A stretch of 64,000 bases of DNA from an uncultured Pirellulales bacterium (GTDB taxonomy: Bacteria; Planctomycetota; Phycisphaerae; Sedimentisphaerales; SM23-30): NCBI GenBank assembly GCA_964537505.1, contig CAZICK010000007.1, positions 311 through 64,310 on the forward strand, in the 5' to 3' direction. Within the stretch, counting starts at the first letter, position 1, and each line of letters opens with the position of its first letter. The notes beneath the pieces are model-generated. The model saw nothing but the letters and a program-made list of their open reading frames with translations. It did not search any database and was not told the origin of the DNA. Shown here piece by piece: positions 1-64,000 of the stretch. The translations under genes and the position numbers were made by a program.

Positions 1-195
1 GAGTAGAACGCGGATATGATGGATTGTCGCGGATCAGGTGGAAAAATAGGGACAGGGAGAAGGAGCAAGGCAACAGGCACCGGAAGAAGGCACGAGGCAC
101 GAGGCACAAGGCATGAGGCACTAGGGGGGAAGAAAAAAGGAGAAGGGAAAGGATAGTATCCGCAGATTACGCCGATTCTCGCAGATTAAAAACAA
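1..195. repeat. Purine-rich low-complexity tract of short-period tandem repeats
   Basis: Read directly. About 10-bp-period GGAT-core units at 9-37 (cgcggatatg/atggattgt/cgcggatcag). 7-bp units x4.5 at 89-121 (ggcacga ggcacga ggcacaa ggcatga ggcac). 10-bp units x3 at 161-190 (cgcagattac/gccgattctc/gcagattaaa). No credible ORF. Confidence 0.7.
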
Positions 196-300
196 GTCTT
201 TTATATTGCAGGCTGGCAGAAGATGGGCCGACGATGTTTCGACTTTCGCTGATCTTTGTTGTGTGTGGTTGTGGCTGTCTGCTTTGGTACGGTGTTGCGG

Positions 301-368
301 GTTTACAATGTAATGATGTTGTCGCTTTACATCGTGGCATTGTTGGCTTACAATGAGGCATTGTAAAC
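301..368. repeat. Perfect 10-bp inverted repeat GTTTACAATG / CATTGTAAAC with nested TTACAATG and GCATTGT copies; candidate operator upstream of mod
   Basis: gtttacaatg at 301-310 and its reverse complement cattgtaaac at 359-368. Internal ttacaatg (348-355), ttacatcg (327-334) and gcattgt (337-343, 358-364). Lies 51-118 nt upstream of the mod ATG (419). Confidence 0.6.
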
Positions 369-418
369 GGGCAAAACAACAGGTAAGTTGTTGTATTTAA
401 TGGAGTTAGGCAAAAAAT

Positions 419-2500
419 ATGGCGAAAATAGCGAAAATCCCGAAGATGGACGGTAAGTCGTTAAGTCCGCAAAAGGAGCTGGGGGAGCTGTTAAAAACAC
501 AATTTCCGCAGGTATTCGCCGAGGGCAAGGTTAATCCCGATAAGCTCAAACAGGCATTAGGCGAAGAACTCGATACCAATAACGAACGATACGGCCTATC
601 GTGGGCGGGGAAGGCCGAATGCTTTCACCATATTCAGGAAACGACAACCGCAACCTTAAAACCCATAAAAAGCGAATCCGTTGACTTTGACAAAACGGAA
701 AATATCTTTATCGAAGGCGATAACCTTGAAGTCCTCAAAATCCTGCAAAAGGCCTATCAGAATAAAATCAAAATGATCTATATCGATCCGCCGTATAATA
801 CCGGCAATGACAGTTTTATCTATCCTGACCGCTTCAAAGAAGAAAAGGCGGACTACGAAGAACGAGCGGGGATAAAAGATGCAGAAGGACTTCTGACAAA
901 GGATGGTTTTTTCAGGAAGAACTCCAAGGACGCCGGCCACTTCCACTCAAACTGGCTCTCAATGATGTATCCCCGCCTTTTCCTTGCTAAAAATCTCCTC
1001 CGTGAAGATGGCGTTATCTTTGTCTCAATAGATGATAACGAAGTTCATAACCTGAGAATGATTATGGATGAGGTCTTTGGAGAAGAAAACTTTGTTGCGC
1101 AGATAACATGGAAGAAAAAAACTGGTGCGGGTTCAAAAATCAATCTTGTTTTTGATGAACATGAATATGTTTTAACATATGTGAAAAGTAGTGACGCCGT
1201 TATGAAATGGCGGATCAAGAGTGAGGAAGATGGGACGTTCCGCAATCCAGATAATGATACAAGAGGTTCATGGGAAAGTTGTGCAATAACGGCTCCATCT
1301 TCAAATAGAAACCCCAATCAACTGTTCGCAATAGAAATATTTTTTAATAAAAAGGTGGAACCTAGCAAAGAAGATAAAAAGGGAAGAAAGCTTATTAAAA
1401 CTGTATCCTATGGTAAACATACAGTAGTTTTACGGGAATTGATTGCAAATGATAAGGAATCATACGAAGAGTATGACGAAAAAAACCAGCATGCTTTATT
1501 TATACGGCGATGGGTAAATACTAAGGACAGCATTCTGAAATTATTTGAACAAGAACGAGTTTATTTTAATGGCCCAAATTTGCCCAGATATAAAAAGTTT
1601 GAAAGTGAATATGAAGGCAAAGCCATGCGAAGTATTTATTTTGATGATTTTAGCACTCAAGAAGGCAGTGAAGATTTTATAAAATTAATGGGTTTTCCTT
1701 TTGTTGGATATCCTAAACCTATATCTCTGAATCGCCATTTAATACAAATCATTGATAACGAAGATATTGTCCTCGATTTTTTTGCCGGGTCTTGCACGAC
1801 TGCTCATGCGGTTATGCAGTTAAACGCAGAAGACGGGGGAGACAGGAAATTTATCTGCGTTCAATTGGCGGAGCCGTGCGAGAAAGAGAGCGAGGCGTTC
1901 AAGGCGGGATTTAAAACAATTGCCGATATTGGCAAGGAAAGAATCCGCAGGGCGGGAAAGAAGATAAAGAAGGAATCGAGCGGCAAGCTGGATTTTGATA
2001 AGAACAAGCTCGACCTGGGCTTTAAGGTCTTTCGATTGGAGGAGAGCAATTTCAAGCAATGGCGGGAGAATATAAAAGAGCCTGAGGAGTTCAAGAAACA
2101 GCTTTGGGAAATGGTGGATAACGTCAAGAAGGGCGCAGCCGGCGAAGATATGCTGTTTGAGATAATATTGAAGAACAGCAGATTTGATTTGAATGTAGCC
2201 ACAGAGAAAAGAAACTATGATGGGATAGATTATTATATTTTAGCCACAGAGCACACAGAGGACACAGAGGGTAAAAAAGCAAAAGATAAAAAGGTTAACC
2301 ACGGATTAGCACGAATTAACACGGATTTTGAAATAGTTTGTCTGGACTTGAAGATTACGAAGAAATTCGTTGATAAGGTATTGGCGGAGAAGCCGGAGAG
2401 GTTTACTTGTCTGGATGCGGCCTTTAAGAACAACGACCAGTTGAAAACCAACACCGCCCTGCAAATGGAAAACGCGAAGATAGAGTTTAAGGTTATTTAA
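419..2500 (+). CDS. mod: Type III restriction-modification methyltransferase (Mod subunit, beta-class N6-adenine/N4-cytosine MTase)
   Basis: 693-aa ORF. Motif IV 'IYIDPPYNTGND' precedes SAM motif I 'LDFFAGSCTTAHA' (beta-class order), with a long AT-rich variable region between them. It is upstream of a Type III res gene. The C-terminal region carries an in-frame repeat insertion (2246-2329). Confidence 0.9.
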   Translation: MAKIAKIPKMDGKSLSPQKELGELLKTQFPQVFAEGKVNPDKLKQALGEELDTNNERYGLSWAGKAECFHHIQETTTATLKPIKSESVDFDKTENIFIEGDNLEVLKILQKAYQNKIKMIYIDPPYNTGNDSFIYPDRFKEEKADYEERAGIKDAEGLLTKDGFFRKNSKDAGHFHSNWLSMMYPRLFLAKNLLREDGVIFVSIDDNEVHNLRMIMDEVFGEENFVAQITWKKKTGAGSKINLVFDEHEYVLTYVKSSDAVMKWRIKSEEDGTFRNPDNDTRGSWESCAITAPSSNRNPNQLFAIEIFFNKKVEPSKEDKKGRKLIKTVSYGKHTVVLRELIANDKESYEEYDEKNQHALFIRRWVNTKDSILKLFEQERVYFNGPNLPRYKKFESEYEGKAMRSIYFDDFSTQEGSEDFIKLMGFPFVGYPKPISLNRHLIQIIDNEDIVLDFFAGSCTTAHAVMQLNAEDGGDRKFICVQLAEPCEKESEAFKAGFKTIADIGKERIRRAGKKIKKESSGKLDFDKNKLDLGFKVFRLEESNFKQWRENIKEPEEFKKQLWEMVDNVKKGAAGEDMLFEIILKNSRFDLNVATEKRNYDGIDYYILATEHTEDTEGKKAKDKKVNHGLARINTDFEIVCLDLKITKKFVDKVLAEKPERFTCLDAAFKNNDQLKTNTALQMENAKIEFKVI
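2246..2329 (+). repeat. In-frame short-period repeats inside the mod 3' region (9-bp x3 and 10-bp x3)
   Basis: acagagcac/acagaggac/acagagggt (2246-2272) encodes TEHTEDTEG. cacggattag/cacgaattaa/cacggatttt (2300-2329) encodes HGLARINTDF. Same GGATT-core 10-bp family as 9-37 and 161-190. Confidence 0.75.
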
Positions 2501-2535
2501 TCGGACCCGTCGGACAGGTCAGGCAAGTCGGACGG
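2501..2535 (+). repeat. 9-bp-period tandem array filling the mod to four-helix-bundle intergenic space
   Basis: tcggacccg/tcggacagg/tcaggcaag/tcggacgg. Contains the 21-mer gtcggacaggtcaggcaagtc (2509-2529), which recurs exactly at 3102-3122. Confidence 0.85.
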
Positions 2536-2551
2536 ATTGGAAAGGGAAATA

Positions 2552-3148
2552 ATGGACGACTCGCAAAGGATAATTTTGCCGCATGGAGGATACCGGAAGC
2601 TGCGAAGTTTTCAGACGGCGCAGATGGCGTATGATGCGACGGTGGTTTTCTGCGAGCGGTTTATCGAGAGAACGTCGCGGACGCGCGACCAGATGGTGCA
2701 GGCGGCGCGCAGCGGAGTACAGAATATCGCCGAAGGCAGTATGGCTTCGGCCACGTCGAAGAAAACGGAACTGAAACTGACAGGCGTGGCACGGGCCAGT
2801 TTGGAAGAACTGTTGCTGGATTACGAGGATTTTCTGAGACAGCGGGGGCTTTTACAATGGGCGAAGGATTCGCCTGAGGCGACGGCGGTCAGGGGAAGAT
2901 ATAAGTCGGACAGGTCGGACGCGTCAGACAATTCAGACCCTTATTCCTTCCGCACGGCCAGCGTGGAAACGGCGGCTAATACGCTGATTTGCCTTATTAA
3001 CCAGGCGAGTTTTCTTTTGGGACGGCAAATCCAGAGGCTGGAGGAATCGTTTGTGAACGAGGGCGGATTCACGGAGCGTCTGTACCAGTCGCGGATGAAG
3101 AGTCGGACAGGTCAGGCAAGTCAGACAGGTCGGAATGGTCAGACATGA
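2552..3148 (+). CDS. Four-helix-bundle protein (23S rRNA-intervening-sequence / Avd family) with C-terminal suffix domain
   Basis: ATG 2552 (in-frame TTG 2537 also possible) preceded by ggaaaggga. The N-terminal half has the family pattern ('QMVQAARSGVQNIAEG', 'ASLEELLLDYEDFL'). The C-terminal 'NEGGFTERLYQSR' resembles the four-helix-bundle suffix domain. Its stop overlaps the res start (ATGA, 3145-3148). Family assignment is by eye only. Confidence 0.75.
   Translation: MDDSQRIILPHGGYRKLRSFQTAQMAYDATVVFCERFIERTSRTRDQMVQAARSGVQNIAEGSMASATSKKTELKLTGVARASLEELLLDYEDFLRQRGLLQWAKDSPEATAVRGRYKSDRSDASDNSDPYSFRTASVETAANTLICLINQASFLLGRQIQRLEESFVNEGGFTERLYQSRMKSRTGQASQTGRNGQT
2905..2938 (+). repeat. 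Internal 9-bp-period array at the junction of the helical-bundle and suffix parts
   Basis: gtcggacag/gtcggacgc/gtcagacaa/ttcagac encodes SDRSDASDNSD. Shares the 12-mer gtcggacaggtc with 2509-2520 and 3102-3113. Confidence 0.8.
3102..3144 (+). repeat. 9-bp-period tandem array forming the 3' tail of the four-helix-bundle gene, ending at the res ATG
   Basis: gtcggacag/gtcaggcaa/gtcagacag/gtcggaatg/gtcagac. Its first 21 nt are identical to 2509-2529. Confidence 0.85.
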
Positions 3149-5826
3149 AATTACAATTTGACGCTAATCAGACGTTTCAGTTAGACGCTATAATCGCGGC
3201 GGTGGAAATATTCAAGGGTCAGCCCGCCGGAGCCAGCGATTTTGCTTATTCGAAGGCGGCATCGGTTAGCGGGACTTTTTTAAGCGTTGTGGCGAATAAC
3301 TTAATCCTCGATGAAGAGACAATCCTGAAGAATCTCCAGACGGTGCAAAAGACGAATAAAGTCGAGGAATCGAAGAATCTTGACGGTATGCACTTTTCAA
3401 TTGAAATGGAGACGGGGACGGGCAAGACTTATGTATATCTAAGAACAATTCACGAATTGCACAAGCAATACGGCTTTAAGAAATTCATAATCGTTGTGCC
3501 TTCCATTGCCATAAAAGAAGGGGCTTTGAAGAACCTCGAAATAACAAAAGAGCATTTCGAGATAATCTATGAAAAGCCCGTGATGAACAGCTTTGAGTTT
3601 GACCCGAAGAAAAGGTCATTATCGAAAAACTTCGCCACGACAAACAGCTTGCAGATTATGGTAATGAATATCGACCAGTTCGCAAGGGCGATTCCCAAAG
3701 AAGATGATATAAAAAAGAAAAAGATAAATGTGTTTTATAAGGAAAGCGACTGGGGCATACCCGCCGAATTCATAAAGGCAACAAGGCCGATTGTGATTGT
3801 CGATGAGCCGCAGAATATGGAAACAGACATAAGAAGAACCGCGATAAGCAATCTTAACCCATTATGCACACTAAGGTATTCGGCAACGCATACTGTCAAA
3901 TATAATGAAATATACCGGCTCGACCCCGTGAGCGCCTATGACAAGGGATTAGTCAAGAGAATCGAGGTGGATGGGATAACGGAGGCGGAAAATTTCAATC
4001 AGGCGTATATCGAGGTAAAGAGCATAAGGCGGTTGAAGAACAAAATTACCGCCAAGCTTAAAATAGATGCCAACGCCAGGGAAGGGGTCTTAAAGAAGGA
4101 TATTACCGTAAAGGCGGGCGATAACCTGTTTGAGAAGTCAAACAGGCGGGATTTATACAAAGATGGTTTCATAGTAAGCGAAATGGATGGTGAAACAATA
4201 ACCTTCAATAACGGTCTTGTGCTGAATATCGGTCAAAGACAGGGCGGGATTACCGATGAGATAATGAAATACCAGATTGAAAGCACGCTCAAGAACCACT
4301 TAGAGAAGGAAAAACGGTTAAAGGCCAAGGGGATTAAGGTTCTTTCCCTTTTTTTTATAGACCGGGTTGCCAATTACCGTGGTTACGAAAATGAAATCGG
4401 AGTAAAGGGGAAGATTGCCCGGTGGTTCGAGGAGATTTACGAAAATTTGCGTAAGCAGGATAAATTCAAGGGCATACTCGAATATAAAGCCGAACAAGTT
4501 CATAACGGCTATTTCGCCCAGGATAAAAGAGGCAACTGGAAGGATTCGAGCGAGGGCGGGGATACCCACGACGATGATTCGGCGTATCAGTTGATTATGA
4601 AAGACAAGGAACGGCTTTTAGATATTAACGAGCCGCTGCGATTTATCTTTTCTCATTCGGCATTGCGTGAGGGATGGGATAATCCGAACGTATTTCAGAT
4701 TTGTACGCTTAACGAGACGCAATCGACGCTCAAAAAGAGGCAGGAAATCGGAAGGGGGCTTCGATTGCCGGTTAATCAGGATGGAATAAGGATATTCGAT
4801 GAATCGATAAATGTTTTGACGGTTACGGCCAATCAGCATTATGAGGAATTTGCCCGCCAGTTGCAGGCGGAAGTCGAGGCGGAATGCGGCGTTAAGTTCG
4901 ACGGTGGAAGGATAAAGGACAAAAATAAAAAGAAGCCGATTAAACTGACGAAGAACCTTAAACTTGATGAGAACTTTAAGACATTATGGGAGAAAATAGA
5001 GCATAAGACCCGATACAGTATTGATTATAAAACGGCTGAGCTTATTAAACGTGCATCAAAGAGGATTAAGGATATTGTAATATCAAGGCCAAAACTTGTC
5101 CGAAGCAAGGCGGATATAATAATGGATAAGGATTCTATCCGGGCGGGATTAACCAAGACGCAGGATGCAAGAGAGCTATATGCGGGAATAAATATAATCC
5201 CCGACGTTCTTTCCTATATCCAGAGCAAGACCCGCCTGACCCGCGATACTATCTGCCGGATTTTAATCGAATCGGGCCGGGTAGATGATGTTTTTGTGAA
5301 TCCGCAACAGTTTATGGACAAGGTATGCTCGGAGATAAATACCGTTCTTAATGAGTTGATTGTTGACGGGATTAAATACGAGAAAATCGCCGGGGCTTAC
5401 TGGGAGCAGACGCTTTTCGATGATAAAGAGCTTTACGGTTACTTGGATGAGCGATTTGGTAACCTTTATGCAGTGCAGAAAAGGGATAAGACCGTTTACG
5501 ATTATGTCCAGTTTGACAGTGAAATAGAGCGGCTATTTGCTGAAGAGTGTGAGAATAGGAACGATATAAAGTTTTATTTCAAGCTGCCGTGGTGGTTTTT
5601 GATCGATACGCCTATCGGGAAATATAATCCTGACTGGGCGTTAGTTTATGAGAATGATAAGAAAGTGTATTTTGTCGCCGAAACCAAAGGAACAAATGAC
5701 ATTAACGACCCATCCCTTTCAGTAGGCGAACGACATAAAATCAAATGCGGAAAAGCACATTTTAAGGGTTTCGATGGAGTTGAATTCAAAGCACCTGTTA
5801 AAACTTTAAATGATGTGACACGGTAA
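3145..5826 (+). CDS. res: Type III restriction endonuclease (Res subunit, SF2 helicase/ATPase plus PD-(D/E)XK nuclease)
   Basis: 893 aa. Helicase motif I 'EMETGTGKTY', motif II 'VIVDEPQNM', 'RYSATH', motif VI-like 'RQEIGRGLRLP'. C-terminal nuclease motif 'YNPDWALV...YFVAETKG'. Confidence 0.9.
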   Translation: MKLQFDANQTFQLDAIIAAVEIFKGQPAGASDFAYSKAASVSGTFLSVVANNLILDEETILKNLQTVQKTNKVEESKNLDGMHFSIEMETGTGKTYVYLRTIHELHKQYGFKKFIIVVPSIAIKEGALKNLEITKEHFEIIYEKPVMNSFEFDPKKRSLSKNFATTNSLQIMVMNIDQFARAIPKEDDIKKKKINVFYKESDWGIPAEFIKATRPIVIVDEPQNMETDIRRTAISNLNPLCTLRYSATHTVKYNEIYRLDPVSAYDKGLVKRIEVDGITEAENFNQAYIEVKSIRRLKNKITAKLKIDANAREGVLKKDITVKAGDNLFEKSNRRDLYKDGFIVSEMDGETITFNNGLVLNIGQRQGGITDEIMKYQIESTLKNHLEKEKRLKAKGIKVLSLFFIDRVANYRGYENEIGVKGKIARWFEEIYENLRKQDKFKGILEYKAEQVHNGYFAQDKRGNWKDSSEGGDTHDDDSAYQLIMKDKERLLDINEPLRFIFSHSALREGWDNPNVFQICTLNETQSTLKKRQEIGRGLRLPVNQDGIRIFDESINVLTVTANQHYEEFARQLQAEVEAECGVKFDGGRIKDKNKKKPIKLTKNLKLDENFKTLWEKIEHKTRYSIDYKTAELIKRASKRIKDIVISRPKLVRSKADIIMDKDSIRAGLTKTQDARELYAGINIIPDVLSYIQSKTRLTRDTICRILIESGRVDDVFVNPQQFMDKVCSEINTVLNELIVDGIKYEKIAGAYWEQTLFDDKELYGYLDERFGNLYAVQKRDKTVYDYVQFDSEIERLFAEECENRNDIKFYFKLPWWFLIDTPIGKYNPDWALVYENDKKVYFVAETKGTNDINDPSLSVGERHKIKCGKAHFKGFDGVEFKAPVKTLNDVTR

Positions 5827-6070
5827 AACAATCAGTCTAAACTTGTACTGGTTGAGCGTGAATTGGCCAAACGCGTTTAAGCGGTTCCCTGAAGCAATAC
5901 AGAGGGATGGTTATGGGGTAGTTATCGGTCCTTTTTTTAATAAATTGCCCCGGGAATAAGGATATGGGGGGCAAAAAGCCGATTAATTAGTGGTATTGCG
6001 GTGGAAGACTAGGTGAAATCGATAGCATAGCCTTGTAAGATTTATATATACTGAATTAAGGAGCGTAAAG

Positions 6071-6811
6071 ATGAGGTATGTCAGGGTAATGGCGGTTGTG
6101 TTGGTATTTGTTATTTGCGCAGGTATGACGGGATGTTTTTCATCTAAGCCCAAGGCGATAGAGGCGTTTGTGAAGCCTTTTCAAAGAGATGTAACCTGCG
6201 CTGATTATGTTTTGTATCCTCCGGATGAGGTTGAAATCCACTGCGCGCGAGTTCCGGAAATTAATCTGCAACGTCAGCAGATTCGACCAGATGGGAGAAT
6301 ATCTTTCGAGAGCTTAGGTGAAATAGAAGCCGCTGGTAAAACGACTGCGCAAGTCGCCGATATTTTACGTGAAAAAGCTACCAAGCTGTATTCCCTGACG
6401 GGCGATAAGCCTGTAGATGTGCGTGTAGTCGCTTATGAAAGTAAAGTTTACTATGTTGTCGGCGAAGTGAGTTATCCTGGGACCAAGTCCTATACTGGGC
6501 GCGACACTTTGTTAACGGCTGTCACCGCGGCGAATATCGAGATTACCGGCTGGGAACAACATATCCAGGTAATACGGCCGTCGGCTGATAAGGAGGTCAA
6601 GCCGCAAGTCTTCGAAATAAATCTTCTGAGTATGATCGTTCACGGCGATACGAGCAAAAACGTTCTATTACAGGAAGGCGATATTGTTTATATACCGCCA
6701 ACACCTTTGGCGGCTGCGGGCAACCTAATTGCTGAGTTTGTCCGTCCGATAGGGCTGGCATTGTCACCGGTGCTTACCGCAACACGAATTTCCTCAGGAG
6801 GAGGTTATTAG
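6071..6811 (+). CDS. Polysaccharide export lipoprotein (Wza-like, Poly_export plus SLBB)
   Basis: Signal peptide with lipobox 'AGMTGC'. 'RPDGRISFESLGEIEAAGKTTAQVADIL', 'YYVVGEVSYPG', 'LQEGDIVYIP' are typical of Wza/OPX proteins. AGGAG RBS upstream. Confidence 0.75.
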   Translation: MRYVRVMAVVLVFVICAGMTGCFSSKPKAIEAFVKPFQRDVTCADYVLYPPDEVEIHCARVPEINLQRQQIRPDGRISFESLGEIEAAGKTTAQVADILREKATKLYSLTGDKPVDVRVVAYESKVYYVVGEVSYPGTKSYTGRDTLLTAVTAANIEITGWEQHIQVIRPSADKEVKPQVFEINLLSMIVHGDTSKNVLLQEGDIVYIPPTPLAAAGNLIAEFVRPIGLALSPVLTATRISSGGGY

Positions 6812-6833
6812 TGTCGAACCGGGTAATACTTAG

Positions 6834-7955
6834 TTAATACGTGCACTCCTTTGCGGCATCGGCGAAGGCGATCAGGTTTTCGACGGGCGTTTCAAAAAAA
6901 TGGTCGCTGGCGGAGAGGATGTAGCCGCCGTGGCTGCCGAAACCTTCAAACAAGCGATGGACCTCATCGCGTATCCGCTGTTTAGTGCCGATGGTAAGGA
7001 TGTTGAACTGGTCCATACCGCCTATCATAGCAACTTTTCCGGAATAAGCCTGACGGACCTTTTGCGGCTGCGTGATGTTGCCGCCGGTTCCGGGTGGCGA
7101 GAGAGTTTCCGAGACGTCTGTTTCATTGGCGATGATCAGGTCGAGGATGTTTATCATTCCGCCACAGGTATGATAAGTGCTGATATGTCCCGCATCATGT
7201 AATGCCTGATGTATCCGGCGGTCATACGGCAGGCAAAATTCGCGATGCATATTCGGCGAGATCAAGGTGTCGCTGGCAGCGCCGCCGCCGGTTTCGATCA
7301 GGTCGAATTTGGCGCCTCTGAGCGATTCGTCGATAAAACGCAATTTTTTTTCCAGCAGTACGTTCATAAAACGATGGACCCAGTCGGGATTGTCAATCGC
7401 TTCCATTATGAGGCGTGTGGTGTCCATCAGGCAGCAGGCGTGCTGCCAACAGCCGGCCTGGTCTCCCCAAACAAAACCTCGCAAGATACCGGCATCGGCA
7501 AGGTTGTCATAGGCTTGTGCGATATTGTCTTTGTTTAGCGTCGCTACGGGCATGTATTTTTCCACCAAATCGAGGTCCTCGTGGGCTTTTACCATGTATT
7601 CGGTGATCCATGTGGTAGTAAGATTGCCGCCGGTTTTGTAAGTGAGGGTTCCGCCAGGCGTGGCGATGGTGTGATGTAAGAGTTTGTTTTGCGGGTCGGA
7701 GTTTATGACGTTTATTTTCTCGTGCCATTGGGGCGTCTGGACTATGTATTGTTCGGCATTGGGGACCCAAAACTGTCCCATAGCTTCAAAATACTGGATG
7801 GCGGCGTCCAGGCCGGTCTGCTTGAAAGCGGTTAAGTCATCAACGCCATCCATGTACTCGTTCAAATGGTACTGCTGCCATTGATGGATGCTAACGGGCA
7901 GGCGATCGGGTTTTTCTAATCGCAAGGCCCGCATCATACGTTCTTTTGACGTCAT
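6834..7955 (-). CDS. Uroporphyrinogen decarboxylase (URO-D) / MtaA-like family protein
   Basis: The track ORF (6834..8234) overlaps the upstream gene. I moved the start to ATG 7955 ('MTSKERMMRALRLEKPDRLPV'), 11 nt after the upstream stop and preceded by aaaggaaa. 'YHTCGG' motif. Paralogous to the neighbouring gene. Confidence 0.7.
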   Translation of the reverse strand: MTSKERMMRALRLEKPDRLPVSIHQWQQYHLNEYMDGVDDLTAFKQTGLDAAIQYFEAMGQFWVPNAEQYIVQTPQWHEKINVINSDPQNKLLHHTIATPGGTLTYKTGGNLTTTWITEYMVKAHEDLDLVEKYMPVATLNKDNIAQAYDNLADAGILRGFVWGDQAGCWQHACCLMDTTRLIMEAIDNPDWVHRFMNVLLEKKLRFIDESLRGAKFDLIETGGGAASDTLISPNMHREFCLPYDRRIHQALHDAGHISTYHTCGGMINILDLIIANETDVSETLSPPGTGGNITQPQKVRQAYSGKVAMIGGMDQFNILTIGTKQRIRDEVHRLFEGFGSHGGYILSASDHFFETPVENLIAFADAAKECTY

Positions 7956-7966
7956 TTTTTTTTCCT

Positions 7967-9019
7967 TTACCGGTCGTAAATTCCAAATTCTTTGATCGTA
8001 TCGAACATCGCGAGTACATTTTCGAGCGGTGTCTCTTCGAGAATACAATCGTGACTGGCGCCGGCAATGTAACCGCCGCCAGGCATCATAACACTGAGTA
8101 CTTCCCTGGTTTTTGTTCTGACAAATTTTTCGGTGCCTTCGATCAGAATTCTCTGGGAATCGATGGCACCATTGAAAAGTATCCTGTCGCCATATTTGGC
8201 TTTCAATTTTTTCAGATCCATACCGCGACAGCACGGCTGAATACTATGCAAGCCGTCAATGCCTGCTTTTATCATTGGGTCGATAAGCTCGGCAAAGCCG
8301 CCGCAACAATGCAGCATAACCTTGAGACCGTAAGAATGGCCCAGGTCGGCGAATCGCTGAAGATGCGGTGCGACAAAACGGTTAAACAGGTCCAGGCCGA
8401 GCATGGGGCCGGTCTGAGTGCCCAGGTCGTTACCGATAAAAAAGATGTCGATAACATCAGCGGCGGCGTCAAATATACGCTGAGAAACCTCGCAATAGAA
8501 ATCGACAAGATGAGTTAATACGGCGTCAACGAGTTCGGGCTGATCGTACATTTGCAGGAACAGGCTTTCCATTCCCAACAGATCGATAAGGTCGTGCCAA
8601 AAAGGCGACCAGTCACCACCGAGAATGGCATACTGCCGCTGGTACTGCGCAGCCTCAGCGTGGATATGACTGGCGTCCCACCACTTTGGATCGGGCCAGG
8701 GATATTCGTGCACGTCTTTGATTGAGGCGTTGGCCAAAGGATGGCTGGTGGGTTGTCCGTAGCCGATGCCGGCGTGCCCAACGCCAAACGGCGTGCAGGA
8801 GGTTGCGTCGGGAGGCAACTTGAAATCCGGGCCGTTGTACCTGGAATAGACCCGGCGAAAATCGTCTGCGAAACGAATTCGCAGACCTTTATCGTCGAGG
8901 TTTAACCGGCGTTTTGCCTTGGCCCAGAATTCTGGCGAGGCGCCACACCATGTCGGCACACGGTCGGGTTCGAGATGCTCGAACGCAGTTAAGACTCTTT
9001 CTCTGGATGTCATGGACAA
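7967..9019 (-). CDS. Uroporphyrinogen decarboxylase (URO-D) / MtaA-like family protein
   Basis: 350 aa. 'SRERVLTAFEHLEPDRVP' N-terminus and 'LHCCGG' motif. In tandem with 6834..7955. Confidence 0.7.
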   Translation of the reverse strand: MSMTSRERVLTAFEHLEPDRVPTWCGASPEFWAKAKRRLNLDDKGLRIRFADDFRRVYSRYNGPDFKLPPDATSCTPFGVGHAGIGYGQPTSHPLANASIKDVHEYPWPDPKWWDASHIHAEAAQYQRQYAILGGDWSPFWHDLIDLLGMESLFLQMYDQPELVDAVLTHLVDFYCEVSQRIFDAAADVIDIFFIGNDLGTQTGPMLGLDLFNRFVAPHLQRFADLGHSYGLKVMLHCCGGFAELIDPMIKAGIDGLHSIQPCCRGMDLKKLKAKYGDRILFNGAIDSQRILIEGTEKFVRTKTREVLSVMMPGGGYIAGASHDCILEETPLENVLAMFDTIKEFGIYDR

Positions 9020-9154
9020 TGGAACACCATTTTAGTTGCGAATATTGACTTTTGACGCCAACATCAATTTTAACGGTTGTCAGAATAAATACATAACAAA
9101 AAAAACGGAAAAACTCAATCGTTATGAGTATAAAGGATTCACGAAAAAGCAACC

Positions 9155-9184
9155 TTGCAAACTCACAAGTGATTGGTATATAAT
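9155..9184 (+). promoter_or_regulatory. Sigma70-like promoter candidate (TTGCAA-N18-TATAAT)
   Basis: ttgcaa at 9155-9160 and tataat at 9179-9184, about 40 nt upstream of the 9221 ORF start. Sequence match only. Confidence 0.35.
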
Positions 9185-9220
9185 GGTCCCCGGCAGTAAA
9201 GCAGCAGTCTGCGGGCTTTC

Positions 9221-11290
9221 GTGTTGAAGGCCGGCGGTCGTTTTTTGGCTTTGGTAAAGGTCATGATTGTGATCGAAAAACATACTGATACACAAAAAAC
9301 GGCACAATACAATTCAATGGTTATTCCATCTCTTACGGTATTTGTCACCAGTTTCTGCATAATGGCGATGGAACTCGTGGCGGGCCGGATCGTGGCCCGT
9401 TCACTCGGTTCAAGCCTGTACACGTGGACATCCGTTATCGGTGTGGTGTTGGCTGGCATTACCATCGGCAATTACACGGGCGGCCGTATGGCAGACCGTT
9501 TCCAATCGAAAACCACTTTAGCATGTCTGTTTGCTATTTCTTCCATGATATGCGTCGCAATCATAATATGGAATAACCTGGTCGGAAGCTGGATGTGGCT
9601 GTGGAAGCTTGGCTGGTCAATACACATTTTTACCCATGTTTGCCTGGTGTTTCTGTTGCCATCGATACTACTCGGAGCTATAAGCCCCATAGTGGCTAAA
9701 GCCGCCCTTGACAAGGGTCTGCCGAGAGGGAAAACGGTTGGTAACATTTATGCGTGGGTGGCAATCGGCAGTATTGCGGGGACGTTTTCCGCAGGATATT
9801 ACCTGATCGGGATAATAGGCAGTATAGCAGTGATCTGGATCATCGCGGCAATACTTTTGCTGATGGCTATGTTTTATTGCATACGTCTTCAGGTGGTTTA
9901 TGTCTGGGCGGTGGTGTTTTTGGGTATGGTGATTGTAGGGATCGGGCCGTGGGGATGGGCCGAGAAGGCCGGCGCTTATCTGGCCATTAGAAAACCAGTC
10001 TCCGAGAACACTATCTACGAAGATGAAACCGCATATTGTTATGTTGCGGTGAAGCAATTGTCTTCCAGTCCCGACCGGCGAGCTTTTATGCAGGACAAGC
10101 TCAAACACAGTGAAATACTGATGGATGACATATTGGATTTGCAGTATTTTTACAGTCATATTTTCGCGGCGATAACGGGCAAGCTCAGCGACGATAAGGA
10201 CGATTTGACGGTTTTGGTAATTGGAGGAGGCGGATATTCGTATCCGAGATATGTTAAGAAGGTTTGGCCGAACAGCCAGGTCGATGTGGCTGAGATCGAT
10301 CCAGGGGTCACCGAAGCGGCTATTCGTGGTTTCGGTCTGGCCCGTGACAGCTCGATAAGAACATTCGCGATGGATGGGCGAAATTACATTAACGGTCTGC
10401 TGGAACAGGAAACTCAAGGCGGTCCGTCAATGCGTTACGATTTCATCTATGAAGACGCTATCGATAATTATTCGGTGCCCTATCACCTGACTACCCGCGA
10501 ATTCAACGATAAGATTTCACGGCTACTTACTGACGACGGCGTGTATATGCTTAATCTGATAGATATTTTCGAGAGCGGTTTGTTCCTGGGTGCGATAGTC
10601 AATACTCTGGAGAAAACTTTTCCTTATGTTTACGTTGTGGCGCGTGGCGATCTGCCTCGTGCGGCACGGAGCACCTTTGTGGTTATCGCGGCAAAGCAAA
10701 GTCTCGATATCGATGAACTCTGCATCAAATACAAGAAACGCCAAAATTTGTGGCATCTGAGTGAATCGGATATGCAACGGCTCAGGGAAAAGAACAACGG
10801 TCTGGTTTTGACGGACGACTATGCTCCTATTGAAAGCCTGGTTTGCCCGGTTGTCCAGGCAGACGCGATAAGTTTTTTGTGTGTTGAGTACTTTGATGAG
10901 GCTAAAGAGCTCTTCCAGCAAGGCGAGTTAGACGCCTGCTTAAGAAAATACCGTGAAATTATTGACATTGCTCCGACAATGTCGGTGCAGGCGTATAATG
11001 AAATGGGAATGATTCTCTTCGAACGGCGTAAATGGATGGAAGCGGCTGAGGCATTTGAGAGTTGTCTGAAATATATTGCCCAAGAAAAGTTAATAACCAA
11101 TACGGGGAATATTCATTACAATCTGGCGGAGGCCCTGAACGGCGGCGGCAATATAAAACGGGCGTATGAAGAGTTTCAAAGAGCAATCGAGGAGTATCGC
11201 AGAGAACTGCGGGAAGACGCCGCTACAAAACTGCAGGAATATCTTCAATCACTGCAGGCTAAGCAATCACAGAAAACCGATGGACCTTGA
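9221..11290 (+). CDS. Fused MFS-like membrane domain / spermidine-synthase-like protein with C-terminal TPR region
   Basis: Polytopic N-terminal region, a SAM-fold segment 'VLVIGGGGYSYPRY...VDVAEIDPGV', and C-terminal TPR-like helices. The start is uncertain (GTG 9221 or ATG 9263). Confidence 0.7.
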   Translation: MLKAGGRFLALVKVMIVIEKHTDTQKTAQYNSMVIPSLTVFVTSFCIMAMELVAGRIVARSLGSSLYTWTSVIGVVLAGITIGNYTGGRMADRFQSKTTLACLFAISSMICVAIIIWNNLVGSWMWLWKLGWSIHIFTHVCLVFLLPSILLGAISPIVAKAALDKGLPRGKTVGNIYAWVAIGSIAGTFSAGYYLIGIIGSIAVIWIIAAILLLMAMFYCIRLQVVYVWAVVFLGMVIVGIGPWGWAEKAGAYLAIRKPVSENTIYEDETAYCYVAVKQLSSSPDRRAFMQDKLKHSEILMDDILDLQYFYSHIFAAITGKLSDDKDDLTVLVIGGGGYSYPRYVKKVWPNSQVDVAEIDPGVTEAAIRGFGLARDSSIRTFAMDGRNYINGLLEQETQGGPSMRYDFIYEDAIDNYSVPYHLTTREFNDKISRLLTDDGVYMLNLIDIFESGLFLGAIVNTLEKTFPYVYVVARGDLPRAARSTFVVIAAKQSLDIDELCIKYKKRQNLWHLSESDMQRLREKNNGLVLTDDYAPIESLVCPVVQADAISFLCVEYFDEAKELFQQGELDACLRKYREIIDIAPTMSVQAYNEMGMILFERRKWMEAAEAFESCLKYIAQEKLITNTGNIHYNLAEALNGGGNIKRAYEEFQRAIEEYRRELREDAATKLQEYLQSLQAKQSQKTDGP

Positions 11291-11328
11291 GAAAACGGTA
11301 GTTAGATACACATTCCCGCAGGTTGATA

Positions 11329-11898
11329 CTATTTGATGATAATTTGGTCGAGTGGTCGTTTTGGTACGTGATGGATACCCTGCTGGTCGCGATAGTATTC
11401 GATGCCTGTTTGCGTTGTCATATCCTCCAGGACAACGCGTTCGGCGGGCCGGCCCAGTGCGATGACCAGTAGAATCTGTAAATGGTCATCTATGTCCAGC
11501 TTTTTGCGAAGTGCATCGCGATCGATCGAGCCGATCATGCATCCGCCCAAGCCCCTCTCAGCAGCGCCGAGCAGAATGCTCTGAGCGGCAATACCGTGAT
11601 CGCAACCAAAGGTTTTGCTGATGCCGGTATCGCCCAAGATGATAATATAAGCTGAAGGCCGCTGGCCTTCGGCGGGTCCGGGCCAATCCTTCAGGTAACC
11701 GGCCCATGCGAGGTGATTGAAAATCGAGGCATTTTGGGTCGGCTCACAAGAAAGTATATATTTGAGCGGCTGCAAATTAGCCGCGGAAGGTGACATGCGG
11801 GCCAAATCGACCAGTTCCCGCAGGGCGGCCCGGTCGATAAGATAACTCTGATCAAAACGACGATAACTTCGGCTTTTCCGGACCAAATCCTTTACCAT
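11329..11898 (-). CDS. Nitroreductase family protein
   Basis: 'RSYRRFD' and 'ARMSPSAANLQPLKY' motifs. Start moved from 11970 to ATG 11898, which has a GGGAG RBS. Confidence 0.75.
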   Translation of the reverse strand: MVKDLVRKSRSYRRFDQSYLIDRAALRELVDLARMSPSAANLQPLKYILSCEPTQNASIFNHLAWAGYLKDWPGPAEGQRPSAYIIILGDTGISKTFGCDHGIAAQSILLGAAERGLGGCMIGSIDRDALRKKLDIDDHLQILLVIALGRPAERVVLEDMTTQTGIEYYRDQQGIHHVPKRPLDQIIIK

Positions 11899-12071
11899 GC
11901 TATGCTCCCGTTTACTCAAAATAAGCCATCTATGAGATTGAAGCGACAGAAACAACCAGCCAAGGTACACTGAAGGGATAATATTGTCAACCCAAAGACG
12001 GCAATTTCGATATTGAAAATCGCATTCCGGGGCAGGTTTTGATAGAATTTTTTAGTCACTAATTTTTTTTG

Positions 12072-12100
12072 TTGACAATGGTTGACGGTGCAGTTAAACT
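12072..12100 (+). promoter_or_regulatory. Sigma70-like promoter candidate upstream of dnaA (TTGACA-N17-TAAACT)
   Basis: ttgaca at 12072-12077 and taaact at 12095-12100. This would give a leader of about 270 nt before dnaA. Sequence match only. Confidence 0.3.
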
Positions 12101-12370
12101 CCCGCTTGCTCAATGAAATGAAGCGGCCAAGGAGTTGCTCTCGCTGGCCTGTTGAGTGAGTTTTTCGGTGGCTGTATGGGCTGCGGTTTTAATGATGCCT
12201 TTAATCCGAGCCGCGATGGCTCGTCTTTTATTTCGTACATTATTGCTCCATGGATGGGTAACGATGTTCAGGGGAACGGAATCTGTTTTGTTGCGTGTTT
12301 TCAGCTCTTTTGAGCAGGTTGAGACAGCCTACATAAGACAGAAAAAAAACACAGCGAAAGGAATGCGTGC

Positions 12371-13702
12371 GTGGCTGATGTTTTAACGAATATCTGGGAT
12401 GAGATTCTTCGCCACTTACAAAAACACAACAGCCAACTTTGGCGTAGTTGGTTTGAACAAATAGAGCCGATCAGTCTGGATAATGGTCTGCTGAGGGTTG
12501 GAGTTCCTGAACGTTCGTGGCTTCAGTTTCTCAGGCAGGAATGTAATGTTGGTTTCCGTGAGGCGGCACAGAGGGTCACGGGGCATTTGATCGGTCTGGA
12601 ATACGTTCATACCGAGCAAGATGATATGTCCGGCCAGATTGATTCGGATTTGGCCGGCGATTATAACGAAAATGTAGATTTATTTTGCCTGAATCCTGAC
12701 TATACGTTTAATAATTTTGTAGTAGGGCCGTGCAATCGATTGGCGCACGCGGCATGCGTGGCGGTAAGCGAATCGCCCGGTTGTACGTATAATCCTTTGT
12801 TTCTCCATGGTTCGGTTGGGCTGGGCAAGTCGCATTTAATGCAGTCAACCTGCCAAGTAATGCTAAAGCAGTCACCCCAGGCCCGGATTATGTATATGAC
12901 GTGCGAGACGTTTGTCAATGATTTCATTCAGGCGGTGGAAAACGGCAAGCTTTACGATTTTCGATATAAGTACCGCTATGTGGATACACTGGTAATCGAC
13001 GACGTTCAGTTTCTTTCCGAACGGGAAGGTTCGCAGGAAGAATTTTTTCACACATTCAACAGTCTCTATCAGGCGCGTAAGCAAATAATTTTGTCGTCGG
13101 ACTGCTGTCCGTCGGAGATACCCAAACTTGAGGATCGCCTGGTCAGTCGTTTTAATCAGGGGCTGGTTACGCGAATCGATAAGCCGGGCTACGAGACGCG
13201 GATGGCTATTTTACACAAGAAAGCGTCTTTGCGGAGCATTGATCCACCGGAAGAGGTGATCAGCTTTATCGCCCGCAAAATTGACAGCAATACCCGGGAG
13301 TTGGAAGGCGCCCTGACCAAGGTGCATGGCCTGGCGATGCTGGATGACGGCCAAATCACACTGGAATTGGCCCGTCAGGCGCTGGGAGAGGAGCCGACGC
13401 CGGCCCATCGGCAGATAACCATTTCGCAGATAATCGAATCGATAACCGATCATTTTGATATTCGTTTGAGCGACCTGCAGGGCAGACGTCGCAGTCGCAG
13501 CATTGCCTTTCCGCGACAGATATGCATGTATCTGGCTCGTGATCTTACCGGCCACAGTCTGGAAGAAATCGGTGGGTATTTCGGAGGTCGCGATCATACC
13601 ACAGTTCTTCACGCTTATCGTAACATCGACAAGCTCTGTGATCACGACGAAAACGTTCGTCGCCTGGTTAATGGGCTGGTGACAAGCCTGACGCAGCACT
13701 GA
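12371..13702 (+). CDS. dnaA: Chromosomal replication initiator protein DnaA
   Basis: 443 aa with a GTG start. 'FVVGPCNRLAHAA', Walker A 'GSVGLGKSHL', 'LVIDDVQFL', and C-terminal DNA-binding 'FGGRDHTTVLHAYRNI'. Confidence 0.92.
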   Translation: MADVLTNIWDEILRHLQKHNSQLWRSWFEQIEPISLDNGLLRVGVPERSWLQFLRQECNVGFREAAQRVTGHLIGLEYVHTEQDDMSGQIDSDLAGDYNENVDLFCLNPDYTFNNFVVGPCNRLAHAACVAVSESPGCTYNPLFLHGSVGLGKSHLMQSTCQVMLKQSPQARIMYMTCETFVNDFIQAVENGKLYDFRYKYRYVDTLVIDDVQFLSEREGSQEEFFHTFNSLYQARKQIILSSDCCPSEIPKLEDRLVSRFNQGLVTRIDKPGYETRMAILHKKASLRSIDPPEEVISFIARKIDSNTRELEGALTKVHGLAMLDDGQITLELARQALGEEPTPAHRQITISQIIESITDHFDIRLSDLQGRRRSRSIAFPRQICMYLARDLTGHSLEEIGGYFGGRDHTTVLHAYRNIDKLCDHDENVRRLVNGLVTSLTQH

Positions 13703-13720
13703 GAACCCGGCAGTTTCCGT

Positions 13721-14413
13721 TTATATTTCTATATTGGTAATGTCTTGTTCCAGTTCGCTGGGACGATAGAACATTTTAGGTTGAGGTATATCCACGCGAA
13801 AACCTAATTCACCCAATCGTCGCGCCAATCCCGGATAATACGGATCGGCCTTGAATGCCAGGATGAGATGATCGATAGCCTTTTCGTCGTTGCCTTGCGT
13901 AAAAAAGTGTTCGGCCAAGGTCATTAGAGGCTCAGCGTTGTGCGGTTCGGCTTTGGCCGCGGCGAGATAGGTAAGAATGGCGTGTTGTTCCATCTGGTCG
14001 CGGAAGAAACTTTCCGCTAAAGGTACAAACTCGCTGGCGGCATCTTTGTGTTCCAGGAATAAATTAGTTGCTTCTATAGATTTGTCAATTTGTTTGTTAC
14101 GATAAAGGGCCTTGATATAGGCCATTTGTGCAACGTCCATGGCCGGGTCAAAACGTACCGCTAATTCGTACTCCCAAATGGCATTGGTCCGATCGTTCAG
14201 TGTCTCATGGCACAGCCCCAGCCAGTAGTGCGAAGCGGAGTTTTCGTAATCGGATTCAAGGCTTTCCGTAAGCACTTTTTTGGCCATATCGTATTGATTG
14301 TGTTTGATATACACCTGAGCCCGACGGTTCAATCGAACAGCATCAAAGGTGCAACCCTGACAAACGATCAAAACCAGAATCAAAATTGTTGTGTTGCGTA
14401 TATAAGCTACCAT
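13721..14413 (-). CDS. TPR-repeat lipoprotein
   Basis: Signal peptide with lipobox 'LIVCQGC'. Several TPR-like repeats ('AIWEYELAVRFDP', 'ILTYLAAAKAEPHN'). Confidence 0.6.
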   Translation of the reverse strand: MVAYIRNTTILILVLIVCQGCTFDAVRLNRRAQVYIKHNQYDMAKKVLTESLESDYENSASHYWLGLCHETLNDRTNAIWEYELAVRFDPAMDVAQMAYIKALYRNKQIDKSIEATNLFLEHKDAASEFVPLAESFFRDQMEQHAILTYLAAAKAEPHNAEPLMTLAEHFFTQGNDEKAIDHLILAFKADPYYPGLARRLGELGFRVDIPQPKMFYRPSELEQDITNIEI

Positions 14414-14648
14414 TACTATTCTCCGTAAAAGCGTATGTGAGCCGGTTTTTCATGATTCCACGCTGCCGAACGGGACACTCAGCCAAACTGATCAGTAATT
14501 CTCCCTTTCAGCTATAAAATGCAGGTGTATCAAAGCTTTTCTCTTTTTGCAAGTAAAAACAGAGTCACTGAGCAAAAAAAATGGGCCGACCAAAGGGGAT
14601 CTGTGTGCGTCCTGGCATGAGCAGCGGATGCGTCCACCACCGTAATTG

Positions 14649-14813
14649 ATGTTAACGGATTCAATTCATTCCCGCATTAAATCCCTCTGGACAGGGCTGC
14701 GGGGGAATTGGCTGGAAGGCGTTCCACGTCTGATGGCGCACTGGAAGCTGGATGAGTTGAGTGGTACTAGAGTGAGTGGTAATGACGGAACGCTTAATGG
14801 TGATCCGACGTAA
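14649..14813 (+). pseudogene. Remnant of a LamG/concanavalin-like-domain secreted protein gene (N-terminal fragment only)
   Basis: The 54-codon ORF ends '...MAHWKLDELSGTRVSGNDGTLNGDPT*'. This is the characteristic 'HWKLDE..G...D.SGNGNDGTL.G.P.W' opening of LamG-domain proteins, cut by a stop after GDPT. It abuts the flagellin 3' end. Confidence 0.4.
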
Positions 14814-14839
14814 AGTCGAAGATATACTTCTTTGACTGA

Positions 14840-16237
14840 TTACGATAACAGGTTTACAGTGCTAAGTATAGAAAGTACGTTACTTGCGATCAGGCTCGAA
14901 GATGTTAGGGCTGTAATTCCGGCGTCCATAAGTAGTTGCAATCGTTCGTTGTTGGCGGTTTCGGCGACGTAATCAAGGTCTATTATGTTGCTTTTTGCTG
15001 TTTCCATAGCGGTTTTGGCGACGGTAAGGGAGTTTGTGGAACTCTCGATGGTGCAGGATTTGATCGCACCCCATCGTCCATGGTCCGCGGCTATCTGGGA
15101 AGAAGCTCGTTGTATGATTGCGGCGGCCGCTGAGTAGTTTTCCGACGCTATGTCGTTGTCGCCGCCGCTTTTGAGACTGCTGAGGTAGCCCAGGGAGCCG
15201 TTACCCAGATTGGTGGATCGCAGCGAGACTTGGCCGAAATTGATTCGGCTGGCAGCGGAGGTACCCAAGGCCCAGTCAGTTCCGTTACCGCGGACCGTGA
15301 AAATGGTGGTGCCGGCAGTGAAAGAGTCAGCGAGCGTAAGGGAAATAGAGGTGTTGCCACTGGTGTAGTAGGCATCGTTGCCACTTACCGATGTGCTGGC
15401 ACCATTGACGGTTGCAGTGGCATCGGCTCCATAGTCAACAGTCTGATTGCCATTACGCATGGTAAGACTACCCTGCTGAAAAGTGATTTCCACGTTGTTG
15501 CCCTCGCCGGCGTTCTCCGGTCGGAAATACACGTACGTATCGTATTCCGCCACGATGCCTGTACTGTCTGTCTCAAGGTTAACAAGAGCTGCTAATGTGG
15601 CTTTGGATTGACCTGCCTGCCAGGTAATCTGGGCTGACCCGTTTGGTCCAGTCAGCGTAAATATGACATCCGCGACGGGGTTTGCACCACCGTAAGATAT
15701 TTCGGCTTTAGTCGCCGCGACGGCCTCGACAGTATAGGTAACCGGGGTATCGCTGTGATTGGCAGATTTGACGCGGACATCAGCGAGATCGTCACTGTCC
15801 ACTCCGGAAACTGTATATGCGTACGATCCGTCGAGCAGATTAGTGTTGTTAAAAGAGGTCGTGTTGACCAAGGTGTCAATGGCGTCAATGGCGGTGTCGA
15901 TCTCGGCCTGGTAGGCGGCCTTATCTTCCTCAGTGGCTGCGCTGGCTGCGGCCAACTGTGCGGTCTCAATGGTGCCCATCAATGTCGATATTTCGGTTAG
16001 AGCGGCGTCAGCAGTATCGACAATGCTGCTTATTCTCTGTGCATTGCGGAGTTGACCGTCGATCCTGGCGATTTCAGCCGAGAAATTGCTAGCGGCAATG
16101 ATTCCGGAAGGATCGTCGGAAGCCCTGTTGACGCGGTAACCGGTGGTCAAACGCTCGTTTGACGTCGCCAGTTGCGTACCAAGCTCGATCAGATGACTGA
16201 CAATGCTGGATGAACCTAAATTATGTATGCTAAACAT
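14840..16237 (-). CDS. Flagellin
   Basis: 465 aa. Conserved N-terminal helix region 'LTTGYRVNRASDDPSGIIAASNF...IDGQLRNAQ' and C-terminal 'IIDLDYVAETANNERLQLLMDAG'. Thr/Ser/Ala/Gly-rich central domain. AGGAGG RBS. No other flagellar genes in the window. Confidence 0.85.
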   Translation of the reverse strand: MFSIHNLGSSSIVSHLIELGTQLATSNERLTTGYRVNRASDDPSGIIAASNFSAEIARIDGQLRNAQRISSIVDTADAALTEISTLMGTIETAQLAAASAATEEDKAAYQAEIDTAIDAIDTLVNTTSFNNTNLLDGSYAYTVSGVDSDDLADVRVKSANHSDTPVTYTVEAVAATKAEISYGGANPVADVIFTLTGPNGSAQITWQAGQSKATLAALVNLETDSTGIVAEYDTYVYFRPENAGEGNNVEITFQQGSLTMRNGNQTVDYGADATATVNGASTSVSGNDAYYTSGNTSISLTLADSFTAGTTIFTVRGNGTDWALGTSAASRINFGQVSLRSTNLGNGSLGYLSSLKSGGDNDIASENYSAAAAIIQRASSQIAADHGRWGAIKSCTIESSTNSLTVAKTAMETAKSNIIDLDYVAETANNERLQLLMDAGITALTSSSLIASNVLSILSTVNLLS

Positions 16238-16412
16238 CTCTTCCTTCTCACCTCCTGATTACCGTGGACCAGCCACAGCAGGTCTCAAGATACCATCTCA
16301 CTTGCGCCGGGCCATTTTGCGTCGAGCCGGTCGCATCACGTTAACTTGTTGTAATAACGTAAGTTAAGAACACATTCCTATTTGTTCGAGACACCCGTTC
16401 CCTGGATCGCAC

Positions 16413-16463
16413 AAAAAAGAGGCACCAACGACGTCACATTCAACGACGACGCTAGTGCCTCTT
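16413..16463 (-). terminator. Terminator-like hairpin plus T-tract on the minus strand, inside the flagellin upstream region
   Basis: On the minus strand, aagaggcac (16463-16455) pairs with gtgcctctt (16425-16417), followed by tttt. The loop is long (29 nt), so this is a weak call. Confidence 0.3.
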
Positions 16464-16507
16464 GAGGCGCTGTTGATGTAAGGACCCTGGTTTTGCCAAC
16501 AGCCGGC

Positions 16508-16534
16508 AAATCGGCCACAAAAAGCCTGCCTTCA
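16508..16534 (-). promoter_or_regulatory. Sigma28 (FliA)-like promoter candidate for flagellin (TGAA-N15-GCCGATTT)
   Basis: The minus strand reads cgTGAAggcaggctttttgtgGCCGATTTgcc, compared with the consensus TAAA-N15-GCCGATAA. It lies about 270 nt upstream of the flagellin ATG. Confidence 0.25.
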
Positions 16535-17220
16535 CGGGAGACTCTACGCTTAATTTCTGTGTCCAAATCTAAGATAAAATACAATTGTTCCTGAAGCAAA
16601 TGGTCGTGAATCGCGAGCAAGCAGAAAAAGCCATATTAAAGAATAACTATTCTGATTTTGCGGATTATCTGGTTTGGATCGCGGGCAATAGTTGCGTTAT
16701 CTCCGTTGCCATCGCGCAATTATTGCGTCTGATTTTTGGCGTTTTCTGCGTGGAAAGCTGGGTAATTGTCCTTGGCTATTATTTTTAGGCGGCAACAAAG
16801 GACAAGCTGATATTCCCATAACTTCTTTATTTGGAACCGTTTACGTATGATTTGGTTGTCTGTTGTCCCGTTTGTTCGGGCTGTGTTTAAGGGGGAATTG
16901 GCACAGTTTTTGCGGAACTGGTCTTTTGTAGCGGAAAATGTGGATAGAAATCGCGACGAGATGGTCGCTGCCAGGGTGGAGACCCGGTATATGAGCTTAA
17001 GGATGAGCTATGTTTCTTAATGAGCATGTACTTAATGACAATGTATTAGTTGTCTGTGGGGTATGCGCATACGTTCTATTGGGTAATGTTCGGTTTTTTG
17101 CCTTTTACGTTTGGTCGGACCAGAATTTACTTGTATTGGAGAGAGTGTAAAAATCCATTTTTGCGTAACAGGCCCTGTTGAATAAAAATTGGGTTAAAAA
17201 AACTGCGAAAGTAAATACCA

Positions 17221-17685
17221 ATGAGCGTGGGTCTTATTGTATCAAAACTGTTTGGTAACAATGCCGCTGCAGTTCAAACGGTAGCGGCAGCTTTCGTTGT
17301 TGTCGCGTTGAATGTGGGCACTATTTTGATGTTTGACGCTGTCAGCGGAGACCCTCAGTCGGCAGAGGGAACAGATACGATTGCCGCAATATCTGAAGGA
17401 TCGATCCCTGAACAGCAGGTAACCGTGGAGCCTGAGCAGGTGGAGGCTGTTATTATGGTTGACGGTGGCGGATGTGTAGGTATCGGCGAAGAAATGATCT
17501 CCGATGGCGACGGTGATGAAGGTGTCCAGGACTCCGGGCAAGATCAACAGAGGGATTTTGAGCGGGGGGAGGAATCATCCGGTTCGGATACGGAACCGGT
17601 AGAGATTACTGATCAGGGCAGCGTAACATCGGAGGTGCGTGTTCCAGAACGGCTTTTGGACAGAAGCCCATATCAGCCACCGTAA
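17221..17685 (+). CDS. Hypothetical acidic protein with N-terminal membrane anchor (first ORF of the polysaccharide cluster)
   Basis: 154-aa ORF with a hydrophobic N-terminus and a D/E/G-rich remainder. No recognisable family. Coding status rests on ORF length and position only. Confidence 0.4.
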   Translation: MSVGLIVSKLFGNNAAAVQTVAAAFVVVALNVGTILMFDAVSGDPQSAEGTDTIAAISEGSIPEQQVTVEPEQVEAVIMVDGGGCVGIGEEMISDGDGDEGVQDSGQDQQRDFERGEESSGSDTEPVEITDQGSVTSEVRVPERLLDRSPYQPP

Positions 17686-17697
17686 TAGAAACGTCGT

Positions 17698-18888
17698 GTG
17701 AGACAAGTGATGAAACATGGATGTTTAATTAGTGTTCTTGCAACGGGAATGAGTTTTGGGATTGGCTTGTTGCTTGTTCCAGGGTGTGGTTCTGCGCCGG
17801 CCGATATGGCGATATGGCGAAGCCGATCTTTGTCCGGGGTTCATAATATAGATTTGCAGAGCAACAAGAACTCAAATGTTTCGGTTGTGGAGAAATTGTA
17901 CCAGTTTGAGCGTGCCGGTCCTATTCGGCCGACTACAGATGTATCCGAGTTGATGAGGTCACGGCGAGTTACCGGTGGTTTGTACTGTGTAGTGCCTGGG
18001 GATGTGCTGGAGTTTCGGATGCCGGCGATATTACGGGTGGTCACGCCGGAGATGATCGATTCACTGGGACAGATAGAGCCTTATATTTGCCGGGTCACCT
18101 CATCGGGTACGATACCGATTCCCATCGTTGGGTCGATTATGGTGGCCGGTAGAAGTATCGATCAGGTTGAAGCGATGATCGCAAGTGCCTACCATCCGAA
18201 ATACGTTAATATGCCTCCTGCGGTGGTCGGCAAAGTGGTCAGCTATCGGGAAGCGAGAATTTCTATTCTCGGTGCAGTTAACGAACCAGGCAGTTACCTT
18301 TGTCACAGCGACGAGATGACGCTTGTCAATTTGATAATGAAGGCGAAAGGGATTGTGAACGATGGAGCCGCAGTGATTCGTATTTGTCGTGCCGGCGACG
18401 CTAACGGGAACAATACTGTAGTGTTGCCCGTTAAGGGATTGAATATTCCGTTTGCGGACGTGGCTTTGAACGAAGGAGATATTGTCGAAGTCGAGCAGCT
18501 CAACCCACAGGTATTTACCGTTATCGGTCTTGTTAACAAGAGCGGTGTTTTTTCTTATCCGCCGGGTGTGAGATACAATCTGATGCAGGCGTTGGCTTTT
18601 GCGGGTGGAGTCAACAAGATTGCCGCCCCGCGTTACGCGAGGGTGTACCGTCAATGTGCCGACGGTAGTGTAATTTCGGCGTCTTTCCGTCTTAAAGGCA
18701 CTTCGCCTGAGGATGCAGCCAATCTTGTCATTAAGCCGGGCGATATTGTTGCGGTTGAGCAAACGTTCAGTACTCAGACGCGATTACTTTTTGCCCAGAT
18801 ATTTCGTGTTACTACTGGTCTTAACGCTTTTGCGACGTATCGTCTTGATACGTCTTTTGAAGATGCTACCAGCAGGAGCAATGATTAG
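17698..18888 (+). CDS. Polysaccharide export protein (Wza/OPX family, SLBB repeats)
   Basis: Lipoprotein signal 'LLLVPGCGS'. 'VVPGDVLEF', 'SSGTIPIPIVGSIMVAGRSIDQVEAMIA', 'ISILGAVNEPGSY', 'FTVIGLVNKSGVF'. Start is GTG 17698 or ATG 17710. Confidence 0.8.
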   Translation: MRQVMKHGCLISVLATGMSFGIGLLLVPGCGSAPADMAIWRSRSLSGVHNIDLQSNKNSNVSVVEKLYQFERAGPIRPTTDVSELMRSRRVTGGLYCVVPGDVLEFRMPAILRVVTPEMIDSLGQIEPYICRVTSSGTIPIPIVGSIMVAGRSIDQVEAMIASAYHPKYVNMPPAVVGKVVSYREARISILGAVNEPGSYLCHSDEMTLVNLIMKAKGIVNDGAAVIRICRAGDANGNNTVVLPVKGLNIPFADVALNEGDIVEVEQLNPQVFTVIGLVNKSGVFSYPPGVRYNLMQALAFAGGVNKIAAPRYARVYRQCADGSVISASFRLKGTSPEDAANLVIKPGDIVAVEQTFSTQTRLLFAQIFRVTTGLNAFATYRLDTSFEDATSRSND

Positions 18889-18960
18889 GAGCAGTAGAAG
18901 CGTTTGGTTTACGCATGTATATAAAAAATATGGCAGGTGAGATGTGTGTGAGTAGTTAAT

Positions 18961-21258
18961 TTGAAGTCTTACAAGGCTAAGACAATTGAAAACGAAAGCC
19001 ATTTAGTATCAGTTCCGAGAACCGGTGAGTTTTTCGGCGAGGGGCTGATTCATGTAATATGGCAGCGTAGATTGATTGTACTGCTGGCCGTGGTCATTAC
19101 GGTCGGAGCGACTCTTGTCTATCTGACCCGTGTCACGCCCGTCTATACGAGCACTTCGCGGCTATATGTGGAGCAAACCGGTCCTGAGATCATCACCGAG
19201 CAGGAAGGGGTTATGACCCAATCGAAGAACTATCTGCACACCCAGAAGGAATTACTAAGATCGACGCCGATTCTTGCTCTCGTCGCAGACGATCCGGCCA
19301 TCAGGCAGATGAAAACATTACGCCGGGTCAGTAATATCATTGCTTATCTGAAAGGGAGACTGAATGTTACCGTCGGCAACAGAGACGACCTTATCAGTGT
19401 TTCGTTCGATAGTCCGTATCCCCAGGAGGCGGCTCAACTGGTCAATGCGGTAGTGGATTCCTACATTACTAATCAATCTACCAGCAAGCGCAGCAGTTCC
19501 AGAGACGTGCTGAAAATACTCTACGAGGGCAAGGTCCGGCGTGATAAAGAATCAGACGAAAAGCTTCGCGCCTTATTGGAGTTTACCCGCGTCAACGGGG
19601 TTATATCTCTGGAAAACAGTGACGACAATATTATCGTGCATCGTCTTGGTCGTCTCTGCGATGTTCTGACGGAAGTCCAACTGGAAATTATGGCGGTCAA
19701 AGCAGATTATATCGCTGTCAACGCGATAATGGGTGACGCTGAGCAAGTTAAACACTTTCTCAATTCCCATCGTGGTCAGGGCGAGTATCTGTCTTCGAGG
19801 AGCCAGTACGATCAACTGGGCAAAGAGATGGATGGGCTTCAGGAGCAATTGAAAACTCTGCTGCAGTTGGGTACTTGCGATCTTCCAGCCGTCCAGACAA
19901 TCGAGATAGAAATTGCTCGACTGAAACGACGTATTACCGAGGAGGAAAACAACCTTATCCAGGGATACCGGGCCTTTCTTGTCCAGCGGTGGACCGCTGC
20001 CCTGCAAAAAGAAGCGGGAATTCGTGATTCTCTGGAAAAGCAGCAGAAGCTGGCATTGGAGCTTAACGCCAAGGCGGCGGAATATGCCATGCTGAAATCG
20101 GACCTCGATCGGTCCAAGAAGTTATGTGATGAGATCGACAATCGCATCAAGAATTCCAACGTAACCGAAGATACCGGCGCTCTTAATATCAGCATTGTGG
20201 AAATAGCGCGTCCCGCAGATCGTGCTACGTTTCCCCAGAAAGATCGCTTTGTGGCGGTATCGTTGGTTTTGGGACTGATGCTGGGGCTGGTTCTGGCGTT
20301 GTTGTGCGACTGGATGGATCATCGGCTTCGCAGCGCCGATGAGATTTCTGTTTTGCTTGGGGTGCCGGTGCTTGGCGCCGTTCCCACCATGTCTGGGAAT
20401 GAATCGAACCTGACCCGAGGCCAAAAGGTATTTCTTGAGCCGGTTTGTCCGGCGGCCGAGGCATATCGTGCGATTCGCACCGCCATTTATTTTGGCGCAG
20501 GCTGGGACAAGGTCAAGACGATTCTGGTTACGTCTGCGTCAGAAGGGGACGGCAAAACCACGGTCATCAGTAATTTGGCTGCGGCCATGGCACAGTCCGG
20601 TCAGCGTACACTTATTATCGACGCGGACTTCCGCAAACCGATGCAGCACAAGATTTTCAAGATTAATCGGCTTGACGGTCTCTCTGGTGTGCTGTCCGGG
20701 AAGTGTCAACTGGATCAGGCCATTGAGTCCACTGTTGTTAGCGGTCTGGATATACTGCCAAGTGGCGTGGTGACAGCCAATCCCTCAGAAATGCTCAGCA
20801 GTGGGGGGTTCATGGGTGTACTTGAAGAAGTTTCTCAAATGTATGATCGGATACTTATCGACTCCCCCCCGGTTCTGAACGTTACCGACTCCTGTATCCT
20901 GGGAGCGATATGCGATGGGGCCGTTTTGGTGGTTCATGCAGAAAAGACCGCCCGCAAGTCCGCTGAGCAGGCCTGTGATAATCTGTTTAGTGTTGGGACA
21001 AATGTACTTGGAGTAGTGGTTAACGATGTGTCCCCTGCCAAGAATCGTTATGGTTATTACGGCAGCTACAAATACTATTCGTACCGCTATGGGGACAGTT
21101 CTACTGGCAGAGAATCACCAGAAGATATGTCTCCAAAACCCGTAGTAATCAAGACGCAAGCGGAAAATATCAATCAGTACCGCGGTCCGTCTCGAAATGA
21201 AAAGAAACTGTCAAGGTCCAGCGGGACGGCAAAAAGCGATACCGACAAGAATGAGTGA
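18961..21258 (+). CDS. Polysaccharide co-polymerase / tyrosine autokinase (Wzc/GumC-like, Wzz domain plus BY-kinase)
   Basis: 765 aa with a TTG start. Two TM segments flank a coiled-coil periplasmic domain. Walker A 'SASEGDGKTTV', 'IIDADFRKP', and a C-terminal tyrosine cluster 'RYGYYGSYKYYSYRYG'. Confidence 0.85.
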   Translation: MKSYKAKTIENESHLVSVPRTGEFFGEGLIHVIWQRRLIVLLAVVITVGATLVYLTRVTPVYTSTSRLYVEQTGPEIITEQEGVMTQSKNYLHTQKELLRSTPILALVADDPAIRQMKTLRRVSNIIAYLKGRLNVTVGNRDDLISVSFDSPYPQEAAQLVNAVVDSYITNQSTSKRSSSRDVLKILYEGKVRRDKESDEKLRALLEFTRVNGVISLENSDDNIIVHRLGRLCDVLTEVQLEIMAVKADYIAVNAIMGDAEQVKHFLNSHRGQGEYLSSRSQYDQLGKEMDGLQEQLKTLLQLGTCDLPAVQTIEIEIARLKRRITEEENNLIQGYRAFLVQRWTAALQKEAGIRDSLEKQQKLALELNAKAAEYAMLKSDLDRSKKLCDEIDNRIKNSNVTEDTGALNISIVEIARPADRATFPQKDRFVAVSLVLGLMLGLVLALLCDWMDHRLRSADEISVLLGVPVLGAVPTMSGNESNLTRGQKVFLEPVCPAAEAYRAIRTAIYFGAGWDKVKTILVTSASEGDGKTTVISNLAAAMAQSGQRTLIIDADFRKPMQHKIFKINRLDGLSGVLSGKCQLDQAIESTVVSGLDILPSGVVTANPSEMLSSGGFMGVLEEVSQMYDRILIDSPPVLNVTDSCILGAICDGAVLVVHAEKTARKSAEQACDNLFSVGTNVLGVVVNDVSPAKNRYGYYGSYKYYSYRYGDSSTGRESPEDMSPKPVVIKTQAENINQYRGPSRNEKKLSRSSGTAKSDTDKNE

Positions 21259-21260
21259 AA

Positions 21261-23834
21261 ATGAATAGTAAAATGTTATCAGAAGACATCGAAAATAATT
21301 TGAAGGCAACCGACATGCCGGTTTCGTCAGAACAAGTATGCCTGTTTGATCGTGTCATCGAAGCTTTGATGATCGGTCTGTTGTTTTTCATGCCTCTTGC
21401 CCTTGGAGTCGTTCATGCCTGGAGCGAGCAGGTAATTATTGTGTTTGCCGGCGCCATGGCGTTTTGTCTGGCTCTTAAGTTTGCTGTCAGGAAAGAAGCC
21501 AAGCCGGTCTGGACGTGGGCATATATACCGATGGTACTGTTTGTCCTTGCGGTTGTTATTCAACTGGCGTCTCTTGGCAGCCGGCTGGTGAGAATCGTCT
21601 CGCCCAATACCGCGGCGATGAAAACGGCTCTCCTGGGCGATCTGCCCAATATGCCCGAGATACGAGATTCAATGACGCTGAGTTTTTATCCCTGGGCGAC
21701 CGGTCGTGAACTGTGCCTGGTCCTGGTGGTGGTGACGGTTTTTATCGTGGTAGTCAACGTTTATCGCAGCGAACAACAGATCAAGCGGTTGCTGGGCGTT
21801 ATTGCCCTGGTCGGCGGCGGCATAGCGGTGCTGGCCCTGGCGGGCGGGCTGTTCGGCAACGGTAAGATTTACTGGTTGATACCTTCAGGTCATAAGGTTA
21901 CATACTCGGGTTCCTTCATCAACCATAGTCATTACGGTCAGTTTATGAATCTTTCAATTGGCGCAGCTTTTGGGTTGTTGTTGGTAAAACTGCAGGAAAA
22001 GTTTTCGCACCACAGGATTAAGTCGCCTATCGCTGTAACGAGATCGGACAAAGGCGGTATGCGAGTTGTCTGGCTTTTGACGATAATGATCATAATCGGC
22101 ATCGCTAGTATTTTCGCTTCGCTGACGCGTGGGGGCATGATTAGTTTTCTGATTGCCGGGGCCTTTACAACGATAGTCTTAACCAGGAATCGCCGACCGA
22201 ACGGTCGAAACTGGATTATGGCTGTGATAGCATTGGGAGCGTTTGTCTGCATACTCTATGTCGGTTTCGAGGCGGTATATGATCGGCTGGCTACCTTACG
22301 GGATGTGGACAAGTACGAAGACCGCTGGGGCGTTGTCAAGGACCTTATACCGTTGGCGTGTCAGTTTCCTCTTTTGGGTACGGGTCTGGGTTCGCTGGAA
22401 ATGGTCTATCAGATATTTGACAGATCGATGAGTTCCAAGCTGATGGTTCATGCGGACAATGAGTACATCCAAACGATAGTAGAGATGGGTATGATCGGCA
22501 TGAATCTGGTGGTAATTTTCGCGGTTATTGTCTGGTACAATTATTACCGCATTGTCAGGCATGTTCGTGTGCCGATCCGCTGGGCGGCCTTTGGTCTGGG
22601 ATTTGGCGTTTTGGCAGTAATGCTTCACAGCTTTAGTGACTATGGTCAACACGTGCCGGCCAATGCGTGTTTGTCGGCGGTGTTCTGCGGATTGATAATC
22701 AACCTGGCCCGTATGGGCCGCGGTCGTCAGGATGTCGGTGTAGATAATGAACCGCAAGTACAAGTTGCTGTCCGAGGCGGTTGGCGTTTATTGCGTGTCG
22801 GTCTGCTTATTAGTGTGGCGGCTGGGTGGAGCTGGTTGCTGGTTGGTGCCGACAAGGCCCGCAGGGCTGAGAGTTGCTGGAAACAGGCACTGCAAATCGA
22901 GAATAAACTTACCGCCGTCAAAACAGATTCCGGGACCGATCAGACGGATCACAAATGGCAGGGCGGCAGTGAAGAATATGCCGCCTTAATCCAGTATGCG
23001 TTAAAGGCCGTTTGTTATCAACCTCATAATGTTAAATACAGATATTGGCTGAACGTTTATCGGTGGCAATCCCTGAGCCGGGAAGATATCAGTTCAACCG
23101 AGTATAACAATGTCACGGCCCAAATCGTTGCCGATTTTCACCACAGCCGTGCATTGTGTGCGACATTCGGCCCGACATATTGTCTGGCCGGTCAGTTGGA
23201 AAAGTATATTTTGGGTTCTCCGGCGGGCGCCAAACATATTCGGCAGGGTTACTATCTGATGGGCAATGACGCTACGGCCTGTTTTACCGCTACGTTGCTG
23301 GATGTAGAGGAAGGTCGCTTTGCGGAATCGCTGAGGAAATTTCACCGCTATCTGCTGTTAAAAGGTTCGTTTGACGATGTGATCGATGTTTACGTTAATC
23401 AAGAAGATCGGCCGGACCTGGCGGTTTCTGCCGCGGGGAATGATGTCCGTCGTCTTATTTGTTTGTCAACGGTTCTGGAACGCAGCGATAAGCATCGTAA
23501 TCTGGCGGAAACGATACAAAAAAAGATTATTGACCTGCTCAAAAGACAATGCGAACAATCGGACGTATCGGCAGCGACGCTGGCTTATCTGGCGCGTGTC
23601 TATTACAAACAGGAAAAATATGATTTGGCAATAGAGTATTTTCGCCAGGCGATTGCCCTTGATTATGGGCAGGTCCAATGGCGAATATCGCTTGCCCGGA
23701 TGTTGGCTGAGGTGAATCGTGTTCCCGAAGCAATCCACGAAGCGCAGGTGTGCCTGCGGCTGGAGCCGCAGATGGAAGCGGCCAAAAAATTATTGGCGAG
23801 TTTGGCCGTTATACCCAACGCACGGACGAATTGA
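21261..23834 (+). CDS. O-antigen ligase/polymerase-family membrane protein (Wzy_C) fused to a large C-terminal TPR domain
   Basis: Polytopic N-terminal 500 aa with 'HADNEYIQTIVEMGMIG' (a Wzy_C-type motif). The C-terminal ~340 aa are TPR-like. Start is ATG 21261 (or GTG 21255, overlapping the Wzc stop). Confidence 0.75.
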   Translation: MNSKMLSEDIENNLKATDMPVSSEQVCLFDRVIEALMIGLLFFMPLALGVVHAWSEQVIIVFAGAMAFCLALKFAVRKEAKPVWTWAYIPMVLFVLAVVIQLASLGSRLVRIVSPNTAAMKTALLGDLPNMPEIRDSMTLSFYPWATGRELCLVLVVVTVFIVVVNVYRSEQQIKRLLGVIALVGGGIAVLALAGGLFGNGKIYWLIPSGHKVTYSGSFINHSHYGQFMNLSIGAAFGLLLVKLQEKFSHHRIKSPIAVTRSDKGGMRVVWLLTIMIIIGIASIFASLTRGGMISFLIAGAFTTIVLTRNRRPNGRNWIMAVIALGAFVCILYVGFEAVYDRLATLRDVDKYEDRWGVVKDLIPLACQFPLLGTGLGSLEMVYQIFDRSMSSKLMVHADNEYIQTIVEMGMIGMNLVVIFAVIVWYNYYRIVRHVRVPIRWAAFGLGFGVLAVMLHSFSDYGQHVPANACLSAVFCGLIINLARMGRGRQDVGVDNEPQVQVAVRGGWRLLRVGLLISVAAGWSWLLVGADKARRAESCWKQALQIENKLTAVKTDSGTDQTDHKWQGGSEEYAALIQYALKAVCYQPHNVKYRYWLNVYRWQSLSREDISSTEYNNVTAQIVADFHHSRALCATFGPTYCLAGQLEKYILGSPAGAKHIRQGYYLMGNDATACFTATLLDVEEGRFAESLRKFHRYLLLKGSFDDVIDVYVNQEDRPDLAVSAAGNDVRRLICLSTVLERSDKHRNLAETIQKKIIDLLKRQCEQSDVSAATLAYLARVYYKQEKYDLAIEYFRQAIALDYGQVQWRISLARMLAEVNRVPEAIHEAQVCLRLEPQMEAAKKLLASLAVIPNARTN

Positions 23835-24101
23835 CCCGGGAAACCGGGATGTTGTTGATGATGTTAAAATTCAGGTTTCGGATGCGGATGTATCGAACCT
23901 GAAAAAATAGCGACGAAGGCCCCGGCTTGTCAGGGTCGCAAAAGCGCCGAGAGCGAAGATGGCCTGACACCGACGGGGACGGAGTTTGCCCCGATCGGCA
24001 TCGTAGATTACAAGTTTTATGTTTATATTTGTTGTGGCCGATCACTGAGACGTGCAGTTTGAGTTTGCAACACATTGTTTTTTTGTAAAGGATGGATTTG
24101 T

Positions 24102-25646
24102 ATGACTACTTATTTGCTTGTTTATTTCGGATCGGTTCTGCTGGCAGCCTTGTGCACTCCTGTGATGATATTTGCCGCCCGCTCACTGAATATCTATGAT
24201 GACATGAATGTTCGCAAGGTGCATGCCAAGGCAATTCCGCGTATCGGCGGCGTAACAATTGTGCTGTCAATGCTGGGGTTGACAATACCAGTTCTTATGC
24301 TGAATAATTTTGTAGGCAAGAGTTTTCGTGAGGTTCAGCTCAAGATAATCGTACTGTTGGCCGGGGGCGTTTTAGTTTTTGCGATGGGGCTGGTCGATGA
24401 TCTGTGTCGTTTGAGGGTTCGCACAAAGTTTCTGTCGCAACTTGTCGTAGCCGTGGCGGTATGTGCCTTCGGCATTCGCATAGAAAGCGTTTCTTTGGTC
24501 GATTGGTTTACGCTTTCTTTCGGCTGGTTTTCCTGGCCGATCACGATTTTATGGATTGTCGGTATTACTAATGCTGTCAACCTGATCGACGGTCTCGATG
24601 GATTGGCGGCCGGGATTTCCGCCATTGCCTGTGGCGTCATTGCGGTGTTTGCCATTTATTCGGGACAACCGGTCATGGCGGTACTGATGCTGGCGTTGCT
24701 GGGCAGTCTTACCGGATTTTTGTTTTTCAATTTTAATCCGGCGAGGATATTTATGGGTGACTGTGGCAGTATGTTTCTGGGTTTTATGTTGGCGACGTCC
24801 AGCGTTCTGTGCGCTACCAAGAGCGCGACGTTTGTGGGCCTGGCCCTTCCGACACTGGCTTTAGGGATACCTATTTTCGATACTCTTTTCAGTATGCTGC
24901 GTCGTTTTCTGGAACGGCGTTCGATTTTCTCTCCGGACCGCAGCCACTTTCACCATCGATTGCTCGATATGGGACTGCATCAACGTCATGTGGTCCTTCT
25001 AATCTATACTTTGACGCTCGTGATTGCGGGCCTGGGAATGTTCATGATGGCTACGCGTAATACCGGTACGATTGTCATATTTATCTGTGCACTGGTTTTG
25101 CTGCTGCTGGTGTTTCGGATATTCGGCGCGGTACGGCTGGGCGAGATCATTAATAAGCTGCAGCACAACCGGAATCTGGTCATTCAAACCAAAGGAGACA
25201 AGCGTGATTTCGATATTGCTCAACTACAGCTTCGTTTGGCCGTCACGTTCGACCAGTGGTGGCATGGAGTTCAAAGTGCCGCTGACCGAATGGAGTGTTC
25301 CTGGGTGATGCTACCTCTTCAAAGTCGCGACGGAAGTAAAAAGACACTGCTGTGGCGCAGCAAGGGGCCGGAACCAGCTCCTGAGAAGCTGCTGGAAATG
25401 ACCTTACCCTTACGCCAGCGACGCGCCAACGAATCGTTGCGGATAGTAGTGGCTGTCAAGGTTAACGGTTCTCTGGAATCGGCCGGCAATCGTGCGGCGC
25501 TGTTCAGCCGTCTTATCGATGAACACAATCTGGAAAACCTGTCCACGGCGGTACCGGATATCAATTGGCTGGAAATTTGGACTGGACAATCAAGTTCCGG
25601 CGATGCCGTCAAACCTTCAAAACGAAAATATATTACCATTAGCTGA
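24102..25646 (+). CDS. Polyprenyl-phosphate hexose/HexNAc-1-phosphate transferase (WecA/MraY family) with a ~170-aa C-terminal extension
   Basis: 'NAVNLIDGLDGLAAG' and 'FMGDCGSMFLGF' motifs in a polytopic membrane domain. The soluble C-terminal tail has no recognisable family. Confidence 0.8.
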   Translation: MTTYLLVYFGSVLLAALCTPVMIFAARSLNIYDDMNVRKVHAKAIPRIGGVTIVLSMLGLTIPVLMLNNFVGKSFREVQLKIIVLLAGGVLVFAMGLVDDLCRLRVRTKFLSQLVVAVAVCAFGIRIESVSLVDWFTLSFGWFSWPITILWIVGITNAVNLIDGLDGLAAGISAIACGVIAVFAIYSGQPVMAVLMLALLGSLTGFLFFNFNPARIFMGDCGSMFLGFMLATSSVLCATKSATFVGLALPTLALGIPIFDTLFSMLRRFLERRSIFSPDRSHFHHRLLDMGLHQRHVVLLIYTLTLVIAGLGMFMMATRNTGTIVIFICALVLLLLVFRIFGAVRLGEIINKLQHNRNLVIQTKGDKRDFDIAQLQLRLAVTFDQWWHGVQSAADRMECSWVMLPLQSRDGSKKTLLWRSKGPEPAPEKLLEMTLPLRQRRANESLRIVVAVKVNGSLESAGNRAALFSRLIDEHNLENLSTAVPDINWLEIWTGQSSSGDAVKPSKRKYITIS

Positions 25647-25720
25647 AAGTAGAAGACTGGTTGTCTGTGCTGAAGACTACGGCAGTTCAAATTGGGCATA
25701 AATATTTTGACGGGGCAAAC

Positions 25721-26554
25721 ATGCCATTAGAAACAGAGTTGAGCCTTGTAAAATCCGCTGCGCGTCTGGCAGGTGAGGCGATTTTGCGAATCGCTCAAGA
25801 AGATTTCGAAACGAATCAAAAAAAAGATCGTAGTTTTGTCACTGCCGCTGATCTGGAGGCAAATCGTATTCTAAAAAATCTGTTGACTGTGGAATTTCCC
25901 GAATATGGATGGCTCTCAGAAGAGACAAGCGATGACCATAAACGGCTGGGTCAGCAGCGTGTCTGGATTGTGGACCCTGTGGACGGTACGCGGGAATTTG
26001 TTAAGAAGATTCCGGAGTTCGCTGTTTCCGTGGCGTTGGTCGAGCAGAACAGGGTGGTTTTGGGTGTAGTGTATAATCCTTCGACAGGAGAGCTTTTCGA
26101 AGCAGTACGAAACAGTGGAGCAAAGCTTAACGGTCAGGTAATTATGTCTGACCATTCGCTGGGTGCCAAACCGATAGTGGAAGCCAGCCGATCGGATCTC
26201 AAAAAGGGGAAGTTCGAGTTTTTGGAAACTTTGATGGAGATCAATCCCTGCGGGTCAATCGCTTATAAGCTGGCCCGGGTGGCTGCCGGCCGGGCCGATG
26301 GGGTGCTCAGCCTTACCCCGAAAAACGAATGGGACATTGCCGCTGGGGTGTTACTGGTCGAAGAGGCGGGCGGAAAGGCGCGGCGGTGCTCCGGTGAGCC
26401 GTTTGTTTTCAATCAGCGACAGACGCTCGTTGACGGTATTATTGCCGCCAGTGCGACCGCATACGATACAATTCGAGAGATAGTCAGGCATCAAGAGATA
26501 ATCGAAACAGTACAAATAGAAACATGTGATAAACCCATTGATGTGGAGATATGA
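25721..26554 (+). CDS. cysQ: 3'(2'),5'-bisphosphate nucleotidase (CysQ / inositol monophosphatase family)
   Basis: 'WIVDPVDGTREF' and 'EWDIAAG' IMPase-family motifs. It sits directly upstream of the PAPS-synthesis genes. Start ATG 25721 preferred over TTG 25661. Confidence 0.7.
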   Translation: MPLETELSLVKSAARLAGEAILRIAQEDFETNQKKDRSFVTAADLEANRILKNLLTVEFPEYGWLSEETSDDHKRLGQQRVWIVDPVDGTREFVKKIPEFAVSVALVEQNRVVLGVVYNPSTGELFEAVRNSGAKLNGQVIMSDHSLGAKPIVEASRSDLKKGKFEFLETLMEINPCGSIAYKLARVAAGRADGVLSLTPKNEWDIAAGVLLVEEAGGKARRCSGEPFVFNQRQTLVDGIIAASATAYDTIREIVRHQEIIETVQIETCDKPIDVEI

Positions 26555-27212
26555 TTTGAATAAGGCAGTGAAGGAAACGAATATTATCTGGCAGTCGAGT
26601 CGGATAAGTCTCGAAGATCGCGAAAGACTGCTCGGTCAGCGAGGCTGCGTTGTCTGGCTGACGGGTTTGTCGGGGTCCGGCAAAAGCACAATTGCCTGTA
26701 TGCTGGAAGAACAGTTGGTACGCTGTGGTCACCCGGCTTGTGTACTGGATGGTGATAATGTTCGCCATGGTCTTAACCGCGATTTGGGTTTTTCGGCTGA
26801 GGATCGTCGTGAAAACATCCGCCGGATCGGAGAAGTAGCAGCTCTGTTCGCGCGGTCAGGTATGATCGCGATTACTTCGTTCATTTCGCCTTACAGAGCT
26901 GGGAGAGATACCGCACGCCAGGCCCTTGATGATGGGATATTCATAGAAATCTACCTCGATACGCCTCTGGAAGAGTGCGAAAAGCGTGATCCAAAAGGGC
27001 TTTACCAAAGGGCACGAGTTGGTGAAATTGTTGAGTTCACCGGTATCGATGCGCCCTACGAACCGCCGAGAGATCCCGAAATGATTCTGCACACCCACAA
27101 GATGTCCCTACAGGAGTGTGTTGAGGCTATCTGGGACTATCTTCTTAAGCGTGGGGTACTTTGCAGATCCGAAGGTCAGGTCAAAACGCAGGAGTTTAGC
27201 CATTGTCGATAG
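26541..27212 (+). CDS. cysC: Adenylyl-sulfate (APS) kinase
   Basis: '[18 protein letters not shown]' P-loop, '[17 protein letters not shown]', 'SFISPYR'. Overlaps the cysQ stop. Confidence 0.9.
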
Positions 27213-27337
27213 AGTTTGAGGAGCCAGAGATGGTTGACGTATCCGATGATTATGCTGCGAATAAGTACGCTACCGGGTCGTGCGATGCTTTACGGTCTTC
27301 CAAGGCGATCCGAGCAACACAACCAGACGAAAAAACA

Positions 27338-28240
27338 ATGCAGTACAATATCTCGCACCTGAAGCAGTTGGAAGCTGAAAGCATCCATATTATGAGGGAA
27401 GTGGCCGGGGAGTTCGAGAACCCTGTGATGCTATACTCGGTAGGAAAAGATTCCTCGGTAATGGTGCGGCTGGCGCAAAAGGCTTTTGCACCAGGGCCGA
27501 TTCCTTTTCCCCTGCTGCACGTTGATACCACTTTTAAGTTTCGTGAAATGATCGAGTTTCGCGACTGGTTTACGCAAGAGGTTAGCGCCCGATTGATTGT
27601 GTGCACTAATCAGGAGGCTCTGGATCGCATCGGTCCGGCGGAAAACTGGACGTGTACGATGTGTGCGAACATGCTGAAAACACAGGCGCTTATCGACGCG
27701 TTAAAGAAATATAATTTTGACGCTGCTTTCGGAGGCGCCAGGCGCGACGAAGAGAAATCCCGAGCCAAGGAAAGGATATTTTCGTTTCGCGACTCGTTTA
27801 TGCAGTGGGATCCTAAAAACCAGCGTCCCGAGTTGTGGAACCTCTATAACACCCGGCATGTTAAAGGTGAATCGTTTCGGATATTCCCGCTTTCCAACTG
27901 GACCGAGCTTGATATATGGCATTACATTTATGTGGAGAAGATACCGATCGTTCCGCTGTATTTCGCGGCCAAGCGACCTGTTATCAAACGGAACGGAATG
28001 TTACTGTTGGCCGGCGAGCTCAATCGGCCCAAACCCGGCGAAATGGTGGAAGAAATGATGGTTCGATTCCGAACGCTCGGCTGTCAGTTGTGTACCGGAG
28101 CCATCCGGTCCGAGGCGACCACCCTTGAAGAGATCATCGAAGAAACCATGCTGACATGTAAAAGCGAACGTGAAAGTCGCGCTGTGGACCAGGATTGTGA
28201 AGGATCGATGGAAGAGAAGAAAAAAGAAGGTTACTTCTAA
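27338..28240 (+). CDS. cysD: Sulfate adenylyltransferase subunit 2
   Basis: '[36 protein letters not shown]' is near-identical in pattern to enterobacterial CysD. Start placed at ATG 27338 to match the CysD N-terminus. Confidence 0.9.
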
Positions 28241-28268
28241 CCAAATTTTCAGTACTTGAAGGTTAATA

Positions 28269-30263
28269 ATGAGTACCGCTACATTACTGTACCGCGATGA
28301 ACGCAAGCGTCAGCTTCGCCGTGGGCCGAGGGTCAGTCTCGACGCCGCGACCTTACTGCGGCGGGATGAGCAGAAAGACCTGCTTCGTTTTGTTACCGCC
28401 GGGAGCGTGGACGACGGGAAAAGCACGCTTATCGGCCGATTACTGTTCGAGGCCAAGGGTATCTACGAAGATCAGCTTGCCGCTGTGCGTGATGCTTCCG
28501 GCAGGAAAGGTTCGACGCAGAGCGAACTGGACCTGGCTTTGATTACCGATGGATTGAAGGCCGAGCGTGAACAGGGTATTACCATAGATGTGGCGTATCG
28601 ATATTTCTCGACGCCCAAAAGGAAGTTTATTATCGCCGATACGCCGGGCCATGAACAATATACCCGCAACATGGCGACCGGGGCATCGACGGCCAATTTG
28701 GCCATTGTTTTGATCGACGCCCAAAAGGGGGTGGTCACTCAATCTAAAAGGCATACTTTTATTGCCTCATTGCTGGGTATCCCTCACATAGTAGTGGCGA
28801 TCAACAAAATGGACCTGGTGGATTATTCACAGGAGGTTTACGAGCGGATATGTGGGGAGTTTCGTAACTTCGCGGCCAAACTTGAGGTTACAGACCTGAC
28901 GTTCATTCCGGTCAGCGCGATGAAAGGCGATAATATTGTCACCGCCGGCGAAAACATGCCCTGGCATCAGGGCGGCACCCTGTTGCACCATTTGGAGACG
29001 GTACACATTGCTTCCGACCGTAACCTGATTGATCTGCGTTTTCCGGTGCAGTATGTGCTGCGGCCGGACCAGACGTTCAGGGGTTATCTGGGAACGATAG
29101 CTTCCGGGACAATCAAGCCGGGAGATGAAGTTATGGTAATCCCTTCTGGGATGCGCAGCCGGGTCAGGACGGTCTTTGGCCCGGACGGCGAACTCGCCGA
29201 GGCTTTTGCGCCACTGGCGGCCGGGATAACAATCGAAGACGAAATCGATATTAGTCGCGGTGATATGCTGGTACATATACATAATGTGCCAAGGGTTGAT
29301 CGGACATTGGATACTATGCTGGTCTGGATGGCTCAAGAACCTATGCAGGTTGGGAAAGAATACTTTATCAAACACGCTACCCGTACTGTTTTGGCAACTG
29401 TTTCGACATTGCGTTATCGGGTGGACGTCAATACGCTGCACCGCGACACAGCCGACGAACTGAAACTTAACGAGATAGGTCGGTGTGTCCTGACGACCAG
29501 TCGGCCGATTGCCCACGATCCGTATTCGCGTAACCGTGCGACCGGTTCATTTATCGTTATAGATCGCATTACGAATAATACGGTGGGCGCCGGGATGATC
29601 CTCGACCGTGAACCGAACGAACTGCAGCCGTCGTCCGAAAAAATTCACAGCGAACCCAAAAGCAAGCATGTCAATCGTCATACGAGCCAAATCACCGTTG
29701 TGGAACGGGCCAGGCTCATGGGGCATGAGCCGATGACTATTTGGCTGACCGGCTTGACCGGTTCGGGCAAAAGTACGATTGCTTACTCGCTGGAACGGCG
29801 GCTTTTCGATGCCGGGCGAAACTGTTATGTGCTGGACGGTGAAAACGCCCGCTTAGGTTTCAGTAAGGACCTGGGTTTCAGTGCCGATGACCGCTGCGAA
29901 AATATCCGACGGGCCGGGGAAGTGGCCCGGCTTCTTAACGATGCAGGACTTATTGCGATCTGTAGTTTTCTTTCGCCTTATAAAGAAGGCCGAAAGCTTG
30001 TCAGGGAAATCATCGGTGCAGATCGTTTCTTTGAGATATACCTTTCGGCTCCGATAGAGGTTTGTCGGCAAAGAGACAACAGCGGTATATACGATTTGGC
30101 CGGCAGCGGCCAAATTAAAAACTTTTCGGGCGTTACCGCTCCCTACGAGGCACCGGATGAGGCGGACCTGATTGTGCCCACCCACGAATGGTCGGTGAGT
30201 GAATGTGTGGAAAAAATCATACACTTTTTCACACAAAAAGGTTTTCGTTTTGATCCGAACTGA
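28269..30263 (+). CDS. cysNC: Bifunctional sulfate adenylyltransferase subunit 1 / APS kinase (CysN-CysC fusion, NodQ-like)
   Basis: GTPase G1 'GSVDDGKSTLIGRLL' and 'DTPGHEQY'. The C-terminal kinase domain has '[15 protein letters not shown]' and 'LDGENARLGFSKDLGFS'. Confidence 0.9.
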   Translation: MSTATLLYRDERKRQLRRGPRVSLDAATLLRRDEQKDLLRFVTAGSVDDGKSTLIGRLLFEAKGIYEDQLAAVRDASGRKGSTQSELDLALITDGLKAEREQGITIDVAYRYFSTPKRKFIIADTPGHEQYTRNMATGASTANLAIVLIDAQKGVVTQSKRHTFIASLLGIPHIVVAINKMDLVDYSQEVYERICGEFRNFAAKLEVTDLTFIPVSAMKGDNIVTAGENMPWHQGGTLLHHLETVHIASDRNLIDLRFPVQYVLRPDQTFRGYLGTIASGTIKPGDEVMVIPSGMRSRVRTVFGPDGELAEAFAPLAAGITIEDEIDISRGDMLVHIHNVPRVDRTLDTMLVWMAQEPMQVGKEYFIKHATRTVLATVSTLRYRVDVNTLHRDTADELKLNEIGRCVLTTSRPIAHDPYSRNRATGSFIVIDRITNNTVGAGMILDREPNELQPSSEKIHSEPKSKHVNRHTSQITVVERARLMGHEPMTIWLTGLTGSGKSTIAYSLERRLFDAGRNCYVLDGENARLGFSKDLGFSADDRCENIRRAGEVARLLNDAGLIAICSFLSPYKEGRKLVREIIGADRFFEIYLSAPIEVCRQRDNSGIYDLAGSGQIKNFSGVTAPYEAPDEADLIVPTHEWSVSECVEKIIHFFTQKGFRFDPN

Positions 30264-30419
30264 CCGTCCGGCAGCAAAATGTGCTGTATGTATATCCATA
30301 CCGAATGAAAATGCCAAGTAGTAAAGGTTATATTTACATAAACTATAAGGCTTTACAATTGGCCCTGTCAGGCGCAGTGACACCCATTGGGTATAGAACC
30401 TTAGGATAGTAAGAACAAT

Positions 30420-32255
30420 ATGAATATTCTGGGAATTTCCGCTTTCTATCACGATAGTGCCGCATCGCTGGTACGCGACGGAGAGATTATCGCTGCCGCT
30501 CAGGAAGAGCGGTTCACCAGGAAAAAACACGATTACGACTTTCCATGCAATGCGGTTAACTATTGTCTGGAAGCCGGCGGGATTTCCGCCGAGGATATTG
30601 ATTATGTTGTGTTCTATGAAAAACCGTTGTTGAAGTTCGAGAGACTGCTGGAAACTTATGTCGGCTATGGTCCGCGCGGGTTTCGGCAGTTTTTGACGGC
30701 CCTTCCGTTGTGGCTACGCCAAAAGCTTCATCTGCCCCGTGAAATGGATAAGGCGCTGAACTACAAATACAAGGGACGTTATGTATTTCCCGAACACCAT
30801 GAATCACATGCGGCCAGTGCCTTTTTTCCTTCGCCTTTTCAAGAAGCCGCTATCCTGACGCTGGATGGCGTGGGCGAATGGACCACCAGCGGCTTTGGGA
30901 CCGGCAGGGACAACAAAATCGAGCTAACGCATACGATACAATTTCCTCATTCGCTGGGACTGCTTTATTCAGCATTTACATACTACAGCGGATTTCGCGT
31001 TAATTCGGGCGAATACAAGCTGATGGGCCTGGCGCCGTACGGCAAACCTAAATACTATGATCTGATAATGGAAAAACTGATCGACTTGAAAGAAGATGGC
31101 TCTTTCCGCCTGAATATGTCGTACTTTGCCTACTGCCACAAAATGGTAATGATTAGTTCCAGGTTCGAAAAGCTGTTTGGCGCACCCGCCCGCAGTTCCG
31201 AGGCGCCCCTGACCGAGCTGTACATGGATGTTGCCGCATCGATCCAGGCGGTTACCGAGGAGATTATGCTCCGGGCTGCTCGATATGTGCATTGTCAAAC
31301 GGGAATGAAGAATCTGGTGCTGGCCGGGGGCGTAGCTTTGAATTGTGTTGGTAACGGCCGAATTTTACGGGAAAGTCCATTCGAGAACATCTGGATTCAG
31401 CCGGGGGCCGGAGACGCCGGCGGGGCGCTGGGGGCGGCACTGTTTGTGTGGTATCAGTTGCTGGACAATGAGCGTAAAGTCGATGGAGTTAATGATCGGC
31501 AGCGGGCATCTCTTCTGGGGCCCGCCTACAGCAACGAGCAAATCAAACAGTTTCTCGATACGGTCAATGCCGAATACCATTCTTTTGCCGATGACCAGCA
31601 ATTGTTCGACGAGGTCTCGGATCTAATCAATCAGGAAAAGGTGATCGGCTGGTTCCAGGGGCGTATGGAATTTGGTCCCCGTGCTCTTGGAAACCGCAGT
31701 ATCATCGGCGATGCCCGTAGCGAAAAAATGCAGTCGGTAATGAACCGCAAAATCAAGTTTCGTGAGTCCTTTCGCCCTTTTGCCCCTTGCGTGTTGCGTG
31801 AGGATGTGGATACTTATTTTCAGATGCGACCGGAAGAGGACAGTCCTTATATGCTGCTGGTGGCGCCGGTTCGGGAAGACAAACGTTTGTCATTGGATGA
31901 GACGGACCAGGCCAAAGGGCTGGATAAACTGAAGACCAGACGCAGTGTCGTGCCGGCTGTTACCCATGTGGATTTTTCGGCGCGGGTACAGACAGTTGAC
32001 CCCAACCGCCATCCGAAAATGCATCGCCTGATGAGTTTGTTTAAGGAGAAGACCGGCTGTTCGGTGATTATCAATACAAGTTTTAACATTCGCGGCGAAC
32101 CGATCGTCTGTTCTCCTGAACATGCATACCGATGCTTTATGGCCACCAATATGGATGTGCTCGTCCTTGAAAACCAACTGCTGTATAAAGAAGAACAACC
32201 GCAGGCCACCCGTCACGAAGTGGACGAATACAAAGCCCAATTCCAGTTGGATTAA
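30420..32255 (+). CDS. Carbamoyltransferase (NodU/CmcH/SxtI family)
   Basis: 'MNILGISAFYHDSAASLVRDGEIIAAAQEERFTRKKHD' is the canonical N-terminus. 611 aa. Confidence 0.88.
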   Translation: MNILGISAFYHDSAASLVRDGEIIAAAQEERFTRKKHDYDFPCNAVNYCLEAGGISAEDIDYVVFYEKPLLKFERLLETYVGYGPRGFRQFLTALPLWLRQKLHLPREMDKALNYKYKGRYVFPEHHESHAASAFFPSPFQEAAILTLDGVGEWTTSGFGTGRDNKIELTHTIQFPHSLGLLYSAFTYYSGFRVNSGEYKLMGLAPYGKPKYYDLIMEKLIDLKEDGSFRLNMSYFAYCHKMVMISSRFEKLFGAPARSSEAPLTELYMDVAASIQAVTEEIMLRAARYVHCQTGMKNLVLAGGVALNCVGNGRILRESPFENIWIQPGAGDAGGALGAALFVWYQLLDNERKVDGVNDRQRASLLGPAYSNEQIKQFLDTVNAEYHSFADDQQLFDEVSDLINQEKVIGWFQGRMEFGPRALGNRSIIGDARSEKMQSVMNRKIKFRESFRPFAPCVLREDVDTYFQMRPEEDSPYMLLVAPVREDKRLSLDETDQAKGLDKLKTRRSVVPAVTHVDFSARVQTVDPNRHPKMHRLMSLFKEKTGCSVIINTSFNIRGEPIVCSPEHAYRCFMATNMDVLVLENQLLYKEEQPQATRHEVDEYKAQFQLD

Positions 32256-32275
32256 AACACTTTGCCCAAAAAGGA

Positions 32276-32701
32276 ATGATTTTGATGGCAATGATAGAAA
32301 TAAACTGGAGTCCCAGCAATAAGGAGCTTCGAAATTTCGGCAGGATCGCCCTGATTGCGCTGCTCATCATTGCGCTGTTATTCTACTGGAAGGGGCTTGC
32401 GCTTGATTGGGCCTTGATTATTTTTGCTGCCGGCGTCGTAATTTTTATAGTTAGTCTGATTTCACTCCAACTGACCAGAATAATCTATCTCGGTTTAACG
32501 CTGGTGACGCTGCCGATCGGTTTGGTGATCAGCCATGTTTTACTGGCAGTGCTTTACTTTCTGCTGATAACGCCGATGGGACTATTGTTTCGCCTGATCG
32601 GCCGTGATCTGATGCACCGCAAATTTGATGTGGATACCAAGAGCTATTGGCATCCCCGAGATACTCCGAAAGACATAGAGCGGTATTTCCGGCAATTTTA
32701 G
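32276..32701 (+). CDS. SxtJ-like small membrane protein
   Basis: 141 aa with 'EINWSPSNKELRNFG' followed by hydrophobic helices. It follows the carbamoyltransferase, as SxtJ-family genes typically do. Confidence 0.6.
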   Translation: MILMAMIEINWSPSNKELRNFGRIALIALLIIALLFYWKGLALDWALIIFAAGVVIFIVSLISLQLTRIIYLGLTLVTLPIGLVISHVLLAVLYFLLITPMGLLFRLIGRDLMHRKFDVDTKSYWHPRDTPKDIERYFRQF

Positions 32702-32825
32702 ACAATTGGAGGTGGCGTGGCCACTTTTTATGTTCCAGATGGTTGGCAAAGGACCGCTCTCGTTGGTCGCTCGCTGGAATGGTAAAATCACGAGATTAAA
32801 GGAATTTTAACAAAGGAAAACATAA

Positions 32826-33035
32826 ATGTCTGAGGATACTCAGAAGCCCAAAAAGGATGAATTTGACAAGCTGGCCCGGCAAGAACGCACCTCTCTGCCG
32901 GGAGAGTTCTGGCTTTTCCTGAAACACAATAAAAAATGGTGGCTGCTACCGATAGTAATTGTTGTGTTGCTCATGGGGCTTTTGGTAATGCTCACCAGTA
33001 CGGGGGTGGGGCCATTTATTTACACGCTGTTCTAG
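32826..33035 (+). CDS. DUF5989 (SxtK-like) small membrane protein
   Basis: 69 aa. 'EFWLFLKHNKKWWLLPIVIVVLLMGLLV...GPFIYTLF' is the typical pattern. Confidence 0.6.
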   Translation: MSEDTQKPKKDEFDKLARQERTSLPGEFWLFLKHNKKWWLLPIVIVVLLMGLLVMLTSTGVGPFIYTLF

Positions 33036-33111
33036 AGATTACATACTGTTCTGGGGATTACTCGCTGTTTTGGAGAGGTAGTTTGTTGAATTTTTCAAGA
33101 GCAGAAATTTC

Positions 33112-34443
33112 ATGATGAGGAGATTATTTTCCAGCCAGCTCCGCGTCAATATGGCCAGCGGTGTTGTAACGTCGATCTTAAATATTGCTGTTCTGGGGGT
33201 CGCATATCCGGTTTATTTGAGCTTTTTGGATTATGAGCTTTATGGGATATGGCTGGTTTTAGCTGTTGTACTCAATCTCGCCCAATTAGGAGACCTGGGA
33301 ATTTCCCAGGCTGTTACCAAGTTAGTAGCGGAAGAATATGGTCAAAACAACCTCAGGAACATCGAAAGTTATGTTTTTACCGCCCTGGCTGTCCTTTGTG
33401 TCAGCGGTAGCGTCATATTGCTTGTCATTCTCCGCTTTGACAGGCAGATCATCGGACTGTTCAAGCTGAGCGTGGCAAACGAGGCGATAGCCCTGAAGTT
33501 ATTGCCTTATATCGGCGTTCTGTCGGTGTATGTTTTGATGGTTCAGGTTTTCGGCGCAACACTGTCCGGTCTGGGCCGAATGGATATTACCAATTATTGC
33601 CGGACCCTGAACAAGGTTATAACCGTTGGTATTGCAACGACGCTGCTATGGAAAGGATACGGTATAGAAAGCCTTTTGTTGGGCAACGTATTCGCGTTTA
33701 TAACTATGAATGCCGTGTGTTTGATATTCATTCGTCGAACGGCAAAAATACGGTTTTTGAAAACCGCTCGATTGGATACTCAGCGATTGAAAAAACTCCT
33801 GAATTTCGGCGGAACAGTTTTTGGCAGTTCTATTATGGCAATGCTTTTGGGTCCCTTCAATAAGATGATGCTTTCGCGTTATGCCGGAGTGGAATTGATT
33901 GCGATATATGAAATTGCTTATAACAGTTCCGTTCGGATACGCGCCCTGATTGAATCTATGCTGCGGCCTATTATGCCGGAGATCAGCATTCTGTCGCAAC
34001 GCACTGCCGGTACTACCATCAAACGGATCAGGGCCATAAATCGAAAAAGTATGGCATTAATCATTTTCGGCGGTTTGCCCCTTTTTGCCATACTTCTTCT
34101 GGTGGCGCGACCTTTACTGCAACTATGGCTACAGGAAAAATATAACGAGGCTATTCCAATGGCGTTTCGTCTGATGCTCGTGTGTACTTTTGTCAGTCTG
34201 GTCGGCGTTCCCGCTTTTCATACGCTGCTTGGGCTTGGTAAGGCGAAATGTTATTTGGTTTCCAGCATGATAGTCGCCGGAGGGAATTTTGTTTTGGTGG
34301 GCGCAACGGCTTTGCTGGTCGGACGTGTTTGGTTGAACGGGATTCTGGCAGGTTTGTTTTTTTTGTCCGCTCTTTCAGCTGCCTATTTGATTATTGAGGC
34401 ATCGCGCGAGATCGGCAGGAACCAGTCAGATTGCCATAGATAG
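33112..34443 (+). CDS. Oligosaccharide flippase (Wzx / MOP superfamily)
   Basis: 443 aa, about 12 predicted TM helices, located in a polysaccharide cluster. Confidence 0.7.
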   Translation: MMRRLFSSQLRVNMASGVVTSILNIAVLGVAYPVYLSFLDYELYGIWLVLAVVLNLAQLGDLGISQAVTKLVAEEYGQNNLRNIESYVFTALAVLCVSGSVILLVILRFDRQIIGLFKLSVANEAIALKLLPYIGVLSVYVLMVQVFGATLSGLGRMDITNYCRTLNKVITVGIATTLLWKGYGIESLLLGNVFAFITMNAVCLIFIRRTAKIRFLKTARLDTQRLKKLLNFGGTVFGSSIMAMLLGPFNKMMLSRYAGVELIAIYEIAYNSSVRIRALIESMLRPIMPEISILSQRTAGTTIKRIRAINRKSMALIIFGGLPLFAILLLVARPLLQLWLQEKYNEAIPMAFRLMLVCTFVSLVGVPAFHTLLGLGKAKCYLVSSMIVAGGNFVLVGATALLVGRVWLNGILAGLFFLSALSAAYLIIEASREIGRNQSDCHR

Positions 34444-34464
34444 TAGAAATCAGGGGATGCCGGA

Positions 34465-35547
34465 ATGACTTGTCATTTGGTTTATACTGTTCCACTCAAA
34501 GGATATGCCGGGAGGGCAAGTCACCGAATTTGCCGGTTTCTGCAGAAATCAGGTTTGCCTGTGAGTTTTTTCGGCAGCCGAAGAAACCCGGATATGGACT
34601 GGTGGCCCAAACAGTCGCCCTTTGAGAATACAAGACACATTTTTCATGGACTTTCTTCCCACATGCCAACGCTGCTTTACAGTTTCAACGAACAACTACG
34701 CTGCCGGTTTAAGTCCGATGATATTTTTCTCGGGCATCCGTACTTCCCATTTCGGTCTGGAGAGCAAGGTGTGACGGAGTTGTCTCTTGGCCAGTCAGTC
34801 CGGCCGAGGGTTTTTGGATTGATCTCACCTTTGCATTGTGATACCGATATCGAGACGATTCATATAAACAAGGCATATCTTGACGCTATTGACAGACTGC
34901 TTCCGCGGGCGGATATTCTCTTTGGCATAATGGGGCAGTATTGGTGGGATCAGTGGCCGGCGAGTCCTTTTGCTCATTGGATACCCAAAATGGTCCGGCT
35001 GGATATGGCCATAGATACGGAACATTTCCCGCGTGTTAAAACCGGTTTTAACCCGCCGGGTAAGCGGCGTTTCCTTTACATCGGCAAGAATGATCCGATG
35101 AAAGGGGTGGATTTTCTCAGCAGATTGTTTTCCCGTGAAGACAGTTTTTCGTGTGGTTGGATCGGCCGTGGTTCGGAGATAGCTGGAGTCTCCAGGATCA
35201 GCACAGTAAGGCCTTTGACCGGTGAGTTCATGAAAAAAATAGCTCAGGATTTCGACTTTTTTGTCAGTCCCTCGCGTGCCGATCCCAATCCGACAACGAT
35301 TCTGGAGAGCATGGCCTGGGGTTTCCCGGTGGTCTGTACGCCACAATCGGGCTATTACGAGACGGAATACATGCGAAATATTTTTCGCGACGATGAGGAC
35401 CGAAGTGTCGAAGTGTTACGCGACCTTCAATATGCCGACGAAGCAGAGCTGATGAAGATAGCTGATAAGGCCAGAGAAACCGTAGAACGTCAATATACGT
35501 GGGAAAGATTTGTCGGTACGATCCGCAAGAAACTTGACATCACTTGA
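34465..35547 (+). CDS. Glycosyltransferase (GT-B fold, GT1/GT4-like C-terminal domain)
   Basis: 'FFVSPSRADPNPTTILESMAWGFPVVCT' resembles the GT4 E-x7-E region. The N-terminal half is divergent. Confidence 0.55.
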   Translation: MTCHLVYTVPLKGYAGRASHRICRFLQKSGLPVSFFGSRRNPDMDWWPKQSPFENTRHIFHGLSSHMPTLLYSFNEQLRCRFKSDDIFLGHPYFPFRSGEQGVTELSLGQSVRPRVFGLISPLHCDTDIETIHINKAYLDAIDRLLPRADILFGIMGQYWWDQWPASPFAHWIPKMVRLDMAIDTEHFPRVKTGFNPPGKRRFLYIGKNDPMKGVDFLSRLFSREDSFSCGWIGRGSEIAGVSRISTVRPLTGEFMKKIAQDFDFFVSPSRADPNPTTILESMAWGFPVVCTPQSGYYETEYMRNIFRDDEDRSVEVLRDLQYADEAELMKIADKARETVERQYTWERFVGTIRKKLDIT

Positions 35548-35589
35548 GGATATCCGGCATTGACATGATTTTGGAGAGTAACTGAAACA

Positions 35590-36423
35590 ATGTCCACCGT
35601 ATTCTCTTGGAAACCGGAAAACTTTGATTATCTGTTGGCTTCCTGCGAAGAAGATCCGCTGACCCCGTATATTTTCAAGTATTTTTCCAGGTCCGGCAGG
35701 ATACTCGAGGCCGGGTGTGGCGCAGGCCGGTACGTGAAGTATCTTCACGAAAGGGGCTACGATTGCGCCGGCATCGAATATAACCAGACGACAGTTGAGA
35801 ATGTGAGAGAAAAATGGCCGGAATTGCCGGTTGTTCAGGGTGATGTCGAAAAAATGCCTTACGAAGACGAAACGTTTGACGGGGTAATCTCGATTGGGGT
35901 TGTCGAACATTTTGTGGAAGGGCCGTATCGGCCGCTGGCTGAGATGCTGAGAGTTTTGAAACCCGGCGGAATCGCACTGATCACTATACCATGCCTGAAC
36001 CGGTTGAGAAGACTGAAAGGACCGTTCTGTGGAATCACCCATATAGTATCCGCCAATCCACTTCTAAGGAAAATGCTTGGTAAGAAGCAACTCGAACATC
36101 CCGGCTGGAATTTATATAATCCAAGATACAAATGGCACGTTTTTCCCGAATGGGGAGATTTTTATGAGTATCGTTTTGCTCCTGATGAGTTCAAAAGAAT
36201 TCTCCATGAATCTCAATATGAAATCCTGGAAAGCATACCTCTTTATCAGACCGACGGTCTGTACCACGAATTCGGCCGGTTATTTGCCAAATATGTGCAT
36301 TGCAAATTTGTGGTGTATCCGCACGGCAGAATGATAAACCGGCTATTTTCACAGATTCCATTTTTCCATAACCACATGCATCTTTGCGTTGCCAGGAAGA
36401 AAGATAATGAAAATCACAACTAA
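35590..36423 (+). CDS. Class I SAM-dependent methyltransferase
   Basis: Motif I 'ILEAGCGAGRY', then 'FDGVISIGVVEHF' and 'LKPGGIALI'. Confidence 0.8.
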   Translation: MSTVFSWKPENFDYLLASCEEDPLTPYIFKYFSRSGRILEAGCGAGRYVKYLHERGYDCAGIEYNQTTVENVREKWPELPVVQGDVEKMPYEDETFDGVISIGVVEHFVEGPYRPLAEMLRVLKPGGIALITIPCLNRLRRLKGPFCGITHIVSANPLLRKMLGKKQLEHPGWNLYNPRYKWHVFPEWGDFYEYRFAPDEFKRILHESQYEILESIPLYQTDGLYHEFGRLFAKYVHCKFVVYPHGRMINRLFSQIPFFHNHMHLCVARKKDNENHN

Positions 36424-36443
36424 GACCGGAAAGGATTTGTTCT

Positions 36444-37184
36444 ATGTATAAAGATATCGGGCTGGAGCAGTGGGAAAGTGCCCAAAAGTGGGAAAAAAGT
36501 TTCTGGGATCGATTTGTCAAACAACAGCAGAGTATCGGTAAACTGCGGTTCTTAAAAACGTTTATAAAGAAGTATTTCAAAAGTATTGAGGGTGAAACCT
36601 CTAACTACTGGTGGGAAAAGGCATTTGACGGATATAATTTTGTGCCGCAGGAGTTAGGCAATGTAATTGAGTTTGGCTGTGGTCCGTTCACCAATCTTCG
36701 GCTTATTCTGAAAAACCGCAATGCGCATCATGTCGTGGCGAGTGACCCACTGGCACGACACTATGTTACTTATAACGGCATTCTTGCCAAAAAGTGGAAA
36801 AAACGTCAGTGGCTGATCGACGATCATCCTCTGGAAGAAAAGTTGTATGCCGATGGAGTTTTTGATCTGGCGGTGTGCATCAACGTCCTCGATCATGTGA
36901 GGGACGTTAATCTGTGCCTGGCGAATTTGATCCGAGTTGTCAGGGCGGGAGGGATTCTGATCCTGGGGCAGGAACTGACAAATGACGATGATCTGCGGGC
37001 AACCGCCGAGAAGCGTCAGGCGGCAGGGGATGTAGGCCATCCACACAAATTTTCTACAGAAGAAACTCTCGTCCCTTATCTTGAGGATTTCAAACCGATA
37101 TTACACAAGGTTGTGACACGAGAAAAAGGACGACTTCCGGCGTGGCACTGTGGAACGCTTGTCTTTGCAGGGGAAAAACAATAA
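36444..37184 (+). CDS. Class I SAM-dependent methyltransferase (divergent)
   Basis: 'VIEFGCGPFTNL', 'FDLAVCINVLDHV', 'VRAGGILILG'. Confidence 0.65.
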   Translation: MYKDIGLEQWESAQKWEKSFWDRFVKQQQSIGKLRFLKTFIKKYFKSIEGETSNYWWEKAFDGYNFVPQELGNVIEFGCGPFTNLRLILKNRNAHHVVASDPLARHYVTYNGILAKKWKKRQWLIDDHPLEEKLYADGVFDLAVCINVLDHVRDVNLCLANLIRVVRAGGILILGQELTNDDDLRATAEKRQAAGDVGHPHKFSTEETLVPYLEDFKPILHKVVTREKGRLPAWHCGTLVFAGEKQ

Positions 37185-37219
37185 AGGCAACAATTCAAAG
37201 GAACAGCCATAATCAAAAT

Positions 37220-38677
37220 ATGACCTTTACAACCATCACATTTTTCTTGTTTCTTTTACTGGTTTTTACCGTCCATTGGCGGCTGAAGACGCGACTGGGC
37301 CAGAATCTGACACTTCTTATATCAAGCTACTTATTCTATAGCTGGTGGGATTACCGGTTCTGTGTTTTGATGCTGGTATCGAGCGTGGTGGATTATTGCG
37401 TCGGCAGATTGCTGGCTGGGAGCACGAACGTACATAGAAGAAAATGTCTGTTACTTGTAAGCATTATTACAAATATCGGCGTCCTGGGCTTTTTCAAATA
37501 TTATAATTTCTTCATAGAAAACCTGGCATCCCTGACAAATGCGATGGGTCTGGAAGTCAATTTGAGGACCCTAAGCATCATACTGCCGGTAGGGATAAGT
37601 TTTTATACCTTTCAGACCTTGGCATACACCATAGACATTTACCGAAATAAGATAAAACCCGAACGCAGTATAATCGATTATTTAACCTTTATTTCATTCT
37701 TCCCGCAACTTGTTGCCGGCCCGATCGAAAGATCCAAGAACCTGCTTCCCCAATTTAAGGTACATCGAGAGTTTTCATACGATCAGGGGAAACTGGGCAG
37801 TAAAATGATTTTGTGGGGCGCGTTTAAGAAGATGGTGATTGCGGATAATCTGGCAATTGTAGTGGACAGAACTTATGGGTCAGTGTCTGACTGTTCAGGT
37901 GGGCTTTTGGTTCTGGCGACTGTATTTTTTGCCTTCCAGATATACTGTGATTTTTCCGGATATTCGGATATTGCCATAGGAACGGCAAAACTCTTTAGAA
38001 TTAATCTGATGCAAAACTTTAATTTCCCTTATTTTTCCAAAAATATATCTGAGTTTTGGCGCCGCTGGCATATATCGTTGTCCACATGGTTTCGTGATTA
38101 CGTCTATATACCTTTGGGTGGTAGTCACAAAGGGAAGTTTCGTCAGTGTGTGAATGTGCTGGCAACTTTTATGATAAGCGGTTTTTGGCATGGTGCGTCG
38201 TGGAATTTTGTACTTTGGGGTTTGGTCAATGGGGTGGCCGTGATTCCGGTGATCCTGTTGGAGGGTAAAAAAAGAAGGACGAATCCTGCCATGCCGCCCG
38301 GTGAGGAAGGGATATTTCCGTCTTTGAGCTATGTGTTCAAGGTTGCAGTAACCATGTCTATTATATGTTTTTCCTGGATATTCTTTCGAGCGGCTGACAT
38401 TTCCGAATCGTTTGCGATCATCAGCAGGATTGCCGGCGGAATTGCCGATTGGAAATCGATAAGCATTTTCGGCCATACGTTGGCCGGCCAATCCAAGTAC
38501 ATTTCATTGTGTGTGTTGCTAATTGCGGCCGAATGGCTTACGCGTTCGCAGAACAACCCATTCCTGTGCCTGAAGGTTCCACGTATTGTGAGACTTGCCA
38601 TGTACTCCGCGATTGTATGGATAATAGTGGTGTTTGGCGCGATATCGTCAGGCCAGTTCATCTATTTCCAGTTTTGA
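37220..38677 (+). CDS. MBOAT-family membrane O-acyltransferase (AlgI/DltB-like)
   Basis: Polytopic protein. 'FWRRWHISLSTWFRDYVYIPLGG' carries the conserved His. Start moved to ATG 37220. Confidence 0.88.
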   Translation: MTFTTITFFLFLLLVFTVHWRLKTRLGQNLTLLISSYLFYSWWDYRFCVLMLVSSVVDYCVGRLLAGSTNVHRRKCLLLVSIITNIGVLGFFKYYNFFIENLASLTNAMGLEVNLRTLSIILPVGISFYTFQTLAYTIDIYRNKIKPERSIIDYLTFISFFPQLVAGPIERSKNLLPQFKVHREFSYDQGKLGSKMILWGAFKKMVIADNLAIVVDRTYGSVSDCSGGLLVLATVFFAFQIYCDFSGYSDIAIGTAKLFRINLMQNFNFPYFSKNISEFWRRWHISLSTWFRDYVYIPLGGSHKGKFRQCVNVLATFMISGFWHGASWNFVLWGLVNGVAVIPVILLEGKKRRTNPAMPPGEEGIFPSLSYVFKVAVTMSIICFSWIFFRAADISESFAIISRIAGGIADWKSISIFGHTLAGQSKYISLCVLLIAAEWLTRSQNNPFLCLKVPRIVRLAMYSAIVWIIVVFGAISSGQFIYFQF

Positions 38678-38684
38678 GGGCGAA

Positions 38685-39635
38685 ATGAAGAAATTCGTCG
38701 TTGAAATGAGTTTGTTTGTTGTTGTTCAATTTGTGATTGGACTGCTCATCGTTGTCAATTATCCGACAAATGATAACGGCTATTACGCTGCGGCCAAAGA
38801 CAAGCATGTCCGCCTGGCGTCAACCGCCAGTCCTCGATTGGTTCTGGTGGGAGGATCCAATCTGGCGTTCGGACTCAAATCGGGTGTTCTGCAGGATAAA
38901 CTGGGCATAAACGTGGTAAATATGGCTCTTCATGCCAGATTGGGGCTTCCCTTTATGCTTAATGAAATTACCGGACAATTGGGCCGGGGAGATGTCGTTC
39001 TTATATCATTGGAGTACGAACAGTTTGGGCAGGTCAAATCCGGAAATTATGTTATGAGAGCTCTGCAGCACAGACCTGAAAGTATTAATTTTATCGAACT
39101 TGGGGATATGAAAGAACTTGCTGATAGTATGCATCTGTTCTTAGGAAGTATTGCACGGAAATCCTTTTACAATTTGGTCGGTAGAGACACAGCCCCTCAT
39201 AAACCATATACCAGAGATTCGTTTAATCAATATGGCGACGTTGTTTGTCATTATAAAATGGACCGGGATGTGGACCGTCGTTTTGAAATGCATGCATTAT
39301 TAGTAAACGAAAGATCCGCAAGGCGTATAATCAAACAGCTAAATGAATTTAAGAGTATTTGCGAGAGCAAAGGGGCAAGTGTATTCTTTGCCTATCCTTC
39401 AGTTCTTAACGAATACTATTTCAGATTCAAACCTGAAATAGAGTTAATAGACAACTTGATGTCCGCAGAATGTGACATTCCACGAATCACCGGACCGGAA
39501 GAAAGCATATTCAATGAAAACTACTTTTATGACAGCATTTATCATTTGAATTTATCGGGGATTGACAAACGAACTAACATCTTAGTTGAAAAATTAGATG
39601 TAATAAAGAATTATGAGCTTGTTATGAGCCAATGA
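38685..39635 (+). CDS. Membrane-anchored partner of the MBOAT acyltransferase (AlgJ/DltD/SGNH-like, tentative)
   Basis: N-terminal TM anchor followed by 'RLVLVGGSNLAFG' (resembles SGNH block I). It lies immediately after the MBOAT gene, the usual position of AlgJ/X- or DltD-type partners. Fold assignment is tentative. Confidence 0.45.
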   Translation: MKKFVVEMSLFVVVQFVIGLLIVVNYPTNDNGYYAAAKDKHVRLASTASPRLVLVGGSNLAFGLKSGVLQDKLGINVVNMALHARLGLPFMLNEITGQLGRGDVVLISLEYEQFGQVKSGNYVMRALQHRPESINFIELGDMKELADSMHLFLGSIARKSFYNLVGRDTAPHKPYTRDSFNQYGDVVCHYKMDRDVDRRFEMHALLVNERSARRIIKQLNEFKSICESKGASVFFAYPSVLNEYYFRFKPEIELIDNLMSAECDIPRITGPEESIFNENYFYDSIYHLNLSGIDKRTNILVEKLDVIKNYELVMSQ

Positions 39636-39737
39636 GGCGTAGAGGTTCATTTCTTCGTGAGGCGGCAGGGAATGCAGGCCATCTACAAAAACGGATTAAG
39701 CTAATTGTTCGATTATCACCAAGGTGATCAAGTTCTG

Positions 39738-40682
39738 ATGAAACCAATGGAAACAGCCAAAAACAATGTTGAACGGCAGCGGTGTCCCAGTTGTGAAAGC
39801 CGGGAAATAGTACCATTCGGACAGGTGTCTCTTATTCAGGTGGCGTTGCCGAAAGGTATCGAACCTGTTCGTAATCTGATAAGATGCAATCGCTGCGGTT
39901 CGACAGGTGTGAAATGTGTTCCCCATGCGGATTTCCTGAGACAATATTATAATGCATACGCTACTGCGACGAACAAGGACCTTGACCGGCATGGAAACGG
40001 TGAGTGGGAAAAGCGAATCGTTTTGAAATCGATACGTCGTATCGCCAAAAAAATAGGAAGAGGTCGGGTTCTCGATATAGGATGTGGAGATGGAACTCTT
40101 TTGGCTGCTCTTCCGTCGGTGATGGATAAATTTGGCGTGGATCTCTCTGAAGAAGCCTGTGATCGGGTGCGCGAAAAGGGATTTCAGGCCCTTTGCGATT
40201 CTTTTCTGTCGGCCAGTTTCCCGTGCAAATTCGATCTGATTATAGCCCTGGACGTGTTAGAACATTTTCCCAATCCGCGGGAGGCCGTTCACCATATAAC
40301 CGAAATGCTCGCTCCCAATGGATATTTGGTCATTCAAACAGGTAATGCGGACTGTTTGACAGCTCGAATTCTGCGTGAAAACTGGTACTATACGGCGATA
40401 TTCGGCCATTTGTGCGTGTTGACGCCCTCGGCGCTGAGAGAAATCACCACTCTGGAGGGTCTGTCGGAAATATCGTTTTTTACAGGCATGCGAATACAAA
40501 CAGACTGGAAAACGCGTATCCATCGCACATGCCGGGCCTGCGGTTTTCACGCATACCGAAAACTGTATGGAATGTTCAAACCGTTTGCCGAGAAGTATTC
40601 CTTTCTTTACGAGCTTAATCAACACAGTCCGCCGCCGGCTCGCAATCGCGATCACATGACATACATTGGTCGAAAAGTGTAA
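39738..40682 (+). CDS. Class I SAM-dependent methyltransferase with N-terminal 4-Cys zinc ribbon
   Basis: 'CPSCESRE...CNRCGS', then motif I 'VLDIGCGDGTLL' and 'DLIIALDVLEHF'. Confidence 0.75.
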   Translation: MKPMETAKNNVERQRCPSCESREIVPFGQVSLIQVALPKGIEPVRNLIRCNRCGSTGVKCVPHADFLRQYYNAYATATNKDLDRHGNGEWEKRIVLKSIRRIAKKIGRGRVLDIGCGDGTLLAALPSVMDKFGVDLSEEACDRVREKGFQALCDSFLSASFPCKFDLIIALDVLEHFPNPREAVHHITEMLAPNGYLVIQTGNADCLTARILRENWYYTAIFGHLCVLTPSALREITTLEGLSEISFFTGMRIQTDWKTRIHRTCRACGFHAYRKLYGMFKPFAEKYSFLYELNQHSPPPARNRDHMTYIGRKV

Positions 40683-40713
40683 GTTAAATGCAAATTCCCA
40701 TACGTTGGAAACT

Positions 40714-42111
40714 ATGCTTATGAATATCGGCTATCCGACCTTCGTGTTAATTATTCTTCTGGCTGTTGGAATCCCTCTGGCAATAATAAGGCCATACAAG
40801 GCTTTTCTTTTGGGTTGTCTGCTGATAGTGGGCGGCAGTGCGGCTGAGTTTAATGCGACGCGTATCTCGTTTCTAGGCCCTTATCTGAATCTGAAAGATG
40901 CGTGTGTTCTGATCGGGCTGCTGGGCTTGTTTGTTGACAGGTGGAACAATAAATCACGAGTTGTAATTCCGCAGGTTTTAGCCTTGATCTTGTTCGCCCT
41001 GTTTGTTGGCGCCATGCAAAGTTTTGCCATGTTTGGCTGGGCATATAACACCGTCCGGGCGACCCGTTGGGCTTTGGCATTTCCCATAGGTTTGTTCCTG
41101 GGGGCCAATTTTGTTAACAGTCCCCACAGAGCCAAACTTCTGATCGGTGTCCTTCTGGCTGGAGTGATCCTGGCGGCTCTCCAGCATTGCTGGCTTGTTA
41201 TCATTATGCAACGGTCGTTTTGGGTAGATGCAACAAACTATAATATGATCCGCTCTATCGATTTTTTAGGTGGTGGAGTAACTCCGGTATTTCTGGCAGT
41301 TGCGATAGTATGGAAGCTGCCCCAAAAAAACCTTCTCAAAACATTGTATCTTGCTGCCGGCGGTCTTTTGGTTCTCGGCGTATTTCTTACCCAAACACGG
41401 TCGATATGGTTTGCATTGGTGGCAACTGTTCCGGTAGTATTTCTGCTATTTGAACAGCGGCGTCGATTGGTTTCGAGCTTGCGCAACGCCATCATTGTTT
41501 TTGCGGCATGTACACTTGCTTTTGGTTTCTTTAGCAAAATGTCCCCCAATCTTGATCCGTTCGGAATAATATCACACCGGCTCTTTCGTTTGGATGATAC
41601 GTCGGAACATGCCTCGAGTGCAGGCTCTCGTATTAGGGCTTACACAACCGAACTTCAACACTGGTACGAAGGTACATTGGTTTTTGGGCGGGGGTTATCT
41701 TTCTTTCAGAACATGGATTTTGGAAGAGGGTCTTCGGAGACAAGAATCGCGTTTGGACATGCAGGACATGCCACTTATCTTTCCCAGCTTGGCCTTGTCG
41801 GCTTGTGCATTTATAGCGTATATCTTCCTCTGTCAATTATTCGCAGGGCCAGGACAATCTGGCTTTACGATGAGGACTCCGGCAATCGGTATTTATCCCT
41901 GCTGGGAGGAGGATGTATAATCTATCTTTCTTTTCTTCATGTGATGAGTTCGAGCCTGCTTGCGCCGGATTCGTTTGCCCCGGGAGTTCTGTGCGGCAGC
42001 GTATGGACTCTGAGCCAAAAATTCCCAGTACAACAACCGGTCGTCAGGATATACGGAAATAATCGCCGACTTGACCGCAATTTGCAGACTTGTGCCGAAA
42101 AACAGACATAA
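40714..42111 (+). CDS. O-antigen polymerase/ligase-family membrane protein (Wzy-like)
   Basis: Polytopic protein. 'LTQTRSIWFALV' and 'GHAGHATYLSQLGLVG' are typical Wzy_C patterns. Confidence 0.7.
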   Translation: MLMNIGYPTFVLIILLAVGIPLAIIRPYKAFLLGCLLIVGGSAAEFNATRISFLGPYLNLKDACVLIGLLGLFVDRWNNKSRVVIPQVLALILFALFVGAMQSFAMFGWAYNTVRATRWALAFPIGLFLGANFVNSPHRAKLLIGVLLAGVILAALQHCWLVIIMQRSFWVDATNYNMIRSIDFLGGGVTPVFLAVAIVWKLPQKNLLKTLYLAAGGLLVLGVFLTQTRSIWFALVATVPVVFLLFEQRRRLVSSLRNAIIVFAACTLAFGFFSKMSPNLDPFGIISHRLFRLDDTSEHASSAGSRIRAYTTELQHWYEGTLVFGRGLSFFQNMDFGRGSSETRIAFGHAGHATYLSQLGLVGLCIYSVYLPLSIIRRARTIWLYDEDSGNRYLSLLGGGCIIYLSFLHVMSSSLLAPDSFAPGVLCGSVWTLSQKFPVQQPVVRIYGNNRRLDRNLQTCAEKQT

Positions 42112-42132
42112 AACAAAAGGAAAAATACGGTA

Positions 42133-42957
42133 ATGTTTCCAACGTTTCTTGGCATAGGTGTTCCACGGTCCGGAACCACATGGCTGCACGAGTTATTGAA
42201 TAGTCATCCCGAAGTGTTTGTTCCCCGCCGCCGCAAGGAAATACACTTCTTTGACCGGGATTACCGTTACGGCCCACAATGGTATGAAAAGTTTTTTCCG
42301 TCTCAGGCAAATGGATATAAGGCGGTGGGAGAGATAACGCCTCACTATTTGTTCCCTGATTGCTGTCCGCAGCGGATTGCGACAATGCCGATGATCTCCC
42401 ATCTTATCCTGATTTTGCGCAATCCTATCGACAGAGCATACTCTCATTACCGCTTTCGCATCCAGTGGCAAAACTATAGAAAAACATTCGAAGAATTTAT
42501 GTCAGACGAACCGAAAAGTATCGAATGGGGTTTCTACAGCCGGTATCTCAAAAACTATCTGAATCATTTTTCGCGAGAGCAAATATTGATCTTAATTCAC
42601 GAGGAAATTTTTGACGACATTGTGCGAACTCGTCAAGCGATAGCTGACTTCCTTGGCATAGATGCACATCGATTCCCGGAACATGCCGGCACAGAAAGAG
42701 TCAACAGAAGTGCCGCTCCAGGATTCGCCCCGGTATGCAAGATCGCTTCCAGGGCAAACGCAGCTCTAAGGGCGCAAAATCTTGACTGGGTCGTCAATCT
42801 TGGGAAAAAACTCGGTGTCAAACAGTTATTCGGTACCAAAAAAGTGCCTGTTGACCCCATGTTGAAGGAAACTCGCGATCACCTGTACAAACTTTACGAA
42901 GAAGATATTCGTCAACTGGAAGCGATTCTGCAGAAAGATATGGTGCTTTGGAAATAA
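42133..42957 (+). CDS. PAPS-dependent sulfotransferase
   Basis: 5'-PSB motif 'GVPRSGTTWLHELL' and 3'-PB motif 'ILRNPIDRAYSHY'. Confidence 0.85.
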   Translation: MFPTFLGIGVPRSGTTWLHELLNSHPEVFVPRRRKEIHFFDRDYRYGPQWYEKFFPSQANGYKAVGEITPHYLFPDCCPQRIATMPMISHLILILRNPIDRAYSHYRFRIQWQNYRKTFEEFMSDEPKSIEWGFYSRYLKNYLNHFSREQILILIHEEIFDDIVRTRQAIADFLGIDAHRFPEHAGTERVNRSAAPGFAPVCKIASRANAALRAQNLDWVVNLGKKLGVKQLFGTKKVPVDPMLKETRDHLYKLYEEDIRQLEAILQKDMVLWK

Positions 42958-43241
42958 AAGAGATTGGAACCGAGGCGCTATGGTTTCCAAATTGAGCGAT
43001 TGGTACACTGCCAGGCTTTTTCATTCGGGTTAACTTTCGCAGTTTTTTTAACCCAATTTCCATTCAACAGGGCCTGTTACGCGAAAACGGATTTTTATAT
43101 GAATTCGATAAATGTTTCACTAACGTATAAAATTATCGTTCTTGGCTCCAAAGGCCCTGTTCTAACTTTGCGTATAAACAATACGCAAGAAAAAGTGCGA
43201 AATCGTACTTCGGTATGGATATGTAACGGCTTAAGAAGGTA

Positions 43242-43958
43242 ATGATGACTCAGGAAGAAAACACAATTGTTGCCACGGCTTATCGCGGCCGTGCCGCTGT
43301 CGAATACGACCAACAACGTTTTGTGACCAGCCGGGGACTTGCCTTTGATACGCTCGAATGGAAAGAACTCCAAAGAGCCGTTGCCAGGGTTCCACAGGAC
43401 GCCTTGGTACTTGAAGTGGGCTGTGGCACGTCGCGATTTGCCAAACGTCTTGCCGAAAGAGGTTTTTGTGTTCGGGCTGTCGATCCGTCAGCAGATATGA
43501 TCGAAGTTTCCACCCGAAAATGCCGTGGGATGGATAACATGACTTTTGCCCAAGAGGAGGCGGCCGCTCTGAGTTCAGAAAACGAAACGTTCGGCTTGGT
43601 TTACTCGATCAGGGTTACGAACCAAACCCAGTCCAAAGAGTACGCCTTTCGAATGATACGGGAAATGATTCGCGTAGCGAAACCAGGCGGATTAGTGCTG
43701 GTCGAATTCGCCAACAGTCAGCGCCCCTTAAAGAAAGATAACAAGAGTACTAAATTGTCTTTTGACCAGATCGCACAGCTTGCCGACGAATTGGACTGTT
43801 GTGTTGAAAGCCGACGAGGCATATTGATTTTCTCGCAGACAATTTTGAACAGGATACCTTCTTTGCTGGTTCCAGCGTGGTGTATTGTCGAAAAAATCGC
43901 CGGAGTGTTTTTCTGGCGGTGGGCATCCAGGGGCTATTGCATTATCAAAAAACGGTGA
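43242..43958 (+). CDS. Class I SAM-dependent methyltransferase
   Basis: 'VLEVGCGTSRFAKRL' and 'AKPGGLVLVEF'. Confidence 0.8.
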   Translation: MMTQEENTIVATAYRGRAAVEYDQQRFVTSRGLAFDTLEWKELQRAVARVPQDALVLEVGCGTSRFAKRLAERGFCVRAVDPSADMIEVSTRKCRGMDNMTFAQEEAAALSSENETFGLVYSIRVTNQTQSKEYAFRMIREMIRVAKPGGLVLVEFANSQRPLKKDNKSTKLSFDQIAQLADELDCCVESRRGILIFSQTILNRIPSLLVPAWCIVEKIAGVFFWRWASRGYCIIKKR

Positions 43959-43982
43959 ACCGGCAAGGGAAACAAACTGAAA

Positions 43983-45122
43983 ATGAAAATAGGAATTTTT
44001 GTTGTCGGAGCATTTTGTCAGGCTGAATACCGCAATGCGGTTTCAGGACATGTGCAAATACCACTGATGGCGGCGAAAATGCTGGCCAATGCCGGCCATG
44101 ACGTAACTGTCATTACAACAAAATCAAACCAGACAGATATTCTTCCCGGTGATATTGGTCAGGATGTTGCGGTTCATGTTATTGAACATGCCTCGCGCAA
44201 CTGGCCCCAAAAAGGCGTGCGCATGAGTAAAGCGCCAAAACATGTATGGCAGTTATTCTCATTCTTGAGAAGAGAATCTTTCGATACTGTTCATTTTTTT
44301 GGAGGAAGCAACACCGGGTTCATTCTGGGTTGCCTGAAACGGCTTGGCATTAATTCTCACGCATTTTTTAGCCCTGTTAAAAACCCGGTAAAGTACACTT
44401 CCGTATTGTCGCATCTGGCCGCAAAAAAGGTGTTCGGAGGTATCGATAAATTTATTGCTACTTCAAGTTATGTTCGTGACGGATGGAAGCAACTGTATGG
44501 AAATAACAGGTGCAGCACTTTGCATCCGGGAGTCTTCAAGAATATGCCCATGCCAAGACTGAACGCACCAAAAAACTCTGTTCTGTTCTGGCGCAACGCA
44601 GGTTATCAAAACGGCGCCGATCTTGCCATGAGTTCGTTTGTGGAATTAGCTCCGAAATATCCGGATGTCCGTTTCGTTTTCGCCGTCCGTCCGCATGATG
44701 TATTTGAGCAGGATATGCTTGAATTGGAAAAACGAGTAGCGAATATCGACGTACACATCTATCCATACGACAGCGGTGTGACTCTGGAAAAACTTCTCGA
44801 ACAGGCTCTGCTTGTGGTACAGCCGTTTCGCAAACTTTCCATAAATCCACAAATGTCGATTTTAGAAACTTTATATGCAGGCGTTCCCGTGATAACAACC
44901 AGAATTGAATCGAATGCGGAACTGATCGAAGATGGCCAAACCGGGCTTTTAATCCCCCCTGGTGATAAAGATGCTCTGACCCAGGCGATTGTCGCTATGC
45001 TGGAAAATCGGAGCCTGTGTGAAAAGATGGCGTATAATGCTCGGCCCAGAACTGAGAATCTCTGGAACTGGCAATCTTTTGGAAAGGAACTCGTGGAAAT
45101 ATATGAAAACACCATCTCCTGA
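43983..45122 (+). CDS. Glycosyltransferase family 1/4
   Basis: 'ILETLYAGVPVITTRIESNAELIEDGQTGLLIPPGD' (GT4 E-x7-E region). Confidence 0.8.
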   Translation: MKIGIFVVGAFCQAEYRNAVSGHVQIPLMAAKMLANAGHDVTVITTKSNQTDILPGDIGQDVAVHVIEHASRNWPQKGVRMSKAPKHVWQLFSFLRRESFDTVHFFGGSNTGFILGCLKRLGINSHAFFSPVKNPVKYTSVLSHLAAKKVFGGIDKFIATSSYVRDGWKQLYGNNRCSTLHPGVFKNMPMPRLNAPKNSVLFWRNAGYQNGADLAMSSFVELAPKYPDVRFVFAVRPHDVFEQDMLELEKRVANIDVHIYPYDSGVTLEKLLEQALLVVQPFRKLSINPQMSILETLYAGVPVITTRIESNAELIEDGQTGLLIPPGDKDALTQAIVAMLENRSLCEKMAYNARPRTENLWNWQSFGKELVEIYENTIS

Positions 45123-45996
45123 AAACCATCCACGAATTACGATTGTGACTCCTTCGCTCAATCAGGGGCGGTACATCAGGGAAACCATCGAATCGATTAT
45201 CACCCAGGATTATCCTAATCTGGAATATTTCATAATCGACGGCGGCAGTACCGACGGCAGCGTGGATATCATCCGCGAGTATGAAGACCAGGTGGATTAC
45301 TGGGTCAGTGAAAATGACAGGGGACAATCAGATGCGATCATGAAGGGATTCGCCCGGGCTACCGGAGAGCTTTTTGCCTGGGTCAATAGCGATGATGTCC
45401 TGCTGCCCGGCTGCCTGACAGAGATCGCGGAGAACTACTTACAAAATCAAAAACCGGATATTGTAACCGCAAACGTAACATACATGGATGATGATGGGAA
45501 AATCACGCGATATGTTCGACTTCCCCAACAAAGCAGATTCTTTTTCTTCCGTGGCATTTGGCATGCATCGGCGCCGGCGGTCTTTTTCAAGACTTCTCTT
45601 TTTCACGCGGCCGGCGGTCTTAATCCCGATTACCATTTGTGTATGGACCTCGATCTGTGGATGAAAATGATGAAAAAAGGCGCCCGGGTGGCACATATAT
45701 CGCGATATCTGGGAGCATTCCGCTGGCACGCAAACGCCAAAACAGTGTTATCTATTGATAAACAAACAGCAGCCTTAAGTTCAGAAAGAACCGAAATCTT
45801 GAAAGAAAACATCACAGGTTTTTCTATCCGAAAAGTATTGTTTTGGAGAAAAGTTTATAAACTCTATCAAATAGCCAATCTTAACTACCTCCGAGAATAC
45901 CTCTCCTGTCGTTCCGTTAAAGGAAAACTGTGGTGGCAGATATTCCGTGCCGGCCCTTCTGCACTACTATCCTGTAAAAACTCGAATTCTCGTTAA
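45103..45996 (+). CDS. Glycosyltransferase family 2
   Basis: 'ITIVTPSLNQGRYIRETIESIITQDYPNLEYFIIDGGSTDGS' is the classic GT2 opening. ATG 45103 overlaps the upstream gene by 20 nt. Confidence 0.85.
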   Translation: MKTPSPENHPRITIVTPSLNQGRYIRETIESIITQDYPNLEYFIIDGGSTDGSVDIIREYEDQVDYWVSENDRGQSDAIMKGFARATGELFAWVNSDDVLLPGCLTEIAENYLQNQKPDIVTANVTYMDDDGKITRYVRLPQQSRFFFFRGIWHASAPAVFFKTSLFHAAGGLNPDYHLCMDLDLWMKMMKKGARVAHISRYLGAFRWHANAKTVLSIDKQTAALSSERTEILKENITGFSIRKVLFWRKVYKLYQIANLNYLREYLSCRSVKGKLWWQIFRAGPSALLSCKNSNSR

Positions 45997-46035
45997 GATT
46001 CTATCTCGCGTTTTCTCGTTGAGTTATTGGTCACA

Positions 46036-47040
46036 ATGAGCAAAAATATGAAAAGTATTATTAAGAAAATGTTTCGTGAGTTTGTATTATGCTGTTTGCA
46101 TCCATTGTTAGATGTTATTTTGTCACCTATTATAACGCTATCGGCGACCGCTCTTTATTATTTCAGAAAGAAGAGATTTAAGGGCTTGTTCTTGAGTAGG
46201 GCAATTTTATACAAGATAGGTGTATTCCCTATAAACGACCATTATTGTGAGCCTTTATTTAATCCGAAGCGACTGCGAAAGTCACTTCGTGAGGACAGGA
46301 ATTTACCAGGAATTGATTTTAACATAAACGAACAACTCGATGTCCTCAATAAGTTCGATTTTAATGAAGAACTAAAGCGATTCCCGGTTGAAAGAACAAA
46401 AAATAAACTGGAATATTTCTATAATAATGATTCATTTAAATCCGGTGATGCAGAATATTTATACAATATAATCCGACTTTTCAAGCCGAAAAAAATGATC
46501 GAGGTTGGCAGCGGCAACTCCACACTGATGGCCTTAAATGCCACAAATAAGAACAAATTGGAGGATTCTGATTATCATTGTGAACTTGTTTGTATCGAGC
46601 CGTATAAAAACAACTGGTTGGAAAAAACAGGTGCGCGGATATTAAGAAGCAAGGTCGAAGATATTGACCTGACCATATTTAAGAGTCTGAATTCTAAAGA
46701 TATACTATTCATTGACTCTTCACACATGATAAGGCCGCAAGGAGACGTTCTCTTTGAATATCTGGAAATATTGCCAACATTAAAATCAGGTGTTTTGATT
46801 CACCTTCATGATATTTTCACTCCAAAAGATTATTTGGATGAATGGATTTATGATAGTGTCCTTTTTTGGAATGAACAATATCTTCTGGAAGCCTTTTTGA
46901 CCTTTAACAGCCAATTTAGAATTATAGGCGCAATAAATTATTTGATGCATAACCACTATAAAAAACTTTCAGAAAAATGTCCCATCTTGAAAAATCAAGT
47001 AAATAGAGAGCCAGGCTCTTTTTGGCTCATTAAAAATTAA
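46036..47040 (+). CDS. Class I SAM-dependent methyltransferase (Methyltransf_24-like), in a conspicuously AT-rich segment
   Basis: 'MIEVGSGNSTLMAL' and 'ILFIDSSHM'. By eye, the local base composition is much lower in G+C than the neighbouring genes. Confidence 0.65.
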   Translation: MSKNMKSIIKKMFREFVLCCLHPLLDVILSPIITLSATALYYFRKKRFKGLFLSRAILYKIGVFPINDHYCEPLFNPKRLRKSLREDRNLPGIDFNINEQLDVLNKFDFNEELKRFPVERTKNKLEYFYNNDSFKSGDAEYLYNIIRLFKPKKMIEVGSGNSTLMALNATNKNKLEDSDYHCELVCIEPYKNNWLEKTGARILRSKVEDIDLTIFKSLNSKDILFIDSSHMIRPQGDVLFEYLEILPTLKSGVLIHLHDIFTPKDYLDEWIYDSVLFWNEQYLLEAFLTFNSQFRIIGAINYLMHNHYKKLSEKCPILKNQVNREPGSFWLIKN

Positions 47041-47055
47041 CTGGGTTTAAAACTC

Positions 47056-48243
47056 ATGAAAATCGCTTATGTATTGGGTTATCTGGCCGAGAAATATGGG
47101 GGAGTTCCGAGGGTGGCTCTAAATGTTGGAGAATCTCTCGATAGAATGGGACATTCCATCTCCTGCTGGGCTACCGGAAACAAGAACGACAAACAGGAAT
47201 TCTCCGATACCCCGTTTCCGGTACATCTGTTCAATACCGCCTGGCCTAAAAGATGGTTTCGCTCACCCGATCTGGTACGAGAACTTTCATCGCAGATCAC
47301 ATCCTTCGATCTCCTACACATGCACGGAACCTGGAACCATCCCGTTTATAGTGGAATCAAAATCGCCTCTAAAACCGGGATGCCCTGCCTTTTAACGCCA
47401 CATGGCACCTTTCAACCCTGGAGCTTTGCTAAAAAAAGGCTAAAAAAGAAACTATACCTTACCCTTCTTGGCAGAAAAATGTTTAAGGCGGTCGCATGCC
47501 TGCATGCGGTAACCTCCCGCGAGGCCCAACACTTTCGCATGGCCGGATATCGGGGACCGATCACCGTTATTCCAAACGGAGTGGATGTGGAGGAAAACAC
47601 GCAATTGCCTGACCGAACCGAAGCCCAAAATCGCCGCCCGCAACTGAAAGATCGACCGATAGTGCTGTTTATGTCACGTCTAAGCCCGGAAAAAGGGTTG
47701 GATCAACTGATTCCAGTCTGGTCGGAGTTGGTCAGAACCCCCGCCTATAGGGACGCATTGCTTGTCATTGCTGGTCCAGACAGTCGTGGTTATAAGAAAG
47801 TGATCGATGGGATGATCGATAAATATGGTTTGGCTTCAAAAATCCTTTTGACAGGTATGGTAACAGGTCGCGATAAATTAGCACTGTTGAGACGGGCTGA
47901 CGTTTTTGTGCTGCCGTCCTATTCCGAAAACTTTGGGATCGTTGTAGCAGAGGCATTGGCTTGTGGAACACCCGTTATCACCACTACAGGCACGCCCTGG
48001 AAGCAGTTGCAGGATGTTGACGCGGGACGCTGGGTGCCGCCGAGAGAAGCCGAGTTGGCTCAAGCTCTTCGAGAACTGTTAAATATGTCACGGTCGGAAC
48101 GTGTGGCAATGGGGCAAAGAGGGCAGGATTTGATCCAGGAGAATTATGCTTGGGATAGAATTGTGAAAAAGTATCTGACAGTATATGATTGTATCCTAAG
48201 TGGAAAGTCTATACCGCTTTATCCGGAGCCAAGTATCGAATGA
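47056..48243 (+). CDS. Glycosyltransferase family 1/4
   Basis: 'VFVLPSYSENFGIVVAEALACGTPVITT'. Confidence 0.85.
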   Translation: MKIAYVLGYLAEKYGGVPRVALNVGESLDRMGHSISCWATGNKNDKQEFSDTPFPVHLFNTAWPKRWFRSPDLVRELSSQITSFDLLHMHGTWNHPVYSGIKIASKTGMPCLLTPHGTFQPWSFAKKRLKKKLYLTLLGRKMFKAVACLHAVTSREAQHFRMAGYRGPITVIPNGVDVEENTQLPDRTEAQNRRPQLKDRPIVLFMSRLSPEKGLDQLIPVWSELVRTPAYRDALLVIAGPDSRGYKKVIDGMIDKYGLASKILLTGMVTGRDKLALLRRADVFVLPSYSENFGIVVAEALACGTPVITTTGTPWKQLQDVDAGRWVPPREAELAQALRELLNMSRSERVAMGQRGQDLIQENYAWDRIVKKYLTVYDCILSGKSIPLYPEPSIE

Positions 48244-49463
48244 GTTTAAAGGTTTGTTATCTTCTGCCTCGACTACTTCTGGGAGAATCCGGAATTGTCA
48301 TTGGGGCCGCCGCCGCAAATTGCGTTTCCCTGGCCTTCGAATTAAGGCAACAGGGGATACAGATAGAGATACTGGCGCCCGTTCCGGAAAAGAGTTTGGA
48401 ATATCTGTCTCGTCATCCTGTCGGAGAGATCGTCAGGCCGTTGCAAACTATTGGCACAGGTCTGGTCGGAAAAGCCATTAGTGCCGTTTGCTCGTTGCGC
48501 CACAATCTCAAAAAACGATTGCGAGAAATCCACTACGATGTTGTGCATTGTCACTCAGGAACTTATCCCTATGCGATTGTACCTTTAGCTGCCAACCAAG
48601 GCTCTATTGTTCGGCTTTACTCGCTGTATTGCCCTTTAGGCACAAGCGGCGGACTTTACGGCCAGTGGTGGGAAAAGTCGCTATCCGCAAAACTCCTTTT
48701 TAACAGGCTTGATAAAGTCATCGCAGTGACAAGTAATGTTCGCCGGTCTATAGAGAAGGCTGGAATATTACCCGAAAAAATTGAGTTAATCCCGATGTCT
48801 GTGGACTCGCGACGCTTCCGCCCCATGATGGAGCAAAAAAGTAGCGTTTACTTCCCTGAAGAATCGAAGGGGGCCAGAATCCTTTTTGTCGGCAACGCCT
48901 CGAAGGAAAAGGGGTTGGTTGAATTGCTTGAGGCTGTCCGGCTTCTTCTTCAGAAGGGATTTTCCCCTTATCTTGTAGCGACTATTGAGAATGCCAGCGA
49001 GATCGAGGAATATGCAGGCAGATATGATTACATTAAGGGGCTTGTTGACAAACTGGGACTCGCCCATAATGTTCGAATACTCGGTTTGGTCGATTGTATT
49101 GAAAACCTCTATGCGGAATCCGACCTTGTTGTTTTCCCATGGAATACCACCAGGGGGCCTTGTGATCATCCGATGGTTGCGCTGGAAGCCATGGCAATGG
49201 GAAAGTGTATTGTATCGACTCCTGTCGGAGGGTGCCCGGAGTTGCTGTTAGGAGGTAAAGCTGGAATATTAACGGATGGATTCTCCAGTGAATCCATTGC
49301 CAATGCCATCGAGTACACCATTAACCACCCCGAGATTTTAAGACAGAGAGGTCAGACTGCACTGGAGACAGCAAATAATTTCTCAGTGGAAAAAAACGGA
49401 AAGCGCATGATAAATCTGTATGAGCGATTACTGAAAGGGAAGGTTCGGCGCAATGAACAGTGA
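48240..49463 (+). CDS. Glycosyltransferase family 1/4
   Basis: The start ATG 48240 overlaps the upstream stop (ATGA). 'LVVFPWNTTRGPCDHPMVALEAMAMGKCIVSTPVGG'. Confidence 0.75.
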   Translation: MSLKVCYLLPRLLLGESGIVIGAAAANCVSLAFELRQQGIQIEILAPVPEKSLEYLSRHPVGEIVRPLQTIGTGLVGKAISAVCSLRHNLKKRLREIHYDVVHCHSGTYPYAIVPLAANQGSIVRLYSLYCPLGTSGGLYGQWWEKSLSAKLLFNRLDKVIAVTSNVRRSIEKAGILPEKIELIPMSVDSRRFRPMMEQKSSVYFPEESKGARILFVGNASKEKGLVELLEAVRLLLQKGFSPYLVATIENASEIEEYAGRYDYIKGLVDKLGLAHNVRILGLVDCIENLYAESDLVVFPWNTTRGPCDHPMVALEAMAMGKCIVSTPVGGCPELLLGGKAGILTDGFSSESIANAIEYTINHPEILRQRGQTALETANNFSVEKNGKRMINLYERLLKGKVRRNEQ

Positions 49464-50217
49464 ATCAAAATCTGACAAGGCAGATTACTTACTGTACGAA
49501 AAAACCGCCAAGACATACGACCGCCAACGATTTACCGGAAGGGCCGGGGAATGGGGGCATAATCGACAGATTTCAATACTGCAAAGCCTGGCTCAGGATT
49601 GGCAAGACAAAAAGGTACTGGAAATAGGATGTGGGACGGGTAGAATAACCGAGGTTCTCGCTCGCTGGGGAGCTGATGTCACTGCTACAGATATAAGCGA
49701 AGAAATGCTGAAAGTCGCGCAAACACGCTTCAGCAGTGACCGGGAGCTTCCGATGCCAAAATTTCGAGTTATGTCGGTATTTGATATCGATATGGATTTG
49801 CAGGAATATGATTATGTGATAATGGTGAATGTCCTGGGGCGTCTCTCACACGCTCGCGAGGCAATTCGGAAAATATCTTTGAACATATCTAAAACATGCA
49901 GGTTTGTCTTCACGTTTCCTTCTCTCACAAGCATTTTGCTGCCGTTTGGCCTCACGGTCAATCTTCGTGGCAAAAGTCTTGCTCGTGATGTGACATCGCA
50001 CTGGTACACGCCAAAAACAATTGAAAAATATTGCAACGATGCGGGCCTTGTAATTGTTGGATGGCGTGGAAACCACTATGTTCCAGTCCCCCGCTTACTT
50101 TTCCCGACACTTCCATTGTTTTGGATATGCGACAAATGCCTCGCTAAATCTTTCCCTAAGAAATGCCCAAGTGTTTTTGTTGTGTCCAGGCTTTGGTCAG
50201 CAGATAGGCCCGGTTAA
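49453..50217 (+). CDS. Class I SAM-dependent methyltransferase
   Basis: 'VLEIGCGTGRITEVL' and 'YDYVIMVNVLGRL'. Overlaps the upstream stop. Confidence 0.8.
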   Translation: MNSESKSDKADYLLYEKTAKTYDRQRFTGRAGEWGHNRQISILQSLAQDWQDKKVLEIGCGTGRITEVLARWGADVTATDISEEMLKVAQTRFSSDRELPMPKFRVMSVFDIDMDLQEYDYVIMVNVLGRLSHAREAIRKISLNISKTCRFVFTFPSLTSILLPFGLTVNLRGKSLARDVTSHWYTPKTIEKYCNDAGLVIVGWRGNHYVPVPRLLFPTLPLFWICDKCLAKSFPKKCPSVFVVSRLWSADRPG

Positions 50218-50239
50218 TCTGTGTTCTTGGAAACGGATA

Positions 50240-51670
50240 ATGGACTTGCCCATGAAGATAGCATTAATCAAACTTCCAGCCACTTATGCTGATTGGTATA
50301 AACAGCCGGCCCTGGGCATAGCGTATATAAGTGCCTGTCTCGAATCAAAAGGTTTTGATTGTAGAATATTCGATGCCTATTTCCATTCCTGGTCGCAAGA
50401 TGAATTGATATGCCGCGTCAAAGATTATAATCCTGATGTGATTGGCGTAACGGCAATGACGCACGAAATTAACCAGGCCGCCCGGGTCGCGGCCGAACTC
50501 AAATCGCTGCTGAACGTTCCAATAGTACTCGGAGGATGCCACGTAACCGCGTTGCCGGCCAAAACACTGGAAGAGTTCCCGGTTTTCGACTTTGGCATCT
50601 GTGGAGAGGGAGAACATACCACCATTGAACTGATGGAATTCCTACAGCAAAAAAGTTCGGCGTCACAACTTGATAATATCAAGGGTATTGTTTTCCGTAA
50701 GCAGGAGCAGGTAATAGTCAACGAAGCACGCCCGTTTATGACCTCCGCCGAGTTGGACGCTTTGCCATGCCCGGCTATGCATCACTACTATTTGGACAAC
50801 CCCCAGGCATTGGCGGCGCGAGATTCCTATTATGTTATGTTTAGCAGCAGGGGCTGTCCCTACAATTGCGCGTTCTGTATGCAGGTGCTGGGTAGAAAGG
50901 TCAGGCGAAGATCACCATTGCGCATTCTTCAGGAGATGGAATATGCTATTGAGCATTTCGGTGCTCATACGTTCAATTTTGCCGACGAAATCTTTCTGTT
51001 CGATAACCGGCAAACACGGGAACTGTTGGAATTATTTATCGAAAAAAACATTCCGGGGCGGATCAAATGGAGCGCCTTGACTCGTGCCAATTTTGTCAAT
51101 TCCGAGTTCATCGTTCTGGCCAAAAAAGCTGGCTGCTACAGCCTGGAAATGGGAGTCGAATCCGGAGACGACGAAATATTGAAAACCATCGACAAGGCAA
51201 TAACCGTTGAACAAGTCGAGCGGGCAGTCAAAATCATAAAGGATGCGGGAATTACGCTTGGCACCTACTATATTCTTGGACATCCGGGAGAAACACTCGA
51301 AACAGTGAAGAAGACATCGAACCTGGCGGTGAACCTGAATACTGATTTTATCGCCATAGGATTAATGGTGCCCTATCCCGGCACCCGAATCTTCGATTTG
51401 GCATTGCAGGGCAGGTACGGCTACCGCCTGCTCTCGCAGGACTGGAGCCAATACGATAAATACGGAGGGAAGGTGCTGGAAATCGAGGGTCTGCCTTACA
51501 GGCAATTATTGAAGTGGCAGAAAAAAACGCTCTTGAATTTATATCTGAAAAACTTCAGACTTATTGATTGCTTTAAGTTCTTTTGGAAAAGGCGGAAAGC
51601 ACTGTGCTTTATGATTAAGAAAAAGATGGGCATCAAAAGGCTTCTTGACCCGCGAGCGAACCCTGCGTAA
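50240..51670 (+). CDS. B12-binding-domain radical SAM protein
   Basis: N-terminal Rossmann-like 'IALIKLP...LGIAYISACLESKGFDCRIFDA...DVIGVTAM', then the radical SAM cluster motif 'SSRGCPYNCAFC'. Start is ATG 50240 or 50252. Confidence 0.85.
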   Translation: MDLPMKIALIKLPATYADWYKQPALGIAYISACLESKGFDCRIFDAYFHSWSQDELICRVKDYNPDVIGVTAMTHEINQAARVAAELKSLLNVPIVLGGCHVTALPAKTLEEFPVFDFGICGEGEHTTIELMEFLQQKSSASQLDNIKGIVFRKQEQVIVNEARPFMTSAELDALPCPAMHHYYLDNPQALAARDSYYVMFSSRGCPYNCAFCMQVLGRKVRRRSPLRILQEMEYAIEHFGAHTFNFADEIFLFDNRQTRELLELFIEKNIPGRIKWSALTRANFVNSEFIVLAKKAGCYSLEMGVESGDDEILKTIDKAITVEQVERAVKIIKDAGITLGTYYILGHPGETLETVKKTSNLAVNLNTDFIAIGLMVPYPGTRIFDLALQGRYGYRLLSQDWSQYDKYGGKVLEIEGLPYRQLLKWQKKTLLNLYLKNFRLIDCFKFFWKRRKALCFMIKKKMGIKRLLDPRANPA

Positions 51671-51699
51671 CTCTCAGGACAATACTCGAAAAGACAAAC

Positions 51700-52965
51700 A
51701 TGTCAGATACCAAAAACTGCCAAAAACCACCTGAACTACTGCTGCTATGCCAACTGTTTTATCCGGAACTTATCTCCACCGGACAAACGCTCACAGAATT
51801 ATGCGAGGAACTGACTGCCAGGGGAATGCGTATAGAAGTAGTTTGCGGCCCGCCCACAATTATGGATCGGAACTCAAAAATCCCCCGACACATAGACCAT
51901 CGGGGCATTCGTATAACCCGCGTGTGGGGCACACGATTCCCCAAACTTAATTTACCGGGTAGAATAATCAACCAGATTACATTTGCCGTATCGGTTTTCT
52001 TCTACCTGTTATTCGACCGCTCGAAACGGCCTGTCATGGTCCTTACCAATCCGCCATTTTTGGCCGTTTCCTGTGCACTGTTGAGAACCCTCAGAATAGG
52101 CAACCCTTACATCTATCTGATTTTCGATGTATATCCCGACACTGCCGTCCATCTGGGCCTGCTGAAAAAAAGAGGACTTCTGACCCGAATCTGGAACCGC
52201 ACTAACGCCTTTGTCTTCAAACATTCCGCCGCTATTATCGTTATTGGAAGATGTATGCGGGACGTGATCGCTGCCAAAATCAAATCCCACGAACGCAATG
52301 GCGAAAAAATTCACAATATCCACGTATGGAGCGACGATCGGTTGATACTATCCGCCAGGGGCAAACCAAACCCGTTTCTGGAAAAATGGAACCTCAAAGA
52401 CAAGTTCGTTGTCGGCTATTTCGGCAACATGGGCCGTTTCCACGACCTGGAAACTATCATGGAGGCCGCCAAAATCCTGAAAGAACAGGAAGATATTGTC
52501 TTTCTGTTTGTTGGTGAGGGCCAGAAAAAACAATACGCGATGGACTTCACCGCTAAATGGCACTTGACCAATTGCAGGTTCCATACCTACGTTGACCGGG
52601 AAAATCTGGGCTTTTCACTATCTACTGCGAACCTCAGCCTTGTATCCTTGTCCGCCGGCCAGGAGGGCCTTTCCGTACCTTCCAAAACTTTCGCATCAAT
52701 GGCCGCCGGCGTTCCAATTATCGCGATCATGTCCCCAAAATCAGAAATTGCTCGAATCGTCGTCGAAAACAAATGTGGACTTGTCGTAGAACTCGATGAC
52801 CACGAAGAATTGGCAAATACCATCTTAAGTCTTTATCATAACCGGAAAAAATTGAAAATAATGGGCGATAAGGCAAGACGGGCGATCGATACCAAATACA
52901 ACCTTCGCTCTGCCGCCCAGGCTTATTATGAGCTAATTGCTAACGTTAATCACCGACCATCATAG
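51700..52965 (+). CDS. Glycosyltransferase family 1/4 (WcaI-like)
   Basis: 'LLLCQLFYPELISTGQTLTELCEEL' N-terminus, 'GYFGNMGRFHDL', 'VPSKTFASMAAGVPIIAI'. Confidence 0.8.
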   Translation: MSDTKNCQKPPELLLLCQLFYPELISTGQTLTELCEELTARGMRIEVVCGPPTIMDRNSKIPRHIDHRGIRITRVWGTRFPKLNLPGRIINQITFAVSVFFYLLFDRSKRPVMVLTNPPFLAVSCALLRTLRIGNPYIYLIFDVYPDTAVHLGLLKKRGLLTRIWNRTNAFVFKHSAAIIVIGRCMRDVIAAKIKSHERNGEKIHNIHVWSDDRLILSARGKPNPFLEKWNLKDKFVVGYFGNMGRFHDLETIMEAAKILKEQEDIVFLFVGEGQKKQYAMDFTAKWHLTNCRFHTYVDRENLGFSLSTANLSLVSLSAGQEGLSVPSKTFASMAAGVPIIAIMSPKSEIARIVVENKCGLVVELDDHEELANTILSLYHNRKKLKIMGDKARRAIDTKYNLRSAAQAYYELIANVNHRPS

Positions 52966-52975
52966 GAGACTAATC

Positions 52976-54001
52976 ATGAAACAGGCTTTAGTTTGTGGCG
53001 CAGGAGGCTTCATAGGATCTCACTTGGCAAAAAGGCTCAAAGAAGAAGGATTTTGGATAAGGGGCGTGGACCTGAAATATCCCGAATTCGGCTCCATAGC
53101 GGCCGATGATTTCGTCATAGGGGATCTGCGCGACCCGGTACTCTGCAGGGACGTAACCGATCGACCATTCGATGAGGTCTATCAATTGGCTGCCGATATG
53201 GGCGGCGCCGGATACATCTTCACCGGTGAGCACGACTCCGAAGTCATGCACAATTCCGCGATGATAAACCTCAACATGGTTGATATATGCTCCAAAATCG
53301 GGGTCAAAAAGATTTTTTATTCCTCGTCCGCCTGTATTTATCCCGAATACAATCAGATGGACCCCGACAATCCAAAGTGTTCGGAAAATTCCGCTTATCC
53401 AGCCGCTCCGGACAGCGAATACGGATGGGAAAAACTCTTTAGCGAACGCATGTATTTGGCCTATCACAGAAATAACGGCTTAAACGTCCGCATCGCTCGG
53501 TTCCACAATATATTTGGCCCGCAGGGATCATGGAACAACGGCAAAGAAAAGGCGCCCGCCGCTCTGTCCCGCAAGGTTGCCGAGGCCGAAATCGGAGGTA
53601 AAATCGAAATGTGGGGCGACGGCAAACAAACACGTTCTTTCCTCTACATAGACGAATGCCTGGACGGCATTCGCAGACTGATGGACTCGGATCTCATAGC
53701 CCCCGTCAACATCGGCTCGGAAGAGATGATATCTATTAATGGCCTGGCCGAAATGATTATGGACATCGCCAACAAAAAACTGAGCATAAAACACATCAAT
53801 GGTCCCCTCGGCGTTCGCGGCAGAAACTCCGACAACGCATTCATTTACGAAAAGCTTGGCTGGAAACCCACCAGACCGCTCAGGGAAGGAATGACAAAAA
53901 CCTACCACTGGATAGAGCAACAGGTAAAAGACAGCCGATCCCAGCCGGCTAGAATCGAAACGATTCGTCCACTCGGCAGAAGAAGACTACTAAAGACATA
54001 A
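52976..54001 (+). CDS. GDP-mannose 3,5-epimerase (GME-like extended SDR)
   Basis: Block-by-block resemblance to plant and bacterial GME: 'CGAGGFIGSHLAKRLK', 'LAADMGGAGYI', 'SSACIYPEY', 'RFHNIFGPQGSWNNGKEKAPAALSRK', 'EMWGDGKQTRSFLYIDEC', 'GPLGVRGRNSDN'. AGGAG RBS before ATG 52976. Confidence 0.8.
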   Translation: MKQALVCGAGGFIGSHLAKRLKEEGFWIRGVDLKYPEFGSIAADDFVIGDLRDPVLCRDVTDRPFDEVYQLAADMGGAGYIFTGEHDSEVMHNSAMINLNMVDICSKIGVKKIFYSSSACIYPEYNQMDPDNPKCSENSAYPAAPDSEYGWEKLFSERMYLAYHRNNGLNVRIARFHNIFGPQGSWNNGKEKAPAALSRKVAEAEIGGKIEMWGDGKQTRSFLYIDECLDGIRRLMDSDLIAPVNIGSEEMISINGLAEMIMDIANKKLSIKHINGPLGVRGRNSDNAFIYEKLGWKPTRPLREGMTKTYHWIEQQVKDSRSQPARIETIRPLGRRRLLKT

Positions 54002-54123
54002 CCACGCCACCGGCCGGCCTTCCCTCGTGTTTTTTCCCGTCCGACAATACGCCAAAGTTGGCGAATTGCGACTGGTTTTGCCGACAATGACAATAGTTGT
54101 GTTGATGTTAAGGAAAATTATAA

Positions 54124-55254
54124 ATGAACATTCTTATATGCGGCAGTTCAGGCTTCATCGGAACACACCTGGTCAAACTGCTGGCGGACAATGGACACGA
54201 AATTACAGGCCTGGACCTGAATATGCCGCAAACTTATGCGGGACTTAGCGATTTCTATCAGGGTGATATCCTGGAAAAACAGGATATTCGTCCCGCTTTA
54301 CGCGGCACGGATTGCGTAATCAACCTGGCCGCCAGGCACAGCGATTTTGGTATTACCCGCCGGGAGTACTTTGAAACAAACGAGACCGGAAGCAGACGAC
54401 TTCTCGAATGTATGACTGACGCTCGCGTTGACAAGTACATATTCTTCAGTTCCGTAGCTGTGTATGGCGATCATCCGGAGGAGGCCGATGAAACCACCCT
54501 ACCGAGGCCGACCAGTCACTATGGCGATTCTAAGGTCGCCGCCGAAAACGTAACTCGCCAATGGGCCAGGGCAAACACTCGAAGGTCTGTTGTGATAATC
54601 AGACCCACACTGGTCTTTGGACCGGGCAATACTGCCAATATGTACAGCCTCATCCGCCAGATCGACCGCGGACAATTTTTTCACTTCGGCTCCGGTCGTG
54701 CAATCAAAAGTCTTTGTTACGTGGAAAATCTCACGGAGGCTACTGACTTTTGCCTCGACCGAATGGCCCCTGGCGTTGCCACATTCAACTACGTGGACAA
54801 GAAAGACCTCGAAGTCAACCAGATGATAGATATTATTTCCGGATCATTGAACAAAAAAGTCCCATCGGTTCATTTGCCTTTATGGTTGGGCCTGGGAATT
54901 GGGCGGGTATTTGACCTCGCCTCGAAACTGACCGGCAGAAACCTGGCGGTTTCCTCCGCACGTGTGAAAAAACTGACCACTCCAACAAGATTCGCCGCTG
55001 GGCTCATCAGAGACTGTGGTTTCCTCCCTCGATACTCCTTGAAAGAAGGCTTGCAAAACATGGTTGACTGGTACACAAACCGCCTCTACGGACGCCCGGA
55101 CTTGGCCGAACAGTTTCAAAAAATATCACAAACTTTACTTGATAAAGATATTGTATTCGATGTCCCACTTATGGTACAATTCCCAGGCCCTGTTGAGATC
55201 ACTGAATATATGCCCAGCCAACCATTGGCAGCGGTGGAAAGGATAGCCAAATGA
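54124..55254 (+). CDS. NAD-dependent nucleotide-sugar epimerase/dehydratase (extended SDR)
   Basis: '[18 protein letters not shown]' and catalytic 'YGDSK'. Substrate not inferable. Confidence 0.65.
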
Positions 55255-56276
55255 CCAAAAAAACTCTTGTCACCGGCATTACCGGGCAGGATGGCAGCTA
55301 CCTGGCGGAACTCCTTCTCTCAAAGGGTTATGAAGTGCATGGCCTGATCCGCAGGTCGAGCTCGTTCAACACTCAGCGCATTGACCACCTCTACCAGGAT
55401 CCGCACGAAACCTCCGCTCGCTTGTTTCTTCACTACGGCGACATGACCGACGGCATCGGTATTCGGGAGGTGCTTACCCGCGTTCAGCCCGACGAGGTGT
55501 ACAACCTTGCCGCCCAGTCGCATGTCCACGTCAGTTTCCATCAGCCCGTTTATACCGCTCAGGTGGGAGCCATTGGCACCATTCGTCTGCTGGAGGCCAT
55601 TCGCGATACCGGGATAAATATCCGTTTCTATCAGGCCTCCTCCAGCGAAATGTTCGGACAGGCAATCGAAACTCCCCAGTCCGAAAAAACACCTTTTCAC
55701 CCACGCAGTCCTTACGGTTGCTCGAAGGTTTACAGTTATTGGCAGACCATTAATTATCGTGAAAGTTATGATATGTTCTGCTGTAACGGCATACTATTCA
55801 ATCACGAATCGCCGCGACGCGGTGAAACTTTTGTCAGCCGAAAAATAACACGCGCCGCCACACGCATCAAGGAAGGGCTACAGAAAAAACTCTACCTCGG
55901 CAATCTCGACGCCAAACGAGACTGGGGATTTACAGGTGATTACGTCGAGGCCATGTGGCTTATGTTGCAGGCCGACAAACCGGACGATTACATAATCGCC
56001 ACTGGCCAAACACATTCGATACGCGAGTTTCTTGACCTGGCTTTTGCTCGACTTGAGATGGACTGGCACGATTATGTCGAAGTTGACCCTCGTTATTTCA
56101 GACCGGCCGAAGTCGATGTCCTGCAGGGCGACGCCTCAAAGGCCAAAAAACTGCTCAACTGGCAGCCCAAAGTCAATTTCGAACAACTCGTTGCTATGAT
56201 GATCGACGCCGACTTGGCTCTGGCCAGACAGGAACGCGTCCTGGCGGAACACAACGCCAAAAATCTTCCTGACTGA
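55251..56276 (+). CDS. gmd: GDP-mannose 4,6-dehydratase
   Basis: '[43 protein letters not shown]', '[11 protein letters not shown]', 'SPYGCSKVY', '[15 protein letters not shown]'. Confidence 0.92.
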
Positions 56277-56315
56277 CACAATGACAGCCCGATTTGTTCC
56301 AAAGGACACTTACCA

Positions 56316-57269
56316 ATGCTCAAGCTCGACTGTGAACGCATTGTCATTACCGGGGGAGATGGTTTTCTCGGCCGGCATCTACAGCAGCAGCTCTTACACA
56401 GTGGCCTCAAAAAAGAAAACCTCCTCATACCACGCATTGAACAATACGACCTTACGAGTGAATCCGCTGTCACCGCCATGTACCGTGACATGCAGCCCAC
56501 CGTTGTAATTCACCTGGCTGCCGAGGTAGGCGGTATCGGCGCCAATCAGGCCAATCCCGGCCGATTCTTTTATGCCAACATGGCTATGGGAATGCACCTG
56601 ATCGAACATGCACGCCTCTACGGCCTGAAAAAATTCGTACAGGCAGGTACCATTTGCGCCTATCCAAAGTTCACCCCGGTACCATTCCAGGAGAAAAACC
56701 TCTGGAACGGCTATCCTGAGGAGACCAACGCCCCTTACGGTATCGCCAAAAAAGCCCTATTGGTTATGCTCCAGGCTTATCGTCAGCAGTATAACCTTAA
56801 CGGCATATATCTGTTGCCCGTCAACCTGTACGGCCCAGGCGACAATTTCGACCTTCAGACCAGTCATGTCATCCCAGCTATGATCCGAAAATTCTGCCAT
56901 GCCGTCGATACCGACGCACAGGAAGTTATCCTTTGGGGTACCGGCTCAGCCAGCCGCGAGTTCCTTTATGTCGAAGACGCCGCCCGCGCAATCACCCTCG
57001 CCACCACCAACTACGACGGCCAAAAACCGGTCAACCTTGGCTCCGGCTTTGAAATCACCATTAAGAACCTCGCCGAAAAAATAAAATCCATCACCGGCTT
57101 CCAGGGACGCATAACCTGGGACACCTCCAAACCCGACGGTCAGCCACGCCGCTGCCTCGACGTCACACAGGCCAAAAACCTCTTCAACTTCACCGCCGCG
57201 ACACCTTTCGACCTGGGCCTCGAACAAACCATCGACTGGTGGCGACTACAACAACCAAATCAGCCCTGA
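56316..57269 (+). CDS. fcl: GDP-L-fucose synthase (GDP-4-keto-6-deoxymannose 3,5-epimerase/4-reductase)
   Basis: '[24 protein letters not shown]', '[10 protein letters not shown]', '[25 protein letters not shown]', '[17 protein letters not shown]'. Confidence 0.88.
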
Positions 57270-57429
57270 CCTTCCATTTCCCAAACCAAACGCCTGCCAT
57301 GGTTTATACTGCCACGAAACAGCTTGCCTTATAAACTCCTTCCGATATAATAAGCAATACACAGGAAAAAGTGCGACACATAAAACCGCGTAAGCGAAAT
57401 CGCACATCAAAACGATTGAGTCTTTACTT

Positions 57430-58488
57430 ATGTCAGACCACAATTCACAATATGTCGATTTCGAAGATCACGACCGCTATTCCCGGCAGATGTTTTTCGC
57501 CCCCATTGGCACAAGCGGTCAGCAGAGGTTGGGAGCGGCAAAAGTAACGCTGATCGGCTGTGGCGGACTGGGGGCGTCCTTGGCACAGACAATGGTCCGC
57601 GCCGGAGTGGGCCATCTGCGGATTGTGGACCGCGACTTCCTGGAGTTGAACAACTTACAGCGGCAGGTGCTTTTCGACGAAGACGATGTAAAAGAAAACC
57701 TGCCAAAGGCCGAAGCCGCCGCCCGTAAACTGCGCCGCATAAACCGCAATGTCAAAATTACACCTATCGTTGCCGACGCCAACCACGAAAGCATCGAATC
57801 TCTCATCGAGCGAGCCGATTTGATCCTGGACGGAACCGATAATCTGCAAACCCGATTCCTGATTAACGATGCAGCCGTAAAAAACTCGATCCCCTGGATA
57901 TACGGCGCCTGCATTGGCGCCAATGGTATGGCCATGGTAATTACCGCGGGCGGTAAGCCGTGTTTACGCTGCCTGATCGAAGCGCCGCCGGATGCCGGGC
58001 AATTGGAAACCTGTGAAACAGCCGGAATCATTGCTCCCATCGTGACAATCGTAGCCGGCTTTCAGGCGGCAGAGGCGATCAAATTACTCACCGGAAACCA
58101 CGAAGCGGTCAATCGAAAATTTGTCACCTTCGACTTATGGGAAAACCGCTTCCATCAAATGTCACTGGACGCCCTCACCAAAGGATGCTCCTGCTGTGGG
58201 CAGAATAATTTTGAGTACCTCGCCGGCAGGGGCGGTCTGAACATTGTAAATCTGTGCGGCCGAAACTCCGTTCAGATTCGCCCAGATACTCACGGCAAAA
58301 AAATCGACCTGACCGCGTTGGCCCAAAGACTCAAAGAAACCGGCAAGGTTATCCAAAACGAATTTATACTGCGGCTTAACCTGCCCGACCACCCAATCAC
58401 CATCTTCCCCGACGCCCGGGCCATCATAAAAGGCACTAACAATATCGACGAAGCCCGCAGCCTTTACGACAAATACATCGGCCATTAA
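57430..58488 (+). CDS. ThiF/MoeB/HesA-family E1-like adenylyltransferase
   Basis: 'YSRQMFFAPIGTSGQQRLGAAKVTLIGCGGLGASLAQTMVRAGVGHLRIVDRDFLELNNLQRQ' and CxxC pairs ('CLRC', 'CSCC'). No sulfur-carrier gene is adjacent. Confidence 0.8.
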   Translation: MSDHNSQYVDFEDHDRYSRQMFFAPIGTSGQQRLGAAKVTLIGCGGLGASLAQTMVRAGVGHLRIVDRDFLELNNLQRQVLFDEDDVKENLPKAEAAARKLRRINRNVKITPIVADANHESIESLIERADLILDGTDNLQTRFLINDAAVKNSIPWIYGACIGANGMAMVITAGGKPCLRCLIEAPPDAGQLETCETAGIIAPIVTIVAGFQAAEAIKLLTGNHEAVNRKFVTFDLWENRFHQMSLDALTKGCSCCGQNNFEYLAGRGGLNIVNLCGRNSVQIRPDTHGKKIDLTALAQRLKETGKVIQNEFILRLNLPDHPITIFPDARAIIKGTNNIDEARSLYDKYIGH

Positions 58489-58549
58489 CCCTTCTGTCAC
58501 TTCGCACCTTATTCTTTTCTGGAGTAACCCTGACCGCCCAAATTTTTTT

Positions 58550-58572
58550 TGTCAACTTATTGACAGTTTTTT
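58550..58572 (+). terminator. Weak hairpin plus T-tract after the ThiF-family gene
   Basis: tgtcaa-ctta-ttgaca followed by gtttttt. The stem is AT-rich and only 6 bp. It overlaps the -35 of the tRNA promoter candidate. Confidence 0.3.
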
Positions 58573-58588
58573 CGTAAGTACTTACAAT
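58560..58588 (+). promoter_or_regulatory. Near-consensus sigma70 promoter for tRNA-Asn (TTGACA-N17-TACAAT)
   Basis: ttgaca at 58560-58565 and tacaat at 58583-58588. The tRNA starts 30 nt downstream. Confidence 0.5.
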
Positions 58589-58618
58589 GCACCGTTCGAT
58601 AATACCAGTGAGTCTTGA

Positions 58619-58691
58619 TCCCCGATAGCTCAATTGGTAGAGCGAGCGGCTGTTAACCGCTAGGTTTCTGGTCCGAGTCCAGATCGGGGAG
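58619..58691 (+). tRNA. tRNA-Asn (anticodon GTT)
   Basis: Manual cloverleaf: acceptor tccccga/tcgggga, D arm gctc-aattggta-gagc, anticodon arm agcgg-cTGTTAa-ccgct, variable aggtt, T arm tctgg-tccgagt-ccaga, discriminator g. CCA is not encoded. Confidence 0.85.
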
Positions 58692-59022
58692 TCTTGATAA
58701 AGCCTTGTAAACCAGAAGGTTACGAGGCTTTTTCTTCGCGCCATACCAAGTGCAAAACCCGCTGGAATGTGTTGCAAACTGCTCCAAGAGACCCCATCTT
58801 GACACTAAAACCGCTGCAAGAAATTGGCACATATTTTTCCCAAAGAACTGGCCTTATCTCCACCATCCCATTATCTCAATCACAAAATACAATCCCAGGC
58901 TTTCCCGTGCCTAAAAAAACCTTGATTTGCCAAAGCCCGAAATTCAATCTGAATCGCAACACTTGGGTTTGCTCCAGAAGACCTCTGTCGGGCTTATTTA
59001 TCTATCCTGGCAGCATAAAGCG

Positions 59023-59051
59023 AAAAACTCCAGCCCGCCCACGGCGGGCTG
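59023..59051 (-). terminator. Rho-independent terminator for the 1245-aa gene
   Basis: GC-rich 9-bp stem cagcccgcc/ggcgggctg (59031-59039 / 59043-59051) with a 3-nt loop, followed on the minus strand by gagTTTTT. A second 8-bp hairpin lies at 59060-59078. Confidence 0.65.
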
Positions 59052-59190
59052 CTCTTAACCTGAAGCGTTGCGCTTCAGATTAAAATGCGCCGCATTAGAA
59101 ATTATTCTCTCAGGTCTGCCAGCCAGAATTCGCAGGATTACATTGGTTACGATTCTAATCGCCAGCTATGCTGAAAGTATTTTTGCTACA

Positions 59191-62100
59191 CTAATATTCA
59201 ATCTCCTCCAACCAATATTTGGCTAATTCAGCAAAGTCTAACAGGTTAACGATACCATCTATTGGCTCCGGCGCGATATCAGCCGTCAAAGGTCCTATAG
59301 TCTTCAGCCATTCTGCCAACAATACAGTCATATCATCCATATCCACATCACGGTCTGGCTCAAAGTCAGCAGAGGCAAAAACAAGTACGCTGGCTGTGTT
59401 ATTTAGCAGTGATACTTCGTCTGAGCCATCGGAGTCGGGATTAACAGTCATGTCAACACGGCCACTCCCAACGGTCTGCGAAAGGGAGACTATGACATCC
59501 ACGGAATCTCCAGGATCGAGCGAGCTTACGGTCTCTTCCCCAAGAGTTTGCCCCTCGTATGTGACGCGAGCTACATTAGAGCTGCTTGGCTTGGCACCTG
59601 TATTACGGACTGTTACAGAAGCTGTTGTACCATCGAGTTGCGGACTCCATGGCTCGGCCTGCAGATCGGGCAGAACCGGCACCTGACCAGAGGTGGTATT
59701 GTTATCATCATTCGCTTCATCTACCTGGTCATCGCTATCAGCTATAACCACCAGAGTACAAATGCCTGGTGTTTCACCTGCTACATCCCATGTAAACTGT
59801 GAACTGGTGGATGTGCCGGAATCAAGTGAGCCTATCTGACTTGTGAAAACAACATCACCGGTTTCGCTGTCTTTGCGAACTTCACAGGCAAAGGCTTCAG
59901 AATCTGCATCACCATCGTTTCGAACCGAAAAACCAACCAGTACTGTATCAGACCCCGGATATCCAATAACAGAAAGATTAGTTGCCCGGAGATCCGGCTT
60001 AAATAAGATAACACTGGCTTTGTTGTTAGTGATATCATCCGTTTCTGGAATTGTATCGTCAGGATCGACTACCACATAAATGCTATGAGATTGGCCATCA
60101 TTAGGATCCTGCCAGCTTGCCGATGCCAATGCAACCTGGCCGGGCAGCATAGAACTTATTGTCTGTGAGTCAATAAGTATGCCGGAATCGCCAGGATCAC
60201 CATCATAGAATCTTACCAGCACGTCTTCGACCGTAAAATCACCTGACAGATGAATATCCGCGGATACAACGCAACTGGCACTTCTTGTCACGGGATATGG
60301 GTCAAAGGAGATATCATCCGTCGAGACAGACAAGTCCTTTTCCGGCACATGTTCCAGCAGATAGATGTCTGAGGCCCCTATCACCGGCGGTTCGTTCGGG
60401 TCTGAAAGATCGATACGCCGTTTGACATAGCCGGCCAGAATATTTCCGCCGCTTTCGGTAAGTGATATCATCGTCTCTGCCCCCTGGTCGTGGGTTATCT
60501 GCTGCGGATCGCCCCAGGCTTGTAAGTCGGCATCATATACACTGTAGTAGATATCAGAAAATTCCTCAGATACAGATACCCAGAAAAGAATAAGCTTACC
60601 GGCCTCATTCTTTATCAACTTGGGTTCTGCGATGCCATCGGTTTCAATCGCCAACTCCGGTGAGTCCCAATCGCTGCCATTCCACCGGGCAAACCACAAT
60701 TGGTCAACAGAGGTTTCGGTTTCATCAGGCAATGTTGTCGATACCATCTTCCTGACCCAAACGGCCAGCGGAGTATCGGTAGAATCCGTTGCCATCTGGA
60801 CTGCGGTGTAGGAATTTGGATCGGTAGTAAGTTGCTCATCTGTTCCCCATACCCCGCCAATTTCACGAGCACGGGCCGCAACTTGCCGATCATCTGCCGT
60901 GGCGGAATTATAGTCCGTATCCTCTATGTAGGCCAGGAATTCATGTGTGGCTGTCCGACAAACAGAAGGCGGAGATGTGGTCACCAGGTCGCTGGCCACG
61001 ACATAAGGAGAACCAAACGTCGAACCATTCCAGTCAGCAGCCATCATATCCAATAGCGGGCTGATCTCCTCATCGTGCCAGACAGGAATGGAATTAGTTG
61101 CGCTCGCTATCCAGCAAACCCGCAAATCATCCGTTGGTAGTGTCTCGAACCAGGGTAGCAAATCAGCGTAACTGTTTGCTGTAATGTCCTGAGGAGCTGC
61201 CCACACTTCGCCCACGGTATCATACTTTGAAAAAGTTATCTCAAATCCCGGCAGTACATCGCGAGGACCTGTCTCAAGTCCGTCAGGTTCGGGAGCGCTC
61301 ATCCAGACAGCGATTTCCTTGCCGCTGGTATCTATTGCCGCCACAGGGAAACTGTCAGGATTCAAGTTATCAGTTAAAGGGGCATGTGAAGTCCAATTTG
61401 AACCATTCCATCTTGCATAGTAGATTTCCTGGTGCTTACCCGTGGGTTTGCCCGCATCGTCATAGGTAAACAGCAATAACCCTTCATTACTCGTAGCAGC
61501 CACCGAGGGTGTCGGCATCGTTCCAACATTCAGAATCGGATCAGGAAGACCACCAACGGCTAAGATACCAAGACCACCTTTTGTGTCGGGAAACACGCAA
61601 TATCCCTCAGGAGCATCGAGATACTCACGTTCAACCAGCACAATTTGCTTCTCATCGGAGGGTGTGCCAAGGGCATACATCCCGCCGGTTTCGGGACAGG
61701 TATAAATATTGAATACCCATTCCTCTTCTATTTTCCACCAACCGCATTCAACAACGAATTTCGCTTCAAGGTCAAATGCCACCTGCTTGATATATTCATT
61801 CACACAGCAGTTGCCGGAATCAGGTGGAAACTGAAGGACAATGTATGGTTTGCCCCCGATCGTTCCAGCAATGTAATAAATACTGCCTTCAGAACCGGCA
61901 CCGACCGTTCCAGCTACGGTAACGCCAATGTTCAACTCTGCGTTCTTAAACTTCAAGCCTGCCACGATTGCCGGTTCACCCTCTTCCATACCCACGGTTC
62001 CACTGACCTCGGGTGCTATACTGGCCTGGAAGTAGGGGCAATATCCCGTATGACAGCAGCCCGTCCATTGACATAACAACGGAACTCGCGGGAATAGGAA

Positions 62101-62928
62101 AGTAAAACTGCCTGCAAGTTCGGCTGATACATCAGTCAGCTTAAGTTCTGGATAGAATTCACCATCGCCTGACAGAGTGGCTGATATTTCACCCTTTCTC
62201 TTGCTGCCGCAGGAAGCTTCCGCTCCCCATTTACCACCCAAACCGAACAAGCCCGTCAGTCCGGCGCCATCGCCAAATCTTGGTTGAGCCGACAGTTCCC
62301 ACTCGAAGTTAAGCGGGTTGATCTCTACTCCCCACTTGCCGCCGATTTCAGGGATGCTCTTCGGAATATTTATGGTTCCACCGGCTCCGCCTTTGAGTAC
62401 CTCCACCTCACCGTAGAAAGTTAGTTTTCCCGTAGATTCAATTTTGTAGTTAATAGGCCCTTTCTTGCTCTCCATGGAAATCGCCCATTGGGGCAATTCC
62501 AGGCCCCACAAGCTAAGGCTGTATTGTTGCGAAACGGCACCATCGTCCGCCACGGCATAAGCAATAAGCTCATTCTTGGCTCCACTGCGCGAATACTCCA
62601 AGTCGCAGCCCATGTTATATATTGTCTGCGCACTATTGCCCCCAGTTACCACCTCGGTATCAGCCCCGTTGAGATTGAATACCACCCTGGATGGTGTCTT
62701 GTCATCCCAATCCACCTCTGCGGTAATAGTATTGATAACATCGACACCTTCAGCAAACACACCAATGTAAGTCGATCTCAGCGAAGTTATGCGGAATTCT
62801 TCACCGTCCCGGTTGTCGATGGTAAAGATATTCGATAGCCCAGAGCCGGTTTCCGCACACGCAATTCCGGACATGCCCGCCAGAATCACCCCACACATCA
62901 ATGTTCGTTTAATACCGTTCATCACCAA
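59191..62928 (-). CDS. Large secreted protein: Cys-rich N-terminal region, W-rich propeller-like repeats, three CARDB-like domains, dockerin-like C-terminus
   Basis: Signal peptide 'MCGVILAGMSGIACA'. Repeats of type 'YYARWNGSNWTSHAPLT' and 'WFARWNGSDWDSPELA'. Three CARDB-like modules each ending '...VDPDDTIPETDDITNNKASV', '...DSDDQVDEANDDNNTTSG' and '...NPDSDGSDEVSLLNNTASV'. C-terminal 'DGIVNLLDFAELAKYWL'. Confidence 0.8.
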   Translation of the reverse strand: MVMNGIKRTLMCGVILAGMSGIACAETGSGLSNIFTIDNRDGEEFRITSLRSTYIGVFAEGVDVINTITAEVDWDDKTPSRVVFNLNGADTEVVTGGNSAQTIYNMGCDLEYSRSGAKNELIAYAVADDGAVSQQYSLSLWGLELPQWAISMESKKGPINYKIESTGKLTFYGEVEVLKGGAGGTINIPKSIPEIGGKWGVEINPLNFEWELSAQPRFGDGAGLTGLFGLGGKWGAEASCGSKRKGEISATLSGDGEFYPELKLTDVSAELAGSFTFLFPRVPLLCQWTGCCHTGYCPYFQASIAPEVSGTVGMEEGEPAIVAGLKFKNAELNIGVTVAGTVGAGSEGSIYYIAGTIGGKPYIVLQFPPDSGNCCVNEYIKQVAFDLEAKFVVECGWWKIEEEWVFNIYTCPETGGMYALGTPSDEKQIVLVEREYLDAPEGYCVFPDTKGGLGILAVGGLPDPILNVGTMPTPSVAATSNEGLLLFTYDDAGKPTGKHQEIYYARWNGSNWTSHAPLTDNLNPDSFPVAAIDTSGKEIAVWMSAPEPDGLETGPRDVLPGFEITFSKYDTVGEVWAAPQDITANSYADLLPWFETLPTDDLRVCWIASATNSIPVWHDEEISPLLDMMAADWNGSTFGSPYVVASDLVTTSPPSVCRTATHEFLAYIEDTDYNSATADDRQVAARAREIGGVWGTDEQLTTDPNSYTAVQMATDSTDTPLAVWVRKMVSTTLPDETETSVDQLWFARWNGSDWDSPELAIETDGIAEPKLIKNEAGKLILFWVSVSEEFSDIYYSVYDADLQAWGDPQQITHDQGAETMISLTESGGNILAGYVKRRIDLSDPNEPPVIGASDIYLLEHVPEKDLSVSTDDISFDPYPVTRSASCVVSADIHLSGDFTVEDVLVRFYDGDPGDSGILIDSQTISSMLPGQVALASASWQDPNDGQSHSIYVVVDPDDTIPETDDITNNKASVILFKPDLRATNLSVIGYPGSDTVLVGFSVRNDGDADSEAFACEVRKDSETGDVVFTSQIGSLDSGTSTSSQFTWDVAGETPGICTLVVIADSDDQVDEANDDNNTTSGQVPVLPDLQAEPWSPQLDGTTASVTVRNTGAKPSSSNVARVTYEGQTLGEETVSSLDPGDSVDVIVSLSQTVGSGRVDMTVNPDSDGSDEVSLLNNTASVLVFASADFEPDRDVDMDDMTVLLAEWLKTIGPLTADIAPEPIDGIVNLLDFAELAKYWLEEIEY

Positions 62929-62960
62929 ATCTCCTAATTGGTTAATAGTAGTAAAAAGTT

Positions 62961-63027
62961 AGAAGCGAGAAGTCAGGAGCAAAAAAAGCAGGAAAACCAC
63001 TACTTCTTCTCGCTTCTCGCTTCTCAG
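62961..63027. repeat. Heptamer repeats and an inverted copy at the 3' side of the second four-helix-bundle gene
   Basis: agaagcgagaag (62961-62972) is the reverse complement of cttctcgcttct (63006-63017 and 63013-24). 63003-63027 is a 7-bp-period array, cttcttc/tcgcttc/tcgcttc/tcag, that contains the gene's stop codon. Confidence 0.75.
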
Positions 63028-63395
63028 TTCTTATTCCCTTCCAACTTACTAATAAAACTATTCAACATTTTTTCAACTTCGTTTGCATCAGCCAGCGCAC
63101 CTTCGTATGCCTCACCATCTACATAGCCAAGGTCCAGGGCTATCTCGACCTGGGTTTCCAATTCATATAAGGAACCGCAGGCAATTCTCAGGAATCGCAG
63201 AAAGTCTGAATCCGAACGTCGCCCATAACCTTCAGCAATATTACTCGGAACCGAGACAGCACATCGCCTTATCTGAGAAGTCAGGCCGTAAGTATCTTCT
63301 TTCGGAAAGCTTTTGCTCAGTGCATAAATGTTCTTCACCAGAGCCTTAGACTTCTGCCAAACCAAAAGATCCCGAAATGTCCTAATATTACTCAT
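63024..63395 (-). CDS. Four-helix-bundle protein (23S rRNA-intervening-sequence / Avd family)
   Basis: 123 aa. 'FRDLLVWQKSKALVKNIYALSKSFPKEDTYGLTSQIRRCAVSVPSNIAEGYGRRSDSDFLRFLRIACGSLYELETQVEIALDLGY' is the textbook pattern of this family. Confidence 0.88.
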   Translation of the reverse strand: MSNIRTFRDLLVWQKSKALVKNIYALSKSFPKEDTYGLTSQIRRCAVSVPSNIAEGYGRRSDSDFLRFLRIACGSLYELETQVEIALDLGYVDGEAYEGALADANEVEKMLNSFISKLEGNKN

Positions 63396-63430
63396 CTTCT
63401 CACTTCTTCCTTCTCACTTCTCGCTTCTTC
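63396..63430. repeat. Five tandem heptamers immediately upstream of the second four-helix-bundle gene
   Basis: cttctca/cttcttc/cttctca/cttctcg/cttcttc on the plus strand. On the coding strand this is gaagaag cgagaag tgagaag gaagaag tgagaag, running straight into the ATG. Confidence 0.85.
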
Positions 63431-63440
63431 ATAATCGGAC

Positions 63441-64000
63441 TCAACGACACACCCGGAATCCTATGTAGCCGAACGTGAAGTCCAGGTCGCTGATGTTGCG
63501 GAACGAGACCTCGCAGAAGTCGTCGAAGTGGTTCCAACTGCCGCCGCGGATAACGCGGTAGCCTCCACTGCAATCCGTGTAATAACAACTGCTTGTCCAC
63601 TCCCACACGTTGCCTGCCATGTCATTCATCCCATAGCCGTAAGATGAGTAATGGTTAACCGGACTCGTATAGGGGTAACTTGTCAAGCCAAGCGGGTTGG
63701 CATCGTCATAGTTCGCTTTACTCTGGTTTATCGTGGTTCCGCAGCCATAGATGTAACTTCCATTATAGTCGGCTACCGCCTGCCATTCCCACTCCGTGGG
63801 CAGGCGCCAGCCGTAATAGTTACAGAATGCAGTAGCACCATACCAGCTTACCTCAACCACCGGATGATTGGCCATACTGTAACCATCCCGAGTACGAACA
63901 CTGAAAGTACCGCCGGAATAGGTAATCTGGCTGTATGAGCTTGCCGCGTAGGTGTCAAAATAGGGCTGAGAATGACTGGTGTCACTCATTGCGTACACAG
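63441..64000 (-). CDS. Formylglycine-generating-enzyme (FGE-sulfatase) / C-type-lectin-fold protein, 5'-truncated by the window edge; C-terminus resembles a DGR variable region
   Basis: 'HPVVEVSWYGATAFCNYYGWRLPTEWEWQ', 'MAGNVWEWT' and 'YRVIRGGSW...IGFRV' are the FGE-fold hallmarks. The expected N-terminal part of the domain is missing, so the gene continues beyond 64000. Confidence 0.8.
   Translation of the reverse strand, partial: VYAMSDTSHSQPYFDTYAASSYSQITYSGGTFSVRTRDGYSMANHPVVEVSWYGATAFCNYYGWRLPTEWEWQAVADYNGSYIYGCGTTINQSKANYDDANPLGLTSYPYTSPVNHYSSYGYGMNDMAGNVWEWTSSCYYTDCSGGYRVIRGGSWNHFDDFCEVSFRNISDLDFTFGYIGFRVCR

Follow-up and report, generated by a model that had tools for sequence, protein, structure and literature searches.

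The window, i.e., the whole stretch of 64,000 nt that was analysed, ends in the 3′ part of a gene with the features of a diversity-generating retroelement (DGR) target, followed by a gene for a small four-helix-bundle protein and by a gene for a large CARDB-domain protein (Table 1). The minus-strand ORF 63441-63998 encodes an FGE-sulfatase domain, and its C-terminus reads RVIRGGSWNHFDDFCEVSFRNISDLDFTFGYIGFRVCR up to the stop codon. The PF03781 match spans profile positions 63-255 of 255 (C-type-lectin/FGE fold). The full-length target, recovered from L002:8606-9955, is a protein of 449 aa that consists of a signal peptide, an N-terminal Ig-like domain, a Flg_new_2 repeat and the FGE-sulfatase/C-type-lectin-fold domain. 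An earlier note on this DNA had described an FGE/C-type-lectin gene with an NNC-rich C-terminus resembling a variable region (VR); this description holds, with 19 NNC and no NNT codons in the VR.

Table 1. Features at the end of the window.
Feature	Position	Strand	Basis
CARDB-domain secreted protein gene, 1243-1245 aa	59191..62928	-	PF07705
Second heptamer array (GAGAAGC x3), directly past the four-helix-bundle stop	62961..63025	-	TRF at 63006-63025
Four-helix-bundle protein gene, 123 aa, TIGR02436/PF05635 type (23S rRNA intervening-sequence protein family)	63024..63395	-	
Purine-only spacer between VR stop and next gene	63396..63438	-	TRF period 7 at 63396-63428
Kept 5′ part of an IMH-like VR 3′ end, GGATTCCGGGTGTGTCGTTGAGT	63439..63461	-	alignment with L223 and L174 TRs and VRs
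DGR target gene, 3′ part (185 codons + stop)	63441..64000	-	PF03781, 115.7 bits
Variable region (VR), 120 nt with homology to template repeats (TRs) of DGRs, TACCGCGTT to stop codon	63441..63560	-	codon bias and TR alignment

About 1860 homologues of the target were found, mostly in Sedimentisphaerales/Phycisphaerae. Their C-termini have a common scaffold, RVxRGGSW-x6-C-TVS-x-R-x4-P-x7-GFRVCR-stop, in which the x positions are hypervariable, and the frame of the window's VR, W-x6-C-x4-R-x4-(P/L)-x7-GFRVCR-stop, is common to more than 100 of them. This is the family signature expected of DGR targets. The earlier note had named identical C-termini in orthologues as an argument against a DGR; the comparison found hypervariable C-termini whose scaffold is constant, and this speaks for a DGR origin instead.

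The mutated codons of the VR lie at 63462-63533. The counts reported previously for 63465-63533 (NNC in 19 of 23 codons, with five TTC and four GAC) were reproduced, and the run is unusual by codon statistics, being the highest 23-codon NNC count among the 41 long ORFs of the window, with an overall third-position C fraction of ~0.26. Third positions in the 24-codon variable zone are 19 C, 0 T and 5 other, against 130/130/150 in the rest of the full-length gene (Fisher P = 4e-6). Among 102 VRs, the C/(C+T) ratio of the variable zone reaches 0.87 in those followed by the post-stop motif CTG[GC]ATTT and 0.68 in those lacking it, for a background of 0.46 in the upstream part of the genes. Counts per VR range continuously from 21C/0T to 1C/13T, and the window's VR (19C/0T) ranks second.

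A comparison with real templates is possible through two DGR cassettes of Sedimentisphaerales, L223 (ENA ERZ24794645 NODE_22828) and L174 (MAG contig CAXXMR010000015.1). Against the L223 TR, a heterologous but closely related template, the VR is changed at 20 of 39 adenine sites and at only 5 of 81 non-adenine sites (Fisher P = 4.5e-8). For comparison, the two VRs of L223 itself carry 24 and 19 adenine changes and no non-adenine change relative to that TR. The L174 TR, with 21 adenine and 8 non-adenine differences, is the top adenine-tolerant match to the window's VR in 1.23 Mb; the runner-up has 18 non-adenine mismatches. Furthermore, the scaffold codons of the VR match the TR at synonymous sites.

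Family signature, scaffold codons and changes concentrated at the adenines of a real TR together identify the C-terminus as a DGR variable region, and agree with the proposal of the earlier note that the NNC pattern results from adenine mutagenesis of AAC templates. As judged from its sequence, the VR is thus the product of DGR mutagenic homing and not of coincidence. The last ~120 nt of the gene were written by mutagenic retrohoming, as a cDNA copied from a TR of a Sedimentisphaerales DGR lineage; since template adenines are randomised during copying, AAC codons become NNC. A lone VR can suffice to recognise DGR origin, through its NNC codons and its adenine-specific differences to the TR of a related genome.

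The opposite idea, raised in the earlier note as a coincidence of two PVC gene types, supposes an ordinary FGE paralogue with a fast-evolving loop beside a common small gene, no DGR ever having been involved. FGE paralogues are indeed very numerous in these genomes (at least 599 stretches match the pattern, and 524 of those listed were confirmed by tblastn), and a TR lies within 10 kb for only 1 of 105 VRs. The latter count comes from a direct adenine-tolerant scan, used in place of a self-blastn TR/VR screen of 80 loci that was too insensitive. However, such a coincidence can hardly be credited in view of the adenine-specific differences, the identity of scaffold codons at synonymous sites, the excess of NNC over NNT and the synteny with complete cassettes described below. 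The locus suggests, moreover, that DGRs have shaped a large share of the very large set of FGE-domain surface proteins in Sedimentisphaerales.

The gene that follows the VR had been assigned to the Avd family. This is correct at the superfamily level, but not as the DGR Avd of this lineage. The protein is a full-length member of TIGR02436 (139.8 bits, cut-off 24) and PF05635 (142.1, cut-off 33.8), and also scores above NF008911 (142.4 vs. 137); its closest PDB entries are 2gsc (E = 8e-26) and 2rld. It falls below both curated DGR-Avd cut-offs, NF033474 (30.4 vs. 80) and PF22296 (26.2 vs. 40). The true Avds of L174, L223 and L218 all pass these two models (L174: 91.5 and 60.4, respectively), and BLASTP found no similarity between them and the window's protein (E = 0.4). 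A diverged bAvd was rejected for this high-scoring TIGR02436 member, and a PF05635 match beside an FGE gene should not be taken as an Avd call.

The third gene is a conserved neighbour. Its full length is homologous to the genes located past the TR in L174 and L223, and the ribosome-binding/start region, CAATTAGGAGATT..GATGAAYGGTAT, is conserved among the three; the protein is 61% identical to that of the L175 gene and 46% to that of L157. The order in L174 and L223 is target–bAvd–RT–TR–CARDB gene, with a reverse transcriptase (RT) that matches PF00078 and whose ORF contains the TR at its 3′ end. The canonical order target-avd-TR-RT, assumed in the earlier note, does not apply to this lineage. 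In the window, the order is target–four-helix-bundle gene–CARDB gene, the middle gene being flanked by purine heptamer repeats. The earlier description of the region below 63024 (heptamer repeats, no RT) was accurate, except that its 'unrelated gene' is the CARDB gene of the complete cassettes. An apparent FGE-CARDB fusion was observed in P0057.

Related loci differ in what they have kept. L157 has its VR joined to the post-TR spacer (76% identity over 255 nt, E = 1.5e-47); recombination between VR and TR therefore probably removed avd and RT there. L175 displays a weak similarity of the same kind. L195 retains a 26-aa Avd fragment. L131 carries a related allele of the window's arrangement, with heptamers and a four-helix-bundle gene directly after an equally fresh VR (19C/0T). 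Together, these loci document stages of DGR loss at one syntenic position: the complete cassette, a deletion between VR and TR, a remnant of Avd, and an unrelated four-helix-bundle gene in place of the cassette genes.

The window's VR remains homologous to TRs and active VRs only as far as 2 nt past the stop codon. Beyond that point, the TRs and VRs of L223 and L174 run ~13 nt further to CCTG, then to GATTTT..CCTTTGC and a hairpin; the window switches at the same point to heptamers (GAAGCGA GAAGTGA GAAGGAA GAAGTGA GAAG). The conserved post-VR motif and the hairpin are both absent from the spacer 63396..63438 (DNA fold MFE -1.05 kcal/mol, z = +1.5). They are present in L174, L183, L218 and L223, with 8-bp GC hairpins and GNA loops after the VRs of L174 and L218-T2. 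Several fresh VRs of the same family likewise lack the post-stop motif.

In agreement with the earlier note, no TR-like copy of the VR was found in the window, where the best adenine-tolerant candidate shows 40 non-adenine mismatches over 130 nt, a random level. A tblastn search with the L174 RT revealed no RT in the window. The note had proposed a search past position 64000; neither RT, Avd nor TR was found in the window or in 10 kb beyond either end, and Pfam calls gave no RT over 83 kb of Ga0105101_10000003, the source contig within a genome of several Mb. The ~146 closest RT homologues with a TR encoded in their ORF tails, taken from a collection of 5.8 billion proteins in which the source metagenomes are represented, yielded no compatible TR. 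The best of these tails, P0126 (identical to L223), has at least two forced mismatches and five actual ones. RT P0220, picked by a multi-contig fingerprint, turned out to come from unrelated samples and was discarded. A scan of the metagenomes with a fully two-fold-degenerate adenine-tolerant TR pattern was uninformative, as all 120 matches were poly-A tracts; hence, the negative result for a cognate TR comes from the protein database. The anchored VR pattern gave 0 matches in genome contigs (GTDB representatives), so the VR of the source species is not among these representatives, and an L223-type TR gave 0 matches in viral contigs.

A cognate TR, agreeing with 63441-63560 at every non-adenine position, is predicted to contain TGG AAC AAC AAC RAC AAC AAC TGC RAG GTC TCG AAC CGC, followed by AAC AAC AAC AAC CWG AAC AAC ACG AAC AAC AAC and then by ATA GGA TTC CGG GTG TGT CGT TGA. 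Fixed non-adenine anchors of this predicted template would be, for example, TGCRAGGTCTCGAACCGCAAC...ACGAACAACAACATAGGATTCCGGGTGTGTCGT.

A complete DGR, on contig Ga0105101_10000032, co-occurs with the target in 8 shared samples. Its TR does not match the window's VR (29 non-adenine mismatches in 120 nt). The tetranucleotide correlation between the target and the RT P0133 loci is 0.944, the highest of 26 comparison loci; along with the 8-sample co-occurrence, this is no more than suggestive of the target and RT P0133 belonging to the same genome. Nine assemblies carry one and the same VR, and its 90% cluster contains no variants. Such invariance, seen at the assembly level, was rejected as a test of inactivity, as the complete DGR has two VRs that likewise do not vary across 6 assemblies from the same samples.

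In general, the evidence points where the earlier note had placed the locus, at a remote or orphan target or a decayed DGR, with a genuine VR for which RT and TR were not found; of that reading, the neighbour as Avd and the TR-RT order are not supported. The locus is syntenic with the complete cassettes, its middle gene is not an Avd, and the elements downstream of the VR are lost. The bAvd-RT-TR block that lies between target and CARDB gene in relatives would have been replaced here by the TIGR02436 gene and the purine heptamer repeats, and the same replacement would have taken the IMH-like element's 3′ half together with the hairpin that follows the VR in the lineage's active targets. With these elements gone, the VR most likely belongs to a recently orphaned, now frozen DGR target, and the protein would retain the last ligand-binding surface written by the DGR. 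Given the loss of the post-VR elements and of the cognate TR, we infer that diversification has stopped, and recently.

In phage BPP-1, the IMH and a hairpin/cruciform directly past the VR are required (PMC3240598). This requirement is applied here by analogy, as it comes from BPP-1 and not from the Sedimentisphaerales lineage, which counts against the orphaned target, as do the several fresh VRs without the motif. The freshness of the VR, with 0 NNT among 19 Y-ending codons, also counts against it, the more so as L131 is in the same state: the losses at both loci must have happened very recently, or else the two VRs are still being rewritten. In the latter case, a cognate DGR elsewhere in the genome, with an RT and a CEVS/CGC/ATA-type TR, would rewrite the VR in trans, and the kept GC-rich part of the VR 3′ end would suffice for homing. 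The wholly fresh NNC signature, against a gene background of 50:50, speaks for such a remote, still active target. Targets lying over 100 kb away from their RT are well known (PMC5758913), and in L183, the VR and 33 nt downstream match the L174 DGR, located on another contig of the same MAG. Moreover, the scaffold codons CGC and ATA, common to L131 and the window, differ from the L223 TR and thus imply a distinct TR in this lineage, and the complete DGR of the shared samples indicates that the machinery exists in the community. However, the searched RT homologues include no compatible TR, the sole DGR found in those samples is too divergent in its TR, and the post-stop homology, the conserved motif and the hairpin are all missing; the lack of VR variants adds a weak argument. 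A remote active target is therefore considered rather unlikely, and a recently frozen one is preferred.

The locus is probably an ordinary example of a known DGR system. Adenine-specific mutagenesis of C-terminal C-type-lectin/FGE-fold VRs is an established DGR feature (PMC3240598, PMC5758913). BPP-1 (mtd-avd-TR-brt) and Treponema denticola TvpA resemble the window in the adenine mutagenesis into AAC codons of such a VR, and in its GC-rich 3′ end. In contrast to these systems, the window's locus lacks RT, TR, Avd, the post-VR hairpin and a complete IMH, and the order of its lineage is avd-RT-TR instead of avd-TR-RT. The L223 and L174 cassettes share with the window the target architecture (signal peptide, N-terminal domain, FGE domain, GFRVCR-stop end), the VR scaffold codons and the CARDB neighbour, but they have bAvd, RT, TR and the post-VR motif and hairpin where the window has a TIGR02436 gene and heptamer arrays. 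Remote targets of Treponema and Lineage 4 DGRs (Wu et al. 2018, PMC5758913) also lie far from any RT; their definition, however, requires that the genome also contain a matching TR, and none was found for the window. L183, the remote target of the L174 DGR, keeps the post-VR recognition elements that the window lacks.

The position of the four-helix-bundle gene raises another question. All three subfamily copies found (window, L131 and L218-T2) lie directly downstream of fresh FGE-type VRs, L218-T2 being a bona fide target of an adjacent DGR; the window's protein is 59% identical to the one after L218 target T2 and 51% to that of L131. A three-sequence HMM finds no further copy in 1.23 Mb centred on ~100 FGE genes. 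In the ~104 kb assigned to the population, each FGE-VR gene is followed by an Avd-superfamily four-helix-bundle gene, and the similarity of the subfamily to the Avd models is weak but real (26-30 bits). To our knowledge, a TIGR02436-type gene recurring directly after DGR-type VRs with flanking heptamer arrays has not been described. Target and four-helix-bundle gene could thus form a real arrangement and not debris, the gene being functionally tied to DGR targets as an Avd-like accessory of trans-diversification, or as a mobile cassette inserting at the target 3′ end or hairpin. This tie is improbable: the three cases, which share samples or lineage, are not independent, and two of them have the target–four-helix-bundle–CARDB module in common, so that the pattern may reflect common descent. 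Members of TIGR02436 occur widely outside DGRs, the window has another PF05635-like gene in a restriction-modification operon, the subfamily remains under the curated Avd thresholds, and heptamer arrays also occur where the four-helix-bundle gene is absent. There is likewise only a slender chance that TIGR02436 genes with heptamer arrays are specifically linked to DGR-target 3′ ends in this lineage, as trans-diversification factors working without the usual IMH/hairpin or as hairpin-homing cassettes. If true, this would provide the first functional context for a very large orphan protein family. Finally, an inverted copy, CTTCTCGCTTCT, is located ~35 nt downstream of the GAGAAGC x3 array; the two could possibly pair as a hairpin, a putative transcription terminator.

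The FGE-domain gene at the minus-strand end of the window is a genuine target of a diversity-generating retroelement (DGR) that is itself gone or distant, and it adjoins an Avd look-alike; nothing in the locus contradicts known DGR biology. On the 131-kb contig JGI 3300009171 Ga0105101_10000003, the window spans positions 46743-110742, and exact-protein look-ups recovered the locus in no fewer than 10 independent assemblies, all from a single sample series. The full-length target protein has a signal peptide, an N-terminal domain, a Flg_new_2 repeat and an FGE domain, 449 aa in all, and ends in RVIRGGSWNHFDDFCEVSFRNISDLDFTFGYIGFRVCR before the stop codon. Across ~1860 homologues, the frame RVxRGGSW-x6-C-TVS-x-R-x4-P-x7-GFRVCR-stop is fixed at the C-terminus, with x positions that are hypervariable and rich in Y/D/N/S/G/H/F.

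Between 63465 and 63533, NNC accounts for 19 of 23 codons, the top such run among 41 long ORFs of the window. Third positions in the 24-codon variable zone comprise 19 C, 0 T and 5 other bases, vs. 130/130/150 in the rest of the gene (Fisher P = 4e-6). These counts, and an adenine-tolerant scan of both strands in which the best candidate template repeat (TR) of the window had 40 non-adenine mismatches per 130 nt, the random level, confirm the observation of an NNC-rich C-terminus and no TR in the window. Among 102 variable regions (VRs) from 79 Phycisphaerae/Sedimentisphaerales loci, C/(C+T) in the variable zone spans 21C/0T to 1C/13T continuously, with means of 0.87 for VRs with a conserved post-stop motif and 0.68 for those without (gene background 0.46); the window VR ranks second.

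Compared to the TR of L223, a related Sedimentisphaerales locus with a complete DGR, the window VR has changed at 20 of 39 adenines, vs. only 5 of the 81 remaining bases (P = 4.5e-8); of the five non-adenine differences, three are synonymous. The two VRs of L223 itself differ from that TR at 24 and 19 adenines and nowhere else. In 1.23 Mb of related loci, L223 not included, the TR of L174, likewise from a complete DGR and the only true TR in the sequence scanned, matches the window VR by far the best when changes at adenines are tolerated, with eight non-adenine mismatches; paralogous VRs show at least 18 each. Owing to the fixed frame, the C/(C+T) survey, the complete cassettes in relatives and these adenine-specific differences, the VR can be attributed to a DGR with high confidence. 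The VR proposed in the earlier note is thereby upheld; of the origins it had listed (orphan, decayed or remote DGR, or coincidence), coincidence falls away and a lost or distant retroelement stands.

The TRs of L174 and L223 encode YRVLRGGGWNNNDNNCTVSNRNNNNPNNMNNNNGFRVCR and YRVIRGGSWNNNDNNCEVSNRNNNNPNNTNNNNGFRVCR, respectively, each up to a stop codon. The CARDB gene of the window is homologous to the genes following the TR in both loci, and all three share the start region CAATTAGGAGATT..GATGAAYGGTAT. In the related loci L175 and L157 (CARDB proteins 61% and 46% identical to that of the window), the CARDB gene lies directly after the target. The VR of L157 is joined to the spacer normally found after the TR (76% identity over 255 nt, E = 1.5e-47), as would be expected from VR x TR recombination with loss of avd-RT (RT, reverse transcriptase); L175 retains weak traces of such a fusion, and L195 a 26-aa Avd fragment just after the VR, 92% identical to the L174 Avd. 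These three loci appear to be DGR decay intermediates, and the window is a further state in the series, syntenic with complete cassettes and lacking the retroelement, the normal VR-to-CARDB content having been replaced. From the VR stop to the CARDB ribosome-binding site, the window has a four-helix-bundle gene with a heptamer array on either side, and then an inverted repeat, none of it with any likeness to Avd, RT, TR or post-TR spacer.

Coordinates and composition of the loci (window positions unless a locus is named)
Feature	Location	Strand	Details
FGE-sulfatase-domain gene, 3' part	ORF 63441-63998	-	PF03781 115.7 bits; window ends inside gene
123-aa four-helix-bundle gene	63024-63395	-	next after FGE gene
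CARDB-domain gene, 1245 aa	59191-62928	-	next after 123-aa gene
tRNA-Asn (anticodon GTT)	58619-58691	+	500 bp beyond CARDB gene 3' end
Seven-gene run	51649-58485
Gene with weak PF05635 match, 198-203 aa	2537-3148	+	between 419-2500 and 3145-5826
Heptamer arrays	61-125; 63006-63025; 63396-63428; L002:8290-8380
Heptamer arrays	L131:1925-2000, 2370-2400; L218:13295-13335, 13700-13735
L174 cassette			target, Avd (NF033474 91.5 vs. cut-off 80; PF22296 60.4 vs. 40), RT (PF00078), TR
L223 cassette			target, bAvd, RT with TR, CARDB gene, second target
L218 DGR, two targets	L218:8433-17599		T1, bAvd, RT/TR, GIY-YIG nuclease gene, T2, TIGR02436 four-helix-bundle gene, CARDB gene
L218 TR	about L218:11070-11190		embedded in RT; GFRLAL class
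Post-VR hairpins	L174:10765-10785; L218:13254-13272; L223:9628-9650		GCGAAGC or GCGTAGC cores
VR/post-TR-spacer fusion	L157:5039-5300
Weak fusion traces	L175:10708-10985
Avd fragment	L195:2457-2534
Target with 1-bp deletion	L001:8607-9668		sample 3300027723
Targets compared	L131:611-1924; L002:8606-9955

The gene next to the target had been assigned to the Avd family, which holds for the superfamily and not for the Avd of the DGR. Its protein matches TIGR02436 (140 bits) and PF05635 (142 bits); as the Avd of the DGR it is ruled out, since it stays below both cut-offs (30.4 vs. 80 for NF033474, 26.2 vs. 40 for PF22296) and has no BLASTP similarity to real Avds of the DGR lineage. Among solved structures, its closest matches are 2gsc and 2rld, both uncharacterised. 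The protein is an Avd look-alike, a high-scoring TIGR02436/PF05635 four-helix-bundle protein of the Avd superfamily. Three copies of this subfamily were found, in the window, in the related locus L131 and behind T2 of L218 (JGI 3300009171 Ga0105101_10000032), a bona fide, active-looking DGR target; each directly follows a fresh FGE-type VR. An HMM built from the three detected no further copy in 1.23 Mb centred on ~100 FGE genes. This association may reflect shared ancestry of a target-four-helix-bundle-CARDB module; a functional or insertional link of this orphan family to DGR targets seems improbable. The association and the decay series deserve specialist attention. A second, longer gene with a weak PF05635 match lies within an apparent type III restriction-modification operon (N6_N4_Mtase, then ResIII/RE_endonuc); the subfamily HMM did not detect it.

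In L174 and L223, TR/VR homology extends 18 nt beyond the stop codon (TGAGT + 13 nt ending CCTG) and is followed by GATTTT..CCTTTGC, then in L174 and L218-T2 by an 8-bp GC hairpin with a GNA loop. The sequence d(GCGAAGC), one of the hairpin cores, forms an unusually stable DNA mini-hairpin. Of the 64 stop-terminated VRs surveyed, 18 match the CTG[GC]ATTT part of the motif, and others carry looser variants. In the window, the homology ends 2 nt past the stop codon and gives way to a purine-only spacer that is unable to fold (MFE -1.05 kcal/mol). In phage BPP-1, the IMH, at the 3' end of the VR, and a downstream hairpin are required for efficient homing and suffice to target a heterologous gene, and the loop sequence affects homing (PMC3240598). 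By analogy, the window VR may have lost part of its recognition signal.

No RT or TR was found in 83 kb of the source contig. RT ORFs of this clade (proteins P0123-P0268) usually read through the TR in the +1 frame, with tails such as ...RRQLEQQRQQL.GLEPQQQQPEQHEQQQR.PGVSL, so that the protein tail reveals the TR, and TRs can be screened from protein databases alone. The L174 and L223 RTs retrieved ~146 homologues, none of which encodes a TR that would fit the window VR; L223's own RT came closest. RT P0133, from the source samples (eight shared), is located on the L218 contig, whose tetranucleotide profile, out of 26 comparison loci, most resembles that of the window (r = 0.944). The TR of L218 is of a different class from the window VR (29 non-adenine mismatches); its differences from its own VRs within the repeat are all at adenines. 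The consensus VRs of this complete DGR are identical across six assemblies, so that the constancy of the window VR, seen in nine assemblies and within its 90% cluster, is uninformative on activity.

The window VR is rather likely an orphan, its retroelement gone and the VR now frozen, because relatives carry a cassette at this locus and the window does not, recognition elements are missing in the window and no cognate TR emerged from a collection that takes in the source metagenomes. This frozen status is less secure than the DGR origin. With these absences against it, a remote, still active target of a distant DGR is the less likely explanation; it would fit the NNC signature, wholly undecayed both in the window and in L131, a locus whose VR is also followed by heptamers and a four-helix-bundle gene and whose target matches that of the window at nearly all of the first ~200 residues. 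Remote DGR targets are on record (PMC5758913), and one occurs in this target family, in L183.

The targets of L131, on a contig from another sample, and L002, another assembly's copy of the window locus, are identical over nearly all of these residues. The FGE domain of L131 differs from that of the window and resembles the one in L174; the VR of L131 has one extra codon, and its four-helix-bundle gene (51% identity) and downstream gene are different, which suggests module swapping through recombination at the domain boundary. In one assembly (L001), a 1-bp deletion lying, in gene orientation, ~230 nt beyond the end position of the window cuts the product to 353 aa, either a population variant pseudogenising the target or an assembly error.

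The tRNA-Asn gene sits between the CARDB gene and a ThiF-family gene. The seven-gene run consists, where annotated, of epimerase/dehydratase sugar-nucleotide genes, plus ThiF. Its third-position C fractions of 0.34-0.47, vs. ~0.18-0.27 in most other window genes, point to either a distinct composition or high expression of the block. Short intergenic tandem arrays of 7-nt units (AGGCACG, GAGAAGY, CAGATTT, AGAAGTT, TAGGCAT, GCAGTAA) occur in the source organism, the unit changing from site to site. They often flank four-helix-bundle genes, direct or inverted, are also present upstream of other genes, and are reminiscent of cyanobacterial STRR heptamers.
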